NCBI GenBank assembly: GCA_031547085.1
Contig: JAVBSH010000128.1
Location: forward strand, 39,632-103,631
Reading direction: 5' to 3'
Source: Bacteroidales bacterium
GTDB lineage: Bacteria; Bacteroidota; Bacteroidia; Bacteroidales; UBA4181
DNA length: 64,000 bases
Under the pieces are notes generated by a model, which did no database searches, was not told the origin of the DNA, and saw only the letters and a list, made by a program, of their open reading frames with translations. Below are positions 1-64,000 of the stretch, in pieces. Position numbers and translations under genes: made by a program. Each line of letters starts with the position of its first letter. The stretch's first letter is position 1.

Positions 1-411
1 TTTAAACCCCGCCACAAGATATTGTGCGACTATGTGAAAACCCATAGCAGAATGCATACCTTTATCCATTCATGCGGTTCTATTTCGAGTCTGATGCCCG
101 ACATGATCGATGCCGGGATAGAGATATTCAACCCGGTGCAAACCAATGCTTACAACATGTCTCCTGAATTCCTTAAAAAAGAATTCGGACAATCCTGTAC
201 TTTCTGGGGTGGAGGCATCGAAAATGTGGGTGTGTTGAATATCGGGAGCAAACAGCAAATCCGGGAACAGGTATTGGAACGAATGGAGATTTTTTCCAAA
301 GGAGGAGGATTCGTATTCAATACGATACACAATATATTACCCGACGTGCCTCCTGAAAACATCATTACACTTTTCGAAGCCGTACAAGAATTCAATAATC
401 GTCAATATTAA
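1..411 (+). CDS. URO-D (uroporphyrinogen decarboxylase) family protein, C-terminal part; 5' end outside window
   Basis: Frame 1 is open from base 1; the track ORF 22..411 starts at an internal TTG. The peptide HSCGSISSLMPDMIDAGIEIFNPVQ...GGGFVFNTIHNILPDVPPENI resembles the C-terminal half of URO-D/MtaA-type TIM-barrel enzymes. Confidence 0.6.
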   Translation, partial: FKPRHKILCDYVKTHSRMHTFIHSCGSISSLMPDMIDAGIEIFNPVQTNAYNMSPEFLKKEFGQSCTFWGGGIENVGVLNIGSKQQIREQVLERMEIFSKGGGFVFNTIHNILPDVPPENIITLFEAVQEFNNRQY

Positions 412-452
412 AAAAATAAATCGACCAACAACCAATCAACAAAACACTTATC

Positions 453-1847
453 ATGAATAAAATTATAACTGTTATACTTACATTTTGTGTTATTCCCATT
501 TGTTTTGGACAGACAAGCAATCGAAAATCATTAACCCAACTTCAACAGGAATTTGTAGACCTCCGGTTCGGGATGTTCATCCACTACAATATTCCCACAT
601 ACATGGGCGACGATTGGGCTGATCCCGATGCATTGCCGGCCATTTTCAATCCTAAGAAATTAGATTGCAAACAATGGGCTAAAGCCGCAAAAGACGCCAA
701 TATGTCCTACGGGTGCCTCACCACCAAGCACCACAGCGGATTCTGTATCTGGAACACCAAGACAACCGATTATAGCGTGGTGAATAGTCCCTACAAAAAG
801 GACATTGTCAAGGAATATGCCGATGCTTTCAGGGCGCAGGGGCTAAAGGTGATGCTCTATTATTCGATCCTCGATACACATCATAAATTACGTCCCCACC
901 AGATACAGTCTTACCATATTGAAATGGTGAAAAACCAGTTGACCGAGCTTTTGACCAACTACGGAGAAATCGCAGCATTGATCATCGACGGCTGGGATGC
1001 ACCCTGGTCGAGAATATCATACGACGAAATCCCTTTCGAAGACATTTACTACTTAGTCAAACGCCTGCAACCCAATTGCTTGGTAATGGACCTGAATGCG
1101 GCCAAATATCCGTCGGAAGCGTTGTTCTACACCGATATCAAATCGTACGAACAAGGTGCAGGACAACACATATCGAAGGATAGCAACAAACTCCCTGCAT
1201 TATCCTGTCTTCCGGTTAACGACAACTGGTTTTGGAAAGAACATTTTCCGAAAAGTCCGGTAAAATCACCCCAAGAAATGGTTAACAACAACATTATACC
1301 CATGAACAAGGTGTATTGCAATTTTATACTGAATGTGGCACCCAATCGCGACGGGTTGATCGACGATAATGCTGTTGCCGCCCTGAAAGAGATCGGAAAA
1401 ATATGGCAAAATAAAGGTCCTGTATCATCTTTGCCTGTATTTGACGCTCCGATCATATCATCGAATATTGCCAAATTCAAACCCAGCAATTCGAGTTGGG
1501 GCAATGATATGAGCATTATGGATTTTGCCAATGATGATCGTTTCAGCAGTTCGTGGCATTCCAACCCGGCAGTAAAAACACCCTGGTGGGAAGTGGAGTT
1601 AGGTGAAGAACAGGGCTTTAATATGATCTCGATTGCTGAGGGCGGCAGAGATCTGCGTATCAAGAAATATCATATCGAGTACCTTGAAAGCAATGTATGG
1701 AAACCCCTGGTGGCCGAAACAATTGCAGGACGGGTGAAGGTACACCGATTCAACCGCGTTTGGGGAAACAAAGTACGGATCACCATCGACGAATGTAGCG
1801 ATGTCCCGGCCATTGCCGAGTTTGGAGTGTACAATGAACGAAAGTAA
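453..1847 (+). CDS. GH29 alpha-L-fucosidase with C-terminal F5/8 type C (discoidin) domain
   Basis: Signal peptide MNKIITVILTFCVIPICFG|Q. GH29-like motifs FGMFIHYNIPTY and TKHHSGFCIWNTKTTDYSV. The C-terminal ~130 aa (WWEVELGEEQGFNMISI...KVRITIDE) resemble a discoidin carbohydrate-binding module. Confidence 0.85.
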   Translation: MNKIITVILTFCVIPICFGQTSNRKSLTQLQQEFVDLRFGMFIHYNIPTYMGDDWADPDALPAIFNPKKLDCKQWAKAAKDANMSYGCLTTKHHSGFCIWNTKTTDYSVVNSPYKKDIVKEYADAFRAQGLKVMLYYSILDTHHKLRPHQIQSYHIEMVKNQLTELLTNYGEIAALIIDGWDAPWSRISYDEIPFEDIYYLVKRLQPNCLVMDLNAAKYPSEALFYTDIKSYEQGAGQHISKDSNKLPALSCLPVNDNWFWKEHFPKSPVKSPQEMVNNNIIPMNKVYCNFILNVAPNRDGLIDDNAVAALKEIGKIWQNKGPVSSLPVFDAPIISSNIAKFKPSNSSWGNDMSIMDFANDDRFSSSWHSNPAVKTPWWEVELGEEQGFNMISIAEGGRDLRIKKYHIEYLESNVWKPLVAETIAGRVKVHRFNRVWGNKVRITIDECSDVPAIAEFGVYNERK

Positions 1848-1917
1848 AAAACAGGCGCCGGCGGACACAGCAACAATGCTAATGCGGCTGTTAAACACCC
1901 ATGTAAACACCAACATC

Positions 1918-4329
1918 ATGAATAGATTATCCATATTTAGTTTCCTGATCATCTTCCTAACCGCATGCCAATCCGGTAAGGAGCAGAATCCCAACCTGTC
2001 GCTTTGGTACCAGCAGCCGGCCGACGAGTGGATGAAAGCCACGCCCATTGGTAACGGACGCCTTGGTGCAATGGTACATGGTGGTATTGCCATGGAAAAA
2101 CTGGCGTTGAACGAGGTTACCATGTGGTCGGGACAACCGGATCCGGATCAGCAAACGAGAACCGATGGAAAGCAAAGGCTGGCTGCCGTTCGGAAACTTT
2201 TTTTTGAAGGAAAGTATGAAGAAGGCAGCCAGATGGCGGCACATGACCTTATTGTCGGTTCGCGCTCATTCGGAACGCACGTCCCCACTGGAGATCTAAC
2301 ACTCCGTTTCGGCCACAACGAAGCTGCCGCTACCGGTTACAAACGCGAATTAAACCTGCGCGATGCCATCACAAGAGTCTCGTACCAGGTGGACGGTGTC
2401 ACGTATCGGCGGGAATATTTCTGTTCAAATCCTGACAATATATTGGTGATCAGGCTATCATCGGACAAAAAAGGACAATTGGACTTCGATCTTGGATTGA
2501 CAATGATGCGTAAATCAGACAGCACTGTTTTCGCAGTAAACAACAACAGCCTAGAATTTTCCGGTAAGGTCTGTTTTCCGAAATTCGGGCCGGGAGGGGT
2601 CAAATTCGCCGGTAAAGTTGAAGTAGCGGCCTTGGGCGGGATCATTCAGGCAAGCGATACCATATTGAAGGTAAACGGGGCTGATGAAGTAATAATTATG
2701 CTTGATATCCGTACCGATTACGACAACCCGGAATACCGATCCGTATGTCGGGCAACAGTCGAAAAGGCTATTGCTAAAGGATTCGAATCAGTGAAAAAAG
2801 ACCATGTTGCCGACTACAAAGAGCTGTTTGATAGGGTAGACATCTCATTGGGGAGTAGCGAAGCGGACAAGAAACCAACCGACGTGCGTTGGAAAGCCAA
2901 AAAGGAAGGAGCAACAGATCCCGGACTCGATGCTCTTTTCTTCCAGTATGGACGTTACCTGTTGATTGCCTCCTCACGCGAAAACTCGCCGTTGCCATCG
3001 AATCTGCAAGGCATCTGGAACGACAATCTGGCATGCAACATGGGTTGGGCATGCGACTACCATCTGGATATCAATATCGAACAAAACTATTGGCCATCGA
3101 ACATCACCAACCTGCACGAATGCAATGCGCCGCTGTTTCGCTACATCAAGTTTTTGTCCGAACATGGCGCCCAAATGACACAAGATATATTCGGAAACCC
3201 CGGTTGGTCGGCAAATACAATTGTCAATTCATGGGGATACACAGCTCCTGCAAGCACATATTGGGGATTATTTCCTACAGCCGGAGCTTGGATTGCCTCG
3301 CACCTGTGGACACATTACGAATACACAAACGACAAGGATTTCCTGGAAAAGACAGCTTATCCCATCCTGAAAAGTGCCGCCACATTTTTCCTCGACTATA
3401 TGACGGAACTTCCCGGTACGGATTACATGGTTACCGGCCCAAGTATCTCGCCCGAAAACTCGTTCCGTTACAACGGTGCTGAGTTCACACTGTCCATGAT
3501 GCCCACCTGCGATCGTGTATTGGTATTTGAAACCTATATGTCGTGCATCCGAGCATCCGAAATATTAGGTATGGATATAGATTTCCGCCAATCGCTGGAA
3601 GAAGCGCTAAAGAGATTCCCGCCTTTCAGAATCGGGAAAAACGGCACTTTGCAGGAATGGCTCGAGGACTTTGAGGAGACCCAACCCAACCATCGCCACA
3701 CCACACACCTGCTGGCATTGTACCCGTTTTCGCAGATTTCGCTGGCTCATACGCCTGAATTAGCTGCCGCAGCGCGAAAAACCATCGAGAGACGACTGAA
3801 TGCTCCTGGTTGGGAAGACGTGGAATGGAGCCGCGCCAATATGATCAACTTTTATGCCCGCCTCAAAGACCCGCAGGAAGCTTACAACAGCTATGCCGGA
3901 CTGCTCAACACCTTCACCCGCGAGAACCTACTCACCATCTCACCCAAGGGAATTGCAGGTGCGCCGTGGGATATCTTCATCATCGACGGCAACGGAGCCG
4001 GGACATCCGGCATGGCCGAAATGTTGATACAAAATCACGAAGGCTACATCGAATTTTTGCCGGCACTTCCGGAACAATGGAAGACAGGATATTTTAAAGG
4101 CCTTTGCGTGAAAGGCAGTGCCGAAACAGATGCCGAATGGACGGATGGGAAAATAACCCAGATGACAGTTAGGGCAACAACGGATGGAACTTTTGCAGTA
4201 AAGTTACCGCGGAATGACTGTCCTGCAAAAATATCCCTTAACGGGAAAAACCAGGAGTCAACCATCCAGAACGGAGATAGGATCACCTTAACAATGAAGA
4301 AAGGTGATATCTGGAAGGTAAGGTATTAA
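1918..4329 (+). CDS. GH95 family glycoside hydrolase (alpha-L-fucosidase type)
   Basis: I chose the ATG at 1918 (MNRLSIFSFLIIFLTAC, lipoprotein signal) rather than the track start 1801, which overlaps the GH29 3' end. GH95-like motifs: LWYQQPADEWMKATPIGNGRLGAMVHG, NEVTMWSG, NLQGIWND, DYHLDINIEQNYW. Confidence 0.85.
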   Translation: MNRLSIFSFLIIFLTACQSGKEQNPNLSLWYQQPADEWMKATPIGNGRLGAMVHGGIAMEKLALNEVTMWSGQPDPDQQTRTDGKQRLAAVRKLFFEGKYEEGSQMAAHDLIVGSRSFGTHVPTGDLTLRFGHNEAAATGYKRELNLRDAITRVSYQVDGVTYRREYFCSNPDNILVIRLSSDKKGQLDFDLGLTMMRKSDSTVFAVNNNSLEFSGKVCFPKFGPGGVKFAGKVEVAALGGIIQASDTILKVNGADEVIIMLDIRTDYDNPEYRSVCRATVEKAIAKGFESVKKDHVADYKELFDRVDISLGSSEADKKPTDVRWKAKKEGATDPGLDALFFQYGRYLLIASSRENSPLPSNLQGIWNDNLACNMGWACDYHLDINIEQNYWPSNITNLHECNAPLFRYIKFLSEHGAQMTQDIFGNPGWSANTIVNSWGYTAPASTYWGLFPTAGAWIASHLWTHYEYTNDKDFLEKTAYPILKSAATFFLDYMTELPGTDYMVTGPSISPENSFRYNGAEFTLSMMPTCDRVLVFETYMSCIRASEILGMDIDFRQSLEEALKRFPPFRIGKNGTLQEWLEDFEETQPNHRHTTHLLALYPFSQISLAHTPELAAAARKTIERRLNAPGWEDVEWSRANMINFYARLKDPQEAYNSYAGLLNTFTRENLLTISPKGIAGAPWDIFIIDGNGAGTSGMAEMLIQNHEGYIEFLPALPEQWKTGYFKGLCVKGSAETDAEWTDGKITQMTVRATTDGTFAVKLPRNDCPAKISLNGKNQESTIQNGDRITLTMKKGDIWKVRY

Positions 4330-4404
4330 GCTTGTGTTTTCCAATACATCGGCATCTATAGCCAGATATTTTATGATCGTATTTTTCATCAAAACAATAT
4401 TCTC

Positions 4405-5103
4405 ATGAACCATCACACTAAAAACTTATCTGTGGAACAGCTGGCCGGAATGATCGACCACACCTTCCTCAAAGCCTTCGGTAATGCCGGAGATATTGAA
4501 AAGTTGTGTGCCGAAGCCCGCAAATATAGGTTTGCTGCCGTGGCTGTCAATCCTGTCGAAGTTGAAACATGTATAGATCACCTAACCGGTTCAGGTGTGC
4601 GTATATGTACGGTTGTTGGCTTTCCTTTGGGGCAAACCAATATTCACTGCAAGCTTTTCGAAGCCAGAGACGCTATATTTCGAGGCGTTAGCGAAATAGA
4701 TATGGTGATCAACATCCGTGCTTTGCAAAAAGGACAAACAGACATCGTACGCAGGGAAATCGAAGAGATTTCAGCGCTTTGCAAATCCAACCATATCATT
4801 TGCAAGGTGATTTTAGAGACCTGTTATTTGTCTGGCCATGAAAAAGAGGCTGTATGCCTGATAGCGAAAGATGCCGGGGTAGATTTTGTGAAGACATCTA
4901 CCGGGTTTGGCACAGCCGGGGCAACCGTTGCAGATGTACGGTTGATGCGTAGGGTTGTCGGCGATGAGGTGGGGGTAAAGGCTTCCGGTGGGATCCGCGA
5001 CCTGGAAACAACGTTAGCCCTCATCGAAGCAGGTGCTACGCGTATAGGTACATCCAGCGGCGTAGCAATTATCGAAAGCTACAAACAATTGATAGGGAAT
5101 TAG
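4405..5103 (+). CDS. deoC: Deoxyribose-phosphate aldolase
   Basis: 232 aa. IDHTFLK at the N-terminus, FVKTSTGF (Schiff-base Lys motif) and VKASGGIR...GATRIGTSSG at the C-terminus, as in class I DeoC aldolases. Confidence 0.85.
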   Translation: MNHHTKNLSVEQLAGMIDHTFLKAFGNAGDIEKLCAEARKYRFAAVAVNPVEVETCIDHLTGSGVRICTVVGFPLGQTNIHCKLFEARDAIFRGVSEIDMVINIRALQKGQTDIVRREIEEISALCKSNHIICKVILETCYLSGHEKEAVCLIAKDAGVDFVKTSTGFGTAGATVADVRLMRRVVGDEVGVKASGGIRDLETTLALIEAGATRIGTSSGVAIIESYKQLIGN

Positions 5104-5201
5104 GCTCGGGGGGGTGAGTTTGCGGTTATGTTGCTTGCAATGCTATTAATTGTAACTTGTTGGGTATTAGAGATCTATCAGACATGGTTGATGCTTTGGG
5201 A

Positions 5202-5906
5202 TTACAGCAAATTCACAATTTTTACGGGATCCATTTCGCTGATTCGTTCAATAATCGTATCGACTGGAAGATCATCGTGGTATGTGATCATAAAATTCAT
5301 TTCAGTAGTGTTGCTTGTCAGATTGTGGTGTATGTCCACATTTATAACCGACAAAGGATAATTTTTCAGTATGGCCAATATGCGGTCGGAGGTAACAGAG
5401 CGACTTTCGGTAGTTACCGACAACACTTTGGTGGTATAATCAGGAATGATACGTTTCTCAAACCGCTCCAATACAATCAACGCCAGCAGCATCAAGCCGG
5501 CCGAAATTCCCGAAATGATGTATAATCCGGCCCCCACTCCCATTCCGATAGCCGAAATCAGCCAAATGGAGGCAGCTGTTGTCAACCCACGGACGTTGGA
5601 ACCAATCTTGATGATAGCGCCCGCGCCCAGGAACCCTATACCTGTAACGGTTTGCGCCGCAATACGTCCGGGATCGCCAACCCCATATGCCTGGGGAATA
5701 TAAATCGACAACATCATCAGCAATGTTGCCCCCAGACATATCAATATATGTGTCCGGAATCCTGCTGGTTGCAGTCGCCAACGACGTTCCAAACCTACCA
5801 TTCCGCCAATAACCAAGCTCACCAGCAGCCGGAAAGTGGCCGTAGTGGTATTAATATCCGTCGAATACAATGCTTCGTGAAGCCAATGTCCCATCATCTG
5901 ATGCAT
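5202..5906 (-). CDS. mgtC: MgtC/SapB family membrane protein
   Basis: LLVSLVIGGMVGLERRWRLQPAGFRTHILICLGATLLMM and DPGRIAAQTVTGIGFLGAGAIIK are MgtC-family signatures. The track ORF runs to 6224 but would overlap the divergent PiT gene, so I chose the ATG at 5906 (MHQMMGHW). Confidence 0.8.
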   Translation of the reverse strand: MHQMMGHWLHEALYSTDINTTTATFRLLVSLVIGGMVGLERRWRLQPAGFRTHILICLGATLLMMLSIYIPQAYGVGDPGRIAAQTVTGIGFLGAGAIIKIGSNVRGLTTAASIWLISAIGMGVGAGLYIISGISAGLMLLALIVLERFEKRIIPDYTTKVLSVTTESRSVTSDRILAILKNYPLSVINVDIHHNLTSNTTEMNFMITYHDDLPVDTIIERISEMDPVKIVNLL

Positions 5907-5993
5907 TTCTAAAATAATGGCAAAAATAATCGAATTGTCATTGAATTGTAAAAAACTTAACAATTTCTTAACATTAGAATGAAATGTTGCGCA

Positions 5994-6001
5994 TATTTTT
6001 G
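5994..6001 (+). promoter_or_regulatory. Candidate Bacteroidetes -7 promoter box (TAnnTTTG) for the PiT gene
   Basis: TATTTTTG at 5994-6001, 18 nt upstream of the ATG at 6019, matches the published Bacteroides -7 consensus TAnnTTTG. I found no clean -33 TTTG at the canonical spacing. Confidence 0.3.
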
Positions 6002-6018
6002 TCATATAATTATACATT

Positions 6019-8274
6019 ATGGACTTATACGTTATTCTTGTCGCATTCCTTTTGCTCTTAGCGTTTTTCGACCTGATGGTCGGTGTGAGCAATGACGCAT
6101 CCAATTTCCTGAACTCTGCAATCGGGTCCAAAGTCGCATCCTTTCGCACCATCATGATTTTTGCCTGTCTTGGGGTAATTATCGGCGCTACCTTTTCGAG
6201 TGGTATGATGGATATTGCACGCAACGGCCTGTTCGATCCTGAGAAATTCTACTTCAATGAAATTATCTGGATATTTGTAGGTGTGATGGTAGCCGATGTG
6301 TTGCTGCTTGACATCTTCAATAGTTTCGGATTACCCACATCTACCACGGTTTCCATTGTATTTGACCTGCTGGGAGCTTCGCTGGCCATGGCATTGTACA
6401 AAATATCACATTCAGATGGCGGTTTTGCTGAACTCGGGCAATACATCAATACCGAGAAAGCATTGGCAATCATCAGCGGGATACTTATCTCGGTGGTGGT
6501 AGCTTTTATCTCAGGCATCATCATCCAATGGGTGGTACGGGTCATCTTTTCGTTCGATTATCGCAAATCATACAAATACTTTGGGGCTATCTTCGGAGGT
6601 ATTGCTATTACGGCCATTGTCTATTTCATGATCATGAAAGGGGCCAAAGGAGCATCGTTCATGAAACCTGAATACCTCGAATACATCACTACGCATAATT
6701 GGCAATTGCTGTTGGGCAATTTTATATGCTGGACGGTTGTTTTGCAGTTGCTCATGTTGCTTTTCCGTACCAATGTACTGAAAATCGTGATCCTTGTGGG
6801 GACATTTGCCCTGGCAATGGCTTTTGCAGGCAATGATTTGGTAAACTTCATCGGGGTTCCGCTGGCAGGATTGGAATCATACAAACAATATGTAGCATCG
6901 GGTGTTGCTGACAGCAGCCTGATGATGGGTGCGTTGAAAGCGCCCGTCAGTACGCCTACCATCTTTCTGCTGATCGCAGGGCTAGTAATGGCTGGAACAT
7001 TGGTATTCTCGCGTCGTGCACGCAAAGTGATCGACACGACTGTAAATCTCAGCCGCCAGGATGCAGGCGAAGAGCAATTTGATTCTACGTTGCTGGCACG
7101 TTCGCTGGTGCGCGGATCATTGAATGTGTCAAGCTTTTTCGAACGTGTTGTTCCCCGGCGTTGGCAAAGGAGGATTGATCGGCGTTTTCGTCATAAGAAA
7201 ACCGACGAGGATGTGGCTTTCGACCAGGTACGGGCTTCGGTTAATTTAGTAGTAGCCAGTATTCTGATTGCTTCAGCCACTTCATTAAAGCTTCCGTTAT
7301 CTACCACTTATGTCACTTTTATGGTCGCAATGGGTAGTTCGCTGGCCGACCGTGCATGGGACCGCGAAACAGCAGTGTACCGTATTACCGGTGTGATTAC
7401 TGTCATTGGCGGATGGTTCATTACGGCTATTTCGGCATTGACTTTGTCGTGTCTTGTTACCGGTTTCCTTATCTGGGGCAAATGGATTGCTTTTGCCATA
7501 TGTATGGCGGTAGTGGGATATTTCATGTTCCGCTCGTTGTTCGTTTCTGAAAAGGCTGAAAAGGAAAAAGAAAAGAAAAAAGTGAAAGAAGACGCCTTGC
7601 TGAGCGCCAAAACGGTAACTGCGTCGAAGGTGTTTGAGAGTTGTAATGAAGAGATTGTATCGGCAGCCATATCGGCTTCCAAGCTCTATTATCTCACGCT
7701 CAATAATTTTCTTGCAGGAAAACGGAAGGCTTTAAAAGGCATACACGACGATGTATACGAACTGAGTAAACATACGAAAGATCTTAAGAATAATTCTTAC
7801 AAGGTGATTGCCAAGTTGCAAGGAGAGGCATTGGAATCGAGTCAGTATTATGTGCAGGTGGTGGATGCATCCCGTGAAGTGGGCAATAGTGTGTTTCATA
7901 TCTATAAACCGGCTTATGAATATTTGGATAATAACCACACCCCATTTTCCAGCACACAGATGACTGAACTCACTGAGTTGAATGACGAAGTGTCTGTATT
8001 TTTCAACATGATCCTGCATACTATAAAAAACCGCAAATACGAAAACTCATCGGAGGAAATACGCAAACGAAAAGTAAGCGTACTCGCGCTGGTCGACATC
8101 CTCCAACGCAAGCAGTTGAAGCGCATCAAAAAACAGGAAGTATCCACTCGCAACAGTGTGCTTTATCTCAACATATTGACTGAAACCAAAAACCTGACTT
8201 TGTTCTCGGTGAGCTTAGTGAAAGCAAATCGCAATTTTTACCAGATGGTATCGGAAAAAAAGATATCCAAATAG
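6019..8274 (+). CDS. PiT (PHO4) family inorganic phosphate transporter with long C-terminal PhoU-like helical domain
   Basis: N-terminal GVSNDASNFLNSAIGS and second-half AGNDLVNFIGVPLAG match the duplicated PiT GANDVAN-type motif. There are many TM segments. The C-terminal ~240 aa are soluble and helical (PhoU-like by composition only). Confidence 0.75.
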   Translation: MDLYVILVAFLLLLAFFDLMVGVSNDASNFLNSAIGSKVASFRTIMIFACLGVIIGATFSSGMMDIARNGLFDPEKFYFNEIIWIFVGVMVADVLLLDIFNSFGLPTSTTVSIVFDLLGASLAMALYKISHSDGGFAELGQYINTEKALAIISGILISVVVAFISGIIIQWVVRVIFSFDYRKSYKYFGAIFGGIAITAIVYFMIMKGAKGASFMKPEYLEYITTHNWQLLLGNFICWTVVLQLLMLLFRTNVLKIVILVGTFALAMAFAGNDLVNFIGVPLAGLESYKQYVASGVADSSLMMGALKAPVSTPTIFLLIAGLVMAGTLVFSRRARKVIDTTVNLSRQDAGEEQFDSTLLARSLVRGSLNVSSFFERVVPRRWQRRIDRRFRHKKTDEDVAFDQVRASVNLVVASILIASATSLKLPLSTTYVTFMVAMGSSLADRAWDRETAVYRITGVITVIGGWFITAISALTLSCLVTGFLIWGKWIAFAICMAVVGYFMFRSLFVSEKAEKEKEKKKVKEDALLSAKTVTASKVFESCNEEIVSAAISASKLYYLTLNNFLAGKRKALKGIHDDVYELSKHTKDLKNNSYKVIAKLQGEALESSQYYVQVVDASREVGNSVFHIYKPAYEYLDNNHTPFSSTQMTELTELNDEVSVFFNMILHTIKNRKYENSSEEIRKRKVSVLALVDILQRKQLKRIKKQEVSTRNSVLYLNILTETKNLTLFSVSLVKANRNFYQMVSEKKISK

Positions 8275-8292
8275 CGGTATTTAACGCCACTG

Positions 8293-8371
8293 ACCTGCTG
8301 GGTCTCTAAGACCCGGTAGGTCTGGATGCTTGGTAAAACCTACCGGGTCTTAGAGACCCAGCAGGTTTTTA
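8293..8371. terminator. Bidirectional intrinsic terminator built from two inverted copies of a 29-nt hairpin element
   Basis: ACCTGCTGGGTCTCTAAGACCCGGTAGGT (8293-8321) and its exact reverse complement (8338-8366), followed by TTTTT. It lies between the convergent PiT and TPP-decarboxylase genes. Confidence 0.75.
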
Positions 8372-8424
8372 TGTCAATAATAACTTACTTAAATAAAGGG
8401 CATTGATTGATAATTTCCAAACCA

Positions 8425-9552
8425 TTAGCCCAAAAATTTCATCAATCGTTCTTTTACTTCGTAAGGTTTCACCTTCGGCCTGCCGAGATTTTTTTTCGAG
8501 CCTTTAGCAGTTTGCAGGTGAATGAATGTCAGGGTTGGGTCTTGCTTCCACTCCTTAATGCGTTGTTCCAGCGCATCAGTACCATCTACATGGTATGCAT
8601 TGGCATAACCACATGCCGCCGCTACCTTGGCAAAGTCAACATTATGCGATGCCGTTGCCTGCCCGCCGGTAGAATCATGGCAATTATTATCCAGCAGAAT
8701 ATGCAGCATGTTGCGGGGCGCATAGCAAGCATTGGTTGCCAGCGATCCCATGCGCATGAGTAAGGCTCCATCTCCATCGATGGCAATCACTTTCTTGTCA
8801 GGACGAGCCAAAGCCAGTCCTAAAGCCATCGAACCGATGCATCCCATCGAGCCAACCATGTAAAGGTAATTGGGAGCATCCTCAATTTCGTATAATTCAC
8901 GTCCGGTAGTTCCTGTAGTGGCCAGCATCACCGTATCGGCATCCTTCAAGTTATTCAACCGTTCCAGTACCGACAGCCGTGTTGGCCGTTGACCTGTACC
9001 TGTAAATCCTTTCAGGTGCGCGTTTTGCACCGATGGCAGGCTTTTTTGTTTTAACTCTACATCATCGAATGTATCTTTTTTCACCACAAAAAAGAAGGAT
9101 TGCCCGTTTTCGATGATCTTATCAGCATGTTGTAACTGTTTTTCAGCTTCGGCCATATCTCCCGAAAGGTATTGCCAGGGAATCTGCATCACGTCAAGGA
9201 ATTTTTCGGTAATGGTTCCCATCAGCTCGTGTTGAGGCTCATCGGCCAGGCCGGGTTCGCCCCGGAGGCTGACAAACCCCAGTACTGGTATACGGAAAGT
9301 ATAATTCAGCGATGTCAACGGCGAAGTGGCGTTGGTTAATCCCGAGTTCTGCATCAATACTACCGACTTGTGTCCGCCAAGATACGCACCGGCACAAATA
9401 GCCACCGCATCGCCTTCATTGGCCGCCATCACATAACGGCAATCATTGATGGAATAATTAATCAGGTTTTTAAGAAACGAACAGGGAACACCGCTGTAAA
9501 AATCGAAACCTTTCTGTTTCAGGCTATCGCCATAAGATTGGGTATGAAGCAC
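8425..9552 (-). CDS. Phosphonopyruvate decarboxylase-like TPP-dependent decarboxylase (sulfopyruvate decarboxylase not excluded)
   Basis: 375 aa. FYSGVPCSFLK, AANEGDAVAICAGAYLGG, VLMQNSGLTNATSPLTSL, RGEPGLADEPQHELMG and the TPP motif IAIDGDGALLMRMGSL match the fused alpha/beta Ppd/ComDE family. Confidence 0.7.
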   Translation of the reverse strand: MLHTQSYGDSLKQKGFDFYSGVPCSFLKNLINYSINDCRYVMAANEGDAVAICAGAYLGGHKSVVLMQNSGLTNATSPLTSLNYTFRIPVLGFVSLRGEPGLADEPQHELMGTITEKFLDVMQIPWQYLSGDMAEAEKQLQHADKIIENGQSFFFVVKKDTFDDVELKQKSLPSVQNAHLKGFTGTGQRPTRLSVLERLNNLKDADTVMLATTGTTGRELYEIEDAPNYLYMVGSMGCIGSMALGLALARPDKKVIAIDGDGALLMRMGSLATNACYAPRNMLHILLDNNCHDSTGGQATASHNVDFAKVAAACGYANAYHVDGTDALEQRIKEWKQDPTLTFIHLQTAKGSKKNLGRPKVKPYEVKERLMKFLG

Positions 9553-9686
9553 TTTTATATTTTATTAATATTGAACATACTATAAGTGGGACAAAATTAG
9601 TGATATTTGTTTGAAAAATGCATCCGACGCTTGCAATGTATCATTTACAACTTTTTATTACCTTTGTCCGTCATTAACCCCTTGAA

Positions 9687-10640
9687 ATGAAAATTTATTA
9701 CTTACTTTTTTGCTGGCTGGTTTGCTTTGGAACGCCCGATTTATTCGCGCAAAGGATAACCGCCGAAGAATATATCAATACCTATAAGGATTTAGCGATT
9801 TTGGAAATGAACCGGAGCGGTATTCCCGCCAGTATCACACTGGCGCAGGGAATGCTTGAATCGGGCAATGGAAATAGCCGCTTAGCGGTCAAAGCCAATA
9901 ATCATTTCGGGATCAAGTGCCACGGATGGGATGGCACCGAAATTTATCATGACGACAACGAAAAGGATGAATGTTTCCGCCATTACAGGACAGCCCAGGA
10001 ATCGTACCTCGACCATACCGATTTTCTGATGACCCGTAGTCGGTATGCTTTTCTTTTTGAATATAAATCAACCGATTACAAAAGCTGGGCAAGAGGATTG
10101 CGTAAAGCAGGTTATGCCACTGATCCCAATTATCCGCAACGGCTCATCGACCTGATCGAACGTTATGATCTACATCAATATGATGAGGGTGTGAAATTCC
10201 GTAAAAAACCGGTTGTCACAACAAAAATCGGAAAAACAACAGAAAAAGGTAAATCCACAGATGATTTTATTTCCATCAGTGTCGATAAATACCCGGTGAG
10301 AACAAACAACAGAACGGATTATATCATGGCCAAAGCAGGCGATACCTACGCTTCGCTAACCAAGGATCTGGAAATGATGCCCTGGCAGTTGCCGAAATAC
10401 AATGAAATACAAACTACTAAATCGTTATACGAAGGACAGGTGATATACGTGCAACCCAAACGACGCAAGGCCGAGAGAGGTAAAGACACCCATGTGGCAC
10501 AAGAAGGGGAGACGATGCATGATATATCGCAGAAATATGCGATCAAGTTACCGCGGTTGTACACTTTAAATCGTATGGAGGAAGGATCACAGCCTCAAGC
10601 TGGCGAAGTATTAAATTTACGGAAAAAGAAGAAAAAGTAA
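9687..10640 (+). CDS. Glucosaminidase (N-acetylglucosaminidase/muramidase-like) domain protein with two LysM repeats
   Basis: Signal peptide ...DLFA|Q. IPASITLAQGMLESGNGNSRLAVKANNHFGIKC is the glucosaminidase domain signature. Two LysM-like blocks follow (YIMAKAGDTYASLTKDL..., HVAQEGETMHDISQKYAIKL...). Confidence 0.8.
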   Translation: MKIYYLLFCWLVCFGTPDLFAQRITAEEYINTYKDLAILEMNRSGIPASITLAQGMLESGNGNSRLAVKANNHFGIKCHGWDGTEIYHDDNEKDECFRHYRTAQESYLDHTDFLMTRSRYAFLFEYKSTDYKSWARGLRKAGYATDPNYPQRLIDLIERYDLHQYDEGVKFRKKPVVTTKIGKTTEKGKSTDDFISISVDKYPVRTNNRTDYIMAKAGDTYASLTKDLEMMPWQLPKYNEIQTTKSLYEGQVIYVQPKRRKAERGKDTHVAQEGETMHDISQKYAIKLPRLYTLNRMEEGSQPQAGEVLNLRKKKKK

Positions 10641-10644
10641 TAGG

Positions 10645-12426
10645 ATGTTTTGTTTTAAGAGTTTCGGGTTTGCCTGCGGCGAGCTGACGGTTCGGGTTTG
10701 TTTTTTGTTTTTAACACTTTCTCTTTCTATTTTTAATGCCAGCGCACAACAGCAGAAAGATACGATCTTTCGCCAGCCGTTGAATCTTCCGGTTGCACTT
10801 GCCGGAACCTTTGCCGAGTTGCGTTCAAATCATTTCCATTCGGGCATTGATTTCCGGACACAAGGCTCCATCGGACACAAGGTTTATGCATGCGAACAAG
10901 GTTATGTGTCTCGGATTTCCGTTTCTCCGGGTGGATATGGAAACGCATTGTATATCACACATCCCAACGGATACACAACCGTTTACGGGCATTTGAATAA
11001 TTTTAACGAAGAAATTACGGCTTATGTCAAGCAACAACAATACAAACGGGAACAATTTTCTATCGCCATATACCCTGACTCCACCCGTCTTCCGGTAAAA
11101 CGAGGCGAAATTGTCGCTTTTTCGGGAAATACAGGAGGTTCGAGCGGCCCCCACCTGCATTTCGAGGTGCGTGATACAAAAACGGAAAACATCATCAATC
11201 CCCTATTATTCGGATTCGGCGTGAAAGATAACATTGCCCCGATCATACGACGTCTGGCTGTTTATCCCATTGGCAAAGGCAGTACAGTCAATGGTTCAAC
11301 TGATAAATTAATTCTGGATTTGGAGAAAGTCGGGAAAAGTTATCGTATCGCTGGAAACAAGAAACTAAAAATCAATGGGAAGGTAGCTTTTGGTATCGAC
11401 ACACACGACCAGAGCTATGGTTCGGTCAACCGATGCGGGCCATACGGCATAAAGCTATGGGTAGACAGTTCCCTGATGTTTTCCCAGACTATGGATCAGT
11501 TTTCATTTGATGAATCGCGTTACATCAACAGCCTGATTGATTATGAGTACTACATGAAGGAACATGTCCGGTTTAACCGCCTGTATATCGAACCGAATAA
11601 TCAGCTAAGCATGTATGACCACAATGTTGACAGGGGGATCGTATCATTTCCCGACTCTGCCGAACACAAGGGCCTGATAGTGGTACGCGACCTGCATGGT
11701 AATAATTCCAGGCTGAACTTTGTATTCAGCTATGTACCGGATAAGACAGCTCAGGCACCATCCGCGTATTTACGTGAATTAGTTGTTTTTCCTGACTTCT
11801 TGACAACGGCTTACAAGAAAGAATTCGTATATAGCCAGCAAGGTATCAGGGTCGTAATCCCTGCCGATGCGCTTTATGATGATATTGATTTCAAATACAG
11901 TTCTTCAAAAAAAACCAAGGGGTTATATTCGGATATATATTGTATCCATGATCCGTACACACCTTTGCATAAAGCCATGACCATTGAAATTGCCGCCGAC
12001 AGCCTTCCTGAATGTCTATACAGCAAAGCATTAATTGTACAGGTCGACAACGGAGGAAGGTCAAATGCTGGCGGGATATATCAAAACGGTGTTGTAAGAA
12101 CCGAATCAAGGTCATTTGGATGTTATGCCATTGGTGTTGACACTATTCCTCCACGCATCACACCCATCAACATCAAAAACGGGGCTAACTTGCGGGGCGT
12201 AAAAAACATTCGATTCAAAATCAGGGATGATTTTTCGGGTATCAATTCATACATAGGCCACATCGATGGAGTGTGGGTGCTTTTTGAATATGATGCTAAA
12301 AACGATCTGATATTTTATGACTTCGACGCTGAACGCATCGCCCAAAACACCCAGCACACACTCGAACTGAAAGTAACAGACAACAAAGGAAATACAACCG
12401 AATACTCGGCAAAATTTACTTGGTAA
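10645..12426 (+). CDS. M23 family metallopeptidase
   Basis: HFHSGIDFRT...YGNALYITHPNGYTTVYGHL...GNTGGSSGPHLHFEVRD contains the HxxxD and HxH LytM/M23 active-site motifs. It starts 4 nt after the preceding glucosaminidase gene. Confidence 0.8.
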   Translation: MFCFKSFGFACGELTVRVCFLFLTLSLSIFNASAQQQKDTIFRQPLNLPVALAGTFAELRSNHFHSGIDFRTQGSIGHKVYACEQGYVSRISVSPGGYGNALYITHPNGYTTVYGHLNNFNEEITAYVKQQQYKREQFSIAIYPDSTRLPVKRGEIVAFSGNTGGSSGPHLHFEVRDTKTENIINPLLFGFGVKDNIAPIIRRLAVYPIGKGSTVNGSTDKLILDLEKVGKSYRIAGNKKLKINGKVAFGIDTHDQSYGSVNRCGPYGIKLWVDSSLMFSQTMDQFSFDESRYINSLIDYEYYMKEHVRFNRLYIEPNNQLSMYDHNVDRGIVSFPDSAEHKGLIVVRDLHGNNSRLNFVFSYVPDKTAQAPSAYLRELVVFPDFLTTAYKKEFVYSQQGIRVVIPADALYDDIDFKYSSSKKTKGLYSDIYCIHDPYTPLHKAMTIEIAADSLPECLYSKALIVQVDNGGRSNAGGIYQNGVVRTESRSFGCYAIGVDTIPPRITPINIKNGANLRGVKNIRFKIRDDFSGINSYIGHIDGVWVLFEYDAKNDLIFYDFDAERIAQNTQHTLELKVTDNKGNTTEYSAKFTW

Positions 12427-12461
12427 TATTTCATTTAGTGATGTCCCAGTCCGTGTTAATG

Positions 12462-12492
12462 CGTTTGTAACGCCTGGTATGTGTTACAAACG
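12462..12492 (+). terminator. Hairpin downstream of the M23 peptidase gene (possible terminator)
   Basis: CGTTTGTAAC (12462-12471) / GTTACAAACG (12483-12492) form a 10-bp perfect stem with an 11-nt loop, 36 nt after the stop. No U-tract follows. Confidence 0.35.
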
Positions 12493-12647
12493 TGAGTCAG
12501 TGTCTTTCCGAGTTAAAAGAATATGGCAAGTTTTTACTCTTCAAATTGTCAACATTTGCTCCCGCAGATCATCGCAGAAGAATGAATAAGTCTGAGTGAT
12601 TAGTAGGGTAATGATCACATCAGAAGATGTTTGATCAATCTCCTAAT

Positions 12648-12678
12648 AAAAAAACCGGGATCATGTCCCGGTTTTTTT
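12648..12678. terminator. Bidirectional rho-independent terminator
   Basis: AAAAAAACCGGGA-TCATG-TCCCGGTTTTTTT: a 7-bp GC-rich stem flanked by an A-run and a T-run, between convergent M23 and secDF. Confidence 0.8.
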
Positions 12679-12698
12679 ATTCCTTTATGACTTTTTTA

Positions 12699-15600
12699 TC
12701 AAGCCTTGATTTTCTTTTCGTCCCTATGTTTCTTAAAGTTGATCAAGTCGTATACAATCGGAGCGGCATTGAATACCGACGAATACGTACCAACCGCAAT
12801 ACCAACCAACATGGCAAACGAGAATCCTCGAATCATTTCACCGCCGAAAATACAGATAATCAGCAACACGAACATGGTAGTGAGTGAAGTATTCATGGTA
12901 CGACCCAACGTGCTGTTGATAGCAGAGTTGTATAACTCCCTCATCGGGCGTTTGGGGTACAATCCCACATACTCACGGATACGGTCAAAGATAATCACCG
13001 AGTCGTTGATAGAGTAGCCTATAACGGTAAGAATCGCTGCAATGAAGTTCTGGTCGATTTCGAGCGAGAAAGGCACCACCTTCCACAGCAGCGAGTACAT
13101 GCCGATCATGATGACGGAGTCGTGAAACAACGAGATCACCGCAGCCAAACCGAACTGCCAGTTACGAAACCTGATAAAAATATACAGGAAGATAACCACC
13201 AGTGACAAGAGTACGGCAATGACGGCATTGCGCTTAATATCATCAGCAATGCTGGCACCCACTTTTTGCGTGTTCATCAGGTTATCGGTGCGGAATTGTT
13301 CCAAGGTAGTACCTTGCGCCAACAAGTATTTCGCACCGTCGAATAGGCGAACTTCCACTATACTGTCAATGTTATGCCTGAATTCGGGATTTTGGTCTTC
13401 TTCCATCAAATAGTCAGTGGTAATTTTTACCTGATTGTCCGAACCGAAAGTTTTCACTTCGGGCATGTTTTCATCAAAAGATTTACGCAACGACGATTGT
13501 AGTTCCACTGTATTCACCGGCGCAGCAAATCGAACGGTGTAGCTACGCCCCCCGGTAAAATCAATGCCATAATTAAATCCCTGAACAATGATGGATACCA
13601 TCCCAATACCAATCACAACAAGCGAAACAACATATAGTTTCCTACGGACACCAATAAAGTCAAACTTAGCATTGCGGAAAATATTTTCAGTGGCGGGAAC
13701 CGAGAATTTGATCGTTTTACCGCTATCCAGCAACCGTTCAAAAATCAAACGGGAAATGAAAATAGAACAGAATAACGAAGTGAGGATACCGAGTACCAAC
13801 GTGGTAGCAAAACCCTGAATAGGACCTGTCCCGAAAAAGAACAATACCAAACCGGTAAGGAATGTTGTGACATTACCGTCGATGATGGCAGAGTAAGCAT
13901 GCTTGTACCCGTCGGACACGGCAAGCCGTATCCCTTTTCCCGCTCGGAGTTCTTCGCGTATTCGCTCAAAGATGATGATATTCGCGTCATCGGCCATACC
14001 GAGTGTTAACACGATACCGGCAATACCGGGCAATGTAAGTACGGCCCCTAGCGAAGCCAGTACACCCATCAGGAAGAACATATTCACAAATAAGGCTGCA
14101 TCGGCGACAAGACCGGCACTGTTGTAATAAAAAGCAAGGTAGATCAATACCACGACCAAAGCCATGATAAACGACATGAAACCAGCACGGATCGATTCTT
14201 TACCTAATGTAGGACCAACCACTTCGTCCTGGATAATGCTTGCCTTGGCGGGAAGTTTACCCGATTTGAGGATGTTTGCAAGGTCAGTAGCTTCGTTGAT
14301 GGTAAAATTACCGGTGATTTGCGAATTACCGCCCGTTATTTCACCATTAACTTTTGGGGAAGAATATACGTTATTGTCCAACACGATGGCGATGGAACGG
14401 CCGATATTTTCCTTGGTCATGCGTGCCCAGGTCTGCGAACCGTCCCTGTTCATCTGCATCGATACTTCGGCTGACGAACCGCCACGCTGGTTAAAGTCGG
14501 CGTTTGCGCCGGTGATTACGTCCCCGCTGAGCGGCGGACGGCCATCACGACCAGTTTCCTTAATGGCATGCAACTCGAACAGGTCGGTTTCCTTACCGGT
14601 CTGTGGATTTTTGAAAGGTTTCACACCCCACAGGAACTTGACATCGCGGGGGAATAACTCGCGCACTTGCGGCATCGACAGATAACGGTTAACCTTTGCA
14701 GTATCCTTTATTGCCGCCATCCCAATGGTAGAACCGGGCATAAGTTGATTCTGAGATGCCTGGGGATTCAATACCGAAAACAAGGGGTAGCTTTTCGCCT
14801 GATCGCTTTGTAGCAATGCAGTACTATCTTTGGCTGGGGATTCCTGCGATAATCGTTCGAGCAGGTCTGCTTCTTTTGTTGTGTCCGGCTTAGCGGCAGC
14901 TTGCACATCCGGAGCCGGTTCGCTCTTCGCCGGATCAGTTGTTGTACCGGCTACTGTTTCCAATTCCCTTATTTTCTCATTGGCTTGTACCAAATAAGGA
15001 TAAATTTCAGAGTTTTCGTAGGTTTCCCAAAACTCCAGGTTAGCCGATCCTTGCAACAGTTTACGTACACGTTCGGGTTCTTTCACACCGGGTAATTCAA
15101 CCAAAATGCGTCCTTTGGTTTCCAGTTGCTGGATGTTGGGTTGAACTACGCCAAACTTATCGATCCTGGTACGGATAATATTAAAAGCATTGTCGATAGC
15201 ACTGTTCGATTCACTGCGCAATACGCGGAGCACTTCTTCATTGGAAGCGTCAAATTTGATTTTATCCCCTAATTCGGGAGTACGAAAAACAGCTGCTAAT
15301 TTTGCATTCGGGTCAATTTCACGGAAAGCCCTGCCGAAAAGCGTAATATAGTCATCCTGACTGTTGGCCTGCATTTGTGTAGCACGGGTGAGCGCTTGCT
15401 GGAAAGTAGGATCGGGATTGTAGTTGGACAATGCCTTGATGACATCGGCTACCGAAACTTCCAGAATCACGTTCATACCACCTTTCAAGTCAAGACCTAG
15501 GTTGATTTCGCGTTCCTTACATTCCTTATATGTATATTTACGTAGGCCTACAAAGTTATACACCACTTCATTGGATATTGAATCCAGGTATTGGGCTTCC

Positions 15601-15734
15601 TTGTCGTAATCGCCACCCGAAAACCTTTTGGCTTCTTTCTCAATAGTCCATGTTTTCCATGTAAATAACAATTGATACAGGCACACTAACGCCATAGCAA
15701 TGGCAAATGCCCTGATAATTCCTCTATTACGCAT
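12699..15734 (-). CDS. secDF: Protein translocase subunit SecDF (fused)
   Basis: 1011 aa. An N-terminal TM and large periplasmic domain are followed by two 6-TM bundles (LGLDLKGGMNVILEV, GIDFTGGRSYTVRF, IGYSINDSVIIFDRIRE), typical of Bacteroidetes SecDF fusions. Confidence 0.95.
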   Translation of the reverse strand: MRNRGIIRAFAIAMALVCLYQLLFTWKTWTIEKEAKRFSGGDYDKEAQYLDSISNEVVYNFVGLRKYTYKECKEREINLGLDLKGGMNVILEVSVADVIKALSNYNPDPTFQQALTRATQMQANSQDDYITLFGRAFREIDPNAKLAAVFRTPELGDKIKFDASNEEVLRVLRSESNSAIDNAFNIIRTRIDKFGVVQPNIQQLETKGRILVELPGVKEPERVRKLLQGSANLEFWETYENSEIYPYLVQANEKIRELETVAGTTTDPAKSEPAPDVQAAAKPDTTKEADLLERLSQESPAKDSTALLQSDQAKSYPLFSVLNPQASQNQLMPGSTIGMAAIKDTAKVNRYLSMPQVRELFPRDVKFLWGVKPFKNPQTGKETDLFELHAIKETGRDGRPPLSGDVITGANADFNQRGGSSAEVSMQMNRDGSQTWARMTKENIGRSIAIVLDNNVYSSPKVNGEITGGNSQITGNFTINEATDLANILKSGKLPAKASIIQDEVVGPTLGKESIRAGFMSFIMALVVVLIYLAFYYNSAGLVADAALFVNMFFLMGVLASLGAVLTLPGIAGIVLTLGMADDANIIIFERIREELRAGKGIRLAVSDGYKHAYSAIIDGNVTTFLTGLVLFFFGTGPIQGFATTLVLGILTSLFCSIFISRLIFERLLDSGKTIKFSVPATENIFRNAKFDFIGVRRKLYVVSLVVIGIGMVSIIVQGFNYGIDFTGGRSYTVRFAAPVNTVELQSSLRKSFDENMPEVKTFGSDNQVKITTDYLMEEDQNPEFRHNIDSIVEVRLFDGAKYLLAQGTTLEQFRTDNLMNTQKVGASIADDIKRNAVIAVLLSLVVIFLYIFIRFRNWQFGLAAVISLFHDSVIMIGMYSLLWKVVPFSLEIDQNFIAAILTVIGYSINDSVIIFDRIREYVGLYPKRPMRELYNSAINSTLGRTMNTSLTTMFVLLIICIFGGEMIRGFSFAMLVGIAVGTYSSVFNAAPIVYDLINFKKHRDEKKIKA

Positions 15735-15897
15735 TTGTATCTTTCTTTAAATGTATGAGTTCAAATTAAAAAATTGAGCGCAAATATATAGTTTTTTTTA
15801 AAGCTAACGACAAACAATATGATATTTAAAGTAAAAAGGAGAATGGGAAAGGAGAAAATCCTGTTCAGGTATTCGTAGTTAGCACGCCATAGGAAGA

Positions 15898-16668
15898 TTA
15901 TACCGTTAGAAAATCAGCATCTCCTTTGAATGAATGTAACGAAACATCCGTTCCGTCAAAAACAGCATAAGTTTGACTCTCTATCCACTCACCGGTATTG
16001 ATATAGCGGCTGTTTTCGCCCAGACGCATATCCATTGCAAGATGGCGATGCCCGAAAACGAAAAAATCATAATGTTTTCCGGAAAGTTGCCGGCGGGCAT
16101 ACATGGCAATCTCTTCCCTGCCTATCCCTTCAAATGGTTCGTATAAACCACGGCGGGCACGGCTGTTTCTCGACCAATTTTTCCCGAAAGCAATTCCCCA
16201 GAAGGGATGAAGCATGGCATACATCATCCGCAGGAACTTGCTGCCGAAAGCCATATTGAGCATCCGTTCAATAAAACCCTCGGAACCGACATCATGCCCG
16301 TGCCCAACCAAGAATCGTTTACCATTGAGGTCAAATTCGGTCGGTTTCCTGTATATCTCAATATTCATTTCGTAAGGCAGGTAGTTGCGAATCCACTGGT
16401 CATGGTTGCCTGTAAAAAAGTATATCGGGATGCCATTATCGGTCAGTTCGGCCAATTTACCCAATAAGCGCACAAAACCACGGGGAACCACATGCCTGTA
16501 TTCGAACCAGAAATCGAACATATCGCCCAATAAAAAAATGGCTTCGGCATCGGTTTTCACCATGTCGAGCCATTTCACAAAATCCAGTTCCCGGCGGCGA
16601 CTTACCTCATCGGGCGCCATCGTCAGGTGCAGGTCGGATGCAAAATATATTTTTTTATTCGGTGACAA
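15898..16668 (-). CDS. lpxH: UDP-2,3-diacylglucosamine diphosphatase (LpxH-type calcineurin-like phosphoesterase)
   Basis: IYFASDLHL, LLGDMFDFW, GNHD and GHGH metallophosphoesterase motifs occur in LpxH order and spacing. It overlaps the upstream gene by 14 nt. Confidence 0.75.
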   Translation of the reverse strand: MSPNKKIYFASDLHLTMAPDEVSRRRELDFVKWLDMVKTDAEAIFLLGDMFDFWFEYRHVVPRGFVRLLGKLAELTDNGIPIYFFTGNHDQWIRNYLPYEMNIEIYRKPTEFDLNGKRFLVGHGHDVGSEGFIERMLNMAFGSKFLRMMYAMLHPFWGIAFGKNWSRNSRARRGLYEPFEGIGREEIAMYARRQLSGKHYDFFVFGHRHLAMDMRLGENSRYINTGEWIESQTYAVFDGTDVSLHSFKGDADFLTV

Positions 16669-17824
16669 GAAAGAGTTCGTCCAGTTTCTTATTCAGCGCT
16701 TCTCCTTTCAAACCTTTGGAGATAATTGAACCATCCTTGTCTATCAGGAAACTAGTGGGGATTGTTTCTACGCCATATTCCTTTACGATTTCCGAATCCC
16801 AAAATTTGAAATCGCACACATTTGTCCACGGCAAACCATCTTCCTTAATTGCGCGTTCCCACGGCGATCTGGATTGATCGAGCGAAACCTGGAACACATC
16901 AAATCCCCGGTTACGGTATGTATTATATGTGTTCAGCAGGTTGACATTTTCCGTGCGGCATTCGGGACTCCATGACGCCCAGAAATCAAGCAGGACATAT
17001 TTCCCTTTGAGCGATGACAGTTTTTTGATCTGCCCGTCGGGTGATTGTAATGCAATCTCTGGCGCATCACGCCCCAGCATCGACAACATCCGGTTGAGTT
17101 TTTTGATGCGGTACTGTTCATTCATTTCGATCACATTGGCATGCAACGACTTTACAAACGGTACTTCCGGGTAACGTTTAAAGAATATAGAATCGGCTAC
17201 GCGGAAATACTTAATATCTTCTTCGTGACTGAACAAGAATATATTAGGCGCTAATTGCTGATACAAAGCGTAAATCACAACCAACGACTGGGGATTCTGA
17301 TTGATAAAACGGATATTGTAAGCACGTAAGCTATCGACTTCATTGATATAATTCCATTCAAATTGGCGTTGTATGTTCACGAAATTACGGTTTCCGATGA
17401 ATTTCTGAAGCGTTTTGTCAAGCGAATCACCCACAAATACCGTGTGATCCAGTCGTTGGCTCAAGCGACGGATATTTTTTGAATCCTCGCTTCCTTCCAC
17501 ATTGTAGGTTACCGGAAGGTGACGGGCATCGCCGCTAAGAACAACTTTTTCGCCCGGACGGACCAATATCGTGACAATTTTATCATTGACAGTCAAAGAG
17601 TAGAAAGTAGGCTGGCTTATTTTTTGTTTAAATGCAAAATATCCTTTTGCATCTATCCGCATAGAGTCTTTGGCCGCGACCTTCCCGCCTACGCCCAATT
17701 CCCGGAAATATATCATCTCAGTATTGGTTCCGTTCAGGGTACCTTTGACCTGGATGGTTTTCTCCTTGCTACAACCAGCTAATACAAAAACCAAAACGGC
17801 AATAAGAGTAAAGAAATTCTTCAT
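16655..17824 (-). CDS. TlpA/AhpC-TSA-like thioredoxin-fold lipoprotein with degenerate SxxC active site
   Basis: Lipoprotein signal MKNFFTLIAVLVFVLAGC. The C-terminal thioredoxin fold reads KYVLLDFWASWSPECR, with codon AGT (Ser) where paralog 53147-54271 has WCRPC. Confidence 0.75.
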   Translation of the reverse strand: MKNFFTLIAVLVFVLAGCSKEKTIQVKGTLNGTNTEMIYFRELGVGGKVAAKDSMRIDAKGYFAFKQKISQPTFYSLTVNDKIVTILVRPGEKVVLSGDARHLPVTYNVEGSEDSKNIRRLSQRLDHTVFVGDSLDKTLQKFIGNRNFVNIQRQFEWNYINEVDSLRAYNIRFINQNPQSLVVIYALYQQLAPNIFLFSHEEDIKYFRVADSIFFKRYPEVPFVKSLHANVIEMNEQYRIKKLNRMLSMLGRDAPEIALQSPDGQIKKLSSLKGKYVLLDFWASWSPECRTENVNLLNTYNTYRNRGFDVFQVSLDQSRSPWERAIKEDGLPWTNVCDFKFWDSEIVKEYGVETIPTSFLIDKDGSIISKGLKGEALNKKLDELFLVTE

Positions 17825-17881
17825 CTACAAATGTGTTTTAAAAATCGAAGCTCTATATGTGCTGATATAAAAACAAATACA

Positions 17882-17925
17882 GGCTATAGAAATCCATCCT
17901 TCCCGAAGGCTGTAAGTCTATAGCC
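17882..17925 (-). terminator. Hairpin downstream of recO (possible terminator)
   Basis: GGCTATAGA (17882-17890) / TCTATAGCC (17917-17925) form a 9-bp stem with an inner CCTT/AAGG helix. On the minus strand it is followed by the T-rich CTGTATTTGTTTTTAT. Confidence 0.4.
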
Positions 17926-17986
17926 GGTTTCGTAACTACTATTAACATACATTAACAAAAACCGCACCAAAAATATATCAAATTTA

Positions 17987-18709
17987 TCAATCTTGAAAAA
18001 CATTTCGTAATACAGGAAACGATTTCATTTTTCCGAAACTATCTACATGCATCGAATAATAGCCTAAAAGGTATTCGGTAAGATAATTCCTTTGATGATG
18101 ATTGATTTGCAAACTATCCAAATGTTCAAACGACATCCCGAGCAGCTGCCTCAGCAGGAGGTTATATTCCGGAAAAGGCGACGAAACCGTTGGTATCACC
18201 ACAAAATCACCCCGTCGCAAATCGAAGTATGTATCTTCTGACGATTGTTCCGTATTGGGATAAAAACCAAGATAGCGGGTATAGTGCACTAGAAACATCA
18301 GGTGAAAATTAGCGGTACCGTTGTCGTTCAAGTCAAGTGTTTGGATGGTGTGCAGCAGGAAATCGAACAGCCCGGGATTCGATTCTTCCTCTTTGAGCGT
18401 TTTATGGAGAAGTTCGGCAATGAACAAGGCAACACAGTTTTTCACCGGATCAAAGGGGATACTTTGCGGCGGGTAAATCATCTGCACATTCGATATCCGT
18501 TGCATTTGCCGGTTGGTACGGTGGTGTAGGTCGACCTCGATAAGATGCAACGGCTGGAACAGAACAGCCCGTACTTGCGATTTCTTACTGAAAGCGCCTT
18601 TTACGAAAACAGTTTGCCGCCCTGCATATTCGGTATACAAATGGACAATTAAATTGCTATCCCCATAGCGGAGATGGTTCAATACAATGGCTCGGGTATT
18701 GGCAATCAA
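17987..18709 (-). CDS. recO: DNA repair protein RecO
   Basis: 240 aa. The N-terminal OB-fold-like RAIVLNHLRYGDSNLIVHLYTEYAGRQTVFVKGA is typical of Bacteroidetes RecO. Confidence 0.85.
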   Translation of the reverse strand: MIANTRAIVLNHLRYGDSNLIVHLYTEYAGRQTVFVKGAFSKKSQVRAVLFQPLHLIEVDLHHRTNRQMQRISNVQMIYPPQSIPFDPVKNCVALFIAELLHKTLKEEESNPGLFDFLLHTIQTLDLNDNGTANFHLMFLVHYTRYLGFYPNTEQSSEDTYFDLRRGDFVVIPTVSSPFPEYNLLLRQLLGMSFEHLDSLQINHHQRNYLTEYLLGYYSMHVDSFGKMKSFPVLRNVFQD

Positions 18710-18762
18710 GGCTTTTTATGATAAAAACAAGGATGCTACTTTTGATATTGACTGCAAAAATA

Positions 18763-18807
18763 CCAAAAAACAAAATAAAAAGCGCGTGCTTGATCACAAA
18801 CACGCGC
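18763..18807 (-). terminator. Rho-independent terminator ending the ECF-sigma operon
   Basis: The minus strand reads GCGCGTG-TTTGTGATCAAG-CACGCGC followed by TTTTTATTTTGTTTTTTGG, 29 nt after the stop of 18836..19630. Confidence 0.8.
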
Positions 18808-18835
18808 CAAATGGTCTTTAGCCTAATGAATATTA

Positions 18836-19630
18836 TCAATCAATATTAAACGTCACCCCAATAGTCATCCGGGGCAATTCAACAGGAATCACCTCCTTGT
18901 TGAAAACATCAGTAAACCGGTAATGAGCATGCACCTCGAACCACCCAAACCCAATGCCTGCAAAAGCGCTTGCCGTAAACGGATTAAAAGCGTAACCATT
19001 CCGGTATTTATTTTTAATGGAATAATCGCCGGTTTCCAATTTCGACTTATAGAATCGTCCGTATGACCATTCGCCCTGAACCCCGGCGTCTATGTACACC
19101 CCGTCGGAATTGGGACGCGAACGGTTGCCCGGAAAGATATAGAACCGGTTAAAAACACCCACTCCAAGGTTATTGCTGCGGAATACTTCTTTGTACGGTT
19201 CGGTCGCTGCACCAATCATAGGCTCCGATGCATCCTTCAACCTGTAGTTGTAGAAGGCATATTGCCCCGTCACCCCAATCCCGTACCAACGCGTAGGATG
19301 GAAGCAATAGCGGTAACCCGTATTGAACTGGTACGATTTGCCACTGTATATTTTCAGGTAATCGGCGCCGTTATCGGGAAGCATAAACTCCAACCCGATA
19401 TACCAAGAGGATGTGTGGTAGCGCCTTCTGGGCTTATACTCCTCCTTGTCTTTTTTACGCGTAATTACCGTTTTCGTGCGATCATTGATATCAATTTGCA
19501 CAATGGTGTCATTACCTTCCGTACTTTTCCTGACGGAAAATTCCAGATTACCGATTTTCACCCGCTGCTGGGCCAGTGAAATGCATAAAGGCAAGCAAAT
19601 AAGAAAAATAAAGATAAATATTTTTTTCAT
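18836..19630 (-). CDS. Hypothetical secreted protein, probable outer-membrane beta-barrel (paralog A)
   Basis: Signal peptide ...CISLA|QQ. The composition alternates aromatic and Gly-rich segments. It is clearly paralogous to 19731..20528 (shared ...AHYRFTDVFNKEVIP..L...IG..F C-terminus, YIG(L/V)(E/S)FM(L/V)P, FYNYR(L/M)KD). Confidence 0.5.
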   Translation of the reverse strand: MKKIFIFIFLICLPLCISLAQQRVKIGNLEFSVRKSTEGNDTIVQIDINDRTKTVITRKKDKEEYKPRRRYHTSSWYIGLEFMLPDNGADYLKIYSGKSYQFNTGYRYCFHPTRWYGIGVTGQYAFYNYRLKDASEPMIGAATEPYKEVFRSNNLGVGVFNRFYIFPGNRSRPNSDGVYIDAGVQGEWSYGRFYKSKLETGDYSIKNKYRNGYAFNPFTASAFAGIGFGWFEVHAHYRFTDVFNKEVIPVELPRMTIGVTFNID

Positions 19631-19733
19631 CTGGTTATAATTTTATTTTTTTAAGGTCAGATGGAATGTCCATGGATAATTATTACGGTTGGTGCACGTT
19701 AATGCATGGACATTTCATGGTGATATGGTTTTA
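19631..19733 (-). repeat. Conserved intercistronic element, copy A (second copy at 43046-43180)
   Basis: It fills the whole gap between the two barrel paralogs. By eye it shares blocks with copy B: CTG(G/T)TTATAATTTTAT, TTTTAAGGTCAGATGGAAT, CCATGGATAAT(T/C)ATTACG(G/A)TTGGTG(C/A)AC and CATGG..ATTTCAT. It contains the 10-bp inverted repeat AATGTCCATG/CATGGACATT. Confidence 0.6.
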
Positions 19734-20528
19734 ATGAAATTGGATTCCGATGGACAATGGAGGCAAATCCATTGGTATGACATCCTTATTGAACACATCG
19801 GTAAAACGGTAATGAGCAACAATGGCTATCTTGTTCCATCCCAACCGGACGCAGGCGGATGCATTGAACGGGTTAAAAGCGTAACCGTCGCGGTACTTCT
19901 CTTTGCCGTGCGAATTCGATTTGGTTTTGAAAAACCGGCTGTACGAAAAATCCCCCTGGACACCGCAGTCGATATACAATCCGCTGGTATTCGTGTGTTG
20001 TTTCGCCGGCGCTAAGTAGAAACGGGTATACAAGCCTGCCCCGATATTATTACTCCTGTAAACCTGCTTAGATAAACTGTTTGCCTCGATAGTGTGACCA
20101 ATTACCTCGTTTGCAAATGCAGGACTTTCGGTAAGATCTTTCATCCGATAATTATAAAACGAGTATTGCAAAGTTCCCAATAGCGAAAAATGGCGGGTGA
20201 CACGGTAACGTTCCTGTAAGCCGATATCCAAATGATACGTATTGCCGCCCCATATACGGTAATAATCATCGCTATGTTCGGGAACCATAAAACTGACGCC
20301 GATATAGCAATTCGACCGGAAATAATGGTTTTTGACCTTCTTTTTATCATTATTGTTGGCATTTTCCTTTATCGGTTCGTTGGTTGTGATTTGGAAAAAA
20401 CGGACAACCGTATCATTTCCCTGCTTCCCGAAATTCATTTCCATATTTCCGATTCTCAGACCGGATTGGGCAATCATTGTCCCTGTTGCCAGGAATGCAA
20501 AATATAATATAAAAATAATCTTCTTCAT
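19731..20528 (-). CDS. Hypothetical secreted protein, probable outer-membrane beta-barrel (paralog B)
   Basis: Signal peptide ...GTMIA|QS. Paralog of 18836..19630 (see that entry). Confidence 0.5.
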   Translation of the reverse strand: MKKIIFILYFAFLATGTMIAQSGLRIGNMEMNFGKQGNDTVVRFFQITTNEPIKENANNNDKKKVKNHYFRSNCYIGVSFMVPEHSDDYYRIWGGNTYHLDIGLQERYRVTRHFSLLGTLQYSFYNYRMKDLTESPAFANEVIGHTIEANSLSKQVYRSNNIGAGLYTRFYLAPAKQHTNTSGLYIDCGVQGDFSYSRFFKTKSNSHGKEKYRDGYAFNPFNASACVRLGWNKIAIVAHYRFTDVFNKDVIPMDLPPLSIGIQFH

Positions 20529-20595
20529 GGTATAATGGTTTTGTTATGAGTGAAAGGCAATGCGTTTGATGCTTCTAATTTTATGAAAAATCAAA

Positions 20596-21126
20596 TTATT
20601 TGCTCGATGTCCCTATTTCGCCGTTCATCACGGCATCAATCAGGGTTTTGTCAATTTTACCGGCCAGATGCATCACTGTTAGCGACGAGCTGGCCGAAGT
20701 GATGAATAGCAAGGCTCCTTGACAATCCTTGCAGTCGGGTTTATTGCGTACATATAGTTCGATCCTTTCGCCGGAGTTTTTCACCTTCATGATTTCTTCA
20801 AAATCCGTTTTCACAGCGGCTTGTAATTCTGCTGTAAGCGCTTCGCGATTGGGACGGCCTTTCCCGTTAGCGCCGTCGTTGAGGGTCAGGATACGCAAAC
20901 CTGTGATCTTCGAAATCAGGTCCTGGGTCTTCTTGTCATTGGTTTTGCCGTTTTTCATCATCCCCAGTAGGGCAGGCGAAATAGTGATAGATTCAACACC
21001 TTCCTTTTCCTCGTATTTGTCAAAAATCTTAAGGATAGGATCGTCTCCGCCTTCCTTTTGTGCAAAAGCACCTGTTGGCATACTGATCAACATAATAGTA
21101 ATGAATATGGAAACTACTCTCTTCAT
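20596..21126 (-). CDS. DUF4252 domain-containing protein
   Basis: Signal peptide ...GAFA|QK. IFDKYEEKEGVESITISPALLGMM...ISKITGLRILT...LTVMHLAGKIDKTLIDAVM matches my memory of the DUF4252 family, which commonly follows ECF sigma genes in Bacteroidetes. Confidence 0.7.
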   Translation of the reverse strand: MKRVVSIFITIMLISMPTGAFAQKEGGDDPILKIFDKYEEKEGVESITISPALLGMMKNGKTNDKKTQDLISKITGLRILTLNDGANGKGRPNREALTAELQAAVKTDFEEIMKVKNSGERIELYVRNKPDCKDCQGALLFITSASSSLTVMHLAGKIDKTLIDAVMNGEIGTSSK

Positions 21127-21208
21127 GTGATTATTTTTTTACAATTCTAATCAATATTGGTTGGGCGTAAGCCCGGTTCAAAAATTTAAAGATTCACAAA
21201 ATGATAAC

Positions 21209-21736
21209 TTATTGGATGGAATTGGCTTCCTGAAACTTATTGCCAACTTCTTCCAATTGTTGGAATGCATCGGATATCTTGCCGAATTGTTGCAACGATT
21301 GATTGCCTTCCTGCACTTTCTCGAAAGCTGCCATGCTGTTCCTCGCCTTTTGCATGGAAGCGGCCAGTTGTTGCAGTTTACCTTCGGCCGACTCCATGGC
21401 TGCGGTTTCATCGTAGATGCGATGGCCGTCCACATAATAGGCATATTGGTCTTGACGGAGCGTTTTGGGCAATCCCACCAGGAACAGGATGGCAATACAT
21501 GCAGCAACACCTGTGATGATCGCCCAATTCAACCGAATGGTACGTGTTATCGTCTTTGGGGCAGCCGGTTCCACTGTCCGCTCCCCGGCAAAGAATACGA
21601 ATATAGGCTGGTATGCTTTCAGTGAATCAGGCACGTCCTTTCCTGCAAAGAAACGCTGTAATTCGCGTTCTTCGTCCAACGACGTTGCTCCGTCGAAATA
21701 GCGTTGGAGCAACTCATGTATTTTTTGTTCGTTCAT
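21209..21736 (-). CDS. Putative anti-sigma factor / single-pass membrane protein
   Basis: It overlaps the sigma gene stop by 4 nt. The N-terminal cytoplasmic helix is MNEQKIHELLQRYFDGATSLDEERELQRFFAG, there is one central TM (WAIITGVAACIAILFLVGL), and the C-terminal part is a periplasmic coiled-coil. No zinc-finger anti-sigma motif is present, so the assignment is by position only. Confidence 0.5.
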   Translation of the reverse strand: MNEQKIHELLQRYFDGATSLDEERELQRFFAGKDVPDSLKAYQPIFVFFAGERTVEPAAPKTITRTIRLNWAIITGVAACIAILFLVGLPKTLRQDQYAYYVDGHRIYDETAAMESAEGKLQQLAASMQKARNSMAAFEKVQEGNQSLQQFGKISDAFQQLEEVGNKFQEANSIQ

Positions 21737-22233
21737 ACCTTCATTTGTTTTAAAAGTTCTTCACGTATCTTTTGCCGGGCACGCGACAGGTTGGTTCGCA
21801 CGGCTCCGTCGTTCATTCCGAGTATCTCGCCGATTTCTTCCAACTCATACCCTTCCACATCTCGCAAACGGATCACCATCTGTTGCTGTTCGGGCAGGCG
21901 TTCGATCAAACGCCTCACAAATGCGGCCATATCGGCTTGTTCAACACTCTTGTATGGCGTTTGCTCATGTTGCGTATGGAGGGTTTCGGTCAATTCGGCT
22001 GTTCTGCTGTGCGGCGACCTGACATAATCGAGGCACCGGTTACGCACAGCGCTCATCGCATAAGCTTCCACACTACGCAGGGCATCCAGCTCATTGTGTC
22101 GTTCCCACAATTTTACACCAACTTCCTGGACTACATCTTCGGCCTCGTCCGTTCGCTTGGTATAAGCCAAGGCAAAGCGATACAGCTTCGGGCGCAGATG
22201 TGCCATTAATTGATTAAATCCGGTTTTGTCCAT
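21733..22233 (-). CDS. ECF (sigma-70 family, group 4) RNA polymerase sigma factor
   Basis: 166 aa. Region 2 is EDVVQEVGVKLWE and region 4 HTH is QQQMVIRLRDVEGYELEEIGEILGMNDGAVRTNLSRARQKI. Confidence 0.9.
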   Translation of the reverse strand: MDKTGFNQLMAHLRPKLYRFALAYTKRTDEAEDVVQEVGVKLWERHNELDALRSVEAYAMSAVRNRCLDYVRSPHSRTAELTETLHTQHEQTPYKSVEQADMAAFVRRLIERLPEQQQMVIRLRDVEGYELEEIGEILGMNDGAVRTNLSRARQKIREELLKQMKV

Positions 22234-22293
22234 TCACTTACAACGTTTTTGCCTTGGCTTTCAATGATCGTTATAACGCTTTTTCAAAATGAA

Positions 22294-22318
22294 GACGATG
22301 TACAAAAAGAATTGTTAC
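22294..22318 (-). promoter_or_regulatory. Candidate ECF-type autoregulated promoter (GTAAC-N16-CGTC)
   Basis: The minus strand reads TGTAACAATTCTTTTTGTACATCGTCTTC. AAC and CGT are separated by 16 nt, as in the general ECF -35/-10 consensus, about 60 nt upstream of the sigma ATG (22233). Confidence 0.35.
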
Positions 22319-22739
22319 ACGATCATGATATTTTTCTTTTGAAATATGCATTGAGATGAAATAATTTTACAAATCAGACTGTACAACAGATACTTAAATG
22401 GATCATCTTTTTCCCATACACGACGACGTCATATTAAGTGTCCACCCTTTTTAAGGACAAAAAACCTAAATGACGTAACTGACCTATTGTTTTCAAACTT
22501 AGCGTAAGCGAGCTCGCCGAAAGGCAAACCTGACAGGTCTTTGCTACGAATAAAATCCATCAGGTCTTTGAAAATTAATAAGTTGCGATATAGTTCATTG
22601 TGACCAAGTAAACGGGGGTACGAGTTTACGCGCGGAGACAGCTTTAGGTATCAAAAACGATATTCATATATTGACCTCAAATATTGCCCCAATCTAGGAG
22701 CATTTTCTGACAGTATGTCAGAACTCGTACCCATTCCTG

Positions 22740-22982
22740 CCCCTTCAATTTTTTGAAGCCCGGAGATTGCCATCAAATTTCACCATCAATTTTTTGAAGA
22801 CGAAAGAATGGGTACCTTTTTCCACCATCAACGGACGTTTTGTCAGATAATGCGGACGTGCTACCACCTTCATTTTTTTGATAGTGGAAGATTGCCATCA
22901 GATCCCACTGTCAATTTTTTGAAGCCGGAAACTGCCCCCATTCTGCTACCATCAATTTATTGACGACGAAAGAGTGCCTACC
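22740..22982. repeat. Degenerate tandem array, 6 units of 41-42 bp, each starting C(A/C)CC(A/T)TCAA-T-rich-TTGA(A/C)G
   Basis: The TCAA anchor recurs at 22745, 22786, 22828, 22870 (as TCAT), 22911 and 22952, giving spacings of 41, 42, 42, 41 and 41. Units 1/5, 2/6 and the second halves of 1/4 are most alike. The array abuts the TGA stop (22983-22985) of the dipeptidase gene. Confidence 0.7.
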
Positions 22983-23807
22983 TCAGATCTTATCAATCAA
23001 CTTATAACGTTGTTTTGCTTCGCTCAGCGAGCAGGCGTTGAAATGCCACCATTCCCCGCTGATGCTGCGAAAACCGGCTTGCCACATCACTTGACGAAGG
23101 AGTTGCCTGTTCCGTACCTGATGAACATTCAGCAATCCCTGATCGATTAATTCCTGTTCGTTGAGCGTACCTGCTGCCTTACCAAAATAATCGAATGGAG
23201 TTCCCATATCCAAAGGCTGCAACAAACTGTCGGCCAAGGTCAGGTCTACGGCAGCCCCATAGTTATGAAGGCCGGTCTGGCCGGGTTGCGCCACATAACG
23301 GTGATACTTTGTATCCTTCACCGCATCCCATAAAGCTTGCTGCACAGTCAAGGGACGCATTGCGTCGTACACCAGTAACCGCAAGCCGGGATTCGATTTT
23401 CTCAGAAGCTGTTGCGCTTCGGCCAACATCATAGCCACATCATGCTGTAAATAAGCGCCGTCAATATCTTCATAAAGTACTCTCCCTGTAAAATTATCAG
23501 TCGTTGCATATTTTAACAATATGCCGATGGTACTGTCGATATCATGTATATTTACCAAACGCAAGCTATCTATGATACGGCGTATCCGCGGTTCCGGTGA
23601 ATGTATGAGGCAAGTAGCAGAATCAGGCTTATCCGGTTGTTCGGGAATATGATCAACCTCAGGGCTTACTATTTCCTGTGTCGGACTTATCTTTACCAAA
23701 ACAAGTAACACACATACAATAGAAATGCACAGTATTGCAACTAAATATTTTGTTTTCAATCTATTATAATACAATTGCCGATGTAAAGTTAGTTTATTTA
23801 TATACAA
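22983..23807 (-). CDS. M15 family D-alanyl-D-alanine dipeptidase (VanX/DdpX-like), membrane-anchored
   Basis: N-terminal TM (YLVAILCISIVCVLLVLV). LLVYDAMRPLTVQQALW, GLHNYGAAVDLTL, MGTPFDYFG and GEWWHFN match the VanX-type M15D motif order. Confidence 0.8.
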   Translation of the reverse strand: MYINKLTLHRQLYYNRLKTKYLVAILCISIVCVLLVLVKISPTQEIVSPEVDHIPEQPDKPDSATCLIHSPEPRIRRIIDSLRLVNIHDIDSTIGILLKYATTDNFTGRVLYEDIDGAYLQHDVAMMLAEAQQLLRKSNPGLRLLVYDAMRPLTVQQALWDAVKDTKYHRYVAQPGQTGLHNYGAAVDLTLADSLLQPLDMGTPFDYFGKAAGTLNEQELIDQGLLNVHQVRNRQLLRQVMWQAGFRSISGEWWHFNACSLSEAKQRYKLIDKI

Positions 23808-23996
23808 AAACTACTCGACGATTTATATTCAAAAAATATATCATTTTGCTGAGATGCGCAAAAACAAAGAGTTCTAATGGGATTATATTATCTTTGCATT
23901 TTCGGTAAAAAAAACAAACACATTTTTATTTTTTACGTATACTCTCTTGTGCTTAGATTAAACAAATGGACCAATCAAAATATATAATTCCAGGAT

Positions 23997-26585
23997 ATGT
24001 CGAATGTCAATGAATATGCTGCTGATTCTGACTTTTCAGGGATGCAACATTTTAAGGAAGAACTCGGACGACTTCGGAAACAGATAGAAGACCTGAACCG
24101 GCAGGAGGCAAAAAACCAACACATCATATCGCATATTGCAGATATTGTATTTGTTGTTAACAAATCCGGGATTGTTGTAGATTGTACTATCGGGTACGGC
24201 ACATTTACGGATTTGAGGAAAGAACAAATCACAGGACTTACCATTTGGGATGTGTACAAACTCCTTTATTTGGAAGACTCTTTGTATAAGCATCCAATGA
24301 GTTTTACCGATTTGCCGGTTTTATACCAGGCAGCCAAAGTCGATGAGAAAAGTACGCAAACCATTATGCGGCCCGACGGAGACGTGGTATATACCCAGGC
24401 CGAACATTCGCTTCTGACAGAACACAATGAAAATTTTATATGCATTGCTGTCAGGGACATAACCGCTGAACATGTTCAAAAATACCATCTGGAACGCAAC
24501 CGGGTCCGGATGCGTATGATGGTCAAACAACGCACGGAAGAGTATGATGCGTTGAATCAGGAATTGCTGAAAGTAAATAACGAATTATCCGAACAGATAC
24601 GTGAAAAAGTAAAGGCACAGGACGAACTGGCTGAAATTGTCCGCGCACAAGCGTTTGCCGACAGTGAAAAACGGTTCAGGAGCATTGTCGATAAATTGCA
24701 GGATATGGTGACAGTGGTCGACGAAAAAAATGTGATCACCTACGTCACGCCATCGTGCCAAACCACTTATGGATATGCCGAAGAAGAACTGATTGGCCAA
24801 TCAGCCTACTCCATTATTCATCCCGACGATATTTCCAAGGTGAAAGTATATATGCAGTCGGTGCTGCAATACGAAGAAGTGGCTGATTGCAATTACCGTA
24901 TCCGCAGGAAAAATGGCGAGTGGGCGGAAGTAAAGGTTGTTACCGTCAACATGTCGGTCAATCCGCATATCAACGGATATGTAACAACATATACCGACAT
25001 TACCGAACAGGTGCGGGCACAGCAGCGTATCGAATACAACCTGGCCAAGCAACAGTTGCTCAACCGCATCATGGTGCCCATGCAGAAAAGCGAAAATATT
25101 TCGGATGCTGTCAATGGCGCTATTGCGGAAGTCGGACGTTTTGCCGATGTCGGGAAAGTATTTATATTCGAAAAGTCGAATGACGGAAAATCCACCAGCA
25201 TAACCTACGAATGGTGCAACACGGGAATTGTTCCGCTAAAAAACAAAATACAACAATTATCTACCGATATCTTCAATCCCTGGGCAACCGATTTTTCCAG
25301 CGGTATTATTATTCGTTATCCCGGAATAAAAAACATCAGTTCATATTTGGCAGAAACAATTGCATCGGAAGGTCTGAAAAGTATGATTGCACTTCCCCTG
25401 TTTGTAAACGGGAATTTGTGCGGATACCTCGGTTTTTCCGAATATGGTAACAATCGTAACTGGACACACGAGGAGGAGAGCCTGTTGATCAATTTTGCAC
25501 AGATCATCTCGTCCGTGCTTCAACGGCAAAAGTCGGACAAGGCGCAACATTTGCTCCACCAAGCATTGAGTACGGTTCTCGACAATATCCCCATTCATAT
25601 TTACGTAGTAGACAAGGAAAAACGCGAGATACTGTTTGCCAATCGCGCTGTACGCGACGCCGAAGACGAGCTCGTGGATATCAAACAGAATATGGATGAT
25701 GTGGGGACGCACATCTTTGAACACTACGACCAACAGAACGATAGCTGGACATACCAGATATCGACACCCATCACATGGATTGACGGGCGTTTGGTGTATC
25801 TCCGTACCATCGAGGATATTACCGAACGGAAAAAGATGGAAATAGAATTGCTCAATGCCAAGGAACATGCGGAAGAATCGGATAAGCTCAAATCGGCTTT
25901 CCTGGCCAATATGTCGCACGAGATCCGGACGCCGATGAATGCGATTATCGGGTTTTCGCAGTTGCTTTCTAAAGAAATTACCTCTATTGAATTACAGAAA
26001 TATTGCGGCGTCATCAACGAGAACTGCAATGTTTTGCTTAAATTGATTGATGATATTATCGACATATCGAAAATCGAGGCGGAACAACTGAAAATCAGCC
26101 TTGTGCCATGCAATCTGAACCGCTTTTTGGAAGAGATCAAGAATCATTATCTACAGCAAATGCAGCACTTGTATAAAGATAAGGTCGAATTGGTGGTGGA
26201 TGAACTGCCGCAAAATACGATCATTGCGACTGATAGTATTCGATTACGACAGATACTTGGGAACTTGTTGGATAATGCCATCAAGTTTACCGATAAAGGA
26301 TACATTAAAGTGGGATGCAGTATCCCAGGCGATGGGTTCATCCATTTTTCCGTTACCGATTCGGGTATCGGCATACCTGAAAAACAGCAACAGGTTATAT
26401 TTGAGCGATTTAGGCAACTGGAACAGTTACGTAACCTGAACGGTACAGGCTTAGGATTAGCTATTTCCAAAAGCCTGGCACAAATGCTGGGTGGAAATAT
26501 GGGCGTGCGTTCTATTGTTGGCGAAGGTTCTATTTTCTATTTTACGATCAAATACGAACTGGTACAAGAACAAACGATTTTCTAA
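23997..26585 (+). CDS. PAS/GAF-domain sensor histidine kinase (no receiver domain, no adjacent response regulator)
   Basis: H-box [19 protein letters not shown]-box [13 protein letters not shown]-boxes DSGIGIP / [13 protein letters not shown]. Upstream there are PAS-like ([16 protein letters not shown]...) and GAF-like segments. Confidence 0.85.
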
Positions 26586-26591
26586 TTTTTA

Positions 26592-26627
26592 AAAAGCCGT
26601 TGGTACTTTATTCTATCAGCGGCTTTT
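26592..26627 (+). terminator. Intrinsic terminator of the PAS kinase gene
   Basis: AGCCGTTGGTA (26595-26605) pairs with TATCAGCGGCT (26614-26624), 11 bp including two G-U wobbles that work only on the plus-strand RNA. It is flanked by AAAA/TTTT. Confidence 0.6.
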
Positions 26628-26682
26628 CAATTTGTGCCTGTTGATATATGATCAAAAACACGGTTTTAGAAATATACGCATC

Positions 26683-27120
26683 TCAGGCAATGTATAATCT
26701 TTTCTCCATAGCGATATGTGCCATACCAATCTCAGTGAAAATATCGCCAACAGGCGCATAACCACATTTTGCATAAAAACCGGATGCAGTTATCCTTGCA
26801 TGGAGAGTGATCATTGAATATCTGTGCGTGCCGGCATATTGTTCGGCAAATGCCATGATCCCGGTTCCTATATTCTTCCGCTGCCAGTCCGGATGTACTG
26901 CCATCTGGCGTAATTTAACAACTTCGAGGTTTTGCCGGGTCAAGATGCAACATCCGATGATCTGTTCTGCTTCACAACATACAATGAAAACATCATCTTT
27001 TTCCCATTGCAGGTCAAACTCCGAAAAATTCAATCCCCAGGGTTCGCGCAGTACTTTGTAGCGAAGCGCTAACATTTTGTGATAATCGGGACTTCGATAT
27101 GTAATGATGGACAAGTTCAT
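26683..27120 (-). CDS. GNAT family N-acetyltransferase
   Basis: CCILTRQNLEVVKLRQMAVHPDWQRKNIGTGIM contains the acetyl-CoA-binding Q/RxxGxG motif. I chose the ATG at 27120 (MNLSIITY) because the track start 27159 lies inside the gld-operon terminator hairpin. Confidence 0.8.
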   Translation of the reverse strand: MNLSIITYRSPDYHKMLALRYKVLREPWGLNFSEFDLQWEKDDVFIVCCEAEQIIGCCILTRQNLEVVKLRQMAVHPDWQRKNIGTGIMAFAEQYAGTHRYSMITLHARITASGFYAKCGYAPVGDIFTEIGMAHIAMEKRLYIA

Positions 27121-27132
27121 GATACAAACATA

Positions 27133-27160
27133 AACAAAAAAGTGCAGCTTTTGCCGCACT
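27133..27160 (-). terminator. Rho-independent terminator of the porP-gldKLMN operon
   Basis: The minus strand reads AGTGCGGC-AAAA-GCTGCACT followed by TTTTTTGTTTATG. Confidence 0.65.
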
Positions 27161-27195
27161 TTAATTCTTAATTCTCAACTCTTAATTCTTAATTT
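27161..27195 (-). repeat. Heptamer-period array (5 x 7 nt) directly after the gldN stop
   Basis: Minus strand after TAG+G: AAATTAA GAATTAA GAGTTGA GAATTAA GAATTAA (plus strand TTAATTC TTAATTC TCAACTC TTAATTC TTAATTT). Confidence 0.8.
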
Positions 27196-27196
27196 C

Positions 27197-28087
27197 CTAA
27201 TACTCCCAAAGGTCTTGTTCCCAGTCGAATATTTCATTTTCGATCCGTTGTGCTTCATACAAGGCATCCAATCCGGTTGCATATTCCTGAATCGACCGGT
27301 TGTTATACACATTGGCTATCTGGTAGATATGTCCGGAATAACGGCACTGCATGAAGAAATCGTCAAAGGATATGTTTTGCGCATCATTGAAACGGTTGAA
27401 TACCGGATGGCGGGCCAGCACGTTACGTGCTTGGGGCATATACACCCACATGGTTTTCATCATATCTAACGCTCCATCGTCGCTGCCGTCGCGTGAATAT
27501 AGCCGGATGGGGCATATCCCGACAACCATACGGTTCAGTACGGAATGTCTCTTGTCAAAAAATATTTTTTCTTTGACCAAGAACCTCTTGACTTCATCGG
27601 TACGGGGAGGCTGGTTCGTTATTTTCCTTACCAGGTTACCATTTTCGTCAGGTACATCAATCGTGTCAATCTTGGCACCTAAATATTGATGAACTTCAGC
27701 CAAACTGATCTTACTGGAAAACTCATTATAATCATCATTAGGATTATACGGGGTAATTTCACCATTTTCGACGCCCTTCAACAGGAGATTTACCAGGTTA
27801 ACACGGCTACCAATGGGAGCTGTGGGGTAATACAACGGCAAATTCTGTTTTTCGCGCAAATCAATCATACGCCAGACAATCTTCTCGAACACCACATCAG
27901 CCTCCCTGACAGGAGCATAAGGGATTGGTTTCTTGAAAGGAATATTCTCCTTCTGGTATACTTCAATCATGTAATCAACCGCCGTAGTGGATGAGTCAAC
28001 TTTGGCTACCGCCGGTTGTTGCGCCGATAACGTACCGGCAAACACCCATAAACCCAATCCTAAAAATATACTACTTATGCGCTTCAT
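27197..28087 (-). CDS. gldN: Gliding motility / T9SS protein GldN (PorN)
   Basis: It is the last gene of the conserved porP-gldK-L-M-N order. Signal peptide MKRISSIFLGLGLWVFAGTLSA|QQ. I preferred the ATG at 28087 over the TTG at 28114, which overlaps gldM. Confidence 0.9.
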   Translation of the reverse strand: MKRISSIFLGLGLWVFAGTLSAQQPAVAKVDSSTTAVDYMIEVYQKENIPFKKPIPYAPVREADVVFEKIVWRMIDLREKQNLPLYYPTAPIGSRVNLVNLLLKGVENGEITPYNPNDDYNEFSSKISLAEVHQYLGAKIDTIDVPDENGNLVRKITNQPPRTDEVKRFLVKEKIFFDKRHSVLNRMVVGICPIRLYSRDGSDDGALDMMKTMWVYMPQARNVLARHPVFNRFNDAQNISFDDFFMQCRYSGHIYQIANVYNNRSIQEYATGLDALYEAQRIENEIFDWEQDLWEY

Positions 28088-28106
28088 AAATATAACTCTA
28101 CTTATT

Positions 28107-29735
28107 TTAATCAACTGTGAAACTAATGGAAGGCAATTCCCGGATCTTATTATCGGGGCCTACCGCTTTAATACCATCAAAAATTACTCTAGAACCTCTT
28201 GTTGCACCTTTAATGATGTCTCTCTGCTTATCAGAAATTTTTGCGCCTTTAACCGGCTCTTCCTGTACAAATTGCCCTTTACTGGCAGAAACGGTGAATT
28301 CAGTAACATTGAATTTCAACTCGAATTCAAAATTTTCCATATCCGCAAGAACAGCAATCTGGGCAGACAATGTACCTTTGTCAATCTTGCCTCCGATTTT
28401 ACCGGCAACTTTGGCAATAGGGCTGGGTACTGTCTTTACGCGGTATTTCATGCGCGTCATCTCGCGGGTTTGCCCTTCGATATTGGCCGATACAATAATG
28501 AACGCTTCACCTTGGGTCGCTGGTTTTGCAATCCAGTCACCTCCCGATCTGACCAACGATCCGTTGGTGATACTTGCCGATATTTTTTCAGCAGGAACGC
28601 CCGAAACTGATATACTGATAGGGTTATCCAAACTCACGTACAATACATTCATTTTAGTGGCCGAAACAACAGCATTGGCTTCGCCTACCTGGTATTCGGA
28701 AGTGAACGGATAACTCGTCATGCCTTCGGGAGTCATCATACGCAACAATCCTTGCAAGGTGTAATTCCCGACAGAGGGCGAACTCTTATAAATAGCCCTG
28801 CCTTTTGCATCGTACGGCAATGCTCTGCCTTCGCCTACCATTTCGTAACCTGAAGCGGTTTTTCTGTATTGACCGAGTATAATTTCAGGCTTCTGCAAAC
28901 TGTCGTAAGCAGCCAGAAGGATACGGGCTTCGAATTCGTTGCCCTTCAGCACATAATTTGATTTGGACAATACAATGGCTTCCATCTTGTTCACCTTGGT
29001 ATCGCTTGCACCAATCTGCGCCAACAGGTTTTGTACTATATCTGCTTCAGCATTCCTTACATCACTTTGCAGTTTCGACATCATGGTGATCACTGCCACC
29101 ATCGGGATGTGTTCAAAATGGCTTGATTCCCAAGTCTGCACTGTACCATCTTTACCTGCCGGAGGAGCGTCGGTATTCAGCGCTTCTTTGATGGCCGTCT
29201 GGATGGAAGGATCGGTTGTCATGGAAAGAAGTTGTTCCCTGTAGGAATCAATCTTACCTTTCAATTCTTCACCCTTCTTTCCTACGATCATAATTTGCGC
29301 CGGCTTATCCAAATTGTCTTTGGAAGCGATCAATGCATCATTGATGTCGTAAGTTGATTTTTTCTCTCGCTTGGAACCGACGATCCATTCGGCAGGAGTG
29401 AGTGCAGGAGCATCGTCGCCATCGCAGTGCTTAACGATTTCCACTTTCAGTTCCTGGATGTCGTACGCCAATTGGTCGGCCATATCCTTTACGCTGTATG
29501 CTTTGTCGCGGAAAGGCCCTACTTTGGCAGCGCTCTTTTCCATTTGTGCATCAAAGATACCGTATGCCGATTCATTCTTGGCGACGAAGTTTGCGGTTGT
29601 CTTAACCAACCCATTGTCTACGAGGACAAAAGCATTGAGAATGTCTGCGGATACATTGAGTGCCAACATTGCTGTGAGCACCAAGTACATCATCCCGATC
29701 ATCTTTTGCCTCGGCGTCTCTTTTCCGTGACCCAT
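28107..29735 (-). CDS. gldM: Gliding motility / T9SS protein GldM (PorM)
   Basis: The N-terminus MGHGKETPRQKMIGMMYLVLTAMLALNVS matches the conserved GldM N-terminal TM motif. 542 aa, mostly periplasmic. Confidence 0.9.
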   Translation of the reverse strand: MGHGKETPRQKMIGMMYLVLTAMLALNVSADILNAFVLVDNGLVKTTANFVAKNESAYGIFDAQMEKSAAKVGPFRDKAYSVKDMADQLAYDIQELKVEIVKHCDGDDAPALTPAEWIVGSKREKKSTYDINDALIASKDNLDKPAQIMIVGKKGEELKGKIDSYREQLLSMTTDPSIQTAIKEALNTDAPPAGKDGTVQTWESSHFEHIPMVAVITMMSKLQSDVRNAEADIVQNLLAQIGASDTKVNKMEAIVLSKSNYVLKGNEFEARILLAAYDSLQKPEIILGQYRKTASGYEMVGEGRALPYDAKGRAIYKSSPSVGNYTLQGLLRMMTPEGMTSYPFTSEYQVGEANAVVSATKMNVLYVSLDNPISISVSGVPAEKISASITNGSLVRSGGDWIAKPATQGEAFIIVSANIEGQTREMTRMKYRVKTVPSPIAKVAGKIGGKIDKGTLSAQIAVLADMENFEFELKFNVTEFTVSASKGQFVQEEPVKGAKISDKQRDIIKGATRGSRVIFDGIKAVGPDNKIRELPSISFTVD

Positions 29736-29771
29736 TTTTTATGATGTTAGTTATAGATTGATTAATACAAA

Positions 29772-30617
29772 TTATCCTCTTACATTCATTGCCGACAACA
29801 TGTTACCATAAATGGTATTCAGGTTGGCAAGGTTACGGTTCAGGTTAGCCATTTCTTCGCGGTAGCGATGTGTCTCGTCAACCGACATCTTCATGTCAGT
29901 TAGCATCTTTTCCATACCGCTATATACAGCCTGCGATTTCTGCAAATGATCGTTGGTTCCGCGCAATTGCAGTTCATATACTGCATTCAGCGCTGAAAGG
30001 TTCTTGTTCATACCTTCCAATTGTGCGGCATATCCCCTGCTACTGTCGCTGATCGTTGCCATGGCTGCCGACGAATTGTTGATAGCGCTGGCCGATTGTT
30101 GCAATCCTGCTGCTGTCTGTTGGAAAGTCATTGCCAATCCGCCAACCGAGTCTGCCGCTGCGCTTACATTCTGTACATATTTGGATGTAGCTGCCGTCGC
30201 TTGCGAAACATCAGATATTCCGACTGCCGTTGCATTTAATTTATCGAATGAAGCATTCAAACTCTTGATGACAGTAGGATCTATTCCTCCCAGACCGCCC
30301 ATCAAATCGTCAAATCTTTCCAATGCTCCGGAACTTCTTGATACTTCCCTGGCTCCTTCCAGTTCGTCAGGATCGGTCATACCGGCTAATTCAGGATATA
30401 CCAATGTCCAGTCCAATTCTTCGTGCAAAGGTTCGAAAGCCGAGAAGAAGAAGATGATCGCTTCCGTACACAACCCCACAGTAAGCATGATACCAGCACC
30501 CGGCCAGTGTTGAATTTTAAACAACGCACCAATAATAACCACTGCTGCTCCGAGACCGTACAATTTGGCCATAAATTTTTTCCAACCGGAACTTTGTGTT
30601 AATTCTCCAAGACCCAT
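29772..30617 (-). CDS. gldL: Gliding motility / T9SS protein GldL (PorL)
   Basis: Two N-terminal TM helices (YGLGAAVVIIGALFKIQHWPGA..., IIFFFSAFEP) followed by a cytoplasmic coiled-coil region, in the expected position between gldK and gldM. Confidence 0.9.
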   Translation of the reverse strand: MGLGELTQSSGWKKFMAKLYGLGAAVVIIGALFKIQHWPGAGIMLTVGLCTEAIIFFFSAFEPLHEELDWTLVYPELAGMTDPDELEGAREVSRSSGALERFDDLMGGLGGIDPTVIKSLNASFDKLNATAVGISDVSQATAATSKYVQNVSAAADSVGGLAMTFQQTAAGLQQSASAINNSSAAMATISDSSRGYAAQLEGMNKNLSALNAVYELQLRGTNDHLQKSQAVYSGMEKMLTDMKMSVDETHRYREEMANLNRNLANLNTIYGNMLSAMNVRG

Positions 30618-30672
30618 AATTATTCTTTTTTAATGTTATTTAAATTTTTACTCTTTTATACTTATTTATGAT

Positions 30673-32016
30673 TTATTTCACTGAATTGCCCAAGAAGGGA
30701 CGCACACACCTGAAACCGATATAAGTTGATGCGGTATCCTGATACTCGTAAGCACGGGTACTTACCTGGAGGTAAAGTTCGATATCCTTCCATGAACCAC
30801 CACGAATGACTTTGCGTTTCATTACTGCGGGTTCATCCGGACGTGCATTGTACTTGTAATCGGGATTCAAGTCATGCGTGAAGCGGGCTGCCGATTCATC
30901 GTAAGCGCTGCTGGTCCATTCGGCCACATTACCTGCCATGTCATACAATCCCCATTCGTTAGGTTCGTATGTACCTACACGTACTGTAAGTACTCCGCCG
31001 TCATCGGCATAATTACCACGCAATGGCTTAAAGTTGGCGAGAAAGCAACCCTGATTGTTACGGGTGTAAGGACCACCCCACGGATATTTTTGATTTTGAA
31101 GGCCGCCACGTGCCGCATATTCCCATTCGGCTTCAGTCGGCAGACGATAATGGTGTACACCCGGATCCCTTGCTTCTATCAAGGCATTGTTTAACAACTC
31201 GGTACGCCAGATGCAGAAAGCAGTTGCCTGTTTCCAGTTAACGCCAACCACCGGGTAGTTGTCATAAGCGACATGCCAGAAGTACATATTGGTCATCGGC
31301 TCGTTATACGAATAAGAGAAGTCGCTGATCCAGCACAAGGTGTCGGGATAAACCGGCACATTATCGCGCATCACGAAAGTCGAACGGTCTTTTACTTCCA
31401 CTTTTTCACCCAATGCATTGAATGCAAATCCTTCATACTTTTTCTTTTCGTAATTATACCTGTTGCGCGGATGGGCTGCTTGCTTCATATCCACCCAATA
31501 GTATTCGTAAATCAATTTACGGGTGTCGATTTCCTTCCGGCCGAAAAAACGTTCGTTTTCGGCAAGATACATTTCTTCCAATGCCTCTTTCTGATCTTCG
31601 TTTTTCCGGGTATCAATTTTGGTATTCCAATTCAAAGGACGCTTGTCTTCATCCAAAGCATCATAGCTGTCGCCTTCTTTCAGGAAGCCGTCAACTCCCG
31701 CCTTTGCCAGGGTACGACGCATGATAGAGTCTCTCACCCAATAAACCCACTGACGATATTCATTATTCGTGATTTCCGTTTCATCCATCCAGAACGCATC
31801 AATAGTCACAGTCTTCGACATATTATTCTGCGCCCACATGGCATCCTGGTCACTTGGCCCGATGGTGAATGCACCCAAAGGAATAAATACCATTCCATAC
31901 GGGTCGGGCTCAAAATAATTACCGCGCCCGGTCACCCCGGTCAATTCACCGCTGGTGCTGCTACCGCAACCGTAAAGAATGAAAAAAAGAAAACTCAAAG
32001 GGATTAATCGCTTCAT
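30673..32016 (-). CDS. gldK: Gliding motility / T9SS lipoprotein GldK (PorK), SUMF1/FGE-fold
   Basis: The ATG at 32016 gives MKRLIPLSFLFFILYGC (lipobox). FGE-type motifs are present (YRLPTEAEWEYAARGG, GNVAEWT, RGGSW). The track start 32064 would overlap porP. Confidence 0.9.
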   Translation of the reverse strand: MKRLIPLSFLFFILYGCGSSTSGELTGVTGRGNYFEPDPYGMVFIPLGAFTIGPSDQDAMWAQNNMSKTVTIDAFWMDETEITNNEYRQWVYWVRDSIMRRTLAKAGVDGFLKEGDSYDALDEDKRPLNWNTKIDTRKNEDQKEALEEMYLAENERFFGRKEIDTRKLIYEYYWVDMKQAAHPRNRYNYEKKKYEGFAFNALGEKVEVKDRSTFVMRDNVPVYPDTLCWISDFSYSYNEPMTNMYFWHVAYDNYPVVGVNWKQATAFCIWRTELLNNALIEARDPGVHHYRLPTEAEWEYAARGGLQNQKYPWGGPYTRNNQGCFLANFKPLRGNYADDGGVLTVRVGTYEPNEWGLYDMAGNVAEWTSSAYDESAARFTHDLNPDYKYNARPDEPAVMKRKVIRGGSWKDIELYLQVSTRAYEYQDTASTYIGFRCVRPFLGNSVK

Positions 32017-32047
32017 ATTGTCGAACATTAATACTTTCTTACTTTTT

Positions 32048-32983
32048 TTATAAAAACCGTACACTTTTATACTTTTTAACTACTTTTTCTTTAACTAAAC
32101 TGAAACAATAACTGAGGGTTACTTCATGTGATCCCCCGGGTGCATATTGCCTGACGCTTGTATAAGAATAATCGAACGAATATCCTATTTTCAAGCCGTT
32201 GAATATATCAACCCCGATCATGGCAATCACCGCATCATTTAACCGGTATCCGATTCCGCCCCAAACCTTTTTGTTGTACATGACGTTCACGTTCGCTGTA
32301 AGCTGGGAGGCTGTTCCGTCGGAATAGGCCATCAACGATGGTGTCATTTCCCATGCAGGATTTTGGAGCGGGAGCAAACAACCTGCTGTGGCGTAATAAT
32401 GCCTTTTCAGAGTGTAATTTGTTGCTTCGTATTTCAAACTGGGTTCGAGAAGGTGCGTGGTGGATAATCCCAGATACACCTTTTCGGCACGGTAAAATAC
32501 TCCCAATCCCATATCAAATCCCATAATGCTTTCATTTTCTTTTGGGATAGAAAGATCGTTATTCGGATCGCCGCCGGGTATCGACCAAATGGCCGACAGG
32601 GCTTTGTTCAGGAACATCCCGCTGACACCAATTCCCAATTTGCCGGGACCGACATTCATCCGGTAAGCGTAATCCAAGCCGACACTAACATTTTGGTCGA
32701 ACCCGAGTTCGTCGCTCATCAGCGTGAGACCCACCCCATGATTGACGCCAAATAACTTAAACGGCGCATTGGCCGTAAAGACAGACGTTACCGGCGCTCC
32801 ATCCAAACCAACCCACTGCTGGCGATGAACAGCCGAGAGACAAATGGCGTCGTGGCTGCCAGCGTAGCCGGGATTGACCGCCATGTGATTGAACATATAC
32901 TGGCTGTACTGCGGATCCTGTTGGGCTATGACTTCAAAGACCATGGTAAAGCCGCACAAAAGACCGAATAGCAATCTCCTCAT
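32048..32983 (-). CDS. porP: PorP/SprF family type IX secretion system membrane protein
   Basis: Signal ...FEVIA|QQ, then the signature DPQYSQYMFNHMAVNPGYAG. beta-barrel-like. Start taken at 32983 (MRRLLFGLL); 33016 is also possible. Confidence 0.85.
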   Translation of the reverse strand: MRRLLFGLLCGFTMVFEVIAQQDPQYSQYMFNHMAVNPGYAGSHDAICLSAVHRQQWVGLDGAPVTSVFTANAPFKLFGVNHGVGLTLMSDELGFDQNVSVGLDYAYRMNVGPGKLGIGVSGMFLNKALSAIWSIPGGDPNNDLSIPKENESIMGFDMGLGVFYRAEKVYLGLSTTHLLEPSLKYEATNYTLKRHYYATAGCLLPLQNPAWEMTPSLMAYSDGTASQLTANVNVMYNKKVWGGIGYRLNDAVIAMIGVDIFNGLKIGYSFDYSYTSVRQYAPGGSHEVTLSYCFSLVKEKVVKKYKSVRFL

Positions 32984-33202
32984 TCCTTTATCGTAATTCT
33001 TATAGAATATTGACATTTACAAAAAAACGTAAAATAACTAAAAAAATTGTTTACGAACAAAAATGCCGTTCGGAATTTTGTTTGCGCATTAACATACCAT
33101 TATACTGAATAAGGAAGCAAATGGTTACATTTTTTGTGGAAGATTTCATATTTTTTTAAATAAAAATACATAAATCGCTGATTGTCAATTAGAATTATTT
33201 TC

Positions 33203-34330
33203 CTAATTGATTCTCTGGTACATTTTCCACCACCGGTCAGGTATTTCCTGTTCGGATGCCTTGATATAATCATCTTGTGTACAAGAGATAATTTCACCTC
33301 CGCGGTCATTGTTCAATGAGGGAACTTCCATCCACCAACGTTCGGTTTTGACGTTTTTGTAAAAACATAAGTTGTGGTGCAATTGATCGAAATAAATAAC
33401 GTATTTTTTGAAATTTTGAACAGAGTCCTTCGGATTCTCCGGATTCCGCCGCTTTACTCCCTCAATAAAATACCACGCTATTTGCGCTGCCAGCTTGGCT
33501 GTGATATGCTGTACATCATTTTGCGGGATCATATCGAATATCCCCAATGACTTGCAACGATACCCCAACCCGGCATAATATCCTATCTGGCATATTTCCT
33601 CACCCGAAAAACCATTCGGCGAAGTTTCCGAAGCTGCCGGGGCATCCGAATACTTGACGGCGTTCATGCTGATACTCAAAATGTCGGAATCGCGTATTAC
33701 AGGCTCGCTGTCACTAATGTTACCGGCCCGGACTTCGCCCAAACGATATGCCTCGAAATGCCGGTCTCTGAAATATTCCAATTCCTGCTGCGACACGTAA
33801 TATGATTGATAACCGAGGTTACAGAAATATACAGGCAGGTCGTTCTGTTCAAAAACCAGCGTATTGAGCGGATGCTTTCCTACACCGTAAACGGGAAGCC
33901 TGAGCCGGGAAGCCACACTTATCATGGTAGTTTTTTGACCTTCGAAAGCCAGGTAATTACCATAAAACAAGTCCGTTGTCCCACCTATGAGTAATGTAAC
34001 AATGTTACGTTCATAAAGTTCAGACAACACATGCCGCAACCCGTAATAAGTATCCGTCAGATTTTTTCCTGTACGCAGGTTGCCAAGATCGATAACCGTA
34101 CCCGGTGCGCCAGCCGATAATGCATATAATTGCCGGCGTACCTGCTCAGGCGATTTTATTTCGCCGGCGCCGTCAGAAAATCGGTCTTCGGGAACGCCCA
34201 GGATAGCTACTTTGGCCGTTTCGGGTATCTCAAAATCAGGTTTTCCGCTGTACAAAACAGCGGTATTGCCAAAACTATCCGGATCGCTTGCATGACAACT
34301 GACAGGTATCAGGTAATCGGTCAGGTTCAT
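33203..34330 (-). CDS. Arginase/formimidoylglutamase-fold family protein
   Basis: 375 aa. VAILGVPEDR...TLLIGGTTDL... has the layout of the ureohydrolase fold. It overlaps the topA stop by 4 nt. Metal-ligand motifs were not confidently identified by eye. Confidence 0.55.
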   Translation of the reverse strand: MNLTDYLIPVSCHASDPDSFGNTAVLYSGKPDFEIPETAKVAILGVPEDRFSDGAGEIKSPEQVRRQLYALSAGAPGTVIDLGNLRTGKNLTDTYYGLRHVLSELYERNIVTLLIGGTTDLFYGNYLAFEGQKTTMISVASRLRLPVYGVGKHPLNTLVFEQNDLPVYFCNLGYQSYYVSQQELEYFRDRHFEAYRLGEVRAGNISDSEPVIRDSDILSISMNAVKYSDAPAASETSPNGFSGEEICQIGYYAGLGYRCKSLGIFDMIPQNDVQHITAKLAAQIAWYFIEGVKRRNPENPKDSVQNFKKYVIYFDQLHHNLCFYKNVKTERWWMEVPSLNNDRGGEIISCTQDDYIKASEQEIPDRWWKMYQRIN

Positions 34331-36657
34331 TTCTTTGCTTTTTTGCGGGTTGTCTTAGTCGGTTTTTCAGCACTGTCCTTGATGATCTTCATGCAATCGT
34401 CCAAGCTAAGTGCCGATGGATCCTGTTTTTTTGGTATTTTGTAATTATCCTTCTTGTAGGAAATATAAGGTCCGAACCGGCCGTTCAGGATTTGAAGGTC
34501 GGGTTCCTTGTCGAAGGTTTTAATCACCTTGTTACGGTCGGCTTCGCGTTTCGCCTCAATAACTTCGATTGCCCTGTCGAGCGATACGGTGAGCGGATTG
34601 TCCGTAGCCGGTTTCAAGGAATAGAACTTGGAATTGTGCAACAGGTACGGGCCAAACCGTCCTACAGCCGCCGTAATATCTTTATCTTCATATTTTCCCA
34701 CTTTGCGTGGAAGTTTAAACAGCTCCAACGCCTCTTCAAGTGTGATGGTCTCGATGTGCTGGTCTTTCAGTAAGCCTGCAAAACGGGGCTTGTCGTCGTC
34801 CGACACTTCACCGATTTGTACCAACGGCCCGTACTTACCGATTTTAACCACCACCGGTTTACCCGTTTCGGGATCGACACCCAATTTGCGTTCGCCCACC
34901 GTACGTTCGGACGTTTTGGTGGTGAGATCGACTTTACTATGGAACGGCCGGTAGAATTTGTCGATCATCTTCGTCCAGTTCAACTTCCCTTCGGCAATTT
35001 CGTCGAATTCCTTTTCAACCGAAGCTGTGAAGTTATAATCCAGAATGTCGTCGAAATGACCGATCAGGAAATCATTTACAATCATACCGATATCGCTGGG
35101 GAAGAGTTTGGATTTTTCCGCACCCGTGATCTCGGTTTTGATTTCTTCTTTTAGTGTCTTATTATTTAATGTATAAACGGCATATTCGCGTTCGACACCC
35201 GTTTTGTCTTCTTTCACCACATAACCACGTTGCTGGATGGTGGAAATAGTAGGCGCATAAGTGGAAGGACGCCCGATACCGAGCTCTTCGAGTTTTTTAA
35301 CCAAACTGGCTTCGGTATAGCGTGGCGGGTGATGTGTGAACCGTTGAGTGGCTATTATTTCGTCCGAAACAAGATTTTGCCCCTTGTTGATAGGTGGCAG
35401 CAAAGTGCCTTTTTCTTCTTCGTTCTCGTCGTCGAACGATTCGATGTATAATTTGAGAAAACCGTCGAATTTGATCACCTCGCCTGTTGCCACAAATTTT
35501 TCGGGTGTGGTAGAAATATCAATGGTGACGGTGGTTTTTTCCAATTGCGCGTCACTCATCTGCGAAGCAACCGTACGTTTCCAGATCAGTTCATACAGGC
35601 GTTTTTCCTGTGCCGAACCAGTAACGTCCTCCTTGTCCATATAAGTCGGGCGGATAGCTTCGTGTGCTTCCTGGGCGCCTTTGGTCTTGGTTTTATACTG
35701 GCGGCTTTGCGAATATTGTGCACCAAATTCTTTGGTGATCACTTTTTTAGCCATACCGATGGCTACATCCGATAGGTTGACTGAGTCAGTACGCATGTAA
35801 GTGATTTTCCCGGCCTCGTAAAGTTTTTGAGCGATGGACATGGTTTGCGCCACCGAAAAACCCAATTTGCGACTGGCTTCCTGTTGCAGGGTGGATGTGG
35901 TAAAGGGTGGAGCCGGCGATTTTTTCGCAGGTTTGGTGGTCACATCCGCTACCTGATAGCTCGCAGGTTTACAACGTTCCAGAAAAGCGATGGTTTCCTT
36001 CGCAGTATCAAACCGTTCATTCAGTTCGGCATTGAGGAAAGCCTTCTTTTCCTTCTCGGAAAGCAGGAATTTGCCAACGACTTTAAAGGACGACTGGCTT
36101 TTGAAATCACGTATTTCGCGTTCGCGTTCCACCAGCAGCCGAACGGCAACCGATTGCACCCGTCCTGCCGATAGCGCCGGCTTTACCTTCTTCCAAAGGA
36201 TCGGCGACAGTTCAAACCCCACTAAGCGGTCGAGCACACGGCGAGCCTGCTGCGCATCGACTAAATTCTTGTCGATATCGCGCGGATTGTCCACAGCTTT
36301 CAGTATGGCATCCTTGGTGATCTCGTTGAAAACGATACGCTTGGTATTGTTCTTTTTCAAATCGAGCACTTCGGCCAAATGCCAGGCAATGGCTTCTCCT
36401 TCGCGGTCTTCATCGGAAGCGAGCCACACCGTTTTGGCTTGTTTCGCTAATTTCTTCAATTCGGCAACTACCGGCTTCTTGTCGTCCGAAACAATGTATT
36501 GTGGTTGGTAATCGTGTGCGACATCAATTCCCAGATTTTTCTTCTCCAAATCGCGTATATGTCCGAAACTTGATTTTACCAGGTAATCTTTACCAAGGAA
36601 TTTTTCAATGGTTTTGGCTTTGGCCGGCGATTCAACAATGACTAAGTTCTGTTCCAT
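34327..36657 (-). CDS. topA: DNA topoisomerase I
   Basis: TOPRIM start LVIVESPAKAKTIEKFLG, DEDREGEAIAWH, and active-site region ITYMRTDS. 776 aa with a basic C-terminal tail. Confidence 0.95.
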   Translation of the reverse strand: MEQNLVIVESPAKAKTIEKFLGKDYLVKSSFGHIRDLEKKNLGIDVAHDYQPQYIVSDDKKPVVAELKKLAKQAKTVWLASDEDREGEAIAWHLAEVLDLKKNNTKRIVFNEITKDAILKAVDNPRDIDKNLVDAQQARRVLDRLVGFELSPILWKKVKPALSAGRVQSVAVRLLVEREREIRDFKSQSSFKVVGKFLLSEKEKKAFLNAELNERFDTAKETIAFLERCKPASYQVADVTTKPAKKSPAPPFTTSTLQQEASRKLGFSVAQTMSIAQKLYEAGKITYMRTDSVNLSDVAIGMAKKVITKEFGAQYSQSRQYKTKTKGAQEAHEAIRPTYMDKEDVTGSAQEKRLYELIWKRTVASQMSDAQLEKTTVTIDISTTPEKFVATGEVIKFDGFLKLYIESFDDENEEEKGTLLPPINKGQNLVSDEIIATQRFTHHPPRYTEASLVKKLEELGIGRPSTYAPTISTIQQRGYVVKEDKTGVEREYAVYTLNNKTLKEEIKTEITGAEKSKLFPSDIGMIVNDFLIGHFDDILDYNFTASVEKEFDEIAEGKLNWTKMIDKFYRPFHSKVDLTTKTSERTVGERKLGVDPETGKPVVVKIGKYGPLVQIGEVSDDDKPRFAGLLKDQHIETITLEEALELFKLPRKVGKYEDKDITAAVGRFGPYLLHNSKFYSLKPATDNPLTVSLDRAIEVIEAKREADRNKVIKTFDKEPDLQILNGRFGPYISYKKDNYKIPKKQDPSALSLDDCMKIIKDSAEKPTKTTRKKAKK

Positions 36658-36769
36658 CGGGTATCACTAAAGTATCAAAAAACGATGCAAAGAAAAACAA
36701 ATAGAACCGGATGTTCAAAATTTTACGATAATTATTTCGTAATTTTGCGTTTTCTTTTAAAAAAGCGAT

Positions 36770-39133
36770 ATGGTTAAAAAGCAGGCGACAGCCTCTCAGA
36801 AGAAGAAATTTCTACATATTTTTTGGGGAACGGCAGCAGGATTGTTCCTGTGTGTGATTCTTTTGTTTATTTTGATAGCCAATGGAAAATTTGGTTTCAT
36901 GCCTACATTTGAATACTTAGAAAACCCGAATGCCGATATTGCATCAGAAGTATATTCGTCTGACGGTGTATTATTAACCACTTTTTTCCTGGAGAAAAAC
37001 CGGAATCCTGTTGAATATAAGGATCTGCCTCCATATTTGATCAATGCCCTGATTGCCCGTGAGGATCATCGTTTTGTCGACCATTCGGGAATCGACGGGT
37101 TAGGTTTGATGCGTGTGGCGGTAAAAACCGTGCTGTTGCAGAAATCGGGCGAAGGCGGGGGAAGCACCATTACCCAACAGTTGGCCAAACAATTGTTCGA
37201 GCGCGATACTACCAGATACAACTGGGGAATTGCACAAAAAATGCACATGGCAACTATTAAGTTCCGCGAATGGGTAATCGCCGTGCGGCTTGAGAAACAA
37301 TATACGAAACAGGAAATTGTCACCATGTACCTGAATATGGTGCCTTTTGGAGGCCAGATTTACGGAATCAAGTTGGGTGCACGCAGTTATTTCGGTAAAA
37401 GCGTCGATTCGCTGAGGATTGAAGAAGCCGCCATGCTGGTGGGAATGTTGCAGCGTCCCACTTACTACAACCCTGTGAAACATCCCGAAAGGACGACCAT
37501 CCGGCGCAATGGTGTGCTGAGCAAGATGGAAGAAAACGGGTTCCTGAGCCGGCAAGCCTGCGATTCGCTCAAACAGATACCACTCCAACTGAATTACGAG
37601 CGGCTCGATCATGAAACGAGCAGCGCTCCTTATTTCCGCGAATACCTGCAACAGATCATGAGAAAGAAAGAACCTGTAAGGAAAGACAAGAACCCGGAAA
37701 GTTTCCGTAAGGATTCCACACAATGGGCGGATGATCCGTTGTATGGGTGGTGTAATAAAAATTTGAAACCGGACAAAGCACCATATAATTTATATACAGA
37801 CGGACTGAAAATATACACTACGATCGATTCGCGGATGCAGAAGTATGCCGAAGAGGCTATGGAGAAACACATGAAGGAAAAACAAAAGGAATTCTTCAAG
37901 GAAAAGAAAGGCCGCAAAAAGGCTCCTTTCTCAACCGACTTAACCGATAAGGAAATTGAAGATATCATGATGTCGGCAATGCGCCGGACGGAGCGCTATA
38001 ATTTGATGAAAAACCGTGGTGTATCGCAGAAAGAAATCCTGAAAAAATTCCAGGAACCATGCGAAATGACTGTCTTTTCATGGGATGGCGATAAAGATAC
38101 GATCATGAGCCCGTGGGATTCGATCCGTTACCATAAAGCGTTCCTGCGCTCCAGCATGATGGCTATGAACCCGCATACCGGTGAAGTAAAAGCATATGTG
38201 GGCGGTATCAACTACCGTCATTTCAAATATGATGGGGTAACAATGCAGAAACGGCAGGTGGGGTCTACGTTCAAACCGTTCCTGTATACGTTGGCATTTC
38301 AGGACAAAAAAGATTTGACCCCTTGTTATAAGGTGTTGAATGTGCAGCAAACATTCAACATTCCCGGCGATACCGTTCCGTATGCTCCTAAAAGTTCCGG
38401 AAATAAAAAATTTTTCAATAAATGGGTAACCCTGAAATGGGGCTTGGCTGCATCGGAAAACAATGTAACAGCTTGGTTGTTGAAACAGGTCTCACCGGCT
38501 GCTGTGGCGGATATGGCTCATAAAATGGGAATCACCAGCTATATTGATCCGGTATATTCCATCGTCCTTGGACCAGCCGAACTATCTGTGGCAGAAATGA
38601 CGGCGGCATATTCGGTATATCCCAACGGCGGCGTGTATTCCGAGCCGATTTTTGTAACCCGCATCGAAGATAAAAATGGGAACCTGTTGCAGCGGTTCAA
38701 CTCATACAAGGAAGAGGCTATCAGTGCACAGACAGCCTATCTGATGGTAAACATGCTGATGGGCGTGGTAAGAGGCGGCACGGCATCGCGGCTGCGTTCT
38801 TCAGCCTACCCCTATCAGTTGATGAATGAAATAGGCGGAAAGACCGGTACAACGCAAGCCCATGCCGATGGATGGTTTATGGGGATTACTCCCGACCTGG
38901 TAACAGGTGTATGGGTTGGTGGCGAAGAACGTTCTATCCGGTTCGATGTCATGGAACGCGGGCAGGGCGCGTCCATGGCGTTGCCAATCTTTGGCCTCTT
39001 TATGAAGAAAGTGTATGCCGATAAAAAGATCGGGTTGACACAAGGTCCGTTTGAACGTCCTAATAATTTCAATATTAACCTGGATTGCGGTCCGGATCAG
39101 GATTTGGATGGCACTACCGTCTATGATGAGTAG
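36770..39133 (+). CDS. mrcA: Penicillin-binding protein 1A (bifunctional glycosyltransferase/transpeptidase)
   Basis: GT51 motifs IAREDHRFVDHSGID and GGSTITQQLAK. Transpeptidase motifs STFKP (SxxK), SGN (SxN) and KTGT. Confidence 0.9.
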   Translation: MVKKQATASQKKKFLHIFWGTAAGLFLCVILLFILIANGKFGFMPTFEYLENPNADIASEVYSSDGVLLTTFFLEKNRNPVEYKDLPPYLINALIAREDHRFVDHSGIDGLGLMRVAVKTVLLQKSGEGGGSTITQQLAKQLFERDTTRYNWGIAQKMHMATIKFREWVIAVRLEKQYTKQEIVTMYLNMVPFGGQIYGIKLGARSYFGKSVDSLRIEEAAMLVGMLQRPTYYNPVKHPERTTIRRNGVLSKMEENGFLSRQACDSLKQIPLQLNYERLDHETSSAPYFREYLQQIMRKKEPVRKDKNPESFRKDSTQWADDPLYGWCNKNLKPDKAPYNLYTDGLKIYTTIDSRMQKYAEEAMEKHMKEKQKEFFKEKKGRKKAPFSTDLTDKEIEDIMMSAMRRTERYNLMKNRGVSQKEILKKFQEPCEMTVFSWDGDKDTIMSPWDSIRYHKAFLRSSMMAMNPHTGEVKAYVGGINYRHFKYDGVTMQKRQVGSTFKPFLYTLAFQDKKDLTPCYKVLNVQQTFNIPGDTVPYAPKSSGNKKFFNKWVTLKWGLAASENNVTAWLLKQVSPAAVADMAHKMGITSYIDPVYSIVLGPAELSVAEMTAAYSVYPNGGVYSEPIFVTRIEDKNGNLLQRFNSYKEEAISAQTAYLMVNMLMGVVRGGTASRLRSSAYPYQLMNEIGGKTGTTQAHADGWFMGITPDLVTGVWVGGEERSIRFDVMERGQGASMALPIFGLFMKKVYADKKIGLTQGPFERPNNFNINLDCGPDQDLDGTTVYDE

Positions 39134-39142
39134 CCAGATTCC

Positions 39143-40291
39143 TTGAACAACAGAATGATTAAGGTATCAACGACATACCATTTTTCCCCGGTGCCGCAAG
39201 AACCACAGGTAAGGCCTCCCACAGGACAAGACCGTTCGCTCCAGATGAATATACCTGTCCGGAAACTTGAAATTGACCTGGACCGGGCACAGGAAGTGAT
39301 TGAACAGGCTGAAAAACGCGAACAGGCTATCATTTCCCGGAAGCGTCGTTCAGCAGCGCCAGTGGCGGAACAGATCAGGGAGACATCTATTGAAATTGAT
39401 TCGCTGATGGCAAAATATCAGGCTATCGGATGCTCGCCACGGGCAAACTTTCCAGACACATTCTCGCTGACGATTCTTGAGCGCTACTATCAACCAATGA
39501 CGGGTGCGTTGAAGTCCGACACCATCAATCATGCCTCTGATGCGGATAGCTTACAGCTTGCAGCGCCTGTTGCAATCGTGAATATTACGCCTCCCCCTGT
39601 AACTGGGCTTGTCAGCGCCATGCGTCCGGAGGGATATCCGTCTGCTGTCACCTTATTTTTAATGTGTGCATTGTCTTTGCTGGCTGGTATCAAGTTCCAT
39701 TTCGGGGAAAACCTGCGGCAAGCCATCAAATCTTTTTTTAATTATCAGCAGGCCCGCCGGATGCTTGTAGAACGTCGCGAATCCGATAAGCAAGCTACCT
39801 TATATTCCAATATTTTATTTTCGTTCGTAGCCGGTATATTCATATCGCTGGTATTACCTTTTTTCGGCATCAGCCTGCCTTGGGATAGTTATGGCTTGTC
39901 GATTGTGTCTTTTTCATTAGCAGTAGGCTTGCTATATATGGTGAAAGCCGGAATCTGGAAAACACTTGGTGTTGTATTTGTAGTCCAACCATTTTCGAGG
40001 GAATATGTTTACAGTATGTTCTTATACAACTGCAACCTCAGCCTGTTCATCTTCCCGTTTGTGGCGGCTATTCCATTTGTTTCCGGCGAAGTATTGCCAT
40101 ACTTGATATTTGGTGCAGCAACCATCCTGGGGATCGCGTACTTGTTAAGGATTTGGAGAATTTTTCAAATTATTCATGCACAAAATGCACCAGTGTACTA
40201 TTTCATTTTGTATCTTTGCACGCTCGAAATTTTACCGCTTTTGCTATTTGTCAAAGTCTGTAAAGTATTGAATGATTGTTTAGTGATGTAA
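39143..40291 (+). CDS. DUF4271-like multi-pass membrane protein
   Basis: A soluble N-terminal ~150 aa is followed by about 6 TM helices. Its position immediately upstream of hemD matches the DUF4271-hemD pairing I recall in Bacteroidetes. Confidence 0.55.
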   Translation: MNNRMIKVSTTYHFSPVPQEPQVRPPTGQDRSLQMNIPVRKLEIDLDRAQEVIEQAEKREQAIISRKRRSAAPVAEQIRETSIEIDSLMAKYQAIGCSPRANFPDTFSLTILERYYQPMTGALKSDTINHASDADSLQLAAPVAIVNITPPPVTGLVSAMRPEGYPSAVTLFLMCALSLLAGIKFHFGENLRQAIKSFFNYQQARRMLVERRESDKQATLYSNILFSFVAGIFISLVLPFFGISLPWDSYGLSIVSFSLAVGLLYMVKAGIWKTLGVVFVVQPFSREYVYSMFLYNCNLSLFIFPFVAAIPFVSGEVLPYLIFGAATILGIAYLLRIWRIFQIIHAQNAPVYYFILYLCTLEILPLLLFVKVCKVLNDCLVM

Positions 40292-40369
40292 TTTCAGCCT
40301 GGTTTTTGAGGGTTATGCAGACTCGCGAAATTCAGGTGTTTGCTTTATCAAGAATAATATTATCATACT

Positions 40370-41122
40370 TTGAAGGTTAAAAAAATTCTGGTATCACAGC
40401 CGCATCCCGGGGAAACCGAGAAATCGCCGTTCACCGAACTGGCTGAAAAATACCATGTGAAAGTTGAGTTCAGGCCATTTATCAGGGTCGAAGGTGTGAC
40501 GGCGAAAGAATTCCGCCAATACAGGGTTGATATTTTGGCGCATGGGGCAGTTTTCCTCACCAGTAAAACTGCGGTAGATCATTATTTCCGCATTTGCGAT
40601 GAGATGCGTGTAACCGTACCCGATACGATGAAATATTTTTGCACTTCGGAATCAATCGCCAATTATTTGCAGAAGTACATTGTATACCGCAAACGGAAAA
40701 TATTTTACGGGACAAAAGTTGAAGATTTGCTGGAACTGATGCAGAAACACAAGGAAGAAAAGATCTTCCTGCCTCTATCCGACCCGCATAAACCCGAAAT
40801 ACCCAAGTTGCTCGATAAGAAGAAGTACAAGTACACCAAGGTGATTCTTTACCGTACAATTTCCAGTGACTTGTCAGACATTGACATCAAAGATTATGAT
40901 ATTCTGGCGTTCTACAGTCCTACCGAAATAAAGTCGTTGTTCCAGAATTTCGACGGGTTTGTACAAGGCGAAACCAAGGTTGCATGTTTTGGTCCGGCAA
41001 CAGCAAAGGCGGCAAAAGCAGCCGGCTTGCATATCGACATTTCGGCGCCCAAACCCGGCGTGCCTTCCATGACCATGGCCATAGAACAGTACCTGAAAGA
41101 TCTGAACAAAAACGGGAAATAA
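40370..41122 (+). CDS. hemD: Uroporphyrinogen-III synthase (HemD family)
   Basis: (M)KVKKILVSQPHPGETEKSPFTELAEKYHVKVEFRPFI is a typical Bacteroidetes HemD N-terminus. The start codon is TTG at 40370, and no in-frame ATG lies nearby. Confidence 0.75.
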   Translation: MKVKKILVSQPHPGETEKSPFTELAEKYHVKVEFRPFIRVEGVTAKEFRQYRVDILAHGAVFLTSKTAVDHYFRICDEMRVTVPDTMKYFCTSESIANYLQKYIVYRKRKIFYGTKVEDLLELMQKHKEEKIFLPLSDPHKPEIPKLLDKKKYKYTKVILYRTISSDLSDIDIKDYDILAFYSPTEIKSLFQNFDGFVQGETKVACFGPATAKAAKAAGLHIDISAPKPGVPSMTMAIEQYLKDLNKNGK

Positions 41123-41168
41123 TTCCGGATAAAACCTGGCGGACAGTCGGGTGATAACAAATTCTGAA

Positions 41169-41564
41169 ATGGCTATTCCGGTCCATACATTGTGTAAAGA
41201 AGAACGTCTGTGTGGAAAACGTGCCATTTCGGAGTTGTTTAATGGTGGGAATACTTATTTCAAAGCGCCCTATAAGGTGTTCTGGATAAAAATCCCGACC
41301 TCTACTCCATATCCAAGCCGTTTTGCCGTATCAGTACCCAAAAGCAGGTTCAAGCGTGCAGTAAAGCGCAATTTGATGAAGCGTCGCACACGCGAGGCTT
41401 TCCGCGCTAATAAACAATTATTGAATGATGTAATCGGGGATGGACAGCAAATACATTTGATGGTGATATATACGTCCTCTGGTTTATTGACGGTGACGGA
41501 ATTGAACGAAGCAATGAAAAAGATACTGCAACACATTGCCCGACAATATGCCGAATCCGTTTAA
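41169..41564 (+). CDS. rnpA: Ribonuclease P protein component
   Basis: [17 protein letters not shown]...[29 protein letters not shown] is the basic RnpA motif. I preferred the ATG at 41169 over the GTG at 41151. Confidence 0.85.
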
Positions 41565-41769
41565 ATATCTATTCATTGGCATGGTGAAGTTTTATCAGTA
41601 TTGCATTTCACCGCTCACGCCTGCATCATGTCGCTATACGCCAACCTGCTCACAATACGCTATTGAGGCTTTGCAGAAGCATGGCGTCATCAAAGGCGGA
41701 TGGCTGGCCTTGAAACGCATCCTGCGGTGTCATCCATGGGGCGGTCACGGATTCGATCCTGTCCCCTGA
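41548..41769 (+). CDS. yidD: Membrane protein insertion efficiency factor YidD
   Basis: [59 protein letters not shown] is the YidD signature. It overlaps rnpA by 17 nt. Confidence 0.85.
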
Positions 41770-42533
41770 CCGTTCCAAATCTCCCAAGCTTTATCCGCCT
41801 GTAAATACAACATATGCTCACCATTATGCACGGCGGCTCCCATCTCCTTCCCTTTGTTCATAAATAATGTTTCCGCAGGATTGTACACCAAATCATATAG
41901 AAAGTGTTCGCTGGTCAGGTATTGATAGGGAATAGCCGGGCATGTATCAGTATTAGGATGCACCCCCAATGGTGATGTGTTGATAATGAGTTTATTAGCA
42001 ACCATGTCGCCGGCTTCCAATTGTTCGTATGTTTTATACACACCCTGGCCTTCGTGACGCGATACGATATGTGTGTCAATATTCAACCGGAATAAAGCGT
42101 ACGCCACAGCCTTCGATGCTCCGCCTGTGCCCAACACCAAAGCTTGTCGCGGAAGCTCAGTATCATGGTCGGAGAACCATTCTTCCAATGATCGGCTGAA
42201 TCCGTATACATCCGTATTGTAGCCTTTCAGGTAAATATTATCACCGTTGCGCACAACCTGTACCGTATTTACAGCACCGGTTTCCGTAGCTACATGATCC
42301 ATTTCATTCATATACGGGATGACCTGCTCTTTGTAGGGAATGGTCACATTAAACCCGCATAAGCCGGGGTGCTGTTTCAATAAGTTAATCAGTTCTTTAA
42401 TGTTATCAATCGGGAAATTCTTGTATGCATGATCTTCAAGACCTTCATTGATAAACTTTTCCGTAAAGTATCTTTGCGAAAAAGAATGTGACAAAGGATA
42501 TCCGATCAATCCGTATAAATAATTGTTATTCAT
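41745..42533 (-). CDS. aroE: Shikimate dehydrogenase
   Basis: [25 protein letters not shown] and the NAD(P) loop [11 protein letters not shown]. Confidence 0.85.
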
Positions 42534-42570
42534 TGTTGTTTAGATGATGATTCAATGTCGTTAAGTTAAT

Positions 42571-42595
42571 GCCACTGACTTGCTGGGTCTTTTAG
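42571..42595. repeat. Partial/decayed copy of the 29-nt hairpin element
   Basis: GCCACTGACTTGCTGGGTCTTTTAGATC compared with GCCACTGACCTGCTGGGTCTCTAAGACC at 8286-8313. The second arm is missing. Confidence 0.5.
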
Positions 42596-42634
42596 ATCAA
42601 AATATCAACAATACCTACAAGAGGTCACTACCAA

Positions 42635-43045
42635 TCAAGACAATAATACGGATAAAAATCCTATGCCAAGAACTATACCTATACGGATAAAATTCTCTTT
42701 TGCAAAACTAGGCGATTTTCTGCGTTTCCACCATAAAGCGGATAAGACAAGTGCCATGTATACCAATCCTGCAAAAAAGATGTACCATCCACTCGTGCCA
42801 TAATGTAATGCAATGAATACTACGCCCATTGTATAAGTTGTAATACTCATTCCGACACATATTTTTGCCAGCGTCATCGGCAGTCCTGTACGTTTTATTC
42901 CAAACAGCGGATACAGGATATACAGAAAAAATAACCCAATCAAGACAATAAATTGAAGTATGGCATAACCGGGTATTTGATTACATATCTGTAATATTCT
43001 TGCCAAAATGAATATACAACCTATTGCGATTTCAAACTTTTTCAT
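42635..43045 (-). CDS. Hypothetical small membrane protein (about 4 TM)
   Basis: 136 aa, almost entirely hydrophobic helices. No family recognised. Confidence 0.5.
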   Translation of the reverse strand: MKKFEIAIGCIFILARILQICNQIPGYAILQFIVLIGLFFLYILYPLFGIKRTGLPMTLAKICVGMSITTYTMGVVFIALHYGTSGWYIFFAGLVYMALVLSALWWKRRKSPSFAKENFIRIGIVLGIGFLSVLLS

Positions 43046-43180
43046 CTGTTTATAATTTTATCTTTTAAGGTCAGATGGAATTAGCTTCGCTGAGCTCCAC
43101 TACGTTCCGGTTCGCCATGGATAATCATTACGATTGGTGAACAGTAAGGTTCATGGCTATTTCATATCAGATATCTTTTT
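43046..43180 (-). repeat. Conserved intercistronic element, copy B (with ~32-nt insertion)
   Basis: It has the same blocks as 19631-19733, plus an insert TAGCTTCGCTGAGCTCCACTACGTTCCGGTTC. Its distal end supplies the last codons and the stop of ORF 43157..43714. Confidence 0.6.
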
Positions 43181-43714
43181 CGTGAATTGCTGCCATAGAA
43201 ACATGTTACTCCCACTGATGTTGATCTCTTTACCATTGTTGCGCAATTCAGTCAAGATATTGTTCAGCAGTTCGTAAGTTTTTATGTCTTTGATAAAGAA
43301 CTGGAACGTTTTGCCGGGGTCATTATCCAATACCAAATAGTTACCCGCTCCTTTCTTCCTGTCGCCATTTCCTAAAAAGCGTCCGGATATACCAGCCATT
43401 TCCTTATAGTCTCCGAAAGAAAACCGGATAGACTTGATGTCATTGCAATCATAAGTTTTTTCAATGGTTCCTTTCTTTGAGACGATATGAATAACATTGC
43501 CAAAAATAACCAATTTACCGGTTACATAGTACCAGGGACATATAAAAGACACTGCCCATAACAGAACACTGCATGCCATCAATACCAAAAAAGGATGGTA
43601 GGGACGAAAGCCATAATAAAGAATCAGCCAGAGGAAGACGCTAAATATTGAAATCCGGCTCAGCCAAAAGAAAATATTGTACTTTACTGTGGAAAACTCG
43701 AGATGAATCTGCAT
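43157..43714 (-). CDS. Hypothetical membrane protein (2-3 N-terminal TM + soluble C-terminal domain)
   Basis: 185 aa. No family recognised. Co-directional with, and 26 nt downstream of, the plug-CTD paralog. Confidence 0.5.
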   Translation of the reverse strand: MQIHLEFSTVKYNIFFWLSRISIFSVFLWLILYYGFRPYHPFLVLMACSVLLWAVSFICPWYYVTGKLVIFGNVIHIVSKKGTIEKTYDCNDIKSIRFSFGDYKEMAGISGRFLGNGDRKKGAGNYLVLDNDPGKTFQFFIKDIKTYELLNNILTELRNNGKEINISGSNMFLWQQFTKKISDMK

Positions 43715-43740
43715 TAAAAAGTATCTGGAAGCTCAAACTG

Positions 43741-44607
43741 TCATTTATTCTTCACTCCTTTTACCATTTTTGTCTGTTTGCCATTATTTACGCTAAAGAA
43801 ATATACACCTGCACGCAAATGTTCCAAAGGAATGGTTTCAATCGGGTTAACGATTTTTTTGGTGTGTACAATAACGCCGTCTTCGGAAAGCACTCTCAGT
43901 ATGCAATTTTCAGCACCTGTGAGCTGCAACGTTCCGGCGAAAGGATTGGGGTAGATTTTCAGGCCGGGGAAAGGATCTTCCGTTTCAGCGAGGTCAACAT
44001 CAGTTTCGATAGCAGGGGCATCTTCGTTTTCCGGTTGTGTAGTCACCAAATCTGACTCTGATGGATATTCTGTTTCGGTCGTGACTGTATTTGTTTCGGA
44101 TTTAACAGAGTATTTGCCGCCTGATTTTGTGACAATGCTAATTACTCCGCCTGCTGCGCCGCGTTCCCCAAATATTGCCAATGCTGAGGCTTCTTTAAAT
44201 ATTGAAAAACTTTTGATGTCCTCGACTTGCAAACGCGTTAAATCGTCTGAAGAACTTTCCATCCCATCAATCAGGATCAGCGGTTGAACGGTTGAAGTTT
44301 CATGAGTACTAGTGAGAAAAATCTGTGTTCCGTCGGTTGTAGTTTGATCAACGGGCCGGGACGAGCTTATTCCCGGGACTCTCCCCCAAAACGTTTGGGT
44401 TAAATTGGATGTCGGCACTTCCAAAACAGGTGCCTTTATTGCTTGGCCGGGGGAAACACTGTTGCTATTTTCATCAACAACAGTGGCATTTTCCTGCGCA
44501 AGAAGTGAAAATGCACAAAATGATAGCACGATTACAGGAATGATGATTGTTTCCAATCTCTTAAAAAGCGCGGTTGCAACAACGAAAGAAAAGAATTGTG
44601 TACTCAT
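43741..44607 (-). CDS. TonB-dependent-receptor plug-like domain protein with T9SS type A C-terminal sorting domain (paralog 1)
   Basis: Signal ...FSLLA|QE. Plug-like block FWGRVPGI...LILIDGMESS...EDIKSFSIFKEASALAIFGERGAAGGVISIVTKSGG. An acidic linker follows. CTD is LKIYPNPFAGTLQLTGAENCILRVLSEDGVIVHTKKIV...LRAGVYFFSVNNGKQTKMVKGVK. There is no beta-barrel. Confidence 0.65.
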   Translation of the reverse strand: MSTQFFSFVVATALFKRLETIIIPVIVLSFCAFSLLAQENATVVDENSNSVSPGQAIKAPVLEVPTSNLTQTFWGRVPGISSSRPVDQTTTDGTQIFLTSTHETSTVQPLILIDGMESSSDDLTRLQVEDIKSFSIFKEASALAIFGERGAAGGVISIVTKSGGKYSVKSETNTVTTETEYPSESDLVTTQPENEDAPAIETDVDLAETEDPFPGLKIYPNPFAGTLQLTGAENCILRVLSEDGVIVHTKKIVNPIETIPLEHLRAGVYFFSVNNGKQTKMVKGVKNK

Positions 44608-44647
44608 GATTCAATATTTTGGTGGATAATGAATGTTTCGAAAACTG

Positions 44648-45508
44648 TTATTTACTTTTTATGCCTTTTACCATTTTTGTCTGTTTGCCATTATTTACGC
44701 TAAAGAAATATACACCTGCACGCAAATGTTCCAAAGGAATGGTTTCGATCGGGTTAACGAGTTTTTGAGTGTGTACAACAACACCGTCTTCGGAAAGCAC
44801 CCTCAGTATACAGTTTTCAGCACCTGTGAGCTGCAATGTTCCGGAGAAAGGATTGGGGTATATCTTCAGGTCGGGGAAAGAATCATCCGTTTCGGTAGGG
44901 TCAATATCGGTTTTGATAGCAGAAACAGTTTCATTTTCCAATTGCGTAGTGTCTAAATCTGGCGCTGCTAGGCTTTCCATTTCGGTTGTGGCTGTATCTG
45001 TTTCGGATTCAACCGAGATTTTGCCGCCATTTTTAGTGGTAATAAGAACAACCCCGTTAGCACCGCGTTCCCCGTACATTGCCGTTGCCGAAGCATCTTT
45101 GAGTATTGAAAAACTTTCGACATCTTCAGGACGTACATGATCAATAGCGCCTTCAACCCCATCAATCAGTACCAATGCTGATGATAATAATGCTGATGAT
45201 GAACAACTACAGTTGATATAAACCTCTGTGCCGTCAGGTTTAGTTTTGTTAGCAGCTTGCATCGAAATTATTCCTGCAACTCTTCCCCCTAACAGTTGGG
45301 ATACAGAGGATATCGGCACTTTCAAACCTGGTGCCGTTATTATCTTTTCGGAAGGAGCAGCGTTGTCATTCCCATTGAGAACATCGGCATTTTCCTGCGC
45401 AAAGAGCGAAAATGCACAAAATGACAACACGATTACAGGAAAGATGGCTTTTTTTGTTGTTTTAAAAAGTCTGGTCATCACAATGAAAGGAAGAACATGT
45501 GTACTCAT
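44648..45508 (-). CDS. TonB-dependent-receptor plug-like domain protein with T9SS type A C-terminal sorting domain (paralog 2)
   Basis: Signal ...FSLFA|QE. Plug-like block LGGRVAGI...LVLIDGVEGA...EDVESFSILKDASATAMYGERGANGVVLITTKNGG. The CTD is nearly identical to that of paralog 1. Confidence 0.65.
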   Translation of the reverse strand: MSTHVLPFIVMTRLFKTTKKAIFPVIVLSFCAFSLFAQENADVLNGNDNAAPSEKIITAPGLKVPISSVSQLLGGRVAGIISMQAANKTKPDGTEVYINCSCSSSALLSSALVLIDGVEGAIDHVRPEDVESFSILKDASATAMYGERGANGVVLITTKNGGKISVESETDTATTEMESLAAPDLDTTQLENETVSAIKTDIDPTETDDSFPDLKIYPNPFSGTLQLTGAENCILRVLSEDGVVVHTQKLVNPIETIPLEHLRAGVYFFSVNNGKQTKMVKGIKSK

Positions 45509-45837
45509 GACGAAAGATTTTAGTGGAATAGGAATGTTTCAAAGTTATAAAATTATTTTAAATATTTTGTCATTTCTTTGAAAAAAATAAATGATCGTGA
45601 GATCGGTTTTGAATTTCTATTTTGTGTCATTGTGGCTAACAGGTTGACACAAAGATACTAAAACAATACGCAACAATTTTTTTATTTTACATGTCCCTGA
45701 GTGAAGATTGTCGAACGATCAAAAGGGAAGTGCCTGTTTTGACAGAAAGCTTTGTTCAGTTGGATGAATATTACTACTTTTGCGATGGAATTCGATGATC
45801 GTTTGGCGGTTGTCAAATTCGTTTTAAGAATAAAAAA

Positions 45838-46227
45838 GTGGTTATAGCGGTAGACTTTGACGGGACAATTGTTGAAGACCGGTATCCGGGCATCGGCAAG
45901 GAGAAACGTTTTGCGTTCATGACGCTTAAAGCCTTGCAAAAGGACGGACATCGTCTGATATTGTGGACGTACCGTTCGGGGCAGGCATTGGAGGAAGCGG
46001 TAGAATTCTGTCGCAAGAACGGTGTCGAGTTTTATGCCGTCAACCGGAGCTATCCCGAGGAAGTGATGGATGAAAGCCAGATGAGCCGGAAAATACATGC
46101 CGACATTTTCATCGATGACCGTAATCTTGGTGGATTCGTGGAATGGGGAAAGGCATGGCAGATCATCAACAACGAACCCTTCCTTGAAGAAACGCCACAA
46201 AAAAAATGGAAATGGTTTAAAAGATAA
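45838..46227 (+). CDS. Small HAD-like hydrolase-fold protein (hypothetical)
   Basis: (M)VIAVDFDGTIVEDRYP carries the DxDGT motif I of HAD phosphatases. 129 aa. GTG start at 45838; an in-frame stop at 45796 leaves no upstream ATG. Confidence 0.55.
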   Translation: MVIAVDFDGTIVEDRYPGIGKEKRFAFMTLKALQKDGHRLILWTYRSGQALEEAVEFCRKNGVEFYAVNRSYPEEVMDESQMSRKIHADIFIDDRNLGGFVEWGKAWQIINNEPFLEETPQKKWKWFKR

Positions 46228-46230
46228 TAA

Positions 46231-46299
46231 TTACGAGTTACAAAGTTACAAGTTACGAGTCCGCGTAACTTGTAACTTGTAACTTGTAACTTGTAACTC
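46231..46299. repeat. Palindromic heptamer array (AAGTTAC x3 / GTAACTT x5)
   Basis: GAGTTAC-A-AAGTTAC-AAGTTAC-GAGTCCGC-GTAACTT x4-GTAACTC. AGTTACAAGTTACG (46244-46257) pairs perfectly with CGTAACTTGTAACT (46264-46277). It lies between the stop of 45838..46227 and the ATG of the cyclase gene. Confidence 0.85.
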
Positions 46300-46307
46300 A
46301 ATTTCAA

Positions 46308-47411
46308 ATGAAACTTGTTTTTTTGACACTCTGCTTGTGTGTTTCCCTGTTTACCACCTGTTCGTCGTGCAACCGGAGTAATAGGGAGTCGAAATCGAAA
46401 AATACGACGGAACAGCAACGCCCGCGTCAACAGAGGGCACGGATTGCCATTTCGTCGCCAAGAAATAATGAAAAGCAGGCACTGGGCTCCGCCATTATTT
46501 TGTCTGTCCAAGTAAAAGATACTTCCGACCCCATAGATTCGCTCCGCTGGTTCATTGGCGGCAGATGGTTGAAAACGACCAAGGGTGGGGATGTTACTTG
46601 GAACACATCGGGGCAAACTACGGGTACACACCGTATTGAGGCTGTGGCATATTATGTTTCGGGACAGCATGACATGGTGTCGACAAGTGTCGTTTTGTTG
46701 GCTGACAAGGCGCCTAAACAATACACATATAAAGTGGTGCAGACCTATCCGCACGACAGGAAAGCCTATACCCAGGGATTGGTTTTCGATAATGGTTTCC
46801 TGTACGAAAGTACTGGCCTGAAAGGCGAATCATCGCTACGTAAGGTCAATATCCAGACAGGCGAACCTATTCAAGTGACCAATATGCCGGGCGATATGTT
46901 TGGTGAAGGGCTGGCATTGGTGGATAATAAATTGATCCAATTAACTTGGCAAAATCAGGTGGCCTTTATATACCGGAAAGATGATTTCAAGGTGCTGGAT
47001 AAGATCAATTACTCGATGCGCGAAGGCTGGGGATTGGTTTTCGATGGCACGCACCTGCTGATGACCGACGGCTCGGCAACCCTTTATTCCCTGGATAAGG
47101 AATATCTCACGGAAGTACGCCGGTTGGAAGTGTGCGACAACAAAGGATTGGTGAGGGAATTGAACGAGTTGGAATATATCAACGGGGAGTTGTGGGCCAA
47201 TGTTTACCAAACAGACGACATCCTGCGCATCGATCCGGCCACAGGTGTTGTACTGGGATGTATCAATATGGAGGGATTGCTGAAACAAAGCGACAGGGAT
47301 AACGATACCAATGTGCTGAATGGCATTGCCTATGACGAGAAAACAGGAAAGATATATGTTACAGGGAAAAACTGGCCGAAACTGTTCGAAATACAGGTGG
47401 TAGAGAAGTAA
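46308..47411 (+). CDS. Glutaminyl-peptide cyclotransferase (beta-propeller, plant/bacterial type) lipoprotein with N-terminal extra domain
   Basis: Lipobox MKLVFLTLCLCVSLFTTC. YKVVQTYPHDRKAYTQGLVFDNGFLYESTGLKGESSLRKVNIQTGE and the following propeller repeats match type I glutamine cyclotransferase. About 130 aa of an extra Ig-like region precede it. Confidence 0.85.
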   Translation: MKLVFLTLCLCVSLFTTCSSCNRSNRESKSKNTTEQQRPRQQRARIAISSPRNNEKQALGSAIILSVQVKDTSDPIDSLRWFIGGRWLKTTKGGDVTWNTSGQTTGTHRIEAVAYYVSGQHDMVSTSVVLLADKAPKQYTYKVVQTYPHDRKAYTQGLVFDNGFLYESTGLKGESSLRKVNIQTGEPIQVTNMPGDMFGEGLALVDNKLIQLTWQNQVAFIYRKDDFKVLDKINYSMREGWGLVFDGTHLLMTDGSATLYSLDKEYLTEVRRLEVCDNKGLVRELNELEYINGELWANVYQTDDILRIDPATGVVLGCINMEGLLKQSDRDNDTNVLNGIAYDEKTGKIYVTGKNWPKLFEIQVVEK

Positions 47412-47439
47412 AAGTTACGAGTGACAGGTTACAAGTTAC
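47412..47439 (+). repeat. Heptamer array (4 x 7 nt) starting at the first base after the cyclase stop
   Basis: TAA then AAGTTAC GAGTGAC AGGTTAC AAGTTAC. Confidence 0.75.
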
Positions 47440-47449
47440 ACAACGGCAA

Positions 47450-47632
47450 CTAACAAAAGCGGCATTCTTCCGATGATGAGGATTTTTCCAACAGGTTTTT
47501 CAGGTCGCATCCCGGGCAACCGGCACATTTATTTACTTGTCCCTTTTTAACAAACACAAAACGATACAGCTTGTAGCATAACCAGGCTACAATCAACATG
47601 CCAATGATATATATGACAATGTCTTGTATCAT
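47450..47632 (-). CDS. FeoB-associated Cys-rich membrane protein family (small)
   Basis: MIQDIVIYIIGMLIVAWLCYKLYRFVFVKKGQVNKCAGCPGC: one TM followed by a CxxCxxC-like tail, as in the FeoB-associated small protein family. No feoB is present in the window. Confidence 0.55.
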   Translation of the reverse strand: MIQDIVIYIIGMLIVAWLCYKLYRFVFVKKGQVNKCAGCPGCDLKNLLEKSSSSEECRFC

Positions 47633-47740
47633 GATATAGAAACACATCATCATGCAAAATGTTCTATTTCAATACCTTTTTCCAATCTGTCACTGACAAT
47701 TATATCCGGCTACCGACATCAAAAATTGTACCTGTTTGAA

Positions 47741-50700
47741 TTATTCTGCCGACGGCAAACTGATGATAAACGTAGTACCCTCATTCGGGCGGGTCTTGAA
47801 ATTAATATTTCCGCCGGCGCTTTCGATGATGTTGCGTACAATGGATAATCCCACCCCCATACCGCTTGACTTGGTGGTAAAGTTCGGACGGAAAATTTTT
47901 TCCTGCATTTCTTCAGGGATTCCCAAACCATTGTCCTTAATGCGGATCCAGATAATCTGGTTAATTCTCAGGACGTCAATGAGTATCTCAGCTTGGCGGT
48001 CTTTTGGGATTGCTTGAAGTGCATTCTTGAACAGGTTAATGAATACACGCGATATCTGTTCTTTGTCGGCATAGATCATGGCGCGTTCCAGCCCGTGGAA
48101 ATCGGCGTGGAAAGCCCGTTTGTTCTCGTCGATGGCGAACAGGGGAACCACATTGTTGATTTTGGCAATGATGTCGATTTGTTCGTTTTGCGGCGCCGGC
48201 ATCTTGGCAAAGTTCGAGAACTCTGTGGCTATGGACGACAGGGTGTCGATCTGTTCCACCAGCGAACGTGATATCTTCTCCATATAATCGTCAAACCGTT
48301 CAGAACGGTTGTCGTAAGCCCGTTTGAGATGCTGGATGCTTAGTTTCATGGGTGTCAGCGGGTTGTTGATTTCATGAGCGATCTGCTTGGCCATTTCGCG
48401 CCAGGCCGATTCCCGTTCAGAACGTGCCAACCTGACGGCGCTTCGTGAAAGCTCCTCGATGGCTCGATTATATTCTTTCACCAATCCTCCCACTTCGTCG
48501 TGGCCTTCGTAACGGATCGGTTCGTTTTTCTCACCCAGCTTGATACTCCGGAATTTTTCCTGCAACATGATCAATGGCTGGGAAATCTGGTTACTCATCA
48601 TTACCGACACAATCACAGTAAGCAGGATGATGACCATGTAGAAATTGGTCATGGCCATGATAACGTTATAGATTTCTTCGGTCAGGGCATCCTGTTGCGT
48701 GAAATACGGCAGGTTCAGGAACGCGATTACCTTGTTCTCATTATCCACAAACGGCTCGTATGCCGATATATAATGTAGCCCGCCTATTTCTTCACGTTCG
48801 AGAATGGACGCACGCTGCCCATAAGCCAGTTGGATGTATGCATCGGGATTGATCTGTCTTCCTACCAAACCTTTATCAAATATGTCCGGGAGCGAAGTGG
48901 CAATCAATTGTCCATCTACATTAAAAAGGTTAACATCAATGAAAAACCTTTTCCGGAAGTAGGTCATCCAATCATACAGAAATTTATCATCTTCTTCCCA
49001 CTTATTGTCCATGCTTCTCTCGAAGATTATTGCATACAACAATTCGGCATGAATGCCGTGCATTTTTTCATTGATGATGTCGTTATTTTTATTCTGGTAC
49101 TGCCGGTTGATATAGAATACTGTCCCTACGCCGACGATCGCGAATGAAACCAGTATGATCGCGATCATGGAATATTGTATTTTGTTCCGGAAATTCCATT
49201 GAAATCCCCTTCTAATAAGAGGAAGATAAAATATTAACAATCCGATGGAAACCACCAGGAAGAAAAAGATAAAAATGTAGGAAAAATTAATGATCAGGTC
49301 ACTTGGTTTAGGCGAGTAGGTGCTCAATACGATCATGTTATTCTTGTCCGGCCTGTATATCAGGTGTTCCATTCCATCGAACAATACCGTATGGTATACA
49401 TTTTGATCAATTTGAAAAATATCTTGATTGATTTGGAAAATATCGCCTTTCAGATTGTATCTGTAATCCCCATATTGTTCTATTCTATTGTTATTACGAT
49501 ACTTTGCATACGAATAACCCTTCAGGTTATCACTTCCGCTTGTCCGGCTGTCAAGCAGCAGTTCGGGATAGCCCACTTCATCCGATACTCCACTTAGACG
49601 TAGTTCAATAAATAGTTGAAGAGGCGGCTCGTCTCCCTTTTCCTTCCGAAACCAGCCAAGATATGAAGATACATCACCTTCACCCGTTCTATCGATATAC
49701 CAAAATTGTGAACGCGACACCTTGGTGCCTTTACTGCGGGTCAGTTGGTTAAAATAATTGATACAATTAACCTTCCGTTTCGTATCCTGAAAGGTCAGTA
49801 TATCGTTATCAGAACTCACAATACATTGAGAGATAATATAACGATTCCAATATGATGAATAGAGTTGTTGCCTTTTCAGGTAATCGACAACCTCATCAGT
49901 TGAGCCTTGGAGGCGAGCTTCATATACCAGATCGACCAAGGTAGTGGTGTCAGCAATGATTCTTTCAGTAACCTCCTTGAATAACGATTCGGCTGCCAGG
50001 TCGCGTTGTGATGACAGAGCGGTCACGATTACTTTTTTCTGATCTTCATACTTCAAACTGCTGTATTGGTTAACTTTCAGGGATGTAAACAAAGACAACA
50101 CAAAAACAACCAAAATGTAGTGTGAATATTTGAGCTTGATAGGTTTCTTTAGCCGGACAATCCCGACGAAATAGATCATAACGGACAGAAACAACATTGT
50201 AAGCAGGCTGACATATAATCCGGCCAAACTCCATCCGATCACCACCAACGATAAAATGAGAACGTAAGAGATGAGGAATTGGGAAAAAGTCATTTCCTGC
50301 TTGCAGAGCATCACTGTTTTATCGAGGAGCAGGCAAAAGGAAGCCATGAAAAACATGATGATTACATAACCGAAGAAACTGAACCAATTCAATAATAATG
50401 CCCGGTTAGGATCTTCGAATATACCGGATGAATCAATCACCAGCGTCCGCAGCAACTGATTGATGGCAAAAAAACCGACGATGACAACAGCCAGGGATAC
50501 CCCTGCATAAGCAAAATACTTCCAGCGATGTTCGTAAAAGAGCGGAAACCGCAGATACCGGTATATTTCAAGTACAAAAAAGGCAATGAATATGCTCCAT
50601 AATCCAAGTTGGCCGAGGGAAGGAAACCATGTCGCCCCAAAATGGTAGGGACTAAATATTTCCAGTTGATAGAATACTCCGGGAATTTGCCAGCGTTGCA

Positions 50701-51529
50701 TCAGGTAACGCACGCCCAACAATAGCAAAGCAAGTAGCAGGAAGTACAGGTTTTTCGATGCTGAACTGCGCAATGTGACGAAAATGCTGTCCAGCAACAA
50801 GAAAAACACAAAGACAGCCAACAGGTATATCAATGCGGGGACATACGTTTGCCATTGATAATGGCATGTGCTGTCGAAAATCAACGACCAGACGAATTTT
50901 CTCTGGTTGTCGGTAATCGGATGACTACCGGGGGACTGTTCCGGGGATATCTTGGTATTGTCAGGCAACCTGTAATCCTTCTGGAACGAGGTTTTTAGGT
51001 ATTTGTTTTCGTAAGTATAAACGTTTTTGATCAGGACAAGCCCAATGATGTGAAAATCACCCCGGTGTTGCACAAATGAGGCATACCGGCCATTTCCCAA
51101 ACTGATGTAGGGTTTGTTGAACTCCGATGGAGCATATGATTCCGGTGCGACAACATCTTTGGTCGACCAATATATCAACGAGTCGCCTTGGTATGCAAAT
51201 ACATACAAACCGTGCTTTTTCAACTCCTTCTCATATTTTGTATGAAACTGTATGAAACACGGATTGTACGGAGTTTCGGCGGTACAAAGTTCCACCGAGT
51301 TCATATACTGGTGTAGCCTTTGCTCCTTTTCTATAAAGATATTTTGTATTTTCCGGGCATGTTTGTCATCGAACCTGGGAAATAGGACATTGATTTCGAT
51401 GAGTTTGGCAACCAGTAACAGGCACACAAAGGTTACCAAAAGCCGCACTGACCAATCGGACATATGCAACTTCCGCTGAAGATGTTTCAAGCGGGAACCA
51501 AACGAATATTCGTGCCTGCGGTTGTTCAT
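47741..51529 (-). CDS. Large multi-pass sensor histidine kinase (NtrY-like H-box)
   Basis: I chose the ATG at 51529 (MNNRRHEY); the track start 51664 overlaps yifB. There are more than 10 predicted TM helices and two extracytoplasmic regions. H-box AHEINNPLTPMKLSIQHL, N-box NLFKNALQA, G-boxes DNGLGIP / GMGVGLSIVRNI. Confidence 0.8.
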   Translation of the reverse strand: MNNRRHEYSFGSRLKHLQRKLHMSDWSVRLLVTFVCLLLVAKLIEINVLFPRFDDKHARKIQNIFIEKEQRLHQYMNSVELCTAETPYNPCFIQFHTKYEKELKKHGLYVFAYQGDSLIYWSTKDVVAPESYAPSEFNKPYISLGNGRYASFVQHRGDFHIIGLVLIKNVYTYENKYLKTSFQKDYRLPDNTKISPEQSPGSHPITDNQRKFVWSLIFDSTCHYQWQTYVPALIYLLAVFVFFLLLDSIFVTLRSSASKNLYFLLLALLLLGVRYLMQRWQIPGVFYQLEIFSPYHFGATWFPSLGQLGLWSIFIAFFVLEIYRYLRFPLFYEHRWKYFAYAGVSLAVVIVGFFAINQLLRTLVIDSSGIFEDPNRALLLNWFSFFGYVIIMFFMASFCLLLDKTVMLCKQEMTFSQFLISYVLILSLVVIGWSLAGLYVSLLTMLFLSVMIYFVGIVRLKKPIKLKYSHYILVVFVLSLFTSLKVNQYSSLKYEDQKKVIVTALSSQRDLAAESLFKEVTERIIADTTTLVDLVYEARLQGSTDEVVDYLKRQQLYSSYWNRYIISQCIVSSDNDILTFQDTKRKVNCINYFNQLTRSKGTKVSRSQFWYIDRTGEGDVSSYLGWFRKEKGDEPPLQLFIELRLSGVSDEVGYPELLLDSRTSGSDNLKGYSYAKYRNNNRIEQYGDYRYNLKGDIFQINQDIFQIDQNVYHTVLFDGMEHLIYRPDKNNMIVLSTYSPKPSDLIINFSYIFIFFFLVVSIGLLIFYLPLIRRGFQWNFRNKIQYSMIAIILVSFAIVGVGTVFYINRQYQNKNNDIINEKMHGIHAELLYAIIFERSMDNKWEEDDKFLYDWMTYFRKRFFIDVNLFNVDGQLIATSLPDIFDKGLVGRQINPDAYIQLAYGQRASILEREEIGGLHYISAYEPFVDNENKVIAFLNLPYFTQQDALTEEIYNVIMAMTNFYMVIILLTVIVSVMMSNQISQPLIMLQEKFRSIKLGEKNEPIRYEGHDEVGGLVKEYNRAIEELSRSAVRLARSERESAWREMAKQIAHEINNPLTPMKLSIQHLKRAYDNRSERFDDYMEKISRSLVEQIDTLSSIATEFSNFAKMPAPQNEQIDIIAKINNVVPLFAIDENKRAFHADFHGLERAMIYADKEQISRVFINLFKNALQAIPKDRQAEILIDVLRINQIIWIRIKDNGLGIPEEMQEKIFRPNFTTKSSGMGVGLSIVRNIIESAGGNINFKTRPNEGTTFIISLPSAE

Positions 51530-51569
51530 TCCGTATTCTAAAATTACTGCCGGTAACCGGCCTGTTCTG

Positions 51570-53105
51570 TCAAGCGCCCCAACCTTCCCTGTCGAGACTG
51601 CGGTATTGGATTGCCTCTGCCAAATGATGCACTTGTATAACGGGCGATGCCTCCAGATCGGCAATAGTGCGCGATACTTTGAGGATGCGGTCGTAAGCCC
51701 GTGCCGACAAGCCGAGCTTTTGCATGGCCGTTTTCATGATGCTCTGGCCGGCTGTATCAATGTTACAATATCGCCGCAACATTTTCGAATTCATCTGCGC
51801 GTTGCAATGAAATCCCGGGTGCTCGGCGTAACGTTCTTTCTGTATGTTACGGGCTGCGATTACCCTTTCGCGGATGATATGGCTCGGTTCCGACACCCGT
51901 AGTTCGGACAATTTTTCGAACGGCACGGGAACCACCTCGATATGTATGTCGATGCGGTCGAGCAACGGGCCGGAAATCCGGCTCAGGTATTTTTGTACAA
52001 ACCCCGGTGCACACATGCATTTCTTTTCAGGATGGTTGTAGAAACCGCACGGACAAGGGTTCATGGAAGCCACCAGCATGAAACTGGCCGGATATTCAAC
52101 GGCAAACCTGGCGCGTGAGATGGTGATCACACGATCCTCGAGCGGCTGGCGCATCACTTCGAGCACTGTCCGCTTAAATTCGGGCAATTCATCGAGGAAC
52201 AATACGCCGTTGTGTGCCAGCGATATTTCGCCGGGCTGAGGGAACGACCCTCCGCCCACCAGGGCTACATCGCTGATGGTATGATGCGGCGAACGGAAAG
52301 GCCGGCGAGTGACCAACGCTGCATCCTTTCCTGTTTTTCCGGCTACCGAATGAATCTTGGTGGTTTCCAGTGCTTCTTCGAGTGTCAGTGGCGGCAAGAT
52401 ACCGGGAAGCCGTTTGGATAACATGGTTTTTCCTGAACCCGGCGGTCCGATGAGAATGATGTTGTGTCCACCGGCGGCAGCTATTTCCATGGCGCGTTTT
52501 ACGTTTTCTTGACCTTTCACATCCGAAAAATCGGATTCGTAATTGTTTTTGTGAAGAAATTCCGCATCAAGGTCGACGATAACACGCTCCAAGCCTTCTT
52601 TCCCATCGAAAAAGTCAATCACTTCCTTGATGTTGTTTGCACCATAGACACTTATCCCGTCAACCACGGCGGCTTCGCGTGCATTTTGTTTTGGGAAAAT
52701 GCAGGTGGTAAAACCTTCACTTTTGGCCTGTATGGCAATAGGCAATGCTCCTTTAACGGGTTGGATGGTTCCATCGAGCGAAAGTTCACCCATAATGATA
52801 CACTGTTCCAGTCCAGTGCTTTTCATCTGTTCCGATGCCGCCAGTATACCGATGGCTAGCGGTAGGTCGTAAGCCGAACCTTCCTTACGGATGTCGGCGG
52901 GCGCCATGTTGATCACCACCTTCTTGCCCGGCATGCGATAACCATAAGTCTGCAAAGCCGATTCGATGCGCTGCTGGCTTTCTTTCACAGCATTATCGGG
53001 CAAGCCCACCATGAAGAAATTAATTCCCTGGCTGGCGCTCACCTCAATAGTGATGGTAGTCGCCTTAATGCCGTATACAGCGCTTCCGAAAGTCTTGATC
53101 AGCAT
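51570..53105 (-). CDS. yifB: YifB/ComM family Mg-chelatase-like AAA+ ATPase
   Basis: N-terminal Lon-protease-like domain, Walker A GPPGSGKTMLSKRLPGILPPL, FLDELPEF, and a C-terminal ChlI-like helical region. Confidence 0.9.
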   Translation of the reverse strand: MLIKTFGSAVYGIKATTITIEVSASQGINFFMVGLPDNAVKESQQRIESALQTYGYRMPGKKVVINMAPADIRKEGSAYDLPLAIGILAASEQMKSTGLEQCIIMGELSLDGTIQPVKGALPIAIQAKSEGFTTCIFPKQNAREAAVVDGISVYGANNIKEVIDFFDGKEGLERVIVDLDAEFLHKNNYESDFSDVKGQENVKRAMEIAAAGGHNIILIGPPGSGKTMLSKRLPGILPPLTLEEALETTKIHSVAGKTGKDAALVTRRPFRSPHHTISDVALVGGGSFPQPGEISLAHNGVLFLDELPEFKRTVLEVMRQPLEDRVITISRARFAVEYPASFMLVASMNPCPCGFYNHPEKKCMCAPGFVQKYLSRISGPLLDRIDIHIEVVPVPFEKLSELRVSEPSHIIRERVIAARNIQKERYAEHPGFHCNAQMNSKMLRRYCNIDTAGQSIMKTAMQKLGLSARAYDRILKVSRTIADLEASPVIQVHHLAEAIQYRSLDREGWGA

Positions 53106-53113
53106 GCGTCGTA

Positions 53114-53145
53114 AATTATGAATTAGGAGTTATGAATGATGAGTG
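53114..53145. repeat. Heptamer array filling the tlpA-like/yifB intercistronic gap
   Basis: The plus strand reads AATTATG AATTAGG AGTTATG AATGATG AGTG. It lies 1 nt from the TAA stop (53147-53149) and 8 nt from the yifB ATG (53105). Confidence 0.7.
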
Positions 53146-53146
53146 T

Positions 53147-54271
53147 TTACTTGTCTTTGTCATTAGTTTCCAACAGTTCTGCCAATTTCTTTTCCAGGTC
53201 GTTGGGTTGAAGTCCTTTGGCAAGGATTTTACCTTCCTTGTCCAGTAGAACGGTGTATGGGATCGAATTGACCGAATAAAGCTTTGCAGCGGCGCTTTGC
53301 CAGAATTTTAGGTCCGACATTTGCGGCCAGGTCAGCCCGTCGGCTTCAATTGCCTGCACCCATTCCCCTTTATCCCTGTCCAGTGAAATACCGACTATTT
53401 CAAAACCTTTATCCTTATACTTGTTGTATAGCTTCACCACATGCGGATTTGCCATCCGGCACGGTCTGCACCACGATGCCCAGAAGTCGATCAGCACATA
53501 TTTGTCTTTACCAGTATAATCCGAAAGAGCAATTACATCACCATTGGGTGCCGGCAATTTGATATCGGGCGCCGGTTGCCCCTCAGCCAGACGCTTGGCA
53601 GCGCCCGCTTTTTCCTTGATGCTTTGTACCCACGGCGACTTGCTGTTTACCTCGTCGAAACCATTGGCATAAGTTTCCATCTGGTCGGCTGTGATATAAT
53701 ACGAAAGGGTTTTGTCCACCACCAGGGCTGTAACCATCGAATTGGGATGATCCGTTGTAAATTTCATCATATAGTCGATCCGTTGTTGCCTGATCTCGTC
53801 CATCTGGGCCAGATAACCTTTTTCTTTTTCAGCGTCCGTTTCGCCGGAAAGTTTAAGCGACATGTAGTCGTCGTTCACCTTTTTGATGCTTTTCTCGAAT
53901 TCAGCCATGCCGTTATTGAACTCGTCAAATAAATCGTTTTCTTTCGATCCTGTTATTTTCGAATCCTGCATATTTTTCAGGTCGAAGACAACGTCGATGA
54001 CTGAATTTTCGACAAAAAACTGTGCCGGGCCATTTTTCCCTACATACAATAGGCTGTATTCGGGATATTCCACGGTACCTTTCATCTCGAATTTCCCGTT
54101 TTTAACCACACAGCTATCAATACCCACCGGTTCCATGTCGATGGTTACTTTTTTCAGTACCACTTTTTGTCCGTCAGCATCCGCCAAATCGCCCTTAATA
54201 GTATATCCTGTGTGTTCTTTACATGCTTGCAATGCAAACACTGCTATGATTATCCAAACTAAACGTTTCAT
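53147..54271 (-). CDS. TlpA family thiol:disulfide oxidoreductase lipoprotein (canonical CxxC)
   Basis: Lipobox MKRLVWIIIAVFALQAC (ATG 54271). A DUF4369-like N-terminal domain is followed by YVLIDFWASWCRPCR. Confidence 0.8.
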   Translation of the reverse strand: MKRLVWIIIAVFALQACKEHTGYTIKGDLADADGQKVVLKKVTIDMEPVGIDSCVVKNGKFEMKGTVEYPEYSLLYVGKNGPAQFFVENSVIDVVFDLKNMQDSKITGSKENDLFDEFNNGMAEFEKSIKKVNDDYMSLKLSGETDAEKEKGYLAQMDEIRQQRIDYMMKFTTDHPNSMVTALVVDKTLSYYITADQMETYANGFDEVNSKSPWVQSIKEKAGAAKRLAEGQPAPDIKLPAPNGDVIALSDYTGKDKYVLIDFWASWCRPCRMANPHVVKLYNKYKDKGFEIVGISLDRDKGEWVQAIEADGLTWPQMSDLKFWQSAAAKLYSVNSIPYTVLLDKEGKILAKGLQPNDLEKKLAELLETNDKDK

Positions 54272-54442
54272 TGATGATTGATTTAATATCATGCAAAGGT
54301 ACGATATTCATCAATATATACAGCGTTGTGATGGCGTTTTTTCAACAACAGCTGCCATCAACTACACTGCATGGTAAATACTATCGAGTAAATAATTGAC
54401 GTTTTGATATTGTTGTTCAATTCTGATTTACTGCGCTTTGCG

Positions 54443-54470
54443 TCAATTGTCAATTATCAATTATCAATTA
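54443..54470 (-). repeat. Heptamer array after the stop of the 708-aa hydrolase gene
   Basis: Minus strand after TAA+TAAAT: AATTGAT AATTGAT AATTGAC AATTGAC. Confidence 0.8.
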
Positions 54471-54474
54471 TTTA

Positions 54475-56601
54475 TTACGGCATTCTGGCCAAACCTTCCC
54501 AGTGTACATCCCAATTACCGTCCTTCGGAAAACCGGGAGTGTCGGTTTCGCAACCGTCCCAACCGGCGCACATCATCGCCACGGTGGTAAGCAAGCCGCC
54601 GTTGCCGGGAAGGTAGATACGCAGGCGGGCATCCTGGTAATTATGTCCGTTCACTAAATAGGTATTGGTCCGTTTGTCCATCAGCAGAGCGCCAACCGCT
54701 TTTTCGGGTTCGCCGAGTCGGGCCGCACTCATGGCAGTCATCGGGTAATCCCAACCCCATGTGTGGTCCCAGTTCCAACGATCCCATATCCAATGGAGCG
54801 TATTTTGCATTACTTCGGCACGCATCAGCCTGCTTTGCGGGAAGATGCCCAGGGCACCCAGTACGGCCGGGTGGTCGGATGTGAAACGTACATCGCTGTA
54901 CGTTTCCGGGGCTGTTTCGGCAGCCAGGTACAAACCGTCCTTTTCGGCCAACGGAGACAGTTTATTGATCACCTCATCCCATTGCGGATTCCGATTCTGC
55001 CCGGTACGTTCGCGCCATTGCTGCGCCACTCCCAACGCATAATGCCAGTATGAAAGTTCGAATGGAGGGTTGGTTGTTTCAGCTGGGCGTAATGTTTCCT
55101 GCGCCGGGATGATACCTTTCAGTACATAACGGTCGCCTTGTTCGTCATACGTGGCAAATGAAGCCATAAACCCGGCTGTTTCATCTACCAGTCGTTTGTA
55201 TTTGTTAAGTACTTCCGGTGTGGGATTGTTACGGTAGATAAGTTCGGCCATGTAGATAAAATGCGGTTGCTGCCAGATGAGGAACGAACCAACGCCTGAA
55301 GGCGCTTCCAATGCCGACGGGTCAGTCATCTTCATCCATCGTATACCCTTAAAGCCTTGCCTTTCGGCGATGGATTTGGCGATGGGATAGGCCGTGTTGT
55401 ACCAGTCCATGCTGCGTTCGAGCAGGTCGGTGCGGTTCCATAGCGCAAAATGAACAGCATGCCACCAATGCATTTCCAGGTGGAACTTGCCAAACCAACT
55501 GTTGTAGGTGAGCCCTGTTTCCTGTGGAGGCATCGATCCGGCACACTGTATGGCCATGAGGTATTGCGACAATACCACGCGGCGTTCCAATTCAGAGGCT
55601 TCCTTTGCCTTGCAAGCCGAGAAATCAATTGCCCCGCCCCGTTGCCAGAAGCTTTGCCAATACGCGGACGATGCCACTAATGCATGATTGAATGAAGGGA
55701 GCGGATCGGAAGTCGGTTTCTCTGTAAAGAAACAAACCACGGAAAAATCATCGCTTTCGGGCGAGAGTACAAAGTGATGTTTTGCCTTTTCGGCGATTGT
55801 GGCTTTACCTGTCCAATTCACGGTTACATGATACGTTGTATTGTCTAATTGTCGTTCGAAGGTGATACCCTGTTCCGTCCGGTTCACGATTGTGGAGGAA
55901 TGTTTTTCGGGGTTGTCCCAATCGCAGGCATCATCGGTATGTTTGCCGGTGGGGTAGGGGAAGCGAAAATTCAGTTTCAGGCGGCCGTCCTTGATTAATG
56001 CCGATCTGATGTGTGCTGCCATGGCGTCTTTCTGCGGATGGCAGACTGTTTGTACATCCACGGAAATGTTATCCAATTCGAAATGACTTTCTATCGTGCC
56101 GTCCCATAATTTTAGTTCCTGCCGGATGCTTTTCAACTCATCGGCATTCACCTTGCTGCCATCGGTATGCGTCAGTTCCAGGCCGATGATGCCAAGGTGC
56201 AGGCGGTGCGGATTAGCACGGTACCAGTCAGCAGCCTCCTTCGGTCGTCCGGGTTCATTGAACTGCACTGCATAAGGCTCTTCCCACCCACGGAAGTTGT
56301 AATTTTTCAGGGTTTCCTCGAATTCGTAGTTCTCCGGGTTGGTGAATTTATGCCATCCCCATTGCGACTGGGTACCTAACGGAACTCCTGCGCTGTATAA
56401 CTCGGGAAATGTCTGCAATCCCGTAGCATCCACCGTATAGGCAAATTCGCCGTTGCCTACCGATAGCGACGATAATTCATCAAATTGGTTTATTACCGGG
56501 CTGTTCCGGTTAACCAGCGCCTGGCGGTCTATTTTTACAGGTTCTTTTGTGTTACAAGCAGCAAAGAGAACCAGTGCGCTACAATAAAGCCATTGTTTCA
56601 T
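54475..56601 (-). CDS. Putative glycoside hydrolase lipoprotein ((alpha/alpha)6-like), family not assigned
   Basis: Lipobox MKQWLYCSALVLFAAC. 708 aa. Trp/His-rich helical repeats (FGKFHLEMHWWHAVHFALWN, YWHYALGVAQQW) resemble six-hairpin glycosidases. Its context is pectin/RG genes. Family membership cannot be settled by eye. Confidence 0.45.
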   Translation of the reverse strand: MKQWLYCSALVLFAACNTKEPVKIDRQALVNRNSPVINQFDELSSLSVGNGEFAYTVDATGLQTFPELYSAGVPLGTQSQWGWHKFTNPENYEFEETLKNYNFRGWEEPYAVQFNEPGRPKEAADWYRANPHRLHLGIIGLELTHTDGSKVNADELKSIRQELKLWDGTIESHFELDNISVDVQTVCHPQKDAMAAHIRSALIKDGRLKLNFRFPYPTGKHTDDACDWDNPEKHSSTIVNRTEQGITFERQLDNTTYHVTVNWTGKATIAEKAKHHFVLSPESDDFSVVCFFTEKPTSDPLPSFNHALVASSAYWQSFWQRGGAIDFSACKAKEASELERRVVLSQYLMAIQCAGSMPPQETGLTYNSWFGKFHLEMHWWHAVHFALWNRTDLLERSMDWYNTAYPIAKSIAERQGFKGIRWMKMTDPSALEAPSGVGSFLIWQQPHFIYMAELIYRNNPTPEVLNKYKRLVDETAGFMASFATYDEQGDRYVLKGIIPAQETLRPAETTNPPFELSYWHYALGVAQQWRERTGQNRNPQWDEVINKLSPLAEKDGLYLAAETAPETYSDVRFTSDHPAVLGALGIFPQSRLMRAEVMQNTLHWIWDRWNWDHTWGWDYPMTAMSAARLGEPEKAVGALLMDKRTNTYLVNGHNYQDARLRIYLPGNGGLLTTVAMMCAGWDGCETDTPGFPKDGNWDVHWEGLARMP

Positions 56602-56814
56602 TGAGTCTATTTTGATATGAAGTATTAGGTTGACTTATACAGGTGTGAAAGTGGTTTTTTAGCTGGTATAGCCGGATAGGCTCTTGCTTTCTACCATGTA
56701 AAGCAGGAGCCTTACTTTTATACTTTACGCGGGCAAGTTTTACCTCCGTCGAGATCGGTTACTCACTATCGTTCGTGAAATCGCTAGCGCTAAGTTTGCT
56801 AAGTTGTGCACGTT

Positions 56815-56849
56815 GAGGCTGTTCAAAAACAGACTTTTTGAACAGCCTC
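56815..56849. other. Perfect 15-bp inverted repeat (5-nt loop)
   Basis: GAGGCTGTTCAAAAA-CAGAC-TTTTTGAACAGCCTC, 75 nt downstream of the stop of 56925..57653. No flanking U-tract on either strand. Confidence 0.7.
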
Positions 56850-56924
56850 GTCAAACCGACATCATATCGTTGACACGACATTAGTACGAGTATGTGCATG
56901 GAGACATCTCTTTGTACCCGGATG

Positions 56925-57653
56925 TTATTCTTTTGGTTCGTCTTTTTTTGCACCTCCTTTGCGTTGCGCCAAAAGGGTGCTGTAATCCTTGATGATGGCA
57001 TTGAGATCGGTTACCACTGTGTCGAACCGGTTGTCCTTATAACGGTCGATATCGGCATTGATGGCGTCCTTAATGGAGGTAAAAGCGGGATCGACTTTTA
57101 AACGGACGACTTTTACATTGCCCGACGGACGATTAGTTTTATCGTCGCGGCAAAGTTTGTCAACTTCTGCAAACCGTTGATTGGCGCTCAGCAACTTGTC
57201 TAACCGTCCTTGCGCTCCAATCTGGTCAATATCGGCCTGGTAGGGTTTCAATTCGTTTCCTAACTGTATGATCATGGATGTTTCGGCCTGGTCAGCCAAC
57301 TTCCAAGGGTTACCCACTTGCCGGATGATGCGCATGACACGTTTTGCAGCTTCAAAATCGGCAGCTTCCTCTTCATCGAAAAGGAATGATTTCACATAAT
57401 GGTAAAGTTGGCTGTGCATCCGGTCGCGATAATAATCGGCCGCATCCCTTTGTGCGGTTATAGAGCTACCTAACTCCACCGACAATGCTGTTTCCTCCTC
57501 CTGCATCAGCTGTGCCAGGTCATCATACAATGCACGGATGTTCAGGTTGTCAGGGTCATGTTTCAGGAGCGCTTCCAGTATGAGCCTGATAAATTGCATA
57601 TGTTCCTTGTTCCGCAGGTTGTGAGGCGAGAATTTTACGATTTTAGTTTTCAT
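56925..57653 (-). CDS. Hypothetical all-helical protein (possibly DUF6261-like, low confidence)
   Basis: 242 aa with no signal peptide. The N-terminus KFSPHNLRNKEHMQFIRLILEAL recalls the RLRNxEHxQF start of a Bacteroidetes DUF family. This is from memory only. Confidence 0.45.
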   Translation of the reverse strand: MKTKIVKFSPHNLRNKEHMQFIRLILEALLKHDPDNLNIRALYDDLAQLMQEEETALSVELGSSITAQRDAADYYRDRMHSQLYHYVKSFLFDEEEAADFEAAKRVMRIIRQVGNPWKLADQAETSMIIQLGNELKPYQADIDQIGAQGRLDKLLSANQRFAEVDKLCRDDKTNRPSGNVKVVRLKVDPAFTSIKDAINADIDRYKDNRFDTVVTDLNAIIKDYSTLLAQRKGGAKKDEPKE

Positions 57654-57756
57654 TTATTGTGTTTTTAAAGGTTAAATAATGCATAAAGATAATTTATTTT
57701 TACAAATGTTGTATGGATGATAGATTTTTGTTCAATATTTTTTTTGGGATGATAGC

Positions 57757-57966
57757 AAAACCATGACGACAGTACCTTCCGGACTTACGGAGCACACTAA
57801 AACAATGACAACTATACCCTCCGGATATGCGGAACATACTAAAACTACGACGACCTTACCCTCCGGATTTACGGAGCATCCCAAAACCACGGCGACGATA
57901 CTCTCCGGACTTGCGGAGTATATTAAAACCGCGACAATATATCCTCCGCAGTTGCGGACGGCGTTT
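57757..57966. repeat. Tandem array, 5 units of exactly 42 bp, each with an invariant TCCG-N6-CGGA inverted repeat
   Basis: Units start at 57757, 57799, 57841, 57883 and 57925 (AAAAC[CAT]..G.C.A.....C.TCCGNNNNNNCGGA......). The array overlaps the track ORF 57763..57993 (76 aa, 14-aa repeats T-T-x-P-S-G-x-x-E-H-x-K-T). Confidence 0.85.
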
Positions 57967-58009
57967 TATGCATGTTTTTACTCTATGATGTAATCTCGGT
58001 CACTTAATC

Positions 58010-58043
58010 AACCCTGTCAGCAGCTTTGCAACCTAACAGGGTT
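58010..58043. other. Hairpin (8-bp stem, 18-nt loop) after the 42-bp array
   Basis: AACCCTGT (58010-58017) / ACAGGGTT (58036-58043). Confidence 0.4.
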
Positions 58044-58110
58044 AGGCAAAATTCTAAACGACATTTCCTGATGAATTGAAAAGATAGAAATGGACAGCGA
58101 TTTTCCTCGA

Positions 58111-58896
58111 TTATTCCAAACCGAGTTTCCTGAAATCTTCTATTTCCTTTTGCATCTTTTCCAACTCTCCGTCTAACTTTTTACTATACTTTTTAAGTGA
58201 TGCTTCTGTAACTTCGGTTCCTTCAAAACAAAGCATATTGTCTAATTCAGTTTCTTCTATAAGTTTGAAAATCTCTTCTTGAGGATTCTCCAACCTGCTA
58301 TTGATAAGTACTAACTCAATCCTGATCCTCCACAGTCTATATAAAAGTTTAGCATGGAGACCAATATGCTGATATGTCTTGAAAGCGGTAGGCATGATGA
58401 AGGCTCCGCATGCATGATACTGTCCTGCTGCGTTTTGAAATGACCCCATTTCGCTTGCATACCCCATAATGATCGGGTAAGCAAAGGTATTCATCACATC
58501 TATCATTCGTTCAATTTCTTCTCTAACCTTTTTTCTGACTTCTTTTTTGTCTTTAATGCCATCTTCAAACAGGGACTTGAAGATCGAAAATAAGGTATCT
58601 GCTTGAGGAGAACCCCATCCTTTGGGTATTGAAAAATCAGGGGATATCTTGTCCCCATGCGCTAAGACATCAATGGCTGATAACGGAGATTTATTCAATT
58701 CAAGCTTAAACCGCTCGATATTTTCAATCGTCATTTTTGCTTTTTCCCACTCGCTCGATTCGATTATTGAACGTCTTGCATAAAAGACCTGTGCCAGGAT
58801 AAAACATAAAGACACCAAAGTGCCGATATAATAAAGATTCGGTAGCCAAACCTTAACCTCACCATACCATTTTTGCTTTTGCTTTTTGTTTTTCAT
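58111..58896 (-). CDS. Hypothetical N-terminally membrane-anchored helical protein, AT-rich gene
   Basis: The ATG at 58896 gives a Lys-rich start MKNKKQKQKWYGEVK plus one TM (LPNLYYIGTLVSLCFILAQVF). The remainder is soluble and helical with a C-terminal coiled coil. No family confidently recognised. Confidence 0.5.
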   Translation of the reverse strand: MKNKKQKQKWYGEVKVWLPNLYYIGTLVSLCFILAQVFYARRSIIESSEWEKAKMTIENIERFKLELNKSPLSAIDVLAHGDKISPDFSIPKGWGSPQADTLFSIFKSLFEDGIKDKKEVRKKVREEIERMIDVMNTFAYPIIMGYASEMGSFQNAAGQYHACGAFIMPTAFKTYQHIGLHAKLLYRLWRIRIELVLINSRLENPQEEIFKLIEETELDNMLCFEGTEVTEASLKKYSKKLDGELEKMQKEIEDFRKLGLE

Positions 58897-59009
58897 AGAA
58901 TGACATATAAGAAATGTCGACAAATATAAAACATAACTTTAATAAAACAGAAGCAACTGTTTTATACTTGCATTTTATACTTTAATCTGATATTTCAGAA
59001 ATTAACCGG

Positions 59010-60179
59010 TCATTTACCCAATTCCAAGCATCCCATGATGAATGGCCCCGTAGCTTTTGTATCGTTATCGCGGATCTTTTCGCTGATGTAATATTCGAAA
59101 CTGCCGTCGCGGTATGGTTTTCCGCCCAAGCCTCCCACCGAGCAGCATTGTGTGAGGTTTAGCGTTCCATCTTCATTTACTTTGATCAATTTGGTGGTGA
59201 GTCCATTGAAAGCTTTTTCGGCCACTTTTCGGTATTTCTTCGGGAGATATCCCTTGTTGACAGCCTTGGCGTATGAATACATGAACATTGACGATGCCGA
59301 TGCTTCCAGATAGTTGCCCTTGCGTGTCCCCTGGTCGATCACCTGATACCAAAGGCCGGTTTTATCCTGGTATTTGGGCAAAACCGAAGCCAGTTTATTG
59401 ATGATGTCGATAACATCCTTGCGATGCGGATGATTTTCGGGCACAAAATCGAGGATGTCGACCATTGCCATGAAATACCAGCCAATAGCGCGTCCCCAAA
59501 AGTTGGGCGATTGCCCGGTGGTTTTGTTTGCCCACTGTTGTTGGCGGCTTTCATCGTATGCATGGTATAATAGGCCTGTTTTTGGGTCGACCGTATGTTT
59601 GTAGGTAACCAATACCTCATGAATTGCCTTGTCTATTAAATCGGGACGATGATACAATTTGCCGTATTGCGCCATATAAGGCCCGGCCATATAAATGCCA
59701 TCCAACCAAATCTGGTGCGGATATATTTTCTTGTGCCAGAACACGCTGTCGGTCGTCTGCGGATGTTTGTCCAACTGGCTCAGCAGGGTATCCATGGTTA
59801 TCCGGAATTTCTGTTGCCCGGAGTAGTCGTAAATTTCAAACAGTATCTTTCCTGCATTGATGAAATCGATGTTGTAATCGGTGGTTTTGTAATGAAGGAT
59901 AGAGCCATCGGGTTGTACCATGTGGTCGGCCCAACGGAATACATAATCATAATATTTGTTGTCGCCTGTATCATGCCATATTTTGAGCAGGGCGCAACAT
60001 CCCAATCCTTGTGGATAACTCCATACATAGCGTGTGCCATAGTCGAGTTGCCATGCTTCCGGAAACCGTTTCATCTCCGAATCGGCAAAACGCACCGACC
60101 ATTTGTCGTTTTTGGATTGCGAAAAACCTGTTTGAAGAAATAGAACGAAACAACAAAAAAGGATACCTGCTTTTTTCAT
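59010..60179 (-). CDS. GH88/GH105 family unsaturated glycuronyl (rhamnogalacturonyl) hydrolase
   Basis: Signal ...TGFS|QS. WSYPQGLGCCALLKIW, WLDGIYMAGPYMAQYG and FWGRAIGWYFMA match the YteR/UGL (alpha/alpha)6 fold. The PL11 neighbour favours GH105. Confidence 0.8.
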   Translation of the reverse strand: MKKAGILFCCFVLFLQTGFSQSKNDKWSVRFADSEMKRFPEAWQLDYGTRYVWSYPQGLGCCALLKIWHDTGDNKYYDYVFRWADHMVQPDGSILHYKTTDYNIDFINAGKILFEIYDYSGQQKFRITMDTLLSQLDKHPQTTDSVFWHKKIYPHQIWLDGIYMAGPYMAQYGKLYHRPDLIDKAIHEVLVTYKHTVDPKTGLLYHAYDESRQQQWANKTTGQSPNFWGRAIGWYFMAMVDILDFVPENHPHRKDVIDIINKLASVLPKYQDKTGLWYQVIDQGTRKGNYLEASASSMFMYSYAKAVNKGYLPKKYRKVAEKAFNGLTTKLIKVNEDGTLNLTQCCSVGGLGGKPYRDGSFEYYISEKIRDNDTKATGPFIMGCLELGK

Positions 60180-60193
60180 ATACTATACCATTC

Positions 60194-61108
60194 TTAATCA
60201 ATAAACTTCATTTCTTTCAGCCACTCCATGCACAACGCAGGCCATATCTCCGTGGAGCCAGGATTATTACCCACACTGATAGCGTGCGCCCCATAAGGGA
60301 AAATATGCAGTGACGAAGATACACCGGCCTTTTTTAGCGCTTGATACAATACCACGCTATTGAGTGGTGGTACGCTATTGTCATTGTCGGCATGCACTAA
60401 AAAAGCAGGAGGCGTAGCGGATGTTATCCTTGTTTCGTTCGACCATGCTTTCACAAGGTCGTCACTGGGATTATTGCCCAACAGGTTTTGTTTACTGCCT
60501 TTATGAGCGATGGCATCGTCGAATGAGATGACACCCGAAATCAGCATCATGAAAGCCGGTGCGAAGCCATATTGATCCGGTCCATCGCCAATGGTCGATA
60601 CATCTTCGGGGTGCGTGGCTAATGAAGAAGCTACATGTGCACCGGCCGATGTGCCATTTACACCGATGCGTGTTGGGTCGATGCCCCATCTTGCCGCATT
60701 GGCGCGGATGATACGCATAGCACGTTGGGCATCCTGTAAAGGCGCTATGTGGCGAGTAACCAGATCGCGTGAAGTGGGTAGCCGGTGAACTACAATAAAG
60801 GCATTGATGCCTCGTTGCTGGAAAAACTTGGCTGTGGGGTTATTGCCATACGATTCGGGCAACCGCACATAACCGCCACCGGGAACAATCAGTACTGCTA
60901 CACCGGTGTTTTTGTCTTTTGGCGCAAGATAGGCGTACATCCGGGGAGTACCCACCTGGTAGAGCCGCTCCTGGGCAATGCTATCCGTAAGTTTGATGCC
61001 GCGACTGTTGGGCATTCTCCCTTCGGGCCACAGGGGAATCATTTCCTGGGAACGGGTAGTGTGAATACAGCAGATTGCTGCAATGATGAATGTAATGGTT
61101 CTTTTCAT
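60194..61108 (-). CDS. alpha/beta-hydrolase fold carbohydrate esterase
   Basis: Signal ...TTRS|QE. LIVPGGGY (oxyanion region), nucleophile elbow GTSAGAH (GxSxG), and C-terminal HADND/H residues. It lies 14 nt upstream of the GH88/105 gene. Confidence 0.75.
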   Translation of the reverse strand: MKRTITFIIAAICCIHTTRSQEMIPLWPEGRMPNSRGIKLTDSIAQERLYQVGTPRMYAYLAPKDKNTGVAVLIVPGGGYVRLPESYGNNPTAKFFQQRGINAFIVVHRLPTSRDLVTRHIAPLQDAQRAMRIIRANAARWGIDPTRIGVNGTSAGAHVASSLATHPEDVSTIGDGPDQYGFAPAFMMLISGVISFDDAIAHKGSKQNLLGNNPSDDLVKAWSNETRITSATPPAFLVHADNDNSVPPLNSVVLYQALKKAGVSSSLHIFPYGAHAISVGNNPGSTEIWPALCMEWLKEMKFID

Positions 61109-61169
61109 GATGGTTCTTTATTATTTTCAAAATATTTACTTCGTTTTACATGCAATATGTCCGATCAGA

Positions 61170-61196
61170 TTCGAAACTTCAAACCCGAAACTCAAA
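61170..61196 (-). repeat. Heptamer array following the 29-nt hairpin element
   Basis: The minus strand reads GTTTTGA GTTTCGG GTTTGAA GTTTCGA (plus strand TCGAAAC TTCAAAC CCGAAAC TCAAAAC). Confidence 0.7.
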
Positions 61197-61225
61197 ACCT
61201 ACCGGGTCTTCCAGACCCAGCAGGT
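61197..61225 (-). terminator. 29-nt hairpin element (third full copy) abutting the PL11 stop codon; probable terminator
   Basis: The minus strand reads ACCTGCTGGGTCT-GGA-AGACCCGGTAGGT followed by TTTTGAGTTT. It matches the arms at 8293-8366 except for two loop bases. Confidence 0.65.
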
Positions 61226-63084
61226 TATTGCTTTTTAATCACATATATCTTTGGTTGTGGTACCTGTTCCAGTCCGTCACCAATGTAAAAACCAAGGTGT
61301 GGCGGCTGATTGTATGCTACATTCTGCCATGCAATACTTAATCGGTACACTGGGTCGTGCATCAGCGTGTAAAGACGGTGGTCTGTGGGGACGGTTGTGG
61401 TGAATAACAACAATTGACTGGGATCTTCCCTGTTGTAAAGAATCACCTCTTCCCGCCAATCACCAAGTATATCGGCACTGAGACAGGGATTTCTCTTGGC
61501 CCCGTTGATAGACATCCCTCCATAGTTTGTGAAATCAATCAGGCGGTCGACCCCGTTGCCGTTCCACTTATCAATGCGCGTGCCGTCGAGTAGCTCGTCC
61601 TGCAAGTCGCCATCCCAGTAAATGCGGAAGTTAACAGACGGTTTGCGTGTCGAAACCGGTTGTCCCTTGATGTTGTATACCGTGTCGCTTGCCGAGCTCC
61701 AGAACTCGAAGCCTCGGTAACGCGGGTCGATATCGGCAGCCAATCCCCGCCCGACGTCGAAAGTTGTGGGACGACCAAAGAGCAATGCTCCCGTAGCGGC
61801 ATCACGCAGTTCTACACCTGCACGGTTGGGTGTTTGTTCGTGTACGTCAAAGAACTCCAGTCCCGGACGGTCGGGGTCAAGGTCTGACAGGTGCCCTGCA
61901 TCGCCATGCCCCAGGCCAGTGGTATACATCAGTTTGCCATTGTGGTCGATGGCCGCACCTCCATAAACGATCTCGTCGAACCCATCGCCGTCCAGGTCTC
62001 CAACCGCTATGTTATGGTTACCCTGTCCGAAAGCCGTTGTTCCGGGCGTATGTCCTGTTCCCGAATCATATACCCACCGTTCTTCCAACCTGCCATTTCG
62101 GAAATCGTAGGCTGCCAGCACAGCTCGGGTATAGTAGCCGCGGCACATCACCAGACTGGGATGCACCCCGTCCAGGTAAGCAATGCAGGCCAGATAGCGG
62201 TCGGCACGGTTTCCGCGGTTATCGCCCCATGTTTCACGTACAGTATTACCTCGCGGCGGATTATAAGCAATCGTATGTATCCCGGCTCCGGTAGTACCAT
62301 TGAAAACCGTCAGGTATTCCGGCCCATCAAGGATAATGCCCCGTTCGTTGCGGTAATCAGCTGAAGGGTCGTCATTACCCATGATAACATATTTCCCTTT
62401 GCCATCAATGGTTCCCGGCGCTGTTTTGCAAGCCACCTTTGCAATGCCGTCACCATCGAGGTCGTATACCATGAATTGTGTATAGTGAGCTCCTGCACGG
62501 ATGTTTCGTCCGAGGTCAATCCGCCAAAGCTGCCGACCGTCAAGTTTATACGCATCCAGATACACATTATCCGTATAGCCGTCGTGTGCATTATCCCTGG
62601 CACGGGCATTCCATTTGACAACAATTTCATATTCGCCATCACCGTCCAGGTCGCCAACACTGCAATCGTTGGGAATATACTCTATCTTCCGTCCCCGTTC
62701 CGTTATTTCTGTTTTCAGTGCGGGACGGTTTAGCTGGATGACCTTATATGGAGTTGCCCAGGGCGTCACTGCTTTCGATGTTTCTATTTCCTTCCCTTTC
62801 ACTACTGTTTTTACAATGTAGCTACCCTCAACCGTGCCATTTGTGTCCAGCAGATTGGTAGCGCCGGCAATAGGTTTAGGGTTAACGAGTTCTTTCCCGT
62901 TGCGATAGATATTGAATTGTGTTTGCGGGTCGTCGGTTCCAAGTAGCCGCCAGCTAATGTATACGCCATTACCGGTTTGGACAGCGACCAGTCCCCTGTC
63001 GAGCGCTTCCATCTGTCGTTGGGCTATTGCAGAAGTCACCAAAATTCCCAACAACATGAAAATAGAAAATATTTTTGCCATCAT
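61225..63084 (-). CDS. PL11 family rhamnogalacturonan lyase (YesW/YesX-like beta-propeller)
   Basis: Signal ...SAIA|QR. LDRGLVAVQTGNGVYISWRLLGTDD and repeated Ca-binding DLDGDGEYEIVVKW / VYDLDGDGIAKV / VGDLDGDGFDEIVYG blocks. Confidence 0.8.
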   Translation of the reverse strand: MMAKIFSIFMLLGILVTSAIAQRQMEALDRGLVAVQTGNGVYISWRLLGTDDPQTQFNIYRNGKELVNPKPIAGATNLLDTNGTVEGSYIVKTVVKGKEIETSKAVTPWATPYKVIQLNRPALKTEITERGRKIEYIPNDCSVGDLDGDGEYEIVVKWNARARDNAHDGYTDNVYLDAYKLDGRQLWRIDLGRNIRAGAHYTQFMVYDLDGDGIAKVACKTAPGTIDGKGKYVIMGNDDPSADYRNERGIILDGPEYLTVFNGTTGAGIHTIAYNPPRGNTVRETWGDNRGNRADRYLACIAYLDGVHPSLVMCRGYYTRAVLAAYDFRNGRLEERWVYDSGTGHTPGTTAFGQGNHNIAVGDLDGDGFDEIVYGGAAIDHNGKLMYTTGLGHGDAGHLSDLDPDRPGLEFFDVHEQTPNRAGVELRDAATGALLFGRPTTFDVGRGLAADIDPRYRGFEFWSSASDTVYNIKGQPVSTRKPSVNFRIYWDGDLQDELLDGTRIDKWNGNGVDRLIDFTNYGGMSINGAKRNPCLSADILGDWREEVILYNREDPSQLLLFTTTVPTDHRLYTLMHDPVYRLSIAWQNVAYNQPPHLGFYIGDGLEQVPQPKIYVIKKQ

Positions 63085-63150
63085 GATTGATATAATCCCG
63101 TTTATCTTGACGCTTTTAATTCTGACATTATAATGCTTTGCGCAATATAG

Positions 63151-63175
63151 TCATTTTCAATTCTCAATTTTCAAT
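63151..63175 (-). repeat. Heptamer array overlapping a stop codon
   Basis: The minus strand reads AATTGAA AATTGAG AATTGAA AATGACT. The first two units encode the last residues (I-E-N) and the TGA stop (63164-63166) of ORF 63164..63796. Confidence 0.7.
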
Positions 63176-63796
63176 TATTTGATAGCTTGATCCGTTGCGG
63201 GTTTCTACCAATTGTACTTTTTCGGTTTTTTGCACCTCGACACCTGTTAATCGGATATTCCGGGCATCGTCCAGTACAAAAGCCGGGCGATCATCAGCCT
63301 CCATAAAGCCAACTTGTACATTATGGAAACGTATGTTGGCTGCATGACGTACAAAAAAAGCCGATGCCGGTATCGTACCGAACATCCAGGGTTCGGGGTA
63401 GAGTTTTTCGTTTTCGGGCGGTGCCAGTTTACCGTCTTCCGCTGAATGACCGCCCCGGTATAGAATCCGAATATTCGATAAGACACGCGCACGGATGACG
63501 AATTTTCCCTTTGCCAACCATTGATTGGTGATTTCGAAATCGATGCCGTCTTTAGTCTTATTGGTTTTGATGTTCCCGGGATGATTCAACCATGTGCTCT
63601 GCCCGCCCGAAATAATTCCCAACTTGAAATTTCCCGTCATTCCATTCATCAGGAAAGCAAATTCGGGAAACGCACAGGCAACGATTTTCGGTGCATCTTT
63701 ATTTCCTGCTAGAACATGAATGAACAGGTTTTTGTCCTGTGCAAAAGCATTTCCAACCAGGAACATAAAAATGAACGGCAGCATCAATCTGGTCAT
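63164..63796 (-). CDS. Secreted protein resembling only the C-terminal part of a GH28 parallel beta-helix
   Basis: Own signal peptide MTRLMLPFIFMFLVGNAFA|QD. PENEKLYPEPWMFGTIPASAFFVRHAANIRFHNVQVGFMEADDRPAFVLDDARNIRL resembles the conserved C-terminal segment of GH28 enzymes. Its ATG overlaps the upstream stop (ATGA). Confidence 0.45.
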   Translation of the reverse strand: MTRLMLPFIFMFLVGNAFAQDKNLFIHVLAGNKDAPKIVACAFPEFAFLMNGMTGNFKLGIISGGQSTWLNHPGNIKTNKTKDGIDFEITNQWLAKGKFVIRARVLSNIRILYRGGHSAEDGKLAPPENEKLYPEPWMFGTIPASAFFVRHAANIRFHNVQVGFMEADDRPAFVLDDARNIRLTGVEVQKTEKVQLVETRNGSSYQIIEN

Positions 63797-64000
63797 GGCA
63801 TCTTTTCTGCTATGAGTTGCGAATTGTCTGTCGTTTGCAGTTGCACATCATTCACGGTAAAATTATTGGTGTATTTTACAGCACCTGCTTTCCCGGCTTC
63901 CACTTTTATGTTGCTCAGTGACACACCGTCGATGATGGAGCTTTCTGTACCAATGCAGTTGATGAAAGTTTTTACATGCTTGCCTTTGATATTCGAAACA
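63793..64000 (-). CDS. GH28-like glycoside hydrolase, C-terminal end (5' part outside window)
   Basis: My own translation of the minus strand from 63999 gives VSNIKGKHVKTFINCIGTESSIIDGVSLSNIKVEAGKAGAVKYTNNFTVNDVQLQTTDNSQLIAEKMP*. These are beta-helix-type repeats (xxNIxxxN). It is absent from the ORF track because no start codon lies within the window. Confidence 0.5.
   Translation of the reverse strand, partial: VSNIKGKHVKTFINCIGTESSIIDGVSLSNIKVEAGKAGAVKYTNNFTVNDVQLQTTDNSQLIAEKMP

Follow-up and report, generated by a model that had tools for sequence, protein, structure and literature searches.

A tandem array of palindromic 42-bp units as the gene-linked partner of DUF6261 in Bacteroidota

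A stretch of 64,000 nucleotides from a Bacteroidales bacterium (hereafter the window) carries, in a setting of chromosomal polysaccharide-utilisation genes, five tandem 42-bp units that are each centred on a short palindrome. The original prediction left two readings of this array, a series of hairpins or a micro-protein made of 14-aa repeats. Which of the two holds, and what could such an array serve?

The array and the reading frame over it

57757..57966, minus strand: tandem array of five 42-bp units, period 42 without indels, with counterpart arrays at other DUF6261 loci
57777..57792, no strand assigned: palindrome P1 copy 1, T-TCCG-GACTTA-CGGA-G, read from the sequence
57819..57834, no strand assigned: palindrome P1 copy 2, C-TCCG-GATATG-CGGA-A, read from the sequence
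57861..57876, no strand assigned: palindrome P1 copy 3, C-TCCG-GATTTA-CGGA-G, read from the sequence
57903..57918, no strand assigned: palindrome P1 copy 4, C-TCCG-GACTTG-CGGA-G, read from the sequence
57945..57958, no strand assigned: palindrome P1 copy 5, TCCGCA-GT-TGCGGA, shifted by 1 nt (sequence and inverted-repeat search)
57763..57993, plus strand: 76-aa ORF over the array, judged not to be a gene (no homologues; stops in related arrays)

The perfect 42-bp register claimed for the five units was borne out by three methods. A direct-repeat search gave start-to-start spacings of 42, 42 and 42, Tandem Repeats Finder reported 57757-57948 with a period of 42, 4.6 copies, 74% matches and 0% indels, and in a sliding scan of all 64 kb the lag-42 self-similarity peaked at the array with 0.69 (99.9th percentile, 0.39). 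The array had been called exact, which is true of its period but not of its copies, as these are about 74% alike. A degenerate unit pattern matched four times across the window against 0.01 expected from shuffles, and no second locus in the whole 64 kb carries this unit. The plus-strand units start with AAAAC(C) at 57757, 57799, 57841, 57883 and 57925; both this start and TCCG-N6-CGGA recur in 5/5 units, as predicted. The minus strand, which is the gene-sense strand and carries a GGTTTT motif, was adopted as the functional orientation. At the gene-distal end, units 4 and 5 form a 20-nt inverted repeat with 80% complementarity (57904-57923 / 57939-57958). Rfam gave no match at E ≤ 1 in 56500-59200 and none at the gathering score in 20 related DUF6261 loci.

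The micro-protein reading holds that the plus-strand 76-aa ORF encodes a 14-aa-repeat peptide. The ORF is present, its frame is open throughout the array, and the details cited in its favour are accurate: variable sites number exactly 6, 4 and 7 at codon positions 1, 2 and 3, and one Thr codon column reads ACA/ACT/ACC/ACG. This split does not depart from uniform (chi-square of about 0.8, an estimate), and synonymous/non-synonymous counts of 20/32 in the ORF frame, against 6-14/33-42 in the other frames, lean slightly towards coding. Against it, a search of 5.8 billion proteins returned no homologue of the ORF, which no annotation has called as a gene. The palindrome of unit 5, extended as described and located at 57945-57958, begins one base earlier than in units 1-4, and unit 5 is therefore frame-shifted relative to the ORF repeat (PSG becoming PPQ). 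In the close homologous array of locus L003 the palindrome is kept while the peptide changes from PSG..E to SAS..D and acquires stop codons, the L002 array has a stop in the frame that matches the ORF, and the L005 array is closed by at least three stops in each of the six frames. The ORF also lies on the strand opposite to that favoured by wobble pairs (see below). Open frames over the arrays differ in strand and frame between loci, as expected of any stop-free repeated unit. On these comparative grounds the array is non-coding, and a peptide product has practically no probability.

DUF6261 genes and their arrays

56925..57653, minus strand: DUF6261 gene, 242 aa, putative protein partner of the array (Pfam PF19775, E = 3.6e-18)
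57654..57756, minus strand: A+T-rich, unstructured spacer from the array to the start codon (fold z-score, sequence)
57967..58110, minus strand: leader upstream of the array (inverted-repeat search, sequence)

The array had been described as lying 3' of a minus-strand gene. This is correct, as it sits on the 3' side of the gene at 58111-58923 (minus strand), but the more informative relation was missed: the array lies 5' of the co-oriented DUF6261 gene, 104 nt upstream of its start codon. We found nothing relevant in the literature on DUF6261, PF19775 or 42-bp Bacteroides repeats, and the array is apparently undescribed.

The DUF6261 family is large, with 2,637 clusters (50% identity, E ≤ 0.001), and has a cultured carrier in Limibacterium fermenti (protein WP_418894669.1). 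Related loci were collected by several searches. A scan of the genome collection with the single window protein returned no loci and one with an 8-sequence alignment returned one (L007), whose protein found only itself in a word-indexed protein search. An initial metagenome scan for DUF6261 loci was empty, and a metagenome scan with a 6-sequence alignment of another DUF6261 clade yielded 27 loci. Upstream sequence of 200 nt or more was available for 30 loci (the window, L002-L005, L007, L008, L011 and 22 metagenome loci), and all of them carried a 41- or 42-bp array in the same place upstream of the start codon. The strongest self-similarity upstream of the DUF6261 start codon was at lag 41 or 42 in 30/30 loci; the lag of 84 in L007 is its two-unit period. 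The proteins of these loci are 28-100% identical to that of the window. In 125 kb from 32 loci, every segment with a period of 41, 42, 82, 83 or 84 abuts a DUF6261 start codon, and the other repeats differ in period. No neighbouring gene is conserved among the loci, which leaves the array as the sole conserved neighbour.

The related arrays consist of 3-7 tandem units of 41 or 42 bp, most of them with a GTTTT-containing motif, and their sequences diverge between systems while remaining similar within an array. Between species, the array is conserved unit by unit and more strongly than the leader on either side, and two DUF6261 paralogues in one assembly have diverged, non-identical arrays. Since each of the Bacteroidota DUF6261 genes examined has an array directly in front of it, a joint function of array and protein is probable. 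It is well supported that the two form a conserved module, in which the array is the non-coding, gene-linked part and the DUF6261 gene the other. Arrays seem to break metagenome assemblies, as several short contigs end within one, and spurious genes of 59-159 aa have been called over the arrays of L003, L004 and L008.

Self-complementarity is the conserved core of the unit. The consensus palindrome stem, TCCG-N6-CGGA in the window, reaches at least 5 bp in most arrays, and Watson-Crick pairs occupy 585/730 of the stem positions counted. The outer TC...GA is constant, whereas the inner pairs covary (TCCG/CGGA, TCCC/GGGA, TTCG/CGAA, TCAT/ATGA, TCGT/ACGA, TCAG/CTGA and TCAC/GTGA); between orthologous units of L015/L019 and L023, an A-T pair has switched to C-G. 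Together, these data show that self-complementarity is selected. With its palindrome, its covarying inner pairs and its conservation beside one gene family, the hairpin half of the original prediction is thus supported and extended. When the arrays are oriented by the strand with the T-run, G-U-compatible mismatches outnumber A-C mismatches by 40 to 18 (binomial p = 0.005, a value that overstates the strength since the repeat units counted are not mutually independent). The bias favours the T-run strand in 10 arrays and the opposite strand in 1, with 3 ties; the same count oriented by gene strand gives 34 vs 36. By this measure the pairing signal is strand-specific, and in the window the wobble-favoured GTTTT strand is the gene-sense strand. 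Folding energy of the arrays lies below that of shuffles on both strands, with no strand preference in the z-scores. In several arrays a second palindrome lies at a distance of roughly half the period (19.5-21 bp).

The DUF6261 protein itself gave few clues. Pfam recognises DUF6261 as its sole domain, and PHROGs and NCBIfam returned no match. An AlphaFold2 model from a deep alignment is all-helical, with eight helices (pLDDT 96.5, pTM 0.80), and has no fold relative in the PDB or BFVD libraries; an earlier model from a shallow alignment (pTM 0.52) had no fold match either, and the sequence showed nothing significant against PDB chains. Structure comparison revealed no recognisable RNA-binding, nuclease or known DNA-binding fold, and neither it nor Pfam revealed a Cas or Nop-like domain. 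Proteins of the family are mildly acidic (median pI 5.8), and no homologues occur in plasmid, phage or viral collections. A weak PADLOC match to JetA (E = 2.7e-4) was regarded as coiled-coil noise, and a tyrosine recombinase identity was dropped as it had no fold match.

The flanks of the window array hold candidate expression signals. The spacer has an RNA fold z-score of +0.93, and therefore less structure than shuffled sequence. It contains two copies of GGATGATAG (57715-57723 and 57747-57755) and a 7/8 match to the Bacteroidetes -7 box, AACATTTG (minus strand, 57703-57710), and may be a proximal promoter or a translation-initiation region. The leader bears a hairpin at 58010-58020 / 58033-58043 (AACCCTGTCAG / CTAACAGGGTT), which could be the terminator of the upstream gene or the 5' end of an array transcript, and a further 7/8 match to the -7 box, GAATTTTG (minus strand, about 58051-58058). 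Similar hairpins of the CTGTCAGG type also precede the arrays in L003 and L005. A perfect TAnnTTTG box is absent near the window array, where only these 7/8 matches occur. Among relatives, 16/26 loci have a perfect box on the gene-sense strand, 90-314 nt ahead of the array, several of them with TTG about 20 nt further upstream, so that a promoter is probably located upstream of the array there. In L007, L010 and L011, relatives from the window clade, the perfect box lies between the array and the start codon. A sigma-70-type promoter/terminator scan, a method uninformative for Bacteroidota, found no terminator-like site in 57500-58200; such a hairpin between array and gene is also absent from several relatives, the relatives as a whole being inconsistent in this respect. 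Two other promoter assignments were rejected. Each unit matches the -7 box at 7/8 positions through CAGTTTTG, but has no correctly spaced -33 element and the 42-bp spacing is unsuited to a full promoter per unit, and no sigma-54 motif was seen by eye.

Orientation of the units relative to the gene is not uniform. They are reversed in L030, L031, L033 and L038, and more weakly in L036, relative to L016-L021 (orientation z-scores of 3.2-5.5 in the reversed subclade and 3.3-14 in L016-L021). A sense promoter is predicted upstream of the array in both classes, and the reversed-class loci have no perfect antisense promoter.

The window holds a second array, which had been noted in the original prediction and is real, but weaker.

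22740..22982, plus strand: second array, 41/42-bp period, unit palindrome CTTCAA-TTTT-TTGAAG (lag 41, match fraction 0.49)

Tandem Repeats Finder did not report it, and tblastn found no DUF6261 gene or remnant beside it. It has CCTGACAGG nearby (22529-22537) and is preceded by a TTCTGACAGTATGTCAGAA palindrome, a feature shared with the leaders of the main array and of L003 and L005. Possibly it belongs, as an orphan, to the same class of elements.

Possible roles of the array

We tentatively favour, at somewhat below an even chance, the reading that the array is transcribed as a hairpin repeat RNA, a dedicated partner of DUF6261 that controls the activity or level of the protein. Transcription would proceed from the GTTTT-motif strand, which in the window is the minus strand, co-directional with the gene and just upstream of it, and each unit of the transcript would form a small hairpin. 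DUF6261 would bind this repeat RNA and possibly cut it into unit-length pieces; the interaction would in turn control DUF6261 activity or level, and the fixed unit length would reflect the geometry of a repeating RNA-protein assembly. Several observations run against such an RNA. The period is confined to 41-42, a narrower spread than repeat lengths show within type III toxin-antitoxin families; at about four helical turns, it suits phasing on DNA no less well. Neither the window nor several relatives have a terminator-like hairpin between array and gene, and the window has no perfect promoter box. Folding energy shows no strand preference, and in the mildly acidic DUF6261 no RNA-binding or nuclease fold is recognisable. 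The arrays vary in their orientation relative to the gene, and a partner RNA recognised by its sequence would therefore differ between the two classes.

A broader proposal, possible although we would sooner expect it to fail than to hold, is that DUF6261 and its 41/42-nt tandem-hairpin array make up an unrecognised, widespread two-component system of Bacteroidota, in which the repeat RNA is the obligate partner (antitoxin, scaffold or guide) of a protein with a new fold. If true, this would be a new class beside type III toxin-antitoxin and other array-plus-effector systems, with unusual traits: units that are palindromic and strictly fixed in length, brackets of inverted repeats, and arrays able to function in either orientation.

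The serious rival, albeit an unlikely one on balance, is an array of phased binding sites in duplex DNA. One or two palindromic sites per unit would be bound cooperatively by a dimeric DUF6261 or by a host factor, all of them on the same face of the helix because the units repeat every four helical turns, and the nucleoprotein complex would repress, block or activate DUF6261 transcription. The period of 41 or 42 bp in every array, down to 28% protein identity, the second palindrome near half a period in several arrays and the equal folding potential of both strands agree with this. So does the conserved GCAGTTTTGC motif, which occurs in either orientation relative to the gene and predicted promoter and thus favours duplex recognition, as this tolerates flips and single-strand recognition does not. 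The perfect -7 box between array and start codon in L007, L010 and L011 would moreover put the array in the classical position of an upstream operator. The inner pairs, however, take at least six complementary types around a constant TC/GA, so that the specificity of the protein would need to have switched repeatedly; base pairing would explain the changing pairs more simply than a site read by protein. Duplex recognition does not predict the one-strand, G-U-compatible bias of 40 vs 18, and in the second clade the predicted promoter is mostly upstream of the array, which would then be transcribed. The acidic protein without a known DNA-binding fold, the absence of rep/par genes nearby and the lack of plasmid homologues also weigh against it.

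A purely cis-acting structured 5' leader is improbable; its hairpins would act on the DUF6261 mRNA, through stability, attenuation or translation, without a specific protein interaction. The predicted distal sense promoter would place the array in a leader of about 400-500 nt, its hairpins are conserved, and the A+T-rich segment ahead of the start codon is unstructured. A simple structural leader would not be expected to keep a strict unit length and a loop motif in both orientations, however, and no ligand-binding or attenuator family of Rfam matched.

Slimmer still is the prospect of an invertible or recombining segment, in which recombination between inverted unit-motif copies that bracket the array, or between palindromes, would flip the units and switch the state of the element or gene. 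Bracketing inverted repeats do occur (30 nt with 29 paired in L036, 26 with 25 in L023, 23 with 22 in L017, 21 with 20 in L019 and 20 with 19 in L015), the two orientation classes are related exactly by a flip of the segment between the outer arms, and alternate units of L007 bear a 13-nt motif in opposite orientations. Yet each subclade and each near-identical set (L023/L024, L025/L026, L028/L029, L033/L034 and L018/L020/L022) has a single orientation, which looks like an ancient event rather than active switching. In the window the bracket is weak: 12 nt enclose part of the array, and there is an inverted repeat of 17 nt with 82% complementarity (57671-57687 / 57965-57981). No recombinase gene is among the conserved neighbours, and inversion leaves the fixed period unexplained.

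That a minisatellite, selfish or neutral, or a miniature transposable element of the BrickBuilt kind lies here by chance is very improbable. Tandem repeats between genes of a Bacteroidota genome, which in some relatives end in inverted repeats, do recall BrickBuilt, a 23-nt minisatellite in such an element with promoter activity (PMC4596501), but the arrays always lie beside one gene family with unit-by-unit orthology between species, the unit occurs at one locus in 64 kb, and paralogues in one assembly bear diverged arrays.

The preferred repeat-RNA reading and its main rival would each matter for DUF6261, a large family without a known function or structural relative, whose function becomes directly testable through its invariant non-coding partner of strict 41/42-nt period. 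Were the array RNA to bind or neutralise DUF6261, the pair would found a new family of RNA-protein systems, of toxin-antitoxin or defence-like type, in Bacteroidota, from which few RNA-based systems have to our knowledge been described. Should the array instead act at the DNA level, it would represent a new type of chromosomal operator or of centromere-like array, bound by a protein with a new DNA-binding fold. For annotation, small ORFs over such arrays are spurious gene calls.

Comparison with known systems

BrickBuilt of Porphyromonas gingivalis shares with the DUF6261 arrays intergenic tandem repeats, small flanking inverted repeats and a possible effect on transcription of the neighbour (PMC4596501). 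Its units are 23 nt long, and each genome has 19 scattered copies of one sequence without a constant partner gene, whereas the DUF6261 arrays have 41/42-bp units of locus-specific sequence and always adjoin a DUF6261 gene.

As in CRISPR-Cas, a repeat array with a conserved hairpin part lies beside a dedicated protein gene, and its orientation relative to the gene varies. TIGR-Tas systems likewise combine a hairpin-bearing repeat array of variable orientation with a dedicated protein gene. Unlike in both, unique spacers are absent: the units adjoin one another and are homologous over their full length, which sets them apart from a CRISPR array, and their variable parts are diverged copies of one another. 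DUF6261 has no Cas or Nop-like domain, and nothing suggests a guide function.

The closest analogues for a phased DNA array are sopC of the F plasmid, with 43-bp units that each contain a short inverted repeat bound by SopB, and plasmid iterons, which are spaced at about 21-22 bp. They share with the DUF6261 arrays helix-phased direct repeats with a palindrome per unit, adjoining the gene of a (here putative) binding protein. The DUF6261 array differs in being chromosomal, without rep/par genes or plasmid homologues, and in adjoining a gene whose product has no known DNA-binding fold; covariation and strand bias point instead to base pairing within a strand.

[quoted passage not shown] DUF6261, at about 245 aa, is all-helical and acidic and has no known fold, unlike the ToxN-type endoribonuclease of about 150-170 aa, and Pfam, PADLOC and structure comparison found no ToxN, CptN or TenpN-type identity for it. 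In the window no terminator hairpin separates the repeats from the gene; the units are plain palindromic hairpins of far more uniform length, and part of the family has its array reversed with respect to the gene. The likeness to ToxIN, CptIN and TenpIN lies in the layout: a direct-repeat array just upstream of one protein gene, here with 3-7 copies of 41-42 nt, and in the window with five units on the gene strand, which is also the T-run strand. Many DUF6261 loci have a predicted promoter ahead of the repeats, the two-part module occurs in varied chromosomal contexts, and the repeats, as in type III systems, diverge between systems and are similar within an array (PMC3401426).

The array and its genomic setting

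Five 42-bp units precede a DUF6261 family gene, a neighbour overlooked in the original prediction.

57757-57966: tandem array of five 42-bp units, head-to-tail, read from the sequence
56925-57653, minus strand: DUF6261 family gene (Pfam PF19775, E = 3.6e-18), start codon at 57653

This start codon places the array 104-313 nt upstream of the DUF6261 gene. The array observation itself is confirmed. Tandem Repeats Finder reported 4.6 copies at period 42, with 74% matches and free of indels, and unit spacings of 42, 42 and 42 confirm the perfect register described for the five units. TCCG-N6-CGGA and the AAAAC start, said to be invariant, were present in 5/5 units. A degenerate unit pattern matched four times in the window versus 0.01 expected from shuffles, and a sliding scan over all of the window gave a lag-42 score of 0.69 at the array (99.9th percentile, 0.39). 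The distal unit and its neighbour form a 20-nt inverted repeat (80% complementary). An identical copy of the locus was found on a short Logan contig.

The array is also 3' of an unrelated 270-aa gene (58111-58923, minus strand), which lies directly upstream of it, has no family match in Pfam, NCBIfam, PHROGs or PADLOC and is not conserved beside other DUF6261 loci. The neighbourhood is of the polysaccharide-utilisation type, with GH88 among its genes; a 708-aa ORF there (54475-56601, minus strand) gave no hit in Pfam at E <= 0.01.

Arrays across the DUF6261 family

Sequence comparison indicates that the window array represents a conserved module of repeat array and DUF6261 gene, apparently undescribed to date; no Rfam family matched the array, and nothing relevant was found in the literature on DUF6261, PF19775 or such repeats. 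A word-indexed protein search returned only eight relatives (48-100% identity), whose contigs were inspected.

Arrays at related DUF6261 loci (handle; protein identity where available; array)
L002 and L003; 80% and 71%; two paralogues in one assembly, diverged 42-bp arrays
L004; 56%; 42 bp x 3.2 copies
L005; 48%; 41 bp x 5.5 copies
L007 (Bacteroidales metagenome-assembled genome); 34%; period 42/84
L008; 50%; 42 bp x 6.2 copies
L011; 41 bp x at least 6.4 copies, contig ending within the array

The L002 and L003 arrays were missed by Tandem Repeats Finder and are plain by autocorrelation and in-register layout. The family is large, with 2,637 representatives at 50% identity in an exhaustive HMM search (E <= 0.001). 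A metagenome scan seeded with a second clade (about 28% identity to the window protein) yielded 27 loci. In each of the 22 for which 200 nt or more are available upstream, the strongest local self-similarity before the start codon was at lag 41, 42 or the two-unit 84. Across 125 kb from 32 loci, every segment of period 41, 42, 82, 83 or 84 adjoins a DUF6261 start codon, and the other repeats have periods of 22, 30, 51, 63, 69 or 95. No conserved protein-coding neighbour of the DUF6261 loci was found. An alignment of four orthologous intergenic regions keeps the array unit by unit, with poor conservation of the preceding leader and the following spacer. The short metagenome contigs L006, L010, L011 and L013 end within the upstream array or just short of it; such repeats probably interrupt short-read assembly, and arrays are thus likely under-represented in databases.

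The AlphaFold2 model of the DUF6261 protein, built with a 127-sequence alignment, has eight helices and is confident (pLDDT 96.5, pTM 0.80). In Foldseek searches with this predicted fold, neither the PDB (best E = 0.33, TM <= 0.3) nor BFVD yielded a relative; sequence searches of PDB chains, PHROGs and NCBIfam were empty, and plasmid, phage and viral collections held no homologues. Databases name homologues just "DUF6261 family protein" or "hypothetical protein". Family members are mildly acidic (median pI 5.8), and N15, D73, R76, A103, N158, R184 and N218 are nearly invariant.

The weak array at 22740-22982 (period 41/42 bp, about six units, unit palindrome CTTCAA-TTTT-TTGAAG) gave the sole other 41/42 signal in the window-wide scan. 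It lies in a 750-bp gap between genes for a D-Ala-D-Ala dipeptidase (22983-23807, minus strand) and an ECF sigma factor (21733-22233, minus strand), and no DUF6261 gene or remnant was found near it. The preceding plus strand carries CCTGACAGG (22529-22537) and a palindrome, TTCTGACAGTATGTCAGAA, similar to the leaders of L003, L005 and the window array. This second array is possibly an orphan. A glutamine cyclotransferase gene (46308-47411, plus strand) has heptamer arrays on both sides (46231-46298 and 47412-47440). Four copies of GTTACAA/GTTACGA, then directly inverted GTAACTT x 4.9 (100% identical), form a long heptad hairpin just before its start codon, and AAGTTAC x 4 lies just past its stop codon. 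At L015 this heptamer recurs (GTAACTT/GTAACTC, 3-4 copies), placed after the 42-bp array and ahead of the DUF6261 start codon.

Unit anatomy and possible mechanism

Each array has one short palindrome (P1) per unit, often TCCG-N5/6-CGGA in both clades (window, L003, L019/L021, L030, L031, L033/L036, L038), N5 occurring with period 41 and N6 with period 42. In other arrays the outer TC...GA is constant and inner pairs covary (TCCC/GGGA, TTCG/CGAA, TCAT/ATGA, TCGT/ACGA, TCAG/CTGA, TCAC/GTGA); overall, 585/730 stem positions are Watson-Crick pairs. A palindrome in every unit and covariation between arrays support the hairpin array originally proposed. Most units also contain a T-run motif, GGTTTT(A/G)G in the window, where, as in L005 and L010, it takes the form AGTTTTAGT; the second-clade form, (C)GCAGTTTTGC, is the best-conserved block of that clade. 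The T-run motif forms a mini-palindrome of its own in several arrays, its centre lying about half a period away from P1. Many arrays have an inverted motif copy at the gene-distal end, so that inverted repeats of 20-30 nt bracket the array (L015, L017, L019, L023, L036).

Compared with the second-clade L019 unit, units of L016-L021 have the same orientation (z = 3.3-14), and those of L030, L031, L033 and L038 (z = 3.2-5.5) and, more weakly, L036 (z = 2.3) are reversed, so arrays have their own polarity and lie either way round relative to the gene. Orientation is uniform within subclades and near-identical contig pairs, which looks like old inversion, not active switching. A perfect Bacteroidetes -7 box (TAnnTTTG, often TATATTTG), marking a probable distal promoter, occurs 90-314 nt upstream of the array at 16/26 loci, on the gene-sense strand and in both orientation classes, several with TTG about 20 nt further upstream. 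Only L007, L010, L011 and L028 have a perfect sense-strand box between array and start codon, as a candidate proximal promoter. The window has 7-of-8 matches only:

57703-57710, minus strand: AACATTTG
near 58051-58058, minus strand: GAATTTTG

The spacer that leads to the start codon is rich in A+T and lacks structure in the window and several relatives, with no consistent terminator hairpin between array and gene. In the window spacer, GGATGATAG occurs twice (57715-57723 and 57747-57755, 32 bp apart), the distal copy within a 10-nt stretch (57742-57751) perfectly complementary to the unit 3/unit 4 junction (57877-57886). Hairpins with CTGTCAGG / CCTGACAG cores lie upstream of the arrays in the window (58010-58043), L003 (~1216-1290) and L005 (~4040-4135), three loci with DUF6261 proteins of only 48-71% identity. 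These hairpins may be upstream-gene terminators or a conserved 5' element of an array transcript.

We tentatively rank first a repeat RNA acting as partner of DUF6261, at somewhat short of an even chance. In the T-run orientation (minus, hence gene-sense, in the window), G-U-compatible mismatches outnumber A-C mismatches 40:18 (p = 0.005, repeat units not independent), with 10 arrays positive, 1 negative and 3 tied; in gene-strand orientation there is no bias (34:36). The many complementary inner pair types and this strand bias argue for base pairing within one strand, and against an array of phased sites bound on duplex DNA. The latter, ranked second as a less likely but serious rival, would suit the strict 41/42-bp period (about four helical turns), the second palindrome at half-period spacing in several arrays, the tolerance of both orientations for a conserved motif and the equal folding potential of both strands. 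This order is tentative, as the units counted in the wobble test are not independent of one another.

The micro-protein of 14-aa repeats (76-aa ORF, 57763-57993, plus strand) is rejected, as its peptide lacks homologues and is lost from related arrays that keep the palindrome. No homologue was found among 5.8 billion clustered proteins, nor any recorded gene with this product; the closest homologous arrays keep the nucleotide palindrome and not the peptide, with stop codons in the corresponding frame of L002 and L003, and every one of the six frames of the L005 array contains at least 3 stops. The palindrome of unit 5 sits one base earlier than in the other units, which puts this unit out of frame with the peptide repeat. 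For the suggested third-position hint of coding, the variable-site counts (6, 4 and 7 by codon position) and the four-fold Thr column were recounted identically, but the synonymous excess (20:32, from 17 variable sites) is small and not significant. Public gene calls of 59-159 aa overlie arrays on either strand (L003 1354-1533, L004 4483-4962, L008 3131-3328) and are almost certainly spurious ORFs, since the repeat units are stop-free.

Comparison with known systems

The closest architecture is that of the type III toxin-antitoxin locus, ordered as promoter, tandem RNA repeats, terminator and toxin gene (PMC3401426). The DUF6261 module falls outside this class by its protein, which is not of the toxin family, and in the window by the missing terminator; the orientation flip is also atypical. 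The sopC and iteron arrays share helical phasing and palindromes with the DUF6261 arrays in a different genetic context. BrickBuilt repeats, without the gene linkage seen here, have their phylum and minisatellite character in common with the DUF6261 arrays (PMC4596501).
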